A stretch of DNA of 37,517 bases from a virus (Duplodnaviria > Caudoviricetes), in IMG/VR virus record IMGVR_UViG_3300020044_003662, positions 1 through 37,517 of that record; one strand, written 5' to 3'. The position numbers and the translations under genes were made by a program. Below, piece by piece: positions 1 through 37,517 of the stretch. The notes under the pieces are model-generated. The model saw nothing but the letters and a program-made list of their open reading frames with translations. It searched no databases and was not told the origin of the DNA. Every line of letters begins with the position of its first letter. The stretch's first letter is position 1.

Positions 1-113
1 GGTGACTCGGGCTTCGATTTTGCCTGTTGGGTTTTCCGTTCCGTTTTGGGCCTCGACTGCTAGTCGGGCCTCGCATACCATTAGGTGTTTCTTTGTCATT
101 GATTACCTCATCG
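1..113 (-). repeat. Exact inverted copy of 2244..2356 at the contig start (probable chimeric end)
   Basis: 1..113 is the reverse complement of 2244..2356; it replaces the upstream part of the terminase gene. Confidence 0.93.
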
Positions 114-709
114 GGTTCGACTTAGCGGCAACACGCGACTTGAACGCCGTGTGTACCCTGAAGCGGTATGGTGAGGACGACTACGAAACAGAGTTCAAGT
201 TTTTCCTACCAGAGGACGGCTACAACCTGATTCCTAAACACTATGCGGACGTGTTCCGAGTTGCCCGTCAGTCCGGGATTCTCCACATAACCCCGGGTAA
301 CGTGATGGATGACCGGGAAATCAGCGACTACATCCTACAACAGGCGGCTATTTACGACATTAAGGAGGTCGGGTACGATGCTTACAACGCATCAAGCCTT
401 GTAGCCCGCTTGAGCGAATCGGGAATGCCTGTTAAGCGTGTCGGTCAAGGTATGTCGGTGTTGAGCAATCCGTCCAAGCACGTTGAGAAACTCATCATGC
501 AACATCAGATCAAACACAACGGCAACCCATTCGTTGGATGGCAACTAGGCAACTGCGAACTGTATGAGGATGTGAACGGAAACATCAAGATTCGTAAGAA
601 TGAGGCTGACAAGGCCGCCAAGGTCGATGGCATAATCGCCCTCATCATTGCGATGCACTGTTCACTTGATAACCCCACACTAAGTGGGTTCGGTTTCAGG
701 GCTTTTTAA
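110..709 (+). CDS. terL: Terminase large subunit, C-terminal nuclease domain (5'-truncated)
   Basis: Motifs IGFDLA..DL, GYDAYNA, VGQG, K-VDGIIALIIA; lies directly before the portal. The first ~36 residues of the ORF-track protein are artefactual. Confidence 0.9.
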   Translation: MGFDLAATRDLNAVCTLKRYGEDDYETEFKFFLPEDGYNLIPKHYADVFRVARQSGILHITPGNVMDDREISDYILQQAAIYDIKEVGYDAYNASSLVARLSESGMPVKRVGQGMSVLSNPSKHVEKLIMQHQIKHNGNPFVGWQLGNCELYEDVNGNIKIRKNEADKAAKVDGIIALIIAMHCSLDNPTLSGFGFRAF

Positions 710-718
710 GGAAATTGT

Positions 719-2125
719 ATGGAACTCAGAGGCATCCCCGATATTTTCAAACGGAAATCGGCGAAACAAGACGAATCCAACACTCTGTATGGACAGACGG
801 CCCTCGGCAACAACGTTGTGTATCAGGGCAACAATAAACGCCCAACCGTCAACACGCAAATCCTTTATGTCACAACATCTAGCACGACTGATGCCGGACG
901 CCCTGTAGACACATCGCTTTTGTCCCGGAACAGCACGGTCATGTCGTGTATCGCCACAAAAGCCCGGGCAATCTCACAGTTGCCTATTCGCATCATGTCA
1001 AAAAACGAAAAAGGCGAATTCGTTGATGCAATCTCAAGTGATTCTGTTGGGCCGCGAGATAAAGCCAAAGCCAAGTCTGTGTTAGCCCTGTTAGAGAATC
1101 CAAATAATTTCCAAAGCCAATATGAGTTTTGGTATCAGTGGATGATGTGGCACGAGATGTTAGGCGAGGCTTTCACCTTGTGGTGGAGAAAAGACCAGAA
1201 AAGCCCAACACAAACGCCATTGGAGATGTTCATTTTAGACAGCACGTTGATTGCCGTCACCATCACCGAAACACGCTACCCGTCATACCGACTTAGCACA
1301 CCCTCATACGGTTTCAGCAAAGACCAACCCTTGGATTACTACCAAGTGATGCACGCTAAAGACGAGGCGTGGCAAGGTTCTGCCGGTTTCAACAAAGGCA
1401 TTTTGGCCGCTGAACTGGTTGGCCTCGACCAAGACATCGACTTGTACGCCAACTATGTGATGCTGAACGGCGCGAAACCTTCCGGGATTTTTGTCACCGA
1501 ACAAGTCATTCCTAACAGCAAATTTGAGGAAATTGCGTCCCGCTTGAAAGAGGCTTGGTCAAGCATGATTGGTAGCCAAAAGACCGACAAGTCTAAGCCC
1601 GGTCAGTCTATGTTGCTAGACCAAGGCATGAAGTATGAACCACTGCGGCCTCTGAACCTACAGGATACGGACCTTGCGAACCTCAAGATGCAGACAATGA
1701 AGCGCATCTGCGGCCTCTACGGTGTGCCATCGGCTATGTTGGGCATCGGTGAGTCTAAGTACAACAACACACAGACGATGTTGGACGAGTTTTACAAAAA
1801 CACAATGTTCCCAATCCTGGTGAACGTCCAACAGAAACTGAAGCAACAGTTGTTCAACGGCTATCCAAACTTGTACGTTCAATTCGACACAAACGATTAC
1901 CTGAAGGGTGCGCCACTCGACCAAATGAACTTTGTGAAGGCCGGTGTTGACGCGGGCATCTTGACGCCTAATGAAGCGCGGGAATACCTCGGCAAGGCCC
2001 GTGTTGAAGGTGCTGACGAGTTGGCTACATCGTTCACAGCGGACAAACCCATCCCGGGAACGTCCCCACAGGACACTGGTGGCGGCGGCGGCAATCAGAC
2101 AAGAAAAGCAAACATTGGAAAATAA
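719..2125 (+). CDS. HK97-family portal protein
   Basis: 468 aa; ISQLP, LLENPN, NGAKPSG, LLDQGMKY, ICGLYGVP, LTPNEAR motifs; follows terL. Confidence 0.93.
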   Translation: MELRGIPDIFKRKSAKQDESNTLYGQTALGNNVVYQGNNKRPTVNTQILYVTTSSTTDAGRPVDTSLLSRNSTVMSCIATKARAISQLPIRIMSKNEKGEFVDAISSDSVGPRDKAKAKSVLALLENPNNFQSQYEFWYQWMMWHEMLGEAFTLWWRKDQKSPTQTPLEMFILDSTLIAVTITETRYPSYRLSTPSYGFSKDQPLDYYQVMHAKDEAWQGSAGFNKGILAAELVGLDQDIDLYANYVMLNGAKPSGIFVTEQVIPNSKFEEIASRLKEAWSSMIGSQKTDKSKPGQSMLLDQGMKYEPLRPLNLQDTDLANLKMQTMKRICGLYGVPSAMLGIGESKYNNTQTMLDEFYKNTMFPILVNVQQKLKQQLFNGYPNLYVQFDTNDYLKGAPLDQMNFVKAGVDAGILTPNEAREYLGKARVEGADELATSFTADKPIPGTSPQDTGGGGGNQTRKANIGK

Positions 2126-2367
2126 TGTCACTGATTTTCAAATCGGTGGTAGCATATTTGGCAACGTACACGCCACATGAGGTCCCGCCTGTTAAACGTG
2201 GGCGGCCTCCAAAGAAAATACATGACATTGACCGAACACCAGTCGATGAGGTAATCAATGACAAAGAAACACCTAATGGTATGCGAGGCCCGACTAGCAG
2301 TCGAGGCCCAAAACGGAACGGAAAACCCAACAGGCAAAATCGAAGCCCGAGTCACCACTTGGGGTAA
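2125..2367 (+). CDS. Small hypothetical protein with an AT-hook-like KRGRPPK motif
   Basis: TAATG coupling to the portal stop; overlaps the protease start by 110 nt. Confidence 0.4.
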   Translation: MSLIFKSVVAYLATYTPHEVPPVKRGRPPKKIHDIDRTPVDEVINDKETPNGMRGPTSSRGPKRNGKPNRQNRSPSHHLG

Positions 2368-3067
2368 GCGTGAAGGGGCAGATGGTCGCCGTTTTTGGTA
2401 TAAACCCGAAGGCTTCATGGATTGGGCCAAAGAATTCCAAGCCGGTGGCAGACCCCTGCCAATGTTTGTAAACCACTCAGCAGATGAGATTCCTGTTGGC
2501 GAATGGACAAGTTTTGAGTTTGATGATGACGGTATGACCGCATCAGGCCGCTTGTACATGAACACGACCAAGGGCCAAGACCTGTATCGTGTTATGAGCG
2601 AGTCGCCCAACATGTTTGGCGGTGTTTCTGTTGGCGCATACGCAAACGAATACTGCTACCTCAAAGAGGACGGCACAGTCTATCCCGCCGGTTCAGGCGA
2701 CTACGACTATTGGGAAAACGGATATTTTCAAATCACAAAAGGCGGCCTAAGTGAGGTGTCTGTCGTGATGTACCCCAACAACAAAGAGGCAGAAATCAGC
2801 AAGTTGGAATGCTTCCGACCTGATGGCTCTGTCGATTTAAGCGTTTTGGAAAAAGCCCTGCGGGATGTAGGTCTGACCAAAAGGGATGCGGTCACGTCCG
2901 TGTCCATTCTCAAGAAGGCTTTGGAACAGCGGGATGTTGCTCCTGAGTCAATTGAAAACTCGGACACACGGAGTGATTCTGCTGTGGAAGTGACCCAAGA
3001 CGAGTTGCTTGTTGCCCTTGAAAGGCGCGAACTGCTCAAAACCCTAGAAACCCGATTGAAAGGTTAA
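2258..3067 (+). CDS. HK97-type prohead maturation protease
   Basis: PMFVNH, PVGEW, GVSVG, LSEVSVVMYPNN motifs; GAGGT RBS; lies between portal and capsid. Confidence 0.9.
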   Translation: MTKKHLMVCEARLAVEAQNGTENPTGKIEARVTTWGKREGADGRRFWYKPEGFMDWAKEFQAGGRPLPMFVNHSADEIPVGEWTSFEFDDDGMTASGRLYMNTTKGQDLYRVMSESPNMFGGVSVGAYANEYCYLKEDGTVYPAGSGDYDYWENGYFQITKGGLSEVSVVMYPNNKEAEISKLECFRPDGSVDLSVLEKALRDVGLTKRDAVTSVSILKKALEQRDVAPESIENSDTRSDSAVEVTQDELLVALERRELLKTLETRLKG

Positions 3068-3069
3068 TC

Positions 3070-4416
3070 ATGAAAGAAGTCATCGAAAAGTTAGACGCTA
3101 TGGACGTCAAGCAAGCGGAAAGCATTGCCGCTATCGAAGCAAAAATCCCTGCGGCTGTTGAGGCTGTCAAGGCTGAGTTTTCTGAGTTGGTCGCCAACTT
3201 GGAAGCCAAAGTTGCCGCTGTGCAAGTCCCTGCTATCCACAAAGAAAAAGCCAAGTCTGTTCGCTCTGACGTAAACCGTCACGTGCGTGAGCAGTTGAAA
3301 CAAATGGTTGACGGCAAGTCTTCATTCGAGAAACAACTGCAAATTTTTGCTGACGAATCTCAGATGCAAGCGTACCTGTCTGAAGCCTCTGCCCTGACAG
3401 GCGGCGGTGACGGCAAGGGCGGTCGTACAGCGTATGACCCCGTGTTTGCCGCTTTGCGTTTGGCTAATCCTTTGCGCGGCGTGTCACGCACTGTTGCTAC
3501 TGATGGCTCAAGCTACCAGTTCCGTGTTAAGACAGGCAACGCAGGTGCACAGTGGGGCTATGACATTCAAAACAACGGTACGCCAACAACTGAGAACACC
3601 AGTATTTGGCAAATCGTGTTGAAGGACATCAACGTTCAATTCCCAATCCGTACAGCGGCTTTGGACGACATTGATGGTTTGGAAGCAAACGTTGTTGACG
3701 ACATGTTGGCTGAATTCGCACAGAGTGAAGCCCTCTCCATGATTCAAAATAACGACCAGACCGGCACAGGCTCTACATCAGCCTATGGTGGCGCGGACGG
3801 ATTGCGAGGCCTCGACCAATATCCCGGTGCTAACAGTTCATACGCCGGTGGTACAACGTCAACAGCCGCATTCGGTTCCTCTGGTACTGGCTCAACAAGC
3901 GGCTTGCACAGCCTTGCCACATACGACCAGTTGACAACCAACGCGAACACCGTTGGCGCAAACAACATTACCTACAATGACGTAATCAATTTCATCTACG
4001 CATTACCTCAGCAGTACTGGACCGACAGCGCAAAGTTTGTCATCAGCCCAATCCTGTTGAATGCAATCCGTGCATTGAAAGATGACAACGGCGCACCTAT
4101 CTTCAATCGTAATGAAGGTTTGTCTGTTGACGGTATCGTTGGCAACCTGTTGGGCTTTGATGTTGTTGTTAACAAATACGTTGACACTCCCTCACAGACC
4201 ACTACTGGTACAGCCGGTACAAACAGCTTGTACCCAATGTACTTCGCTGACTGGTCACGTTTCCACACAATCATTGATCGTTTGAACATGGTTATGCGCA
4301 GATACGACCAGACACTCCCCGGCTACATAACTTTCTTCGGGGAAAAACGTTTGGCAACGAGCGTGCGTGATCCTAATGCAGGTGTCCGCTATCGTTCAAC
4401 AGCCACTGCGACCTAA
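3070..4416 (+). CDS. Major capsid protein 1 (HK97 fold, ~105 aa helical N-terminal delta domain)
   Basis: 448 aa; ANPLR, LKDDNGAPIF, LLGFDVVVN, YFADWS, GYITFFGEKR; AAGG RBS. Confidence 0.92.
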   Translation: MKEVIEKLDAMDVKQAESIAAIEAKIPAAVEAVKAEFSELVANLEAKVAAVQVPAIHKEKAKSVRSDVNRHVREQLKQMVDGKSSFEKQLQIFADESQMQAYLSEASALTGGGDGKGGRTAYDPVFAALRLANPLRGVSRTVATDGSSYQFRVKTGNAGAQWGYDIQNNGTPTTENTSIWQIVLKDINVQFPIRTAALDDIDGLEANVVDDMLAEFAQSEALSMIQNNDQTGTGSTSAYGGADGLRGLDQYPGANSSYAGGTTSTAAFGSSGTGSTSGLHSLATYDQLTTNANTVGANNITYNDVINFIYALPQQYWTDSAKFVISPILLNAIRALKDDNGAPIFNRNEGLSVDGIVGNLLGFDVVVNKYVDTPSQTTTGTAGTNSLYPMYFADWSRFHTIIDRLNMVMRRYDQTLPGYITFFGEKRLATSVRDPNAGVRYRSTATAT

Positions 4417-4428
4417 TTGCAGTGCCAT

Positions 4429-4457
4429 TGGTGGGGGCTTCGGCCCTCACCTTTTTT
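4429..4457 (+). terminator. Intrinsic terminator between the two capsid genes
   Basis: GGTGGGGGC-TTCG-GCCCTCACC stem with a cUUCGg loop, followed by TTTTTT. Confidence 0.8.
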
Positions 4458-4480
4458 GCTTCATCTTCACGGGAATGACC

Positions 4481-5497
4481 ATGACAAAAACCGAACAAAT
4501 CCTGAATGCCATCAAAACGGCAATTACCGAAAATCGTCCTGTCACAATCGACTTGAAAGAGGCCAGTGGCATCACTGGTTCAGGTTCCGGTGTCGGCGGT
4601 CGCACCGTGTTTGATGATGCGTTCGCGGCCCTGCGCTATGCCAATCCTTTGCGTCAAGGTGCACGCGAAATTTCCGTTGCAGGGTCTGATGCACAGTTTG
4701 TCGCAAAAACCGGTAACGCCGCAAATTCGACAAATCCTTGGGGCTACACTTTCACGCCCAACTCAGGCTCACCAAATATCAACACAAGCATTTGGCAGTT
4801 GCCAGTGCGTGTGTTAACGGCTCAGTTGCCCGTCCGTTCTGCCGTGTTGTCAGACGTGAACGGCCTTGAAGCCACAATCGCTGAAGACCTTGCACTTGAG
4901 TTCTCACAGCTTGAAGCAACCTCTATGGTTCAAAACAACGACCAAAGCGGAACTACAACAACCTCTACCGGTGGTACAGATGGCTTACGTGGCCTTGATA
5001 GTTACACATCCGGTGCTACAAGCGCGTTTGGCACTTCTGGCACGGGCATTACAAACGGTATTCACACGATTGCTACAGTGTCCTTGGGCGGCACTGCTGT
5101 CACCTACAACAAGATGACAAACATGGCTAATGCGTTGCCATCACAATACTGGGCAATGCCCGGTACTGCTTGGCACATCAGCCCCACAATGATTCAAACC
5201 TTGCGCCAGTTGAAAGACACAGCGGGCTTGCCATTGTTCTTGGAGTTGGGCGAAAAAGACGGCGCGGCTATCGGTCACGTGTTCGGTTTCCCTGTAATCC
5301 CAAACCCGTACCTGACAGACGCATTTCCAGTCTACCTTGCTAACTGGCCTCGATTCCTCACCATCGGTGATACAGAGATGATGACAATTCAAGGTTTTGA
5401 CCAGACACAACCCGGTTTTGTGACAATGTTCGCTGAGATGCGTATGGTAAGTACTGTGCGCGACCCGTTCGCCGGTGTGCGTATGTCTGCCGCCTAA
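4481..5497 (+). CDS. Second capsid protein paralog (HK97 fold, short ~27 aa leader)
   Basis: Colinear with MCP1: GGRT, FAALR.ANPLR, KTGNA, NTSIWQ, QNNDQ, DGLRGLD, DQT.PG, VRDP.AGVR. Start chosen at the ATG after GGGAA. Confidence 0.88.
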   Translation: MTKTEQILNAIKTAITENRPVTIDLKEASGITGSGSGVGGRTVFDDAFAALRYANPLRQGAREISVAGSDAQFVAKTGNAANSTNPWGYTFTPNSGSPNINTSIWQLPVRVLTAQLPVRSAVLSDVNGLEATIAEDLALEFSQLEATSMVQNNDQSGTTTTSTGGTDGLRGLDSYTSGATSAFGTSGTGITNGIHTIATVSLGGTAVTYNKMTNMANALPSQYWAMPGTAWHISPTMIQTLRQLKDTAGLPLFLELGEKDGAAIGHVFGFPVIPNPYLTDAFPVYLANWPRFLTIGDTEMMTIQGFDQTQPGFVTMFAEMRMVSTVRDPFAGVRMSAA

Positions 5498-5508
5498 CAG
5501 GAGGCTAA

Positions 5509-6177
5509 ATGGCAAATGAACAAGTCGGATATTTGAACTACGGTGCGCCAACACGCAACCCGTTCAACTACGAAAAATTCCAACAGATTAGTCGTGATAC
5601 TGTCACGGCTTGGTTGACCCTTGACGAGATCACTCAACAAATCAACTTGTTTGATGACGAGAGTCAGGATTCATACCTTTCATCTTTGGAAGTCGCTGTT
5701 AGGTTCGCCATTGAGGACTTTTTGGGAATGTCAATTTTCCCAACATCGTATCGAGTTTGGTACAACGCCGCGAGTCTGTATGGAACGCCGTTGACACTCG
5801 ACTTGCCCGCTGTTAGTCAAGATTTTGACCCATCACAATCAGGCGTGACAGTCGATGCGGTGAAGTATTGGACCGATGACAACCCGCCAACACTGGTGAC
5901 TGTCGCAAGGGACCAATACTACTATGACCCGTCCGGCAACAAGGTCGTGTTAGCAAGTCTGCCTAGCAACTTGAACAACTCGATGACTTCGCCTGTGTTT
6001 TGTGAGTACACGACAGCGGCAAATCCTTTGTCCAACTACCCCGTTATCAAGCAAGCGGGCCTGTTGTTGTTCACACATTTGTACAACAACCGAAGCAACA
6101 CGACAGAAGTACAGTTGAAAAACATTCCTTTTGGCGTGGAAGTCCTGTTGCGCCCATACAAGCCTTTGGTGATGTAA
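5509..6177 (+). CDS. Head-tail connector (HK97 gp6-like)
   Basis: C-terminal IKQAGLLLFTHLYNNR...IPFGVEVLLRPY; GGAGG RBS; synteny. Confidence 0.85.
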   Translation: MANEQVGYLNYGAPTRNPFNYEKFQQISRDTVTAWLTLDEITQQINLFDDESQDSYLSSLEVAVRFAIEDFLGMSIFPTSYRVWYNAASLYGTPLTLDLPAVSQDFDPSQSGVTVDAVKYWTDDNPPTLVTVARDQYYYDPSGNKVVLASLPSNLNNSMTSPVFCEYTTAANPLSNYPVIKQAGLLLFTHLYNNRSNTTEVQLKNIPFGVEVLLRPYKPLVM

Positions 6178-6522
6178 ATGTCAATCAAACGGTACGAAAA
6201 CATTACGATCAACAAACTCACGTTTGAAAAAAACGGGTTTGGCGAACAAGACACAACACAAACAAAATGGTTTGTGACACGTGGTGTTGTGGGTGATGTT
6301 GCGAACAGTTTGAAAATCAGCGAGAAATACCGGTTGTATCAGGACATGGTTAATTTCACGTTAAATTACACACCCAACATGAAGACTATCGTTGACAGTC
6401 AAAATCTCTACTCAATCACTTGGCGAGGTCACGACTGGCGCATTACGGATGCCCGTGAGGGTAATGACCGTATGTCAGTGAAATTCCTTTGCTACAGAAC
6501 AGACCCTGTGACGGCGGTGTAA
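6178..6522 (+). CDS. Head-closure / head-tail adaptor protein
   Basis: 114 aa; NGFGE and ITWRGHDWRI patterns; synteny. Confidence 0.7.
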   Translation: MSIKRYENITINKLTFEKNGFGEQDTTQTKWFVTRGVVGDVANSLKISEKYRLYQDMVNFTLNYTPNMKTIVDSQNLYSITWRGHDWRITDAREGNDRMSVKFLCYRTDPVTAV

Positions 6523-6938
6523 TGGCACAACTCAATCCAATCATTGTTGGCGAGGCCTTTCAATACCAACTGCAAAGCATTGTGGGTTCAATCCCTGTGT
6601 ATGCCGTTTTCAACAGAAATTTTGCAACAGAACCCGAGTTTGTGACATGGCAGATGCGAAACTTTCATCAGCCTGTCTACACGGGTCAAGACAAAAACAA
6701 CACCGGCATCAACACGCCGACATTCCAAATCTCTGTCTTCACTCAGCGGATTGATAGAGGTTTCACAATTTCAAATGAAATACTACAATCATTACACGGG
6801 TACAGTGGTCAGTTTGGGAGTTCCCAAGATGGCTTCTACCTGTCTAAGGCTGATGTAAATTGGCTGTATGACGGGTACGACAACGAGGAAAACTTGGCTC
6901 AGGTTTTCATGGATTGCACGTTGTACCTCCAAACCTGA
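6522..6938 (+). CDS. Tail completion / terminator protein
   Basis: TAATG-coupled start; FQISVF...ILQSLHGYSG; sits before the tail tube gene. Confidence 0.65.
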   Translation: MAQLNPIIVGEAFQYQLQSIVGSIPVYAVFNRNFATEPEFVTWQMRNFHQPVYTGQDKNNTGINTPTFQISVFTQRIDRGFTISNEILQSLHGYSGQFGSSQDGFYLSKADVNWLYDGYDNEENLAQVFMDCTLYLQT

Positions 6939-6979
6939 CAAGACAAGATTGCTCAACAAACTTTTCAAAGGAAACCATC

Positions 6980-7504
6980 ATGGCTCTAATCAATCAAGTC
7001 CTACCCGGTTATGTAGCAACCCTGTGGTGTCAGACTGGCGCAACGCCAACACCCCTGACAGACGCTCAGTTGTCAACATGGACTGGTCAAGTCGCAGACA
7101 TCATCGGCACTGCCGCCGGTGGTACTGGTACAGACGGCATTCTCGTGCCTGTGGAGGTGATTCCTCCATTCGGTGCTGACGATGCTGTTGCCGCTTACTC
7201 AGTGGCGGGTGCACGTACTGGCGCGAAAATCACAACGCAGAATCAACCAACTTCAATGTCAATCACTGCGGCTTGGAACCCTGCTAACACGGCTCAGTTG
7301 CTGATTCGTGAAGACGGTTACAGCGGCTCTGTTGTTCGTACATACGTTGTTGCCGTGTATGACGGTACTAACACCGTGGCATACGCATTCAATGCGCGTG
7401 TTGGCGGCATGACATGGGACATGAACACGAATGCTGAAGGCAAATTTAACTTCACTATTCATCCTGTAGGCGGCGAGTCATACGGTTGGTCAAACAACAC
7501 CTGA
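6980..7504 (+). CDS. Major tail (tube) protein
   Basis: AAGGA RBS; 174 aa, Thr/Gly/Ala-rich beta-type sequence; followed by a terminator and the chaperone genes. Confidence 0.75.
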   Translation: MALINQVLPGYVATLWCQTGATPTPLTDAQLSTWTGQVADIIGTAAGGTGTDGILVPVEVIPPFGADDAVAAYSVAGARTGAKITTQNQPTSMSITAAWNPANTAQLLIREDGYSGSVVRTYVVAVYDGTNTVAYAFNARVGGMTWDMNTNAEGKFNFTIHPVGGESYGWSNNT

Positions 7505-7516
7505 TTTTGCCATTTA

Positions 7517-7547
7517 GCCCCTGCCTACAAAGGTGGGGGCATTTTTT
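7517..7547 (+). terminator. Intrinsic terminator after the major tail gene
   Basis: GCCCCTGCCT-ACAA-AGGTGGGGGC stem (2 G-U pairs) followed by ATTTTTT. Confidence 0.7.
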
Positions 7548-7560
7548 AAGATAAAACACT

Positions 7561-7797
7561 ATGGAACCGTTCGAGATAAACAGCCGGGATGACATTCTTG
7601 CCTATGTCGTTGCAGAGGCTGAAAAAGGCAACAAACAGTGGTTTGGGTTCTTGCAACAGAAGATGACAGGCATCAGCCTCGTTCATCAGATTGCGGCCCG
7701 ACACGCAGACAAGTTTACCCCTGACGAAATCGTGGACTACGTGAATCGACTGAACAACTCGATTTTCAACCGCATGATTAAGCCGGGGGCACTATGA
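7561..7797 (+). CDS. Hypothetical protein in the tail module
   Basis: 78 aa ORF, ATGA-coupled to the next gene. Confidence 0.7.
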   Translation: MEPFEINSRDDILAYVVAEAEKGNKQWFGFLQQKMTGISLVHQIAARHADKFTPDEIVDYVNRLNNSIFNRMIKPGAL

Positions 7798-8312
7798 CAT
7801 TTGCATCGAAACTAGGCAACAATTACGAGTCAATCCGGGCCGCATCCCGGTACAAGACCATCAAAATCAATATCAACGACACGCCGTTTGAATTGAAGGT
7901 CCGTATCCCGGTCAAGCGCGAACTGGAAGAAATGACAGCCGAAATTTCAAGCCCTCCCATCGAGTTGGTTGATGCCATCTACGAGGAACTGTCAGCACCC
8001 CTGCTGAAAACCTTGCAAGATGCTGACGAGGGCTTTTTGGCGGCCTTGAATTCCGAGTCCGAAAAAATCAAGGTCACGGACAACGATGTGGTTGTCGAAG
8101 GCAATTCCATCCGTCAGGTTTCACATTTAACGGCAATCTGGCACACGCAGGTGCAACGATATTTTGGGTTGTTGCAGTCAGCTACAGGCGAACCAATAAA
8201 CGAGTCCTACGCAGAAATTGCTGAAGAATTCCCGGAAGCTGTAATCAAGGAAATCATCGAGAAAATTGATTCAGCAATCCGGCCCAACTACAAAGACGCA
8301 AAAAAAAACTGA
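7794..8312 (+). CDS. Tail assembly chaperone (lambda gpG-like)
   Basis: Acidic helical protein ending in the slippery run GCA AAA AAA AAC TGA. Confidence 0.8.
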   Translation: MTFASKLGNNYESIRAASRYKTIKININDTPFELKVRIPVKRELEEMTAEISSPPIELVDAIYEELSAPLLKTLQDADEGFLAALNSESEKIKVTDNDVVVEGNSIRQVSHLTAIWHTQVQRYFGLLQSATGEPINESYAEIAEEFPEAVIKEIIEKIDSAIRPNYKDAKKN

Positions 8313-8677
8313 GGCGGTCATTGCGGGACCAAGTACGGGCCGCAATGATTTTCCAAGGCCACACGGTCCAGTCCGTGGATGAAATTGACGAGGAAACTTT
8401 CTCAATGATATGCGTCATGTATGCGGACGGTGTTGTTGGGGGCAAAGGCGTGTTTGAAGCCCTGACACCCCTGACAACGGCAGTTTTCAACTACATGAGA
8501 AAACCGGAATCACCGGCTTACAAACCCACACAGATTTTCCCTTGGGTCGTAGAATACGAGCAGAACCCGGACCTTGAAAAAGACAAGGTTCAGGATGGTC
8601 TGTTCGGTTTCATGTCACAAGCACCCGGTTTCAGCATGGAGAAATTCAATGGCGGTGATTCAAAGTTACACGGTTGA
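8300..8677 (+). CDS. Tail assembly chaperone frameshift extension (gpGT-like, -1 frame)
   Basis: The -1 frame is open from the A9 run at 8300-8308 (KKKLRRSLRDQV...) and has no convincing start of its own. Confidence 0.78.
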   Translation, partial: KKKLRRSLRDQVRAAMIFQGHTVQSVDEIDEETFSMICVMYADGVVGGKGVFEALTPLTTAVFNYMRKPESPAYKPTQIFPWVVEYEQNPDLEKDKVQDGLFGFMSQAPGFSMEKFNGGDSKLHG

Positions 8678-9185
8678 AGGTTTCCCGGAGTTGTTTGCCG
8701 CGATGGACGGCCTCAAAGAGGAAATCGGCAAGCAAAAAACCGACCGTCTGTGGCGTGAGGCTTTGACGGCGGCTATGCAACCCGTGTTGAAGGCGGCTCA
8801 AGCGGCGGCTCCACAAGACACCGGACAGTTGGCTCAACACATTTACCTCAAGGTCCAACGCCCACAACGCCGTGACAAGACAAGCAAGTATTACGATGGC
8901 GAGGCGTACATGGCGCGGGTTTCTGTCAGCCCCATCCGGGAGGACACAAAGGACCATTTCACGCTTAACAAGCGCGGAAAATTCCAACACGTTTACCGCA
9001 ACAAAAAGCCTGTTGCCGTGTCACAAGAGTTTGGCAATGCACGAGTACAAAGACAACCGTTCATGAGGCTGAGTCTTGAGAACAATGCTAGGTTGGTGAC
9101 AAGTATCCTTGAGGCAAGGTTGCGAAACGTCATTACTGAAGTGGCAAAGGCTAAAAATCGCCGTATAGCGGCGGGAGGAAAATAA
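8649..9185 (+). CDS. HK97 gp10-like tail component
   Basis: VEGF.EL, APQDTGQL, EFG....QPFMR motifs; GGAG RBS before ATG 8649. Confidence 0.82.
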   Translation: MAVIQSYTVEGFPELFAAMDGLKEEIGKQKTDRLWREALTAAMQPVLKAAQAAAPQDTGQLAQHIYLKVQRPQRRDKTSKYYDGEAYMARVSVSPIREDTKDHFTLNKRGKFQHVYRNKKPVAVSQEFGNARVQRQPFMRLSLENNARLVTSILEARLRNVITEVAKAKNRRIAAGGK

Positions 9186-11521
9186 TGGCAACCATTGGTT
9201 CACTATCGGTCAAACTAGGCCTTGTCACGGTCGAGTGGGACGCCGCCACTGAGAAGGCAAAACGTCAAGCCAAAGACCTACAGACAGCGTTCAACAACCT
9301 TGGGGCCGGTTTCAAAAAGGCGTCCGATATGTGGCGCGACTTTGGCGGCATTATTGGGACCGTAGGCATTGCCGGACTGATTCAACAGACAATCCAACTC
9401 ACAGCGGAAATCAAGGACCTCTCAGAGGGCTTTGGCATCACTGTTTCGCAGACACTGGCCTTCCGGGATGCGCTGATGGGGGCCGGTGCTGATGCGGCGA
9501 GCGCGGGCAAGATGATGTCAACGTTGTTCGCCAAGATTGACGATGCTCAACAGGGCAACGACAAGGTTGTGGCTCAGTTTGAAAAACTCGGCATCACGTT
9601 CAAGGAAATCAAGTCAACAGACCCGTATGACATGATTCTGCGAGTCGCTCAAGGCTTTGACCAAATTACCAACAAGGCTGAAAAGGCCAAATTGGTGAAA
9701 GAGTTTTTCGGCAAGGCGGGTATCCAGTTGGATATCAAAGAAGTGTCCGCTGTACTGGCTGAAGGCACAGACCGGTTTGACAAGTATGCTGAAGGCATTA
9801 AGGCTGTTGGGCAAATCAGCGACAACCTCGCCAAGAATTTTGAAAACCTCAAGATTGCTTTTGCGCAACTCATGGCTCCATTCGCTGACAGTTCAGTGGT
9901 GAAGGTCGAAACATACCTCAAGATTCTTCAGGCACTAGCGGCGGGAGGAATCGCGTTCGGCATCATGAAGATTGCTGTGGCCTTCTATGAGTTGAGCAAA
10001 GCCATCCTTGCGGCGCGGGCGGCGGGTGCTTTGTTCAATGCGACTGTTGGTAGCACAACACCTATCGGCATCGCCATTAAGCTGTTAGCGGCGGGCGCGG
10101 CGGCAATCGTGTTCTTTGCGGGCGGTTCGCCTGATTCTGTCAAGGCCCCAACAGGCGCGGGCGGTTCAGAAGCCGGTGCGGACGGTTCAACTGACGGTGA
10201 GTCGGCAAGCACCAAAGAGGCTTTGAACAAGCGCAGTCAGGTACAGTTAACACGCGAGTTGACAAAACTCGATATGCAACGCGCCAAGATTCAAGCGGAC
10301 TTTTTGAATCAGGACCAGTTACACAATCAGCTTGCCCTGTCAGAAATTTCCATGAAGGAAAAACTGTTACAGATTGACCAAAAACTTGCCAACGAGTTGC
10401 GGTCAATGGGCGATGACGCAAGCAAAGACCTTATCACGCAAACCAAAGCCCTCGCACAAGCGGAAAAAATCCGTGTTGTAGAGGCCGCCTATGACAATGA
10501 ACAGTTGTTGCGGGCTAAAAACCTGTATGAAGTCAAACAGAAAATGTTTGAAAGCGAGATGAACTATCTGCGTTCACTCGGGAATACTGGTGCGGACTAT
10601 GAGCAAGAAACGCCGGAACAAATTAGACAAGCAGAGGACGAGCGAATCAGGGCGCGACTAGGGTTGTCCAACCAAGTGAAAGAAACCGCAAGGCTCACCG
10701 ATTTAGACAACAAGCGACTGGAATTCTCGAACAGTCAGATGATGCTTGACGAGCGTCAGGTGAATTTGGCAATGGAACGGTATGACCTTGAGGCCAAGAT
10801 TGCCGACTATCGCCGCGAGGCAATGGCTAAAGGCGAAACAAATCAAACTGTTATTGAGGCTATGGTGAGAACTATGCGCGAAGCCGGTGAGGAAACAATC
10901 CGCTTGAAGCAACAGACGATTGACACACAGCGCACGTTTGAATACGGTTGGACACAGGCTTACAACAGCTTTATGGACAGCGCAACCAACGCCGCCAATC
11001 AAGGCCGCGATGTGTTCAATGCCTTCACAAACAACATGAACTCGGCAATCGACAATTTCGTCAAGACCGGCAAAATGAGTTTCAAGGACCTTGCCCGTAG
11101 CATCATCGCAGACCTGATTGCCATTCAGTTGAAAGCCTCGGTGTTAGGAATGTTCCGTGGCCTGAGTAGCATTTTTTCTTTTGGCTCTGGCGGCTCAATG
11201 ATTGGCGCGGATTATTCGCTGTCTACCGGCTCAAGCTATGGCCTCAAAGGACGAGCATCAGGAGGCGATGTGTCGAGCAACACGCCGTACATCGTGGGCG
11301 AACAAGGCCCTGAGTTGTTTGTGCCAAACCGTTCCGGCTCAATCATCCCCAATCACTCGTTGGCGAGTTCTATGGGCGGCAGTACAAACGTGACAAACGT
11401 CAACATCAACGCAATCGACACAAAGAGTTTCGAGGACCGTCTGATGAACAGCCCCAACGCAATTTGGGCGGCAAATCAATACGCCAACAAGTCGTTGGCA
11501 ATCGGTCGTGGGAGGTCGTAA
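9185..11521 (+). CDS. Tape measure protein (lambda-family C-terminus)
   Basis: 778 aa, helical; IGSLSVKLG N-terminus, FVKTGKMSFKDLARSII, RASGG...YIVGEQGPELFVP. Confidence 0.93.
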   Translation: MATIGSLSVKLGLVTVEWDAATEKAKRQAKDLQTAFNNLGAGFKKASDMWRDFGGIIGTVGIAGLIQQTIQLTAEIKDLSEGFGITVSQTLAFRDALMGAGADAASAGKMMSTLFAKIDDAQQGNDKVVAQFEKLGITFKEIKSTDPYDMILRVAQGFDQITNKAEKAKLVKEFFGKAGIQLDIKEVSAVLAEGTDRFDKYAEGIKAVGQISDNLAKNFENLKIAFAQLMAPFADSSVVKVETYLKILQALAAGGIAFGIMKIAVAFYELSKAILAARAAGALFNATVGSTTPIGIAIKLLAAGAAAIVFFAGGSPDSVKAPTGAGGSEAGADGSTDGESASTKEALNKRSQVQLTRELTKLDMQRAKIQADFLNQDQLHNQLALSEISMKEKLLQIDQKLANELRSMGDDASKDLITQTKALAQAEKIRVVEAAYDNEQLLRAKNLYEVKQKMFESEMNYLRSLGNTGADYEQETPEQIRQAEDERIRARLGLSNQVKETARLTDLDNKRLEFSNSQMMLDERQVNLAMERYDLEAKIADYRREAMAKGETNQTVIEAMVRTMREAGEETIRLKQQTIDTQRTFEYGWTQAYNSFMDSATNAANQGRDVFNAFTNNMNSAIDNFVKTGKMSFKDLARSIIADLIAIQLKASVLGMFRGLSSIFSFGSGGSMIGADYSLSTGSSYGLKGRASGGDVSSNTPYIVGEQGPELFVPNRSGSIIPNHSLASSMGGSTNVTNVNINAIDTKSFEDRLMNSPNAIWAANQYANKSLAIGRGRS

Positions 11522-12120
11522 TGGCGGGGTTTCAAACAATTTTTGAGATTCAACAGAACATGACGGTGAACAACCGGCGTACTGTTGGGCAACAAGTCGC
11601 AAGGTCAGGCTACATCACTGTGGCTCAGTACCTTACGGCTGTGCCTTGGGTGTTTACCGTTCAGCCTCACGAATACTTGTACTACCCGCAAGTCCGGGAT
11701 GTTATTCAATCAATTGACAATGCTGACCGTCAAAATCCTGAAACGATTGTTTTCAACAGCGCAAATTTGTCTTGGTTCACGAAGATGCAAGGCACGGCTA
11801 CAGCGGCGACATTAGCGGCAACCCCTGCGGCAAACTCTCAGACCTTGTCATTGACTTCCAATGGAACATACAAGGCGGGTGATTTCATCATGATAAACGG
11901 CTACACGTACAAGGTGACTGCCGATTCAGCCGGTTCAACCGTTTACATACACAGGCCTGTCATAGGTGCGCCAACATCCGGGACTACGGTTTATTTGGGG
12001 AATGCTTGCACGTTCACTGTTGTAGCAGAGGCTTGCCCAACATATACTTTGAACCCAATGGCTGACGGTGCTTATGTACGTTGGGACCAACCATTCGTGT
12101 TTAGGGAATACATTACATGA
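11521..12120 (+). CDS. Distal tail-like protein
   Basis: TAATG-coupled directly after the tape measure gene; 199 aa; call by synteny. Confidence 0.6.
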   Translation: MAGFQTIFEIQQNMTVNNRRTVGQQVARSGYITVAQYLTAVPWVFTVQPHEYLYYPQVRDVIQSIDNADRQNPETIVFNSANLSWFTKMQGTATAATLAATPAANSQTLSLTSNGTYKAGDFIMINGYTYKVTADSAGSTVYIHRPVIGAPTSGTTVYLGNACTFTVVAEACPTYTLNPMADGAYVRWDQPFVFREYIT

Positions 12121-12782
12121 CAACTATCAATGCTGTTAATTCGGCCTCCATACGTCACGCTGAATTCGTCAAGCTATCTGTAGGCAACCCAGTAACAAGC
12201 ACTTACGCATTTTGTAATGCGGCGGGGGCCGTGACTGTCAACGGCACAACGTTTTCAAACCTTGGGGCTTTGTTGAGCGTTGGTGACGTACAGCGCGACA
12301 TTAAAGCAACATCTGACGATATGACAATCCAGTTGACTGGTATTGACCCAACGAACATTGCTTTGATTCTTGGTAGCGACATCAAGGGTTCCCTGATAGA
12401 GGTTTGGCGAGGTTTCCTCGATTCCAACAATCAAATCATCACAACGCCTACACAGCAGTTTTTCAAACGCTACCAAGGCATCATTAACAATGTTGCAATC
12501 ACCGAGGACTTCAACACAGAGGCGCGTATTCGTGTTGCCACTTGTTCAATTTCCTGTAGTTCAATGCGCCGCATTCTTGAAAACAGAATTTCCGGGATTA
12601 AAACCAACACAAGCAGTTGGCAGTTTTTCTACACGGGCGACACATCTATGAACCGTGTTCAGGAAATTTCAAATCAGTTTTTTGATTTTGGCGCACCTCC
12701 GAAATCTCAGACACAAAGCGGTAGCGGCAACGGCAACACAGTCAGCGATGCCTCTACAACATCAGGCGGCGATGCCCCATGA
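12117..12782 (+). CDS. Minor tail / tail hub protein
   Basis: LGALLSVG, IQLTGID, VWRGFLD patterns; synteny. Confidence 0.6.
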   Translation: MTTINAVNSASIRHAEFVKLSVGNPVTSTYAFCNAAGAVTVNGTTFSNLGALLSVGDVQRDIKATSDDMTIQLTGIDPTNIALILGSDIKGSLIEVWRGFLDSNNQIITTPTQQFFKRYQGIINNVAITEDFNTEARIRVATCSISCSSMRRILENRISGIKTNTSSWQFFYTGDTSMNRVQEISNQFFDFGAPPKSQTQSGSGNGNTVSDASTTSGGDAP

Positions 12783-13225
12783 TTCGACTGGCCTCAAGGT
12801 ACGACATTCCAAGGTTGCTTGAAATCGTGGAGGCATATTCGTATGAGAACCCTGTTGACGCTCTTGGGAAAACCAACAATCATTTTCCCCAACACGTTGA
12901 ACAACTGTTGTTTTCTATCATTCAGGGTCGAGGTTTCATTTACATAGACAATGATATGACAGGGGCCTTGATAGCGATAAAGCAATCCAACGTGTGGTCG
13001 CCGTCTGTTAGGGAACTACATGAATTGCTCTGGTGGGTTGAACCCGAACATCGCAACGGAACCATTGGGGGCCGCTTGTGGAAGGCTTTTGATAAAACCG
13101 CAACAGAGATGTTGAAAGAGGGAACCGTCAATGTCGTGTACACATCTGTGTCTGCGAACGGCCCGTTGATTGATTACACGACAAGAGGCTACAAGCCTGT
13201 TGGTGCTAGTTTTGCGAAGGAATAA
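12779..13225 (+). CDS. GNAT-fold acetyltransferase-like protein
   Basis: MIRLA N-terminus; WWVEPEHRNGTIGGRLW resembles acetyl-CoA motif A; C-terminal YTTRGYK. Confidence 0.72.
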   Translation: MIRLASRYDIPRLLEIVEAYSYENPVDALGKTNNHFPQHVEQLLFSIIQGRGFIYIDNDMTGALIAIKQSNVWSPSVRELHELLWWVEPEHRNGTIGGRLWKAFDKTATEMLKEGTVNVVYTSVSANGPLIDYTTRGYKPVGASFAKE

Positions 13226-13227
13226 AA

Positions 13228-16200
13228 ATGGTCAGCACGTTGCTAGTCCCTGCGTTTATTGAAATCGGTATGAGTGCCGCTGTTGCGGCGTTCTCAGCTA
13301 ATTTCGTTGTTTCTTATGCGTTGTCTTTTGTTGTTAATCGCGTGTTCGGTAGTGAACCCCCAACACAAACTGACAACGGTGTAAGACAGCAGATTCCTCC
13401 AAGCACTACCAACGGCATACCAATGGTCTATGGTGATGCTTACTTGGGCGGTACGTTTGTGGATGCGGTCCTGACAGAGGACCAAAATCAGATGTATTAC
13501 GTTTTGGTTGTGAGCAGTCTGAGTGAGGACGCAACAAGCACATTTACGTTCAACACGGACGATATGTACTACGGTGACAGGAAAATCACGTTTGATAGCA
13601 CAGACCTTACCAAAGTCGTTATGTTGACTGACGAGGCCGGTAATGACGATGAAACTATCAGCGGCAACCTCTACATCAATCTGTACAAGTCAAACTCAGC
13701 CGGAACGATTGTCCCGGTCAACTCGTCTGTCGCGCCTAGCACCTTGATGGGCGGCTCAGACATTGCTGTTGCTCAACGTTGGGCTTCGGCTAACAGGCAG
13801 ATGAATGGTTTGGCTTTTGCTATCGTCAAACTTACATACAGCCGGGAGGCACAGACAACAAGCCTTCAGCCAATCACGTTCTATGTCAGCCAGTACCTCA
13901 AGGGTTATGACCGGGCACGTCCCGGTGACGTTTGGTATGACTACATGACGAACCCGTACTATGGCGGTGCAATCGACAGTAGTTATGTTGACACGACAAC
14001 CCGTGACACGCTCAACACATATTCGGATGAATTGATTACGTTCACAGATAGTGACGGCAACCCTGCTACACAGCGAAGATACAAAATCAACGGCGTGTTG
14101 AATGCGGGCGAAACCGTATTGAACAACGTTGACAAAATCCTAATGGCCTCTGACAGTTGGATGGCTTATCAGGCCGTGTCAGGAAAATGGTCAATCATTA
14201 TCAACAAAGCAGAAACAACAGCGTATGAGTTCAACGACAACAACATTGTTGGAGATATTCGTGTTAGCGCGACTGACATTACAAGTTCAATCAATCAGAT
14301 TGAGGCCAAGTTTCCTTTCAAAGGCAACCGGGATCAACCGGACTATGTAAACATCAAGACCCCTACAGGCCTGTTGTATCCCAATGAGCCAGTCAACAAG
14401 TACAGCATCTCGTTTGACCTTGTAAATGATTCTGTTCAGACTCATTACCTCGCCAACAGGATTCTTGAGCAAGCCCGTGAGGACTTGATTGTTTCTTTCA
14501 ACACAACGTTCTACGGCATTCAGGTAGATGCGGGCAACGTAATCTCTGTCACGAATGCTGATTACGGTTGGACAAATAAATTGTTCCGTGTAATGAAGGT
14601 CAATGAAGTCGCTTTGGCAGACGGAAACCTTGGGGCGCGACTTGAGTTGAATGAATACAACGCACAAGTTTATGACAATCAAACCATAAATCAATTTGCG
14701 CCAATCCCTAACAGCGGCCTTGCATCACCGGGATTTTTCTCTGCATTGTCTGCACCTACCGTGACAGGGTTCCCAACTGTTGCTGTACCTCACTTTGACG
14801 TTCAAGTTTACATAGCGGCTACTGGTAGGATTACATACAGCAATCTGTATTACACAACGTCACCAACGCCAGTCATTTCCGACTGGAAATTGTTGGGCAC
14901 GGCTGAAAGTGCAAATTCACAGCCCGTTGTCAACAACACTTACTACACGTTTGGCAATCAAATCTTAGGTGCGGGAACGTATTATTTTGCCTACAACGTT
15001 GGTAACGACATTAGTCAATCGGCACTCAGCCCTAAAAGCGCGGCCTTTGTGTGGGCACCTGTTGCGGGAACGGGTCCAACGGGTCCAACGGGTTCGTCTG
15101 TTACTGGACCAACGGGTGCAACGGGCACAACGGGTCCTACTGGTGCATCGTTAACGGGGCCAACGGGTCAAGCGGGATTACAAGTCGCAAGACCGGCTGT
15201 TTACCAATGGGCCTTGTCAACACCGTCCATATCGGGTTCCTCGACTTACACATGGGCAACAGCTTCGTACACGGCCCCTAGCGGATGGTCAACGACAATC
15301 ACTGCGGCTCCAAGTGCAGGGTTTATTTTGTACACGGCTACGGCAACTGTCACGGATGTGGCTACGGCAACAAGCACGGCTTTCAGTTGGACAACGGCAA
15401 GTATTGTTGTGTCAGGCTATGCCGGAACCAATGGCGCAACCGGACCCACAGGCGGCGCGGGCGCGACTGGACCTACAGGCGGCTCTGGGGCTTCTGCGCG
15501 GATTATGTATGCGCGTATTGCAAGCAACCCTGTGCCTGTTACCGGCACGGTCACTGTCAGCGGTGACAACAAACCATCAGGCGCACAAGGAAGTGCTGTA
15601 TGGGGTGCGGCGTTCAATGTAACTTGGTACGACAACGACCCTGACCCTTCAAGCAACAACTCGTTGTATCAGGCTGATGGTATCTACAACGGCACAAGCA
15701 CGTTTTGGTCTACGCCATACATATCTGCTTTGAAAGTGGGTGCTTTGTCAGCGGTTTCGACTAACACCGGAAGTTTGACCGTAAGTGGAACATTACAGTC
15801 CAATACTGCGGCTATCAGCGGAACAACAATGACCGGTTCGGGCGGCGTGTTGTATGCGTCAGGCAATTTTGCTTTTGGTAACAGCACAACCAATATTGCT
15901 TTCAACGGGTCACAGATGACTTTGAACGGCAATGTTGTAGCCACAACGAACATCAATGCTAACGCTGTAACAAATGCTAACAGCGCATACACGGGTGGCG
16001 GCATCAGTATTTCAAAAGATGCGGCTGTAGAAACAACGGTGCAATCAGTGGTTTTGACTTGTAGTGGTGAACGGGTTTTCGTTGCAACATCCGGTCGAAT
16101 TGAACTTGGCTACAACACTGTTGACAACGTTTATGAAGATGTTATTGCTGTTCTATACATCGACTCACTGGCTCTTGACTACGCTTGGAACTCGATGAAT

Positions 16201-16335
16201 TTTTCTTACAGCGGGATACCACCTGCGGGGACTTTTACTTTCAGTGTCAAAGTTCATGTTGCTTCAACATACTCAACAGGCTCAAACGGGATTGCCTCTA
16301 GCAGATCAATGTTTGTCATGGAAACAAAACGATGA
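13228..16335 (+). CDS. Tail tip / central fibre protein (gpJ-like) with short collagen segments
   Basis: 1035 aa; IPMVYG, YDYMTNPYYG, RYKING motifs; GPTG triplet runs. Confidence 0.85.
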   Translation: MVSTLLVPAFIEIGMSAAVAAFSANFVVSYALSFVVNRVFGSEPPTQTDNGVRQQIPPSTTNGIPMVYGDAYLGGTFVDAVLTEDQNQMYYVLVVSSLSEDATSTFTFNTDDMYYGDRKITFDSTDLTKVVMLTDEAGNDDETISGNLYINLYKSNSAGTIVPVNSSVAPSTLMGGSDIAVAQRWASANRQMNGLAFAIVKLTYSREAQTTSLQPITFYVSQYLKGYDRARPGDVWYDYMTNPYYGGAIDSSYVDTTTRDTLNTYSDELITFTDSDGNPATQRRYKINGVLNAGETVLNNVDKILMASDSWMAYQAVSGKWSIIINKAETTAYEFNDNNIVGDIRVSATDITSSINQIEAKFPFKGNRDQPDYVNIKTPTGLLYPNEPVNKYSISFDLVNDSVQTHYLANRILEQAREDLIVSFNTTFYGIQVDAGNVISVTNADYGWTNKLFRVMKVNEVALADGNLGARLELNEYNAQVYDNQTINQFAPIPNSGLASPGFFSALSAPTVTGFPTVAVPHFDVQVYIAATGRITYSNLYYTTSPTPVISDWKLLGTAESANSQPVVNNTYYTFGNQILGAGTYYFAYNVGNDISQSALSPKSAAFVWAPVAGTGPTGPTGSSVTGPTGATGTTGPTGASLTGPTGQAGLQVARPAVYQWALSTPSISGSSTYTWATASYTAPSGWSTTITAAPSAGFILYTATATVTDVATATSTAFSWTTASIVVSGYAGTNGATGPTGGAGATGPTGGSGASARIMYARIASNPVPVTGTVTVSGDNKPSGAQGSAVWGAAFNVTWYDNDPDPSSNNSLYQADGIYNGTSTFWSTPYISALKVGALSAVSTNTGSLTVSGTLQSNTAAISGTTMTGSGGVLYASGNFAFGNSTTNIAFNGSQMTLNGNVVATTNINANAVTNANSAYTGGGISISKDAAVETTVQSVVLTCSGERVFVATSGRIELGYNTVDNVYEDVIAVLYIDSLALDYAWNSMNFSYSGIPPAGTFTFSVKVHVASTYSTGSNGIASSRSMFVMETKR

Positions 16336-16691
16336 AATACACGATTTACAACACGACAACAGGCGAAATATCGCGGGTTGTAATTTGCAACGACCCACAA
16401 GAACAACTTGGCAACGGCGAGTCTTACATTGACGGAGATTATTCAGACATTGAATACCAAATTGTTAATGGCGAGGCTGTAACAAAACCAACACCGGTAT
16501 TTGACGCTGAATCGGCGGCTGTTGCTATTCGTATTAAACGTAACAAGCTGTTGCTTGCAAGCGATTACACACAGTTGCCTGACAGCAAAGTCAATAAGGA
16601 TGTTTGGGCGTCCTATCGAGAGGAATTACGGAACCTGACACAACAATCAGGGTTTCCGCAAAATATTGTTTGGCCCGTTGCCCCAAATTAA
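16332..16691 (+). CDS. Tail fibre assembly chaperone-like protein
   Basis: RNKLLLASDYTQLPD...WASYREELRNLTQQSGFPQNIVWP motif. Confidence 0.82.
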   Translation: MKYTIYNTTTGEISRVVICNDPQEQLGNGESYIDGDYSDIEYQIVNGEAVTKPTPVFDAESAAVAIRIKRNKLLLASDYTQLPDSKVNKDVWASYREELRNLTQQSGFPQNIVWPVAPN

Positions 16692-16732
16692 GGTTTGTGG
16701 CTAAAATCATCAAAAGACAAGAAACCAATGGC

Positions 16733-16770
16733 CCGCGAGTGCGCGGATGTTCTACCTGAGTACAGGGAAC
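16733..16770 (+). promoter_or_regulatory. Twin hairpins with G-AGUR-C loops; the second overlaps the RBS
   Basis: CCGCG-AGTG-CGCGG and GTTC(TA)CCTG-AGTA-CAGGGAAC, ending 3 nt before ATG 16774. Confidence 0.5.
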
Positions 16771-16773
16771 GCT

Positions 16774-17259
16774 ATGGCGATTTTCAACAAGAATACTCTT
16801 GCGCAAGTAAGCGGTTTTGACAACCCAATTTTGGCCGGTGAGCTAGTTTGGGACCAACAGACGTATTGGAACCTCACTTTCCAAACCCCTTCCGCTGTGG
16901 ATATTGACCTAACAGGGGCCACTATCAGCGCACAAATCGTTCGCAGACAACTTAGCAACATAACAGACACACGTTATGGGCTGACGTTTGACATCTCAAA
17001 CTATCGAATCACTCCACCGTCAATTCCTTTGACCATTACAAACTTTGACCCTTTACAGGGAAGTTTCACATTGGTAATTGACGCCGGTGCTTGGTCCTTA
17101 ATGGCTACAGACCCTGAACTGAATATCAACGCTGTAGATTGCGTTGGCTACTCAGGTCGTGTCAAGGTAAGCCTTCCCTCAGTAGGTTCAACACCCGCTG
17201 ATGATTTAATCATTTTCCTTCTGTTTTTAGTCCGTTCTGATGGGGTAATCGTATTATGA
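16774..17259 (+). CDS. Putative fibre-attachment / baseplate (BppU-like) protein
   Basis: [12 protein letters not shown] motif; directly precedes the collagen fibre gene. Confidence 0.55.
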
Positions 17260-19826
17260 GCACAGTATCCGTACAAACTGGTAGCAACATTATCCTGAAG
17301 GTCGACAGGGGTGTTCAGGGTCCAACAGGCCCTACTGGTCCCGCAAATGGACCCACCGGCTCCACAGGACCCACTGGCGCAACTGGACCCACTGGCGCGA
17401 CCGGACAAGGCGTGCAAATCAAGGGCACGGTAGCGACCGTTCAGAATTTGCCTTCAACAGGCAACGTGACTGGTGACTCATACATCGTTGAAGCGGACGG
17501 TGATCTGTACGTTTGGTCCGGGACGGCATGGAACAATGCCGGTCCTATTGTTGGCCCAACAGGAAGCACTGGCCCAACAGGTCCTACTGGTTCAGCCTCC
17601 ACTGTTGCCGGCCCTACAGGACCACAAGGCGTACAAGGTAACACTGGAGCCACAGGACCGACTGGCGCGGCTTCAACGGCTGTTGGCCCGACTGGACCTA
17701 CCGGCACACAAGGCATTCAAGGAAATGTCGGACCCACCGGGCCACAAGGCGTGCAAGGCATTCAAGGAATTCAGGGCGACTTGGGACCCACTGGACCTAC
17801 TGGCGCGGCCTCCACAGTAGTTGGACCTACTGGCGCAACCGGCGCGGCGGGTTCCGTTGGACCTACAGGCCCCACTGGCGCAACTGGCGCGGATTCGACT
17901 GTTGCCGGTCCAACTGGCCCAACTGGTGCGCAAGGTGTTGGCGCAACCGGACCAACTGGAACACAAGGCGCACAAGGCAATATTGGCCCCACAGGACCGC
18001 AAGGCATACAAGGCGAAACCGGAAATGTTGGCGCATCAGGCCCAACAGGACCCACAGGCTCTGTTGGCTCCACAGGAAATGTTGGACCTACGGGACCTAC
18101 TGGTGCTGATTCGACTGTTGCGGGTCCCACAGGACCTCAAGGCGCACAAGGCATTCAAGGCGTACAAGGCAATGTCGGCCCAACAGGAAGTCAAGGCGCA
18201 CAAGGCAACGCCGGACCTACTGGACCCACAGGCGCGGCCTCTACAGAAGTTGGCCCAACAGGTCCGACCGGTGCTACTGGTGCGGCATCTACCGTTGCCG
18301 GCCCAACAGGTCCTACTGGTGCGGCGGGTGCTGATGGTTTGTCATCATCTTTTTATCAATATCAATCTGACGCAAACCAAACATCGGGCACACCCACTTC
18401 CGGTCATGTGTATTGGAACAACGCGACACAAACATCTGCCACAAATTTGGTTTTCAGTCATCTGACAAGCAATGGCATTGACGTTGACTTGTTCTTGGCA
18501 TTCTTGAAGACTGGCGACAGTATTGTGTTGCAAGATGCGGCGAGTTCCAACAACTACCAAAAATGGATTTTGACTGCTGACCCAACAACAGTACCAAACA
18601 CATCCATTACTTGTCCTGTTACTTTGTCCACATCTGGCGGTACAGGCACAACTGGCTTCGCAAACAATCTAGCTTTGATTGCCGTGTTGCAGTCTGTTGG
18701 TGTTGTTGGCCCTACCGGTCCTACAGGCGCGGCTTCTACTGTTGCCGGTCCCACAGGCCCAACAGGAAATGTTGGCGCGACTGGCCCCACTGGCGCACAA
18801 GGCGATGTTGGCCCCACCGGACCACAGGGCGCACAGGGCATTCAGGGCGTTCAGGGAAATGTCGGACCTACTGGCCCACAGGGAATTCAAGGCGAAACTG
18901 GCGCAACTGGCGCAGTCGGACCCACAGGACCGCAGGGAATTCAAGGTGATGTTGGACCCACTGGACCCACCGGCGCACAGGGAATACAGGGCGTAACTGG
19001 ACCCACTGGCGCACAAGGAATTCAGGGAATTCAGGGCGTACAAGGCGAAGTTGGCCCCACAGGACCCACGGGCGCGCAAGGCAATGTTGGACCTACCGGC
19101 CCCACAGGAGCCACTGGCGCACAAGGCATTCAGGGCGAAGTTGGCCCAACAGGACCTCAGGGAATTCAGGGCGTTGTCGGACCCACAGGCCCCACTGGAA
19201 GCACTGGAGCCACTGGCGCGGTTGGACCTACAGGACCACAAGGAATTCAGGGCGAAGTTGGACCTACTGGACCACAGGGCGTTCAGGGCATACAAGGCAT
19301 TCAGGGCGTTACAGGACCTACCGGACCAACAACGTACCCTGCAAGCGGTATTGCCAACTCGTCCGGTTCTGCTTGGGACACATCCTATTCCACAACAGGA
19401 ACTGGCTCAGTGGTTGTTTTGGCGACAAGCCCAACCCTGACTACACCGGCTATCGGAACGCCGTCCTCGGGCAATTTAAGCAACTGTACTGCTGACGGCA
19501 CAAATGCCGTTGGTTACAGAAATATTCCAAGGTCGGGCGCGGCTAAAACTTCCAGTTACACGCTTACAACAGGCGATGTTGGTGAGTTTATCCAACTTGA
19601 TACTGGTGGAAGTGTTGTTGTACCAGATGCAATTTTTGCTCTTGGTGACGCGGTTGTTATTTACAACAACACAGCAAGTTCAATTACGCTTACTATGTCA
19701 ATCACTACTGCGTACCTTGCAGGCACAGCAACTGACAGGGCCACAATGACTTTGGCACCCGTTGGTATTGCTAACATCCTTTTCCTATCAGGTACTATTT
19801 GTATTGTCACAGGAAACGTGAGCTAA
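17256..19826 (+). CDS. Collagen-like fibre protein (long GPT/GAT/GIQ triplet runs)
   Basis: 856 aa; Gly-X-Y blocks interrupted by globular inserts; C-terminal head domain. Confidence 0.9.
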
Positions 19827-19829
19827 ACC

Positions 19830-21419
19830 ATGAGTGGAATTACAGGTGCTTTTGTTGGCGGGACTTATAGTTCTGCTCCTGTGAACACGGTCGCCCCTGT
19901 CGTAAGCGGCACGGCGACCGTGGGTCAAAGTTTGGTTTGTACCACAGGAACATGGACGGGGCTTCCTGCACCGACCTACACATATCAATGGCAACGCAAT
20001 GGTTCAAACATAAGCGGGGCAACTTCATCCGGTTATCAACTTGTGTCTGCTGATGCGGGTAATCCAATCCGATGCGTTGTCACGGCGACAAACTCTGTCA
20101 GTGCTGTGAGTGCCAATTCAAACTCAACAGCCTCTGTTGCCGCAAGAGCACCGAATGCACCTACCATTGGCACGGCAAGCAGAACAGGCTCTGGCACTGT
20201 AGCTGTCACCTTTACGGCCCCTTCGGACAACGGTGGAGCGACTATCACAAGTTACACGGCAACATCCTCGCCGGGCAATATCACTGGTAGCGTGTCACAA
20301 TCCGGCTCAGGCACAATCAACGTGTCTGGTCTGACTAATGGCACGGCTTACACGTTCACTGTTACGGCTACAAACTCTGCCGGAACAAGTGCGGCAAGTT
20401 CAGCAAGTAATTCTGCAACACCATACACAGTGCCCGGTACGCCAACTGTTGGTACTGCAACAGCGACAGCTTACAACCAAGCAACAGTTTCCTTTACAGC
20501 ACCCGGAAGCAACGGTGGTTCTACCATTACAAGCTACACGGCTGTTGCAAGCCCCGGCGGTGCTACCGGCAGTTTGTCGCAAGCGGGTTCAGGCACGATT
20601 ACAGTGAACGGGTTGTCAGGCGGCACTACCTACACATTCACTGTTTACGCTACCAATGCGGCGGGCAACTCGTCCTCTAGCGGCTCGAGTAACTCAGTAA
20701 CAACATCTGCCGCACCGGGACAAGCGGCATATACGACACCGGGAACTTATAGTTGGACAGCCCCTGCCGGTGTTACATCTGTTTGCGTGGTCGCTGTTGG
20801 CGGCGGCGGTATTGGAGATTGCTCCGGTGGTAATGGAACATCTGGTGGCGGTGGTGGCCTTGCATGGAGAAATAACATTTCAGTTTCTCCCGGTACTTCA
20901 TACACTGTTGTTGTTGGAGCAGGAACAAGTAACTCAGCCAGTTATTTCAATAGCTCGTCAACTGTTGAAGGTCGCGGAGGTAGGCGTGGCAATATCGGCG
21001 GCGCAAGAGGTGATTTTTACGCACCCGGCGGCGGCGGCGGTGATGGCGGTCAAGGCGGTTTCGGATGGCCCGGAATTATTGAATCCGGCGGCGGCGGCGC
21101 GGGCGGCTATTCAGGTAGTGGTGGCGCGGGCTTCAATTATCTTGGCGGCGGTAACTATGCTGACCCAACAAACGGCTCAGGTGGTGGCGGCGCGGGCGGC
21201 TTCAACGGCGGCGGTGGCGGTGTCGGAATTTTAGGCCAAGGTGCTAATGGCGCGGTCAATGGAGGCGGCGGTTCAGGTGGCGCAAACTATAGCGGCGGCT
21301 CTGGTGGCGCATACGGCGGTGGCGGCGGTACTGACGGCAATAATGGCGGCGGTGGCGCGGTTCGTATTATTTGGGGTTCAGGACGAGCATTCCCATCTAC
21401 TAACACAGGAAATCTGTAA
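19830..21419 (+). CDS. Ig-like / fibronectin type III plus glycine-rich virion protein
   Basis: YTYQWQRNG Ig-like domain, two FN3 repeats (GLTNGTAYTFTVTATN; GLSGGTTYTFTVYATN), Gly-rich C-terminus. Confidence 0.85.
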   Translation: MSGITGAFVGGTYSSAPVNTVAPVVSGTATVGQSLVCTTGTWTGLPAPTYTYQWQRNGSNISGATSSGYQLVSADAGNPIRCVVTATNSVSAVSANSNSTASVAARAPNAPTIGTASRTGSGTVAVTFTAPSDNGGATITSYTATSSPGNITGSVSQSGSGTINVSGLTNGTAYTFTVTATNSAGTSAASSASNSATPYTVPGTPTVGTATATAYNQATVSFTAPGSNGGSTITSYTAVASPGGATGSLSQAGSGTITVNGLSGGTTYTFTVYATNAAGNSSSSGSSNSVTTSAAPGQAAYTTPGTYSWTAPAGVTSVCVVAVGGGGIGDCSGGNGTSGGGGGLAWRNNISVSPGTSYTVVVGAGTSNSASYFNSSSTVEGRGGRRGNIGGARGDFYAPGGGGGDGGQGGFGWPGIIESGGGGAGGYSGSGGAGFNYLGGGNYADPTNGSGGGGAGGFNGGGGGVGILGQGANGAVNGGGGSGGANYSGGSGGAYGGGGGTDGNNGGGGAVRIIWGSGRAFPSTNTGNL

Positions 21420-21880
21420 TGGAACTGTTTATCAAAATTGTTGACGGGCAACCTTCAGGTCATCCAATGTTGGGTGACAATTTTTGTCAAGTGTTTCCTG
21501 ATGTAGATACTACAAATTTGCCGCAAGAATTTGCTCGGTTTGAACGTGTTGAACAGCCTTACACAACAGATTTTCAAGTTTGTGAAGGCCCTGTGTATCA
21601 ATGGGAAAACGGCGTTGTAAAAGATGTCTGGACTGTGCGTGATATGAATGATTCTGAACGCGCAGAGGTAATTCAGATCAAAACAAATTTTGCAAACCAA
21701 ATGCACGGTCAATTAAAAAGTTTTGTTGAAGCGAAATTGACAACAGAAACTGACACGACTGCTATTGCGGCCCTGAATGATTGGCTTGTACAATTAAATG
21801 CGTGGACGTTGGTTGACCCAGTCAATCCAAATGTACCGTCCGCACCGGAAATCCTTGTACAGATGTACAGGCCAAAATAA
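21419..21880 (+). CDS. Hypothetical fibre-associated protein
   Basis: 153 aa, TAATG-coupled to the FN3 gene. Confidence 0.65.
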   Translation: MELFIKIVDGQPSGHPMLGDNFCQVFPDVDTTNLPQEFARFERVEQPYTTDFQVCEGPVYQWENGVVKDVWTVRDMNDSERAEVIQIKTNFANQMHGQLKSFVEAKLTTETDTTAIAALNDWLVQLNAWTLVDPVNPNVPSAPEILVQMYRPK

Positions 21881-21900
21881 ACGATACAACACTACAAGAT

Positions 21901-23058
21901 ATGAAAAAACTCAAAATAGCAGTCTACGCAATCAGCAAAAACGAAGAACAGTTTGTAAACAGATTTTGTGACTCAGCCAAAGACGCAGACCTTGTGTTGA
22001 TTGCTGACACGGGTTCTACAGATGAAACTGTTGCTAGGGCCATAGAGAACGGTGCTTCAGTTTTTGATATTTGTGTCAAGCCTTGGCGGTTTGATAAGGC
22101 CCGTGACACGGCATTGAATCTCATCCCGGGAGATTTTGATGTGTGTATCTCCCTCGACCTAGATGAAATCCTTGAACCGGGATGGCGGGAGGAAATTGAA
22201 CGTGTGTGGCAAGACAACACAACTCGTCTGCGTTACAAGTTTGATTGGGGCTGTGGCATCAGCTTCTACTACGAGAAAATTCATCATCGTCAGGGCTACC
22301 ACTGGCATCACCCTGTACACGAATACCCAAGACCTGACGGTCGCACTGTAGAAGTGTACGCCCACACCGATATGCTGTTGGTCAGCCATCACCCTGACCC
22401 AACCAAGTCCCGGGGCCAGTACATGCCATTGCTTGAACTAGCGGTGCAAGAGGACCCCATCTGCCCTCGCAATGCGTTCTATCACGCCCGCGAACTGACG
22501 TTCTACTATCGTTGGCAAGAGGCTATAACAGCCCTCAACAGATATTTGGAACTGCCCGGTGCGACTTGGCCTAATGAGCGTTGTTACGCAATGCGGTTGT
22601 TGGGTAAATCCTATGAGCATCTACACAACCATCACGAGGCCTACAAGTGGTATCAGATGGCCTGTGCAGAGGCCCCTAACACCCGTGAGCCTTGGGTTGA
22701 CTTGGCAATGTTTGCGTATATGACACACGACTGGAATACGTGTTTTTACGCATCTCAAAAAGCCCTCGAGGTGAAGGACAAGGCCCTTGTGTACACGATG
22801 GACCCAAGCGTGTGGACAGAGAAACCTCATGACCTTGCAAGCATCGCCGCTTGGAACCTTGGGTGGGGCGACTTAGCAAGACAACATTTAGAGGATGCCA
22901 TAAAATTCAACCCAACAGATGCCCGGCTGTTGTCCAACCGGGAATTGATGAAAGCATCGAATGACAACAATGACAGAGACGGAAGCGCGACTGAACAGTC
23001 ACGAAGCGGTCTGCGCCCTGCGGTACGAGCAGATAAACGCCCGCTTGAAGCGGCTTGA
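21901..23058 (+). CDS. Family 2 glycosyltransferase with C-terminal TPR-like repeats
   Basis: AISKNEE, ADTGSTD, RFDKARD, DxD (SLDLDE), HHPVHE; helical repeats (AFYHAREL, AYKWYQMA, EPWVDLA). Confidence 0.88.
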   Translation: MKKLKIAVYAISKNEEQFVNRFCDSAKDADLVLIADTGSTDETVARAIENGASVFDICVKPWRFDKARDTALNLIPGDFDVCISLDLDEILEPGWREEIERVWQDNTTRLRYKFDWGCGISFYYEKIHHRQGYHWHHPVHEYPRPDGRTVEVYAHTDMLLVSHHPDPTKSRGQYMPLLELAVQEDPICPRNAFYHARELTFYYRWQEAITALNRYLELPGATWPNERCYAMRLLGKSYEHLHNHHEAYKWYQMACAEAPNTREPWVDLAMFAYMTHDWNTCFYASQKALEVKDKALVYTMDPSVWTEKPHDLASIAAWNLGWGDLARQHLEDAIKFNPTDARLLSNRELMKASNDNNDRDGSATEQSRSGLRPAVRADKRPLEAA

Positions 23059-23143
23059 GGGGATTCTGCTAAAAACAGCCGGGATTATGTTGGTTTCGAT
23101 GGCAGGGGTTATTTGGGCCTCTGTATCGCACTTACCTAAGTGA
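22961..23143 (+). CDS. Small coiled-coil protein with one transmembrane segment (lysis region)
   Basis: HEAVCALRYEQI...RLE followed by a hydrophobic C-terminus. Confidence 0.65.
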   Translation: MTTMTETEARLNSHEAVCALRYEQINARLKRLEGILLKTAGIMLVSMAGVIWASVSHLPK

Positions 23144-23160
23144 CATGACAAAGGTTGACC

Positions 23161-23448
23161 ATGAAATGGTTTGTGGTCATCCTTATGACGGCGGGTATGT
23201 TGGTTGCCGCACAAAGCGGTTGCAACATCAGCGAGTTTTACTCAATCGGCTACACGCTACACAACCCTACAGAACGGCATCGAGGTCTGCTGAACTGGCT
23301 ACAACACAATGGTGAACGTTGTAGCAAAGAACAACTCACCAACATTTGGAACAACTTGCCTGATTGGGCCGGTACAGCAGACACCCCGGAATTACGACAA
23401 AGAGTTATAACCCTCTACAACAGGACGATTGAGAGGGAAAACAAATGA
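23161..23448 (+). CDS. Hypothetical protein with a signal peptide
   Basis: MKWFVVILMTAGMLVAA hydrophobic N-terminus; AAGG RBS. Confidence 0.6.
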   Translation: MKWFVVILMTAGMLVAAQSGCNISEFYSIGYTLHNPTERHRGLLNWLQHNGERCSKEQLTNIWNNLPDWAGTADTPELRQRVITLYNRTIERENK

Positions 23449-23684
23449 TTGGGCTTGACAAGTGGTATCCCTTCGTACACCCGAACCCATACGACACAAA
23501 AGGCGTGGCCTTTGCTAAAGCTGTTGAGCGTGTTGAAGGCGAGTACAGGGAAGCAATGAAGGCCAACAAAATTGAACGCAAAACAGAGGCTTATGAAGTC
23601 GAGTTGTACAACAAGAGGGCAAGGCAAAATACGATTGAGTTGGAGATGTTTACCAACAAAAGAAGGTTTCAGATTTTCATATGA
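23445..23684 (+). CDS. Hypothetical protein
   Basis: ATGA-coupled, GAGGG RBS, 79 aa. Confidence 0.6.
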   Translation: MIGLDKWYPFVHPNPYDTKGVAFAKAVERVEGEYREAMKANKIERKTEAYEVELYNKRARQNTIELEMFTNKRRFQIFI

Positions 23685-23702
23685 GTTGGCCTGAGAGGTA
23701 CT

Positions 23703-24041
23703 ATGCAAAACGTCAAGGACAAACTGGTCTACACGGTCACAATATGCGTGACCCTCACCCTGTGTATCTCCGTGTTAGCCATGGTGGTTGCCTTTATGTT
23801 GGGGCTGTGGGCCAAGGAGGTGGACAATGCAGAAATTTTCAAGATGATTTCACCGGCTTTTTCTACACTCATAGGCGGCATGATTGGGTTCCTGAGTGGT
23901 ATCAAGCTGAACAAAAACGACACGATTGACAAACCAAAAGGGGATAGCAATGATGGGATTAGATGCGATTTTGAGTATCGGAACGAAACTCGTAGACAAG
24001 CTGATTCCGGACCCGGAGGCGAAGGCAAAAGCACAGCTTGA
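23703..24041 (+). CDS. Two-TM membrane protein (holin/antiholin candidate)
   Basis: GAGGT RBS; two hydrophobic segments; 3' end overlaps the holin gene. Confidence 0.6.
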   Translation: MQNVKDKLVYTVTICVTLTLCISVLAMVVAFMLGLWAKEVDNAEIFKMISPAFSTLIGGMIGFLSGIKLNKNDTIDKPKGDSNDGIRCDFEYRNETRRQADSGPGGEGKSTA

Positions 24042-24357
24042 ACTACAAAAGATGGTCCAAGACGGTGAGTTGGCTAAACTCGCCAATGAAGCCAAGATGT
24101 ATGAGGTCGAACAGGAAAATGTCACCCGCCGCGCAGAGGCTGACATGGCCTCGGATTCTTGGCTGTCAAAAAACATTCGCCCAATGACGCTAATTTTCCT
24201 GTTGGCGGCCTACAGCGGCTTTGCCATTGCCTCAATCTTTGAGTATGAAACCCGTGGGGCCTATGTTGAACTGTTGGGCCAATGGGGTATGTTGGTAATG
24301 TCGTTCTATTTCGGTGGAAGGACTATGGAGAAAATCGCAGATAGGGTTAAAAAATGA
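23950..24357 (+). CDS. Holin (3TM, GTA-release-type)
   Basis: DKLIPDP..KAKAQLEL, SWLSKNIRP, FYFGGRT.EK motifs; directly before the endolysin. Confidence 0.8.
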   Translation: MMGLDAILSIGTKLVDKLIPDPEAKAKAQLELQKMVQDGELAKLANEAKMYEVEQENVTRRAEADMASDSWLSKNIRPMTLIFLLAAYSGFAIASIFEYETRGAYVELLGQWGMLVMSFYFGGRTMEKIADRVKK

Positions 24358-24782
24358 ACTTGACACCGCACTTCACTCTTGAAGAATTGACACACACGGA
24401 CCACCGTGAACTGGAGAACATCCCAAATGAAACTGAACAAGCAAACATTCAAAGACTGGCTGAATTCCTTGAAGAACTCAAGACCTTACTTGGCGGTAAG
24501 CCGATTATGGTCAATAGTGCGTTCCGGTCCAAAGCAGTAAACGATGCCGTAGGAAGCAAAGACACGTCACAACACAGGGTTGGTTGCGCGGCAGATATTC
24601 GCGTCCCGGGCATGACGCCTGATGAGGTAGTGAGGGCTGTTATTGCCTCAGACCTCGGGTATGACCAAGTGATTCGAGAATTTGACCGTTGGACGCACAT
24701 GAGCATCCCCAATGAGGCCGCGAGGAACCCGCGCAAACAGGCCCTCATCATTGACAAAACCGGAACCCGGGTGTTTGCCTAA
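24354..24782 (+). CDS. Endolysin, peptidase M15A family
   Basis: LTPHFTLEE, SAFRS, SQH..G.AAD, WTH zinc-peptidase motifs. Confidence 0.9.
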   Translation: MNLTPHFTLEELTHTDHRELENIPNETEQANIQRLAEFLEELKTLLGGKPIMVNSAFRSKAVNDAVGSKDTSQHRVGCAADIRVPGMTPDEVVRAVIASDLGYDQVIREFDRWTHMSIPNEAARNPRKQALIIDKTGTRVFA

Positions 24783-24979
24783 GGCTTTGTGATGTAAAGC
24801 ACCGGTTGACCCGCCGGTGTTCGGATGACCCCTGTAACCTGACTGGCCCCACAAAATGCGGGCCGGTTCCGGGATTGACAGGGGTCGTTTGCGTTGAAAG
24901 AGGCCGCAACCCAACCCGGAGGTTTTGCGCAAGAACACAGCAAAAACGTGCTCAGTGCAACGATTGCGGCCCGGGTCAC
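24779..24979 (-). CDS. Small lipoprotein (66 aa)
   Basis: GTG start overlapping the upstream TGA; MTRAAIVALSTFLLCS|C lipobox-like signal; two further Cys. Confidence 0.6.
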   Translation of the reverse strand: MTRAAIVALSTFLLCSCAKPPGWVAASFNANDPCQSRNRPAFCGASQVTGVIRTPAGQPVLYITKP

Positions 24980-25083
24980 AGCAACCCCCAACCAAGCATA
25001 AAAATCTCGTAATTGATGCGGCAAACAAATCCGAAAATCAGCATGCCGAAATTCCAAAGCAAAATTCCTGTGATGTATTTCAT
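24976..25083 (-). CDS. Small membrane peptide (35 aa; below the ORF-track cutoff)
   Basis: MKYITGILLWNFGMLIFGFVCRINYEIFMLGWGLL; ATGA/GTGA coupling at both ends. Confidence 0.55.
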   Translation of the reverse strand: MKYITGILLWNFGMLIFGFVCRINYEIFMLGWGLL

Positions 25084-25451
25084 TCTGCATCCTCAAAAAA
25101 ATCATGATTCTCGCGGCGGCCACGATTGTCCTTGTGGGCTTTTGGCGTGTGCTTGTACCTGAAAATGTAAGCCCTGTCAGGGTATGACAAGGCAAACAGG
25201 CGGGCAAGGTAAGGCGAGGTGTTGTTGCTGATTTTGAACCCTGAGAGGGTCCGTTCCATCACGGCTGTGTGATGACGTAAAAAGTGAATGATTGTCCTTG
25301 CAGAGTAGTGCTTAAAGCCTACACCAATCACGGCAAAGGTTTCGCGCACAAACAGTTTCCAGATGTGTTCGTTCTTGGGGAACCATTCCACAAACTCATC
25401 AGAAAACTGCTCACGGTTTTGACCTATCAGGTCTATGTAGCGGTCTGTCAT
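25080..25451 (-). CDS. Hypothetical protein
   Basis: AAGGA RBS; 123 aa; HYSARTI...KISNN..PYLAR. Confidence 0.75.
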   Translation of the reverse strand: MTDRYIDLIGQNREQFSDEFVEWFPKNEHIWKLFVRETFAVIGVGFKHYSARTIIHFLRHHTAVMERTLSGFKISNNTSPYLARLFALSYPDRAYIFRYKHTPKAHKDNRGRRENHDFFEDAE

Positions 25452-25601
25452 GTTTTATCCTTTTCGGCTTTTTTCCAATATGAAGCATTGACTATGGTTA
25501 GGAACAACGATCAAGGTCATTTTGTGTACACGTTTTGACCTTGACCGTCCGTGTTAAAACTGGTAACGCCGGTGCGAGGTGGGGCTACACCCCACCCAAC
25601 A

Positions 25602-25820
25602 TCAGTACTGCGGCTCTTGCTCCTGTTCGGCCTCGGGTTCAGGGTCGTTCAGGAATGCTCTGCCGTCCCAATTCTTGAAGGGCATGAGGTCAAGGACCAA
25701 CATCTGCCCTGCGCGGGTTTCAATCACGCTACCAATGGTGCGGTAGCGGTTCTTTTCTTTGCCGTCCTTGTCGGTGTATGTGCCGATGGATGCTTTGACG
25801 ATTTTTAGGGTTTTAGCCAT
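25602..25820 (-). CDS. Small putative ssDNA-binding protein
   Basis: 72 aa, beta-rich with an acidic tail (EPEAEQEQEPQY); follows the exonuclease/recombinase pair. Confidence 0.5.
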   Translation of the reverse strand: MAKTLKIVKASIGTYTDKDGKEKNRYRTIGSVIETRAGQMLVLDLMPFKNWDGRAFLNDPEPEAEQEQEPQY

Positions 25821-26437
25821 TAGAGTACCTTTAGGTTGTTGAGAAACTTCACTTTTTCTTGCACTTCGTTCAAGAACTGTTCGACCTGATTTTCCAAGTC
25901 AACTACCAACATCTCGTTCATAGGAACACGGATGATTTTGAGTTGGAGGAGTTCAGGCATACGGGGGTCGAACGACACAAAGTCGCACCAATCCCGGTCA
26001 GTACACGCCATCTGCCACTGCATCTGTAGCATGTACTTGTTGTCAATCGTCCCGTTGATGAGGGTTTCGATATGTGTGGCGGTGTTAGGGCACTTGATCT
26101 CAATCAGGCCTTTGTCACCCACGAGGCCGTCAGGAGATGCTCCACACATAGACAAGGATTCGTGTTCTACAAACCCTACCTCATCCACAATCGTGTCCGT
26201 TGCCATCTCGTAAGCGGCGCGGGCCAGTGGCTCAGTGTCAGTGCCCCACTGCATAGCAGAGTTGCTGTAGGACTCAGTGGGCTTGCCGGTCATGCGTTCG
26301 ACAATCAACTGAGCCATGTAATTGGCCCGGCTTGCAGAGGGGCCTGTCTTGGTCTTGGCGACAACGTCTGCGATGCGCGAGGCTGTCACCTTGCCCAAGC
26401 GGGCGGCGAACCAATCATCTGTTCTTTGGTCCATCAT
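25820..26437 (-). CDS. YqaJ / lambda-type exonuclease
   Basis: QRTDDWFAARLGKVTAS, WG...EPLAR, GASPDGLV, IEIKCP, QMQWQM. Confidence 0.93.
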   Translation of the reverse strand: MMDQRTDDWFAARLGKVTASRIADVVAKTKTGPSASRANYMAQLIVERMTGKPTESYSNSAMQWGTDTEPLARAAYEMATDTIVDEVGFVEHESLSMCGASPDGLVGDKGLIEIKCPNTATHIETLINGTIDNKYMLQMQWQMACTDRDWCDFVSFDPRMPELLQLKIIRVPMNEMLVVDLENQVEQFLNEVQEKVKFLNNLKVL

Positions 26438-26679
26438 TCGCCTCCAAATATGTCGTTAACGTACTCAACAAGTGATTCATCAGGATTTTGTTCGTCTAAT
26501 TGTTTTGCAATGTCGAGGGCAGAATGGGTCCCGCAGTGCTTAACAATAAAAGCAAACAAACCGTTGATGACCTGAGCATTTACAGATGCTCTTTCATCTG
26601 AATCTTGTATCAATGTTCGGATTTCCCCTCTCAAATTCACAACAAGGGCTTCATAAGCGTCAATCAAGTTGTCCATCAT
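26434..26679 (-). CDS. Hypothetical protein
   Basis: 81 aa, ATGA-coupled on both sides. Confidence 0.65.
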   Translation of the reverse strand: MMDNLIDAYEALVVNLRGEIRTLIQDSDERASVNAQVINGLFAFIVKHCGTHSALDIAKQLDEQNPDESLVEYVNDIFGGE

Positions 26680-27317
26680 TTTTCTCCCAATGATTTTTTG
26701 CGTTTGTCTTTGGCGGCGATGATTTTCTTCTGCGACACAAGGTCGTTGCGGGCGGCTTCATAGGCGGCGAAATACGCCACTTTGAGGCTTTCACCGTCTG
26801 TTGCTGACATGATGTTGGTCAGGTGGTCTGCCAACTCGTTTTCCGGGAGCATGAATTCTGTCTTGACAGAAGCCGCCATACCGTCATCGTCTACTGGTGC
26901 GAGGCCAAAACTCGACATGAGCGAATAGCGGCGGGCATACGTCAATGCGCTACCAAAGGCTGTAGGGCGGGAATCAGCCACAGGCAAGTGCAACTCACCA
27001 AGGACCAACAGGCCGCCTGATTCGTGAATGATGACGGTCTTAACAAACACGCCGTTGTCCTTTGTTTCGGCCCATTGAGTCAGGCCGAAGCCCTCGTCAT
27101 GGAGGCCGTCAATCACAGCATCAATGCACTCTGACAGGTCCGCATAGCGGCTCTTGAGGTGAGTGTTCTCGACTTTTTTGAGGGCCTTTTTAAATTTGCG
27201 TTGTGCGCGAACGAATGCGCTGTACACGACAGCATCTTCATTAGGCTCAACGTACCAGTCTTTTTTGCCTTGTTCAGGCATAGGGATGTATTCCCCGGGT
27301 TGTGCTTGTTCAGTCAT
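26676..27317 (-). CDS. erf: ERF-family single-strand annealing protein
   Basis: N.HLKSRYADL, IHESG, GSALTYARRYSL...G....DDDG signature. Confidence 0.9.
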   Translation of the reverse strand: MTEQAQPGEYIPMPEQGKKDWYVEPNEDAVVYSAFVRAQRKFKKALKKVENTHLKSRYADLSECIDAVIDGLHDEGFGLTQWAETKDNGVFVKTVIIHESGGLLVLGELHLPVADSRPTAFGSALTYARRYSLMSSFGLAPVDDDGMAASVKTEFMLPENELADHLTNIMSATDGESLKVAYFAAYEAARNDLVSQKKIIAAKDKRKKSLGEK

Positions 27318-27522
27318 TTAGTGTCCTTTTGTATGCTTCAATTACTACGGTTTGTGCTTGAATTGTTTTGTCTTGAGTGTTGAGAATTTTGCAGAGCGTT
27401 TCTACAACACCTCTCAACAAACCTACCTCATAGGCCAAGGCGTCCTCACGGAACATCCCCTCATATTTTTGTTTTGCGATTGACTCAGCGTCATACACAA
27501 TACTTCTGTAGTCATAGGTCAT
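27310..27522 (-). CDS. Hypothetical protein (70 aa)
   Basis: ATG at 27522 coupled to the upstream stop. Confidence 0.6.
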   Translation of the reverse strand: MTYDYRSIVYDAESIAKQKYEGMFREDALAYEVGLLRGVVETLCKILNTQDKTIQAQTVVIEAYKRTLND

Positions 27523-27635
27523 AAGACCCCCAACAGAACGGCTTGCCAAAATAAGTCTTCATCAGACATTACAGTGGGCGTTGTGAACCGGGACCCAATG
27601 ACAATCCCGGACTTGGTTGTGACGAAATTAGTCAT
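27519..27635 (-). CDS. Hypothetical peptide (38 aa)
   Basis: MTNFVTTKSGIVIGSR...FWQAVLLGVL; GGAG RBS. Confidence 0.55.
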   Translation of the reverse strand: MTNFVTTKSGIVIGSRFTTPTVMSDEDLFWQAVLLGVL

Positions 27636-27888
27636 TGTTCTCCCATCTAGCAATGGCGGCCTCATCAGCATCTGCTTGACGTTGCAAGGTGTGATGGGCC
27701 TCAATTTTGGTTGTAATGGCTTCATAGTCTTCCTCTGTGAGTGCGTACATGATTTCACCCTCGTCAGTGCTGAGTGAATAGTCGTACCCTTCAGACAACC
27801 CAACAGACGGGTCGGCCTCAAGATATTCGTACTCAACAAGGACCTCATCGCCTGTGGAGGGCAAAGACATTTCAAACGACCAGTCCAT
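27628..27888 (-). CDS. Hypothetical acidic protein (86 aa)
   Basis: MDWSFE...; GGAGG RBS, TAATG coupling; very rich in Asp/Glu. Confidence 0.65.
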   Translation of the reverse strand: MDWSFEMSLPSTGDEVLVEYEYLEADPSVGLSEGYDYSLSTDEGEIMYALTEEDYEAITTKIEAHHTLQRQADADEAAIARWENND

Positions 27889-28004
27889 TAGGGCCTCCAT
27901 ACAAACAAGTCGAACACAACCACTGCGATGCCAATGGCGTACACAGCGAACCAAATCACATTCCACTTCATGGAGTCAAACTCTTTTTCTGTCATGTATT
28001 TCAT
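27888..28004 (-). CDS. Small membrane peptide (38 aa)
   Basis: MKYMTEKEFDSMKWNVIWFAVYAIGIAVVVFDLFVWRP; AAGGA RBS. Confidence 0.6.
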   Translation of the reverse strand: MKYMTEKEFDSMKWNVIWFAVYAIGIAVVVFDLFVWRP

Positions 28005-28037
28005 TTTGTTTCCTTTGAGGGGCCGAAGCCCCGTTGA

Positions 28038-29033
28038 TTACGCCAACAACAAGGCCTCTGCTTGGGACTTCAGGCGGTTGCCGTCACCGAACCATGCGTT
28101 AGTCATGCGGGTGTCAGCGTTGTGACCTCGTTCATGGTCTACAAACTGCGTGACAGCGTTCAACAGGCCCCACTTAGTGCCACTAGCACCGGGAAGGTCT
28201 GCACCCATGCCCTTGCCATCGAACAACTCCAACACCTTGCGGTAGGACCGGCTGTCGGTCAACAAAGATTGTTTCTGAGTCATCCCGGGCAATTTAACCA
28301 GTTGCTCTGTAGGGGGGAACAACTCTGTCAAAAAGGACTTCACGAAGTTGCTGTTAACACCGGCGCGGGCCAACTTGCGGTAGTCATCCATCATTCCCTC
28401 AAAGCCGCCTACGACAAGGCCAAGGCGGTCGCGCATCATGCTTGCATCGAAACGTGCGCCATGAGTGATAGACACACGGCTTGGGGACTTCTCACGGTCT
28501 GCCATTGACAGGGTGTTGTTACACACGACACGCACACTGGTGAACTGGCCCATAGTCGCTGTTGAGCCATCGAAACTTGTTGACAGCAACAGATAGCCAC
28601 GCACAGCGTCATCAGACAACACACAAGCCTCTTTGTTGACGTTAGCCAAGGCCCAAATACGTTTGCCGCCACTGATGCAACCGGCTGTTTCGAGGGTGAA
28701 ACCGGCTGAAGACACAAGCGTGTTGAAAAAGTCGAGAATCTCACCGGGTTGGTGAATGCGGTAACGGTCTGTCACGACACCCAAAGGCTTGTTTGTGTCG
28801 TTGCGGTAGATGACCTTGCGGCCTGTGACAGCGACCATTGAGGACAAAGAGTCATTAGGCTTGAACAGCACGGGTGTGACCTCGGCATCCCAGTTCAATC
28901 CGGCCTCTTTACGCCACACCTCGATAGGTGCGTTGGGGGAGAGGTCCTGACCGAGGCCGTGCCAAGGTTTCGCGCCTACATAAGCAATTTCAGCTTTGTT
29001 AGTGATTGCGTTTGTTTCGATTAAGTGAGCCAT
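28038..29033 (-). CDS. DUF932-family phage/plasmid protein
   Basis: PWHGLG, AGLNW, ETAG...GG.RIWALA, YLLL.TS.DGS, VRVVCNNTL, WGLLNAVT..DH. Confidence 0.88.
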   Translation of the reverse strand: MAHLIETNAITNKAEIAYVGAKPWHGLGQDLSPNAPIEVWRKEAGLNWDAEVTPVLFKPNDSLSSMVAVTGRKVIYRNDTNKPLGVVTDRYRIHQPGEILDFFNTLVSSAGFTLETAGCISGGKRIWALANVNKEACVLSDDAVRGYLLLSTSFDGSTATMGQFTSVRVVCNNTLSMADREKSPSRVSITHGARFDASMMRDRLGLVVGGFEGMMDDYRKLARAGVNSNFVKSFLTELFPPTEQLVKLPGMTQKQSLLTDSRSYRKVLELFDGKGMGADLPGASGTKWGLLNAVTQFVDHERGHNADTRMTNAWFGDGNRLKSQAEALLLA

Positions 29034-29037
29034 TTTA

Positions 29038-29131
29038 GTTTCCTGTAATAAAGACCCCTGAGGGGCAAAGTTGTGATGTACCGGTTGGCACATCCCAAGG
29101 CTCACGTGATGAGCCTCAGGATATGTCATCA
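29038..29131 (-). repeat. Intergenic structured repeat, copy 1
   Basis: Shares a 20-nt identical core and its hairpin layout with 29755..29845. Confidence 0.85.
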
Positions 29132-29380
29132 AATATCTTTTTCTGATGCTAGGCGACCATACAAAGCAATGCTTGTTTCAATCTGTTCCAAGGTTGGCTT
29201 GAACAAACAGAAATAGTCGTGTGAAGAAACACACTTCTGATTGCCTTCAAACCAAACAAGGCTGACAGCGCGGTACTCATGAGCAATATGAGCAATGGTG
29301 TACACCTGTGCGTCTTTTGCGCCTGTCACAACAACCAGTTGACCGATGTAGAGTTTTTTGTGGGAGATGTAGCGTTGCAT
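29129..29380 (-). CDS. Hypothetical early protein
   Basis: 83 aa, TAATG-coupled. Confidence 0.65.
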   Translation of the reverse strand: MQRYISHKKLYIGQLVVVTGAKDAQVYTIAHIAHEYRAVSLVWFEGNQKCVSSHDYFCLFKPTLEQIETSIALYGRLASEKDI

Positions 29381-29751
29381 TATTTTGCTCCTGCCAAGAT
29401 TGCGGCAACACGATGGTCTGTCAAAAACTGTTCCATCACGGCGTTTGTAATGATCTGGTCCATGCGGGCCTCGACAGCCATCATCGTTTCTACAGACAAG
29501 TCTGTTGACAAGCCACGGCGTGAGCGAATCTCTGCGGGAACACCGGCGATACGGAAAATGGCGCGGAACTGTTGAGCCTTGTTACACAGGCCGTTGTTGT
29601 ACAAGTCGTAGTAGCAGTTGCAAGCACGGCGAAACAAGTCAAGTGCTTCGTTTTGAGTGAGGTTGGGGCAAGGGCCTGAGTCAGGCAACAGGGTTTGCAA
29701 AATGTCGGCTTGTTGCTGAAACTTGCCTGTGTTATCCCAATATGATTTCAT
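29380..29751 (-). CDS. Hypothetical early protein
   Basis: MKSYW...YYDLYNNGLCN; AAGGA RBS. Confidence 0.75.
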   Translation of the reverse strand: MKSYWDNTGKFQQQADILQTLLPDSGPCPNLTQNEALDLFRRACNCYYDLYNNGLCNKAQQFRAIFRIAGVPAEIRSRRGLSTDLSVETMMAVEARMDQIITNAVMEQFLTDHRVAAILAGAK

Positions 29752-29754
29752 GAT

Positions 29755-29845
29755 GTTTCCTTTGTAAAGACCCTCGAGGGGCATATCAGATGTACCGGTT
29801 GGCACATCTCAAAGCCCGCTGTACGGGCTTCAAGATGGGTCATCA
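29755..29845 (-). repeat. Intergenic structured repeat, copy 2
   Basis: As copy 1, with compensatory changes in the long stem. Confidence 0.85.
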
Positions 29846-30061
29846 GGCAATGATGTTGAAATGGAAGTGAACGCCGTGTTGAAGGGCTTTTGTACCGATG
29901 AACACAGGGAAGAAACGACCGTCTGTGTGGGTCATGATGAAGTAGCGCAATTCGCTGTGAAAGGCTAATGGGTCGTGTGGGTATTTTTTTGCTACGGCTT
30001 TGTGAGCGTTCTCAACAGTAGCGTATGTTTTTGTGGGAGTGATTTCAACAGAGTAAGCCAT
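29843..30061 (-). CDS. Hypothetical early protein (first gene of the leftward operon)
   Basis: MAYSVEIT...; AAGGA RBS; 72 aa. Confidence 0.7.
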   Translation of the reverse strand: MAYSVEITPTKTYATVENAHKAVAKKYPHDPLAFHSELRYFIMTHTDGRFFPVFIGTKALQHGVHFHFNIIA

Positions 30062-30106
30062 TTTGGTTCCTTTTAAAGACCTCAAGAAATTCGAGGCATG
30101 GACGTA

Positions 30107-30134
30107 ATTCTGATGACAAAAATAATTTCGGCAA
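30107..30134 (-). promoter_or_regulatory. Candidate leftward sigma70 promoter
   Basis: TTGCCG-16 nt-CAGAAT with an A-rich upstream tract. Confidence 0.4.
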
Positions 30135-30321
30135 GAACTTTTTTTATAGTTAACTAAAACGTAGGGGAATGTGCAAATTCTCAAATTCAGGGAATTCCCT
30201 AGTCGTGCGCAAGAACAGCAAAAATCGCACGTTTAAGCAATTTTGTGCATCGCTTGCATATTCGGTTCGGGGTCATCGCAATCGTTGCACCTCGCATTTT
30301 CGTGTTAGAAAAAAATATATT

Positions 30322-30350
30322 TTTCAGGGTGCGCGGTCCGGCGGCATAAT
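30322..30350 (+). promoter_or_regulatory. Candidate rightward promoter
   Basis: CATAAT -10 at 30345-30350, weak -35, AT-rich upstream tract. Confidence 0.4.
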
Positions 30351-30357
30351 CACGGCG

Positions 30358-30432
30358 AACCCGGATAGAACTGAAGTCATGAGCAGTTTGAACAGTGAGC
30401 CTCCCCACTTTCCGGTGTTTCTTCAGCGGAGG
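30358..30432 (+). ncRNA. Candidate structured leader RNA of the replication gene
   Basis: Three-way junction with a possible pseudoknot (see findings). Confidence 0.45.
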
Positions 30433-30449
30433 ACAGACGGAGAAAATTT

Positions 30450-31208
30450 ATGTTTCACTATCCCTTTCATGTCGGGGACTACATCGCCGACACTGCTCAC
30501 TTGAGCATTGAGGAAGACATCGCCTACCGGCGGCTGTTGGACCTCTACTACACTTCTGAAAAACCAATACCCAATGATGGGAAGCAAGTTTCAAGACGAG
30601 TCCGCATGGGACAGCATGAGGCCTTAATCAATGCAATATTGGATGAGTTTTTTACCTTGCAAGACGATGGCTGTTGGCATCACTCCCGGTGCGATGATGA
30701 GATAGCCAAGTTTCAAGGGTTCATCGAGGCCGGAAAACGTGGGGCCGCAAAGAGGTGGGCAAAGCCCTCGGATAGCCACCCTATTGAGGGGGCAATAGTA
30801 ACCGAGAACCAAGAACCGAGAACCGAGAACCAAGAACCAATATCTATAGATGCTAAAGCATCTAAGTCGAAAACTGCGTTTCCCGACTGTCCGCACGGGC
30901 AGATTTTAGAACTGTGGAAAAAACGGTTGCCACATCTTATGCAACCAAGGACTTGGGAAGGGGCAAGACAGACAGCCCTAAAAAACCGTTGGACACAAGC
31001 CGCAAAACCATCTGAGTATTCGCCTAAGGGCTACAACACACAGGCCGAAGGCTTGGACTGGTGGGATTCTTTTTTCATGTACATCGCTTGTGACACAAAA
31101 CTTGCTGACGGGTTTGAGTCACAAGGCCGTGTATGGAAGCCAACACTTGAATGGGTCTGTCAAGCATCCAACTTCGCAAAAATTATTGACGGGAAATACA
31201 ACAAATGA
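30450..31208 (+). CDS. Replication initiator, DUF1376/YdaU-like N-terminus
   Basis: YPFHVGDYI.DT.HLS..E..AYRRLLDLYY; AGKRGAAKRW; C-terminal LEW....NFAKIIDGKY. Confidence 0.85.
   Translation: MFHYPFHVGDYIADTAHLSIEEDIAYRRLLDLYYTSEKPIPNDGKQVSRRVRMGQHEALINAILDEFFTLQDDGCWHHSRCDDEIAKFQGFIEAGKRGAAKRWAKPSDSHPIEGAIVTENQEPRTENQEPISIDAKASKSKTAFPDCPHGQILELWKKRLPHLMQPRTWEGARQTALKNRWTQAAKPSEYSPKGYNTQAEGLDWWDSFFMYIACDTKLADGFESQGRVWKPTLEWVCQASNFAKIIDGKYNK
30801..30840 (+). repeat. Tandem 7-bp iteron-like repeats (AGAACCR) inside the initiator gene; probable origin
   Basis: ACCGAGAACCAAGAACCGAGAACCGAGAACCAAGAACCAA in the linker of the initiator. Confidence 0.7.
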
Positions 31209-31303
31209 AAAACTGGCCTTTCCCACCGTTCCCCAACCCTAAGGACAAAGGCAACAGAGTCCCTCGATTCAACCCTGACAACTATGAGGATGCGCCAATA
31301 TGA
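31205..31303 (+). CDS. Small Pro-rich peptide (32 aa)
   Basis: MKNWPFPPFPNP...YEDAPI; ATGA coupling at both ends. Confidence 0.55.
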   Translation: MKNWPFPPFPNPKDKGNRVPRFNPDNYEDAPI

Positions 31304-31491
31304 TGCCGTCAATCGACTTGGGTGCTACACACTCAACAAACAAATTCAAGTTTTGTAACAAGTGCGAGGTAATGAAGCCACCAGAGGGCGGTGTTGAGAT
31401 GGGTCCGAAGTGGCACTGTCAAAACTGTTGGACCAAGCGCATCACAAGCAAAAACCTCAACATAAACCGACACAACAAGGTGAAATCATGA
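31300..31491 (+). CDS. Small zinc-finger protein
   Basis: CNKC...CQNC. Confidence 0.65.
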   Translation: MMPSIDLGATHSTNKFKFCNKCEVMKPPEGGVEMGPKWHCQNCWTKRITSKNLNINRHNKVKS

Positions 31492-31892
31492 GTTTCGCAA
31501 AACCCTATGTGAGCAAGATGGAAGATGACATGGCCCAAGACCGGGCAAGTCAATGTACAGCGAACGGCTGTCCAAACCGTTGGGCCGTGAGTGAAGGCCA
31601 TCTCTGTTCCGCACACGCATGGTCTAACGTCCGGGATTGGCCCGCAATAACTGATGCCGAAATAACGAAGGCGGCTCAAAGGTCAAACCGCAAAGCAACC
31701 CCTGTTCAACCGGCCCGAGTGGTCACTGACGCAGAAAAACGTGCCGCAGTGGAGGCTTTCCGGTCCTTGGCAAGGGGTGGTACAGACCCGAAGCATTGGG
31801 CAGTAAAACTCAAAGAGCGTGAGTTGGATGGTGAGCAACTGTCAGCCATTCAACGCCGCCTGTGGAGGGAGGTTTTACATGAGCCCGTCTGA
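31488..31892 (+). CDS. Hypothetical protein with a Cys/His cluster
   Basis: MSFAKP; CTANGCP..W...LCSAH; AAGGTG RBS. Confidence 0.7.
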   Translation: MSFAKPYVSKMEDDMAQDRASQCTANGCPNRWAVSEGHLCSAHAWSNVRDWPAITDAEITKAAQRSNRKATPVQPARVVTDAEKRAAVEAFRSLARGGTDPKHWAVKLKERELDGEQLSAIQRRLWREVLHEPV

Positions 31893-32124
31893 AGCAAAAA
31901 GAATTTTGGACATGGTGAGGGAAGGCAAGAGGATTCCTTTTCATCACATACACAAAGCACTCAACGTAACTGGTGATTTAGATGATGGACGACAGACCGA
32001 CAAGAGCAGACAGGGAGTGGATGGAACTCTGCGAAGCCCGGGAGTGGGTGAGGCGATACCAAGCCAAGATTGGCGAGGTCGGGTCCGTGAAAGCGCAATC
32101 ATGGTGGGAGCAAGTAAAAATTGA
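31879..32124 (+). CDS. Hypothetical protein
   Basis: GGAGG RBS before ATG 31879; 3' part overlaps the next ORF. Confidence 0.5.
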   Translation: MSPSEAKRILDMVREGKRIPFHHIHKALNVTGDLDDGRQTDKSRQGVDGTLRSPGVGEAIPSQDWRGRVRESAIMVGASKN

Positions 32125-32200
32125 CATCGAAAAAAAACGGGGCAAACACGCCCTTGAAACTCTGAGAAGGAATATGTATGAGGCGCGCCGCAAGGATTGA
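31982..32200 (+). CDS. Hypothetical protein
   Basis: 72 aa; CEAREWVRRY...IEKKRG. Confidence 0.55.
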   Translation: MMDDRPTRADREWMELCEAREWVRRYQAKIGEVGSVKAQSWWEQVKIDIEKKRGKHALETLRRNMYEARRKD

Positions 32201-32474
32201 TGCGAACCAAACACAGATTGTGTCGGCCTTGAGGTCGGTCGGTGCTTCTGTTGAGTTGTTGTCTGCTGTTGGTAAAGGTTGTCCTGACTTACTGGTCGGT
32301 TATCGAGGTGTGAACCTCCTGATGGAAGTCAAAGACGGCAAAAAGCCTCCATCTGAACGCAAATTGACCTCAGACCAAATTGTTTGGCACACGGAGTGGA
32401 AAGGTGTAGTGTTTTTGGTAACAAGCGTTCATGACGCATTAGACGCACTGGAGATAAAAATTGAAAAACGTTGA
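32178..32474 (+). CDS. VRR-NUC-like PD-(D/E)XK nuclease (putative resolvase)
   Basis: D.NQ..IV.ALR..G, GCPDLLVG, LMEVKDG, LT.DQ..W...WKG. Confidence 0.8.
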   Translation: MRRAARIDANQTQIVSALRSVGASVELLSAVGKGCPDLLVGYRGVNLLMEVKDGKKPPSERKLTSDQIVWHTEWKGVVFLVTSVHDALDALEIKIEKR

Positions 32475-32793
32475 AGAATCAGCCCGGTTCATCCGGGAGA
32501 ATGCCGGGTCATACGGCAACGCCAAGGGCCGGAGGGTCTACCTTGAGGAATTTCGGAAGTCAAAAAAAGCATTGCTGATGAAAGATGCTTTGCGTAAGGG
32601 CATCGAGGCCGCCAACGCCCAAGAGCGTGAAGCCTATGCCAACCCGGAATACAGGGAACTGTTGGAAGGCCTTGCGGCGGCTATTGAGGACGAGGAAACC
32701 CTAAAGTGGAAAATTGAGGCGGCCCGGCTAGACATCGAGATATGGCGAACACGCCAAGCAACCGAGCGTATGGTCATAAGGTCGCACGAATGA
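32461..32793 (+). CDS. Hypothetical coiled-coil protein
   Basis: TTG start after GGAG; QEREAYA.PEY, IEIWRT. Confidence 0.7.
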   Translation: MKNVEESARFIRENAGSYGNAKGRRVYLEEFRKSKKALLMKDALRKGIEAANAQEREAYANPEYRELLEGLAAAIEDEETLKWKIEAARLDIEIWRTRQATERMVIRSHE

Positions 32794-33248
32794 GAAAACA
32801 GACAAAGCGCAAAATTTGGGCTTTGATTGACCCAATACAACACGGCATCATTGGCGCGGCTATCACGCCCAGACAGACACTCAACAAACTCAGGTTCACT
32901 GAATATGCGGCGTTAGAGTCGATGGTCAAAGGGTCCGGAACCATACACGACTGGCGCACATTAGTCGATGTGCTGAATCTCTCAGAGATGATGGCAAGGA
33001 ACGGTGTAGGGCCTGAGGTTTTGCCTGTTTGTGAGAAGGTTCAAGATTCCCTACACAAGGCCGCATTACGGTATCAGGAAACAATGCAGATGGGCCTCGA
33101 TGGTCCGGGTATTCAGGCTGTCAGGGATTTACTTGAATATGCAGATTTACAACAGTCGAGCATTACCCGGGCAGAGTTTGAACGCTATGTCCAAAAAACC
33201 AAAAACTACATTAGGTCTAATGGCAACATGGTTGTGGAAATCGAATGA
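32790..33248 (+). CDS. Hypothetical protein
   Basis: ATGA-coupled MRKQTKRKIW..., 152 aa. Confidence 0.7.
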   Translation: MRKQTKRKIWALIDPIQHGIIGAAITPRQTLNKLRFTEYAALESMVKGSGTIHDWRTLVDVLNLSEMMARNGVGPEVLPVCEKVQDSLHKAALRYQETMQMGLDGPGIQAVRDLLEYADLQQSSITRAEFERYVQKTKNYIRSNGNMVVEIE

Positions 33249-33502
33249 ATAACAAACTGACTTCAACAGAACGGCTACACCTCGCAAGAGTGAAAGAAAT
33301 GCCTTGTGGGGTATGCGGTCAAGCCGGTCCGTCCGATGCTCACCACGTTGAACAGCACATGCAGTACCTGTGTATTCCTTTGTGTAAGGATTGTCACCAA
33401 GGCTCACATAACGGCATACACGGTCGCAGAAGTATTTGGAATGTGTTGAAAAAAACCGAGTTATCTGTCTTGAACGATACAATCCGTAGGCTTACAATGT
33501 AA
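33245..33502 (+). CDS. HNH-like zinc-binding nuclease (Ref/DUF968-like)
   Basis: CGVCG...AHH...IPLCKDCH.G..GIHG. Confidence 0.75.
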   Translation: MNNKLTSTERLHLARVKEMPCGVCGQAGPSDAHHVEQHMQYLCIPLCKDCHQGSHNGIHGRRSIWNVLKKTELSVLNDTIRRLTM

Positions 33503-33519
33503 ATTCACAGGGAGGCTAC

Positions 33520-33930
33520 ATGGTCAAATTCAAAGCAACCGTAGAGGCGACACGGATTCCGTCAAAGGACCCGGTGATGGACTTCACGATGTGCGTTCTC
33601 AACAGCGTTACAGTGACGCATATTCAGCACCTTGTAGCGAAAACCTATGCGATTCACGTTGCATTAGGCGAGTTTTATGGTGAGGTCGGCGACTTGGTTG
33701 ATTCGTTTGTTGAGTCATTCCAAGGGAAATACGGCTTGCTTACCAGTTTCCCTACAAGCTATTCAGTGCCGTCAATGGAGCCGATACCCTACCTTGAGTC
33801 TTTGAAACAAGAGGTCGATTACTACAGGCAAGCACAAGGTTTCCCACAGGATTCTGAACTGCAAAACGAGGTCGACAACATAGCAAACCTCATCAACAGC
33901 ACGTTGAATAAATTGAAACACTACAAATAA
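33520..33930 (+). CDS. Ferritin/Dps-like four-helix protein
   Basis: HIQHL....YAIHVALGEFY....DLVDSFVE pattern; GGAGG RBS. Confidence 0.65.
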   Translation: MVKFKATVEATRIPSKDPVMDFTMCVLNSVTVTHIQHLVAKTYAIHVALGEFYGEVGDLVDSFVESFQGKYGLLTSFPTSYSVPSMEPIPYLESLKQEVDYYRQAQGFPQDSELQNEVDNIANLINSTLNKLKHYK

Positions 33931-33946
33931 CACTACAGGACAAGAC

Positions 33947-34549
33947 ATGACAAAATTGAAGATTGTTTACCGACAAACCAGTGACCTGATTCCTTACGCA
34001 AGGAACTCGCGTACCCATAGCGAATTGCAAGTGGCTCAAATAGCCTCTAGCATCAAGGAATTCGGGTTCACTTCACCCATCCTGTTAGACGGTGAAAACG
34101 GCATCATCGCCGGTCATGGTCGCTATCAGGCCGCAATCAAAATGGCTATGCGCGAAGTCCCAACAATCGACTTGTCGCACCTGACAGAGGCTCAGAAACG
34201 GGCTTACGTCATTGCTGACAACAAGATTGCCCTCAACAGCGGTTGGGACGAGCAGATGCTTGAGTTGGAAATTCAAGACCTTCGTGATGCGGGCTTTAAC
34301 ATCGACCTCTTAGCCTTTGACCCGTCAGAACTCAAATCCGCAAGCGTGGACTATTCCGTGTTGGACGATGAGGAAATTGATGACCAACTGGACGATATGG
34401 CAAAGGGTGTTCGCAAGGCCATTCAAATCGAATTTGAACCCGAGCATTACGAGGAAGCAACAGAACTCGTAAAGTTTTGGCGTGAGCAGGGCGGCTATGT
34501 AGGCATGATGCTGTTGAATTACCTCAAGGCCGAAAAAGACAAACTGTGA
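33947..34549 (+). CDS. ParB/Srx N-terminal domain protein
   Basis: LIPYARNSRTH...QIASSIKEFGF..PIL, IIAGHGR, ADNK....GWD; no fused methyltransferase. Confidence 0.9.
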   Translation: MTKLKIVYRQTSDLIPYARNSRTHSELQVAQIASSIKEFGFTSPILLDGENGIIAGHGRYQAAIKMAMREVPTIDLSHLTEAQKRAYVIADNKIALNSGWDEQMLELEIQDLRDAGFNIDLLAFDPSELKSASVDYSVLDDEEIDDQLDDMAKGVRKAIQIEFEPEHYEEATELVKFWREQGGYVGMMLLNYLKAEKDKL

Positions 34550-35013
34550 AGTGTTTTTATTTGGTCGGCTATCACGGATGTGGGAAAACGACCCAAGCAA
34601 ACTTGCTTGAAAAACACTTCCCTCATTACAACTACATAGGCGGCAAAGCCGGTCTGGACGCTATTGGTAGTGTGAATGAACTCGTAAGCCTTGTGAAAGC
34701 AAGCAAAACGGACATGGTGATACACGGCTGTATCTTTCAGACCGAACCAACTTTACTCAGGCTGTCCCGGTTAACAAGCCTCGAAATAATCGTGATGCAC
34801 AGCCTACCTGAAACGGTGAAGCAAAGGACCTTGAAGCGTGGTGCGGCCTCTTACAACCTAGACAAATTCAAAGCTCACTACAGCTTCATCAAAAAACTTC
34901 CGGGATTGAAAAAAGTTTACTCATTTGGCCTACACGTTGTTAACAACAACCGGCCTACAGAGGAAGTGTTCAAAGACATAAGGCAAATATGTGCGCCATC
35001 ATCGGCTTCATAA
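34546..35013 (+). CDS. P-loop nucleotide kinase-like protein
   Basis: Walker A GYHGCGKTT at the N-terminus; lid-like R...RG; GTGA-coupled. Confidence 0.8.
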   Translation: MKCFYLVGYHGCGKTTQANLLEKHFPHYNYIGGKAGLDAIGSVNELVSLVKASKTDMVIHGCIFQTEPTLLRLSRLTSLEIIVMHSLPETVKQRTLKRGAASYNLDKFKAHYSFIKKLPGLKKVYSFGLHVVNNNRPTEEVFKDIRQICAPSSAS

Positions 35014-35588
35014 GTGACAGCCCTACCCAACAGGCGGTAGACACGCTCAAAAAAGTCTTTATTGAATCAAAGATTCGAGGAATGCACGCCTATGGCTATG
35101 CCGCTATTCAGGACGGGCACTTAATGGAGGCTAAGTCGAACGGCCTAAAGTCTTTGCTTGTAAGCATCAACAACCCTACACGCCTGATTGGGCACTGCCG
35201 TTACAGCACAAGCGGCGACTACAAGGATATGAACAACAATCAGCCCTTGCGTTATGGCGAGGAATATTTGGTTTTCAATGGCGTGATTGACATGAGAACA
35301 AAGGCTGAGATGGAAGCGGCCTACAACATCAAAATGAATTCCGACAATGACGGTGAAATCATGCTTCAGACCCCGAACCGGACCGGCTTGCTCAAGTCCG
35401 GAATAACGTTCAGCGGCCTGACACTCAATTCGCATGCCCTTGCGTTTTTTCGGAATGAGGGCAGGCCCGGGTACAAGGCGACCCGTTTCGGTGCAACCTA
35501 CATTGCCTCGACTGCCGACATTTTGCGCAGGTGTTTGCTTCAGCCCGAACCCTTGAACCCTCATGAGGTGTACGAATGGACAACATAA
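34989..35588 (+). CDS. Class II (Ntn) glutamine amidotransferase domain protein
   Basis: N-terminal MCAIIG (Cys2 nucleophile), RG, GHCRYSTSG, NQP, FNGVI, NDGE. Confidence 0.87.
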   Translation: MCAIIGFISDSPTQQAVDTLKKVFIESKIRGMHAYGYAAIQDGHLMEAKSNGLKSLLVSINNPTRLIGHCRYSTSGDYKDMNNNQPLRYGEEYLVFNGVIDMRTKAEMEAAYNIKMNSDNDGEIMLQTPNRTGLLKSGITFSGLTLNSHALAFFRNEGRPGYKATRFGATYIASTADILRRCLLQPEPLNPHEVYEWTT

Positions 35589-36457
35589 CCGAGTATTTGC
35601 GGTTTCACCGGGATTCATCCACGGCAAATGATATTGACCCTCAAAACGATTGCTTGTCTTACATTTCGGACCGATATGAACTGAACATCGAGCAAAGGTT
35701 TTGGTTGGCTTTCCTGTTTGGCACGTGTTACTGCGCACCAACGGTTTTTTATCTGTACAACGAATTTCCCGATTACAGCACGGTCGATGTAGGCCGCTTA
35801 GAGCGTTTTTGGGCCCATAACAAGCAAAAACTCGTGTTTCAGACCGACCGAGCAAGGGTCCGAAGCAACGATGAGTTTGTAAATTGCTTCAAGTCCTACA
35901 GGGCTATCGTAGGCCCGAACCAAGAGCAATTCTTCAAGCGGCTCAAGCACCCGTCAGCGGTCGAAACGTACAAAAATGCCCTCAAAGCCCTTGGAGGGCT
36001 TCACTACTTTGGGCGGTTCACGATGTTCATTTACCTTGAGATGGTATCGGTCCTAACAGACGTGAAGATGGTTCCACACACGCTAGACCTACGCAATGCT
36101 GAAAGTTGCCGCAACGGGATTGCCCTTGCTTTAGGCCGTCAAGACATATTCACGCATTTCACTGACAAGCCCCTAACAGACGCGAACTATGCGGACCTCG
36201 AAAAGGGTTTCCATCGCATCGTGGAGGCCGTACAGTACATGCCCATCCGTCACCAAGACATCTTCAACATCGAAACAACCCTTTGCGCCTACAAAAAGGT
36301 CAAACTAGGCAAACGCTATGTAGGCTTCTACATCGAGCGTATGCGCAAGGAAATCGAGGTCATGGAAAAGAACGTGCCAAGAGGCGTAGACTGGTCCGTG
36401 TTGTACGACTTCCGTAAGAAAAACTACCAACCCCGATTCCTGAAGGAAAAGCAATGA
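35576..36457 (+). CDS. Amino acid:DNA transferase-like protein (aGPT-pyrophosphorylase superfamily, HhH-glycosylase-like fold)
   Basis: FWLAFLFG.CY, FQTDR, YFGRF..FIYLE, ETTLCAYKK...YVG.Y motifs; neighbouring genes. Confidence 0.75.
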   Translation: MDNITEYLRFHRDSSTANDIDPQNDCLSYISDRYELNIEQRFWLAFLFGTCYCAPTVFYLYNEFPDYSTVDVGRLERFWAHNKQKLVFQTDRARVRSNDEFVNCFKSYRAIVGPNQEQFFKRLKHPSAVETYKNALKALGGLHYFGRFTMFIYLEMVSVLTDVKMVPHTLDLRNAESCRNGIALALGRQDIFTHFTDKPLTDANYADLEKGFHRIVEAVQYMPIRHQDIFNIETTLCAYKKVKLGKRYVGFYIERMRKEIEVMEKNVPRGVDWSVLYDFRKKNYQPRFLKEKQ

Positions 36458-37230
36458 AACGTGTTGACCTCGTTCAAATCCCTCACAGCGTCAAGATTGG
36501 CGACACTTGCGGTCATATCGAACCGAACGTGACAGAGGACTGCGTGTTTTATGCTGACGGTGAGCCTGTAGGCTTTTACATCAAGGAAATAACGGGCAAA
36601 TTGAGGCAGTTCATTGACGTTGCTAACGCAGAGTTGCTAACAGACCGTGTCCCGAAAAGCGTGATGAGGCGTTCAAGCGGCCTAACAAACGCTGAAAACG
36701 AAGTCGAGCAATACAGCACCATCATCGGCTCATGCCCTCCCAAGCCTCATATGCGTAGGCCCTACCCAACAATGTCGAGCGTTCACACGGTCAAATCGGC
36801 TAACACGTTCATCAAGGCAATGATGCTTGCTTGTAGGGAGTCCGAGCAACTCATCAAAGAGATAACCCCAAGCATCTATGAAAAACAGAAGTCAATTATT
36901 GAAACCAAGGTCCCTCCGCAATGGCGGTTTGGCGACTTGTTCACATCGAGCATTAGCAATTTCAACATCAGCGCACCTTTCCACCGGGATGCCGGCAACC
37001 TCGAAGGCTGTGTCAACGTCATCATCGCTAAGAAGCACAACGCCCGGGGTGGTAACACGACTGTTCCAGACTACGGCGCGACAGTGGACAGTCGAGATAA
37101 CTCCATGCTTGTTTACCCGGCTTGGCGTAATGTCCATGGAGTAACCCCCATAGTGCCCACCCAAAAGGGGGGCTATCGTAACAGCCTAGTGTTCTATCCA
37201 CTCAAGGCCTTCAACACGTATTGGGACTGA
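36454..37230 (+). CDS. TET/JBP-like 2-oxoglutarate/Fe(II) dioxygenase
   Basis: FTSSISNFN, HxD (FHRDAGN), distal His (HGVTPI), 2OG-binding RNSLVFY. Confidence 0.85.
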   Translation: MKRVDLVQIPHSVKIGDTCGHIEPNVTEDCVFYADGEPVGFYIKEITGKLRQFIDVANAELLTDRVPKSVMRRSSGLTNAENEVEQYSTIIGSCPPKPHMRRPYPTMSSVHTVKSANTFIKAMMLACRESEQLIKEITPSIYEKQKSIIETKVPPQWRFGDLFTSSISNFNISAPFHRDAGNLEGCVNVIIAKKHNARGGNTTVPDYGATVDSRDNSMLVYPAWRNVHGVTPIVPTQKGGYRNSLVFYPLKAFNTYWD

Positions 37231-37386
37231 TGCCATACTTACCTTCAAACAACAAGTGTTCGCAACTCGGGTGTAAGGAACCCCGTAGTAAATTGAACTC
37301 GTATTGTGTAGCCCACGGTGGCAAGGACTGGAGCAAGACCGAGTCATCGAGCATCTATCAAACACCGGCATGGCGAAGCATCAGGG
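37230..37386 (+). CDS. Packaging-associated HNH endonuclease, N-terminal part (3'-truncated)
   Basis: MP....CSQLGC....YCVAH...YQTPAWRSIR, typical of HNH genes ahead of terminase; TGATG-coupled; cut by the inverted end segment. Confidence 0.7.
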
Positions 37387-37517
37387 CGCGTCTGTTAGAG
37401 GCTTGTCAGTGAAATGCGTGAATATGTCTTGACGGTTTAGGGCAAGCGCAATTCCGTTGCGGCAACTTTCAGCAATGCGTAGGTCTAGCGTGTGAGGGAC
37501 CATCTTCACGTCTGTTA
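37387..37517 (-). repeat. Diverged inverted copy of 36054..36184 (10 mismatches in 131 nt) at the contig end
   Basis: Direct base-by-base comparison. Confidence 0.92.

Follow-up and report, generated by a model that had tools for sequence, protein, structure and literature searches.

A compact phage cassette predicted to hypermodify thymine on replicated DNA

Introduction

Two studies describe the systems closest to the locus analyzed here. O'Toole et al. (PNAS 2026, PMC13229309; preprint 10.1101/2025.08.14.668559) demonstrated ParB-activated oxidation of thymine to 5-hydroxymethyluracil (5hmU) on DNA and reported that ParB-dependent phage thymine dioxygenases are "consistently linked" with a glutamine amidotransferase (GATase or GAT), a kinase, and a transferase, of which only the first step of the pathway was tested. 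Many of their tested C1 pairs yielded less than 5% 5hmU, and both purified enzymes oxidized 5-methylcytosine (5mC) as well (PMC13229309). Lee et al. (NAR 2021, PMC8989533) predicted metavirome clusters of TET_JBP, 5-HMUDK, and aGPT-Pplase2 genes that lack a dUMP hydroxymethylase, described as sequences 22-25 of their Fig. 2; amidotransferases were co-associated, with an unknown role (PMC8989533). Together, the two papers leave open what the amidotransferase does in thymidine hypermodification clusters and which base is made by those that start with a dioxygenase.

An earlier note on the present DNA had inferred post-replicative oxidation of thymine by the phage dioxygenase and hypermodification of the 5hmU so made on DNA. 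As to novelty, the note is out of date: the former has already been shown for phage enzymes, with ParB as the activator (PMC13229309), and the latter was proposed by Lee et al. in 2021 (PMC8989533). Its further remark that no product is assigned to this exact gene combination agrees with our literature search, which found none.

Results

The cassette occupies positions 33947..37230 of the window, i.e., the whole stretch of DNA that was analyzed, a linear 37,517-base virus record (CheckV, 100%). It consists of five plus-strand open reading frames (Table 1) with successive overlaps of 4, 25, 13, and 4 bases. The coordinates given in the earlier note were confirmed, the catalytic motifs are kept across relatives, and the five genes are real. 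Among 80 loci found via the transferase, 27 have the identical gene order (2 of the 27 are broken by a contig end); the cluster does not arise by chance. HNH/terminase genes begin directly after the cassette. The record contains no small terminase and is missing the beginning of the large one; its final 131 bases resemble a chimeric join.

Table 1. Genes of the cassette
Feature	Coordinates	Strand	Length	Family or fold
ParB-like protein	33947..34549	+	200 aa	PHROG 620
P-loop kinase	34546..35013	+	155 aa	NMP-kinase fold
Class II (Ntn) glutamine amidotransferase	34989..35588	+	199 aa	GATase_6
Amino acid:DNA transferase (ADDT, aGPT-Pplase clade 2)	35576..36457	+	293 aa	PF18724
TET/JBP-family Fe(II)/2OG dioxygenase	36454..37230	+	258 aa	Tet_JBP

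The dioxygenase passes the Tet_JBP cutoff marginally (E = 1e-8; 35.0 bits versus 34.9). Its HxD...H iron triad and 2OG-binding arginine (H177, D179, H228, and R242) are invariant in 127/127 close relatives and also in 8/8 mixed-clade sequences. The structure model (pLDDT, 92.2) has TET2 as its top Foldseek match (E = 1.6e-10), and the structural matches listed down to rank 26 are all TET2, CcTET, CMD1, or NgTET1, followed by FTO. The protein is thus TET-like and does not group with non-nucleic-acid 2OG enzymes. The PHROG label of the family, queuine tRNA-ribosyltransferase, is ruled out by fold and motifs.

Within this fold, the enzyme is 54% identical to that of Prochlorococcus phage MED4-184. 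Identity is 28% with 5mYOX182 (180 aa aligned) and 35% with 5mYOX172 (89 aa aligned). The enzyme falls into a clade of its own (SH-aLRT, 100; stem, 1.66) that excludes both of these 5mYOX proteins, in a quick tree that carries a long-branch warning, includes only 2 of the 24 listed C1 enzymes, and has motif-based "C1" and "C2like" tags on uncharacterized rows that are intermixed. The protein ends 10 residues past Y248, whereas C1 enzymes extend about 30 to 35; the C-terminal extension on which 5mYOX176 depends (PMC13229309) is thus missing here, as it is from the clade. By eye, no member of the clade was seen among the 47 natural 5mYOX proteins of O'Toole Dataset S11. Membership in 5mYOX clade C1 was rejected on account of the separate clade and the missing extension, and C1 is kept as an analogy only. 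Judged by its sequence, the dioxygenase belongs to a short, abundant MED4-184-like lineage outside the tested clades sampled; a search for this clade hit 3,764 protein clusters at E ≤ 0.001, and an estimated 930 or so viral stretches carry it. As the clade is very common and apparently lies outside the characterized enzymes, a result on its substrate would extend to many phages.

The ParB-like protein has an N-terminal ParB domain, an acidic linker, and a short C-terminal domain, and its size leaves no space for a DNA-binding domain. It matches PHROG 620 (E = 1.7e-53) and, below the cutoff, Pfam ParB_N (E = 1.2e-4), with 46% identity to the MED4-184 ParB and 26% to ParB182. In counts of distinct, de-duplicated proteins (n = 81 dioxygenases; n = 75 transferases below), a ParB adjoins 79 of the 81 members of the dioxygenase clade, the remaining 2 being at contig edges. 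The type of the ParB C-terminal domain follows the dioxygenase clade (77/77 inside versus 0/71 outside), whereas the N-terminal domain does not. This pattern may bear on how ParB recognizes its partner dioxygenase, a question that the work of O'Toole et al. did not settle. By analogy with other clades, the only ones in which such activation has been demonstrated (PMC13229309), ParB is likely the activator of the adjoining dioxygenase, and the latter likely oxidizes thymine to 5hmU in DNA. The ParB/dioxygenase pair flanks swappable modules that consume the hydroxymethyl group, namely, kinase plus GAT plus ADDT, an FkbM methyltransferase, or a TAGT-like glycosyltransferase.

The substrate could instead be 5mC made by the host, with a cytosine hypermodification as the outcome. 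Both purified thymine dioxygenases treated 5mC comparably (PMC13229309), and Burke reports 5mC-dioxygenase contigs carrying kinase and transferase genes; the window clade might be Burke's clade D, in which TET40 gave 0.93% 5-hydroxymethylcytosine (5hmC). Searches with phmmer, Pfam, and an HMM also located a C5-methyltransferase about 4 kb upstream in two glycosyltransferase-type lineages of the window clade (L090/L091/L092 and L282). The same searches found none in any window-type kinase-GAT-ADDT locus, and none is present anywhere in this genome, which thus lacks the hallmark of 5mYOX clades A and B, an adjacent C5-methyltransferase. Thymidylate synthase, dCMP deaminase, PolA, and PolB are likewise missing from the genome, each search being positive on control genomes; this upholds the earlier note, which had listed no polymerase, nucleotide-pool, or C5-methyltransferase genes. 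The enzyme is also distant from the methyltransferase-linked Melnitz enzyme, our stand-in for clade B (27% identity over 135 aa).

CCWGG and GCWGC are common C5-methylation sites. The genome holds 1 CCWGG against about 37 expected and 0 GCWGC against 38. The earlier note had named thymine or host-made 5mC as the substrate; its thymine branch stands, and its 5mC branch is weakened by the single CCWGG. We consider 5mC as the main substrate improbable. Depletion of restriction sites gave no pointer to a thymine sequence context, and several restriction-like sites are still purged from the genome, so any protection by thymine modification would not be blanket.

The Pfam P-loop match of the kinase is weak (AAA_18, E = 3.5e-5, under the cutoff), with no match to PF18748 or PF18751; C1-type kinases likewise score under the PF18751 cutoff. 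The model (pLDDT, 91.7) has adenylate and UMP/CMP kinases as its top Foldseek matches, and His60-Gly replaces the Glu-Gly of characterized kinases. These features would fit a kinase that is inactive or acts on free nucleotides, such that the pathway halts at 5hmU or differs. We think this very improbable. Aligned with hhalign to the M6-like kinase set, the protein gives a full-length match (probability, 96%; E = 1.5e-9; 144 columns), while its own profile is not significant against M6 gp54 (E = 0.39) or ViI gp243 (E = 0.33). Walker A residues G8, G11, G13, and K14 are invariant in 72/72 relatives, and GLDAI lines up with GLDRI of M6 and SMDAI of ViI, keeping G-x-D. Along with the full-length match, conservation at 59 to 98% identity over 72 clusters suggests an active role. 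Moreover, this kinase type stands in for the M6-like one without overlap: the former is beside 26 of the 75 transferases, the latter beside 46, and both together beside none. In L100/L101, the window dioxygenase clade sits with GAT and ADDT plus an M6-like kinase. From sequence comparison, the protein is likely a divergent relative of the 5-hmdU DNA kinases that phosphorylates 5hmU in DNA.

The transferase matches PF18724 (E = 4.2e-18; 66.4 bits versus a cutoff of 26.2), which places it in the aGPT-Pplase/ADDT superfamily, as the earlier note had proposed. It is nearer to ViI gp247 (30% identity; E = 7e-20) than to M6 gp51, against which BLAST gave no match at 1e-3. E233 and C237 are invariant in 9/9 sequences, M6 gp51 and ViI gp247 included; we take them as the essential pair of Lee et al. 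because C237 is the sole invariant cysteine.

The amidotransferase is a stand-alone domain, with neither a synthetase domain nor a fused acceptor site. It exceeds the GATase_6 cutoff (E = 1.2e-7), matches glutamine PRPP amidotransferase in the PDB (E = 7e-4), and has the class II (Ntn) motif set of N-terminal Cys, RG, HxR, NG, and Asp, in which Cys2, R30-G31, H69/R71-G76 (HxRYSTSG), N97-G98, and D121 are invariant in 29/29 sequences. An amidotransferase lies beside 75/75 distinct transferases of the subfamily but 0/17 full-length other transferases. The pair also occurs in 53/80 loci with a dioxygenase outside the window clade, mostly of the clade C1 motif, where identities to the GAT and ADDT are 38 to 49% and 52 to 57%, respectively. 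A GAT directly upstream of the ADDT is not a general rule: this holds in only 33/80 loci, 46 having a GNAT in between and 1 a 77-base gap.

The complex model for GAT and ADDT scored 0.67, compared with 0.02 for the best of three controls; the mark is passed by 116/157 solved complexes and 2/215 mismatched pairs and is rough here, as we used our own alignments. Model runs share at least 76% of contacts, with partner pLDDT of at least 87, and the predicted interface is the active-site face of the amidotransferase (residues 28-33, 72-74, and 98-103). The model supports binding of the amidotransferase to the transferase. The GVDW interface motif was not found in 7/7 non-GAT transferases checked. 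In non-GAT transferases, retention of conserved interface residues is similar to that of conserved residues elsewhere (ViI, 7/14 versus 50/108); interface conservation was 0.77 versus 0.53, a comparison that is partly circular.

These data suggest that the amidotransferase is likely the ammonia-donating subunit of the transferase. On the same thymine route, the transferase might instead attach an intact amino acid, be it serine, glutamine, or glutamate, with the Ntn enzyme trimming or deamidating the adduct or supplying glutamate. All characterized ADDTs in Table 1 of Lee et al. move an amino acid or putrescine (PMC8989533), the closest relative is the ViI serine transferase, and the GAT-ADDT complex and GNAT genes are equally compatible with this alternative. 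The Ntn enzyme, however, retains its glutamine-amidotransferase motifs, and the 75/75 coupling fits a subunit better than optional tailoring. Glutamate is plentiful in cells, which makes a glutamate-supplying enzyme hard to justify. On balance, we regard whole-amino-acid transfer as unlikely, though still a serious contender.

A GNAT beside 42 of the 75 subfamily transferases points to a free amine. It does not discriminate between the products, because serine, which the nearest characterized transferase (ViI) attaches, likewise gives a product with a free amine. A 212-aa GNAT-like protein matched nothing in cultured phages and scored only weakly in Pfam. The present cassette has neither a GNAT nor any other tailoring gene, and so offers a minimal system in which a single, clear prediction can be tested. 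The acetyltransferase encoded in the tail region, at 12779, gave no match to the cassette GNATs.

Discussion

We propose that the cassette encodes a post-replicative thymine hypermodification pathway, with a probability of roughly 0.8. The route from dioxygenase to kinase to transferase on finished DNA, as outlined in the earlier note, is supported by the gene identities and catalytic residues; ParB and the amidotransferase, which had been given no role, can now likely be assigned one. As in other clades, the ParB-activated dioxygenase would oxidize some thymines of host-replicated phage DNA to 5hmU, and the kinase, by homology, would phosphorylate the hydroxymethyl group. Cys237 would then attack C6, the phosphate departing to leave an exocyclic methylene; this chemistry has been demonstrated for M6 gp51 and ViI gp247, and the residues are present here. 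In the new part of the scheme, the bound amidotransferase predicted by the complex model would cleave glutamine and hand ammonia to the methylene. We give about even odds to the end product being 5-aminomethyl-2'-deoxyuridine, with ammonia from glutamine (T, 5hmU, 5-phosphomethyl-U, 5-aminomethyl-dU). A single step would thus yield the base for which PaMx11 needs two, glycine transfer followed by a flavin lyase, and relatives with an extra GNAT would acetylate it. The purpose is likely a partial shield against nucleases of the host, timed to coincide with packaging, as the cassette precedes the HNH/terminase genes.

More tentatively, GAT and ADDT may be the two subunits of a glutamine-dependent DNA aminotransferase that makes 5-aminomethyluracil in one step, fed by an abundant third lineage of ParB-activated thymine dioxygenases whose ParB is matched via its C-terminal domain. 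If so, about 3.3 kb would suffice to equip thymines with amine handles in any DNA replicated by the host, and such polymerase-independent placement of primary amines is a potentially useful tool.

Comparison with known systems

The 5mYOX clade C1 loci (5mYOX176/ParB176) resemble this cassette in combining a ParB without a DNA-binding domain with a TET/JBP enzyme, GATase, P-loop kinase, and ADDT; they too have no adjoining C5-methyltransferase, and their GAT and ADDT are 38 to 57% identical to ours. They differ in gene order (here ParB-kinase-GAT-ADDT-dioxygenase), in the dioxygenase clade and its C-terminal extension, in the ParB C-terminal domain, and in the kinase subfamily. The clusters of Lee et al. 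share the inferred in-place production of 5hmU where dUMP hydroxymethylase is absent, as a prediction without a product (PMC8989533). Pseudomonas phage PaMx11 (gp49, gp46, gp47, and gp48; 5-aminomethyl- and 5-acetylaminomethyl-dU) has the same predicted end base and the kinase and ADDT chemistry, but its pool-made 5hmdU, own polymerase, glycine, and flavin lyase are all absent here; the GNAT of C1-type relatives matches PaMx11 gp48 at 32.8 bits, which may reflect general GNAT likeness only. The serine:DNA transferase gp247 of Salmonella phage ViI is the nearest characterized transferase and has the same Glu and Cys, yet it is 411 aa long, lacks GVDW, is followed by a PLP decarboxylase step, and has no amidotransferase within the 22 kb examined. 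Prochlorococcus phages MED4-184 and MED4-117 carry the nearest cultured dioxygenase (54%) and ParB (46%), also directly before the terminase, but their middle module is an FkbM methyltransferase (ParB-FkbM-dioxygenase); none of the papers listed by our literature search characterizes that cassette. The set of five families is of an already published kind and its arrangement is not new. What differs here is the dioxygenase lineage, the divergent kinase, the strict pairing of GAT and transferase, and the tracking of the dioxygenase clade by the ParB C-terminal domain.

The cassette and its genome

We put at about 80% the probability that the five-gene cassette encodes a thymine pathway, proposed to run from T through 5hmU and 5-phosphomethyl-U to 5-aminomethyl-dU with ammonia drawn from glutamine; 5-aminomethyl-dU as the actual end product is an even prospect. 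All five ORFs described in an earlier note on the sequence are present (see the table) and overlap by 4, 25, 13, and 4 bases. Pfam matches exceeded the cutoff for the transferase (ADDT; E = 4.2e-18), bearing out its earlier assignment, and for GATase_6 (1.2e-7) and Tet_JBP (35.0 bits; cutoff, 34.9); ParB_N and a P-loop match fell below it, and the ParB identity was confirmed by PHROGs (1.7e-53). The record, covered entirely by the window, is a linear 37.5-kb phage with portal, capsid, tape measure, lysis, and Erf/YqaJ genes, and it lacks the small terminase gene and the 5′ part of the large one. As the note had reported, searches of the whole genome, in which controls worked, found no C5-methyltransferase, dCMP deaminase, or DNA polymerase (PolA or PolB), nor did they find a thymidylate synthase.

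At the end of the record, 131 bases repeat positions 36054 to 36184 in reverse complement at 92% identity (10 mismatches), likely a chimeric join, so that a short stretch of the genome is missing from view. The copy cuts the HNH gene to 63 aa (140 aa in the related locus L002). The cassette is real, intact, and conserved.

The genome also carries tandem head protein ORFs and, between the tail-fiber and lysis genes, a GT2 glycosyltransferase gene. In most close relatives the DUF5856 gene directly precedes ParB; in three others (L007, L008, and L099) it lies 3′ of the dioxygenase. Its product, presumably ferritin/Dps-like, could be related to iron supply for the dioxygenase.

Coordinates of features in the window and in related loci (L numbers)
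Location	Feature	Remark
3070-4416	ORF, first of tandem pair	Major head protein PHROG 10
4367-5497	ORF, second of tandem pair	Major head protein PHROG 10
21901-23058	GT2 glycosyltransferase	TPR repeats
33520-33930	DUF5856 protein	PHROG 858, starvation-inducible regulator
33947-34549	ParB	+ strand
34546-35013	Kinase	+ strand
34989-35588	Amidotransferase (GAT)	+ strand
35576-36457	Transferase (ADDT)	+ strand
36454-37230	Dioxygenase	+ strand
37221-37412	HNH gene	Truncated
37387-37517	Terminal copied stretch	
L041:4757-5395	Weak GNAT	212 aa
L061:1624-2262	Weak GNAT	212 aa
L066:4455-5093	Weak GNAT	212 aa
L067:4757-5395	Weak GNAT	212 aa
L256:2773-3411	Weak GNAT	212 aa

Coupling of the transferase to an amidotransferase

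Transferase residues E233 and C237 are invariant in an alignment of nine sequences including M6 gp51 and ViI gp247, in which, according to Lee et al. (PMC8989533), a conserved Cys and a nearby Glu are essential; ViI gp247 is the best characterized match (30% identity; E = 7e-20). The amidotransferase (199 aa, without a synthetase domain) has class II motifs that are invariant in 29/29 sequences, and its PDB matches are to glutamine PRPP amidotransferase. We defined the window's transferase subfamily, the window included, by at least 45% identity over 200 aa. The 95 distinct transferases from all loci comprise 75 subfamily members, 17 other full-length proteins, and 3 truncated fragments, which also have a GAT and were excluded from the comparison of coupling. 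A GAT occurs in the locus of all 75 members and, within the DNA fetched, near 0 of the 17 others; a GNAT accompanies 42 of the 75. Three ORFs of 711 to 712 aa (L125, L133, and L159) fuse a ViI-like transferase to ∼400 extra residues and have no amidotransferase.

The modeled GAT-ADDT complex scored 0.67 (best control, 0.02), with contact agreement of at least 76% and partner pLDDT of at least 87; of 157 solved pairs, 116 attained the mark, a rough one for the present case, as did 2 of 215 mismatched ones. The model supports binding of GAT to ADDT, with the GAT active-site face as the predicted docking surface. As an ADDT profile search of the PDB returned only M6/PaMx11-type transferases, it seems unlikely that the model recalls a similar complex. 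Conservation of the predicted interface in 48 distant GAT-linked transferases was 0.77 (average, 0.53; reached by 73 of 20,000 random sets), a partly circular comparison. The GVDW interface motif is absent from 7/7 non-GAT transferases, but in the same proteins conserved residues are retained at similar rates inside and outside the interface.

A mosaic around a GAT-ADDT core

Among the best 80 of 88 viral loci from the transferase search, 27 have the window gene order. The other 53, some ending at a contig edge, combine GAT and ADDT with an M6-like kinase, a ParB, and a dioxygenase different from the window's; 46 of them have a GNAT between GAT and ADDT. Between the two types, GAT (38 to 49% identity) and ADDT (52 to 57%) remain similar while ParB, dioxygenase, and kinase are far more divergent, so the cassette is a mosaic around a GAT-ADDT core. 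Five window-type cassettes have a 212-aa GNAT between kinase and amidotransferase (see the table); it bears only a weak resemblance to the 134-aa GNAT found in loci like the neighborhoods of C1, the 5mYOX clade of ParB-dependent phage T-dioxygenases, and the acetylation step was probably gained independently.

The kinase has a predicted NMP-kinase fold, matches M6-like kinases across 144 profile columns, and retains the G-x-D motif, with the Glu of the EG motif replaced by His60 in 72/72 aligned sequences. The kinase is atypical, which we counted against the proposed pathway. Window-type (26) and M6-like (46) kinases are mutually exclusive among the 75 subfamily loci, 3 of which have neither.

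ParB accompanies 79 of 81 distinct dioxygenases of the window clade, a short MED4-184-like lineage. The slot between the two genes holds kinase, GAT, and ADDT in 25 cases, an FkbM methyltransferase in 25, and, in 26 others, mostly a glycosyltransferase-like gene or nothing. In L089, at the same genomic site, a dioxygenase 78% identical to the window's accompanies a glycosyltransferase-like protein that lacks a Pfam match itself and clusters with one passing TAGT (L107). Since a hydroxymethyl group is a possible substrate for each of these modules, the slot contents support, by inference, the dioxygenase as the first step. In three loci (L283, L301, and L302), the slot between a window-clade ParB and dioxygenase holds three other genes, whose products by eye look nucleotidyltransferase-like, HAD/kinase-like, and glycosyltransferase-like. 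In six (L287 to L291 and L296), ParB adjoins the dioxygenase; plain 5hmU would result there unless modifiers are encoded elsewhere.

Placement of the dioxygenase and its ParB

The TET/JBP assignment proposed earlier was supported by a confident model whose best structural matches are TET-family proteins. Contigs of four tested enzymes were recovered by short-motif scans and matched by accession to Dataset S11 (PMC13229309). The window enzyme shares 28% identity over 180 aa with 5mYOX182 (L139), 35% over 89 aa with 5mYOX172 (L173), 20 to 23% with 5mYOX98 (L320) and 5mYOX99 (L318), and 54% with the Prochlorococcus phage MED4-184 enzyme. A quick tree (51 rows) unites the 15 window-clade members in a single long-stemmed clade (SH-aLRT, 100); neither the tested enzymes nor the Melnitz enzyme, which is linked to a methyltransferase, group with it. 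The clade joins actinophage enzymes and L071, a placement that carries a long-branch warning. C1 enzymes have a C-terminal extension that the window dioxygenase lacks and, given also its separate clade, we consider it C1-like by context and not a C1 member. Grouping nearest the window clade in the tree are the enzymes of cultured actinophages with ParB and dioxygenase cassettes before the terminase, Rhodococcus phage Tonitrus (L227), Gordonia phage CaiB (L332), and Mycobacterium phage Cooper (L331), which are open to direct assay. Tonitrus is said in one study to have a five-gene thymine system.

In a set of 148 distinct ParBs, all 77 partners of window-clade dioxygenases have the window-type C-terminal domain and none of the other 71 does, a pattern that shared descent explains in part. 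In 21 of the 77, the N-terminal domain is nearer that of ParB182 (in L100, 65% versus 28%); judging from these sequences, the N-terminal domain evidently swaps and the C-terminal domain stays with the dioxygenase. This association fits a low-confidence model of O'Toole et al. (PMC13229309) that places the ParB C terminus near the dioxygenase.

Cytosine as a possible alternative substrate

Against the proposed pathway, O'Toole et al. report that both of their purified enzymes accepted 5mC as well and that many C1 pairs were almost inactive (PMC13229309). Two lineages of the window clade, both of the glycosyltransferase type, and a single C1-type contig have a C5-methyltransferase gene ∼4 kb upstream; none was found near window-type cassettes. 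The earlier note had also allowed for host-made 5mC, and the near absence of CCWGG from the genome (1 observed versus 37 expected) argues against the Dcm type. GCWGC (0 versus 38), CGWCG (0 versus 44), and CCAGC (0 versus 31) are absent, GAGAC is nearly so (1 versus 32), making five 5-base words in all, and GATC (ratio, 0.10), AGCT, and TATA are strongly depleted. The depletion is likely a signature of host restriction systems and could help identify the host; it also shows that the modification does not release the phage from site avoidance.

Comparison with known systems

The genes, residues, and context of the cassette are established. ParB-activated conversion of T to 5hmU on DNA is demonstrated for C1 (PMC13229309), as are kinase monophosphorylation and a transferase methylene intermediate in other systems (PMC8989533). 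By analogy with C1, the window-clade dioxygenase would convert T to 5hmU on DNA when activated by ParB. Ammonia is the predicted nucleophile at the methylene intermediate.

None of the papers that our literature search turned up names a product or gives the amidotransferase a role; subscription papers or supplements may do so. The concept is already published; a minimal gene set, an abundant dioxygenase lineage, and a predicted two-subunit aminotransferase make the question directly testable. Deoxyarchaeosine phages provide a precedent for glutamine-dependent amination of a DNA base, and any claim to be first is therefore confined to thymidine hypermodification.
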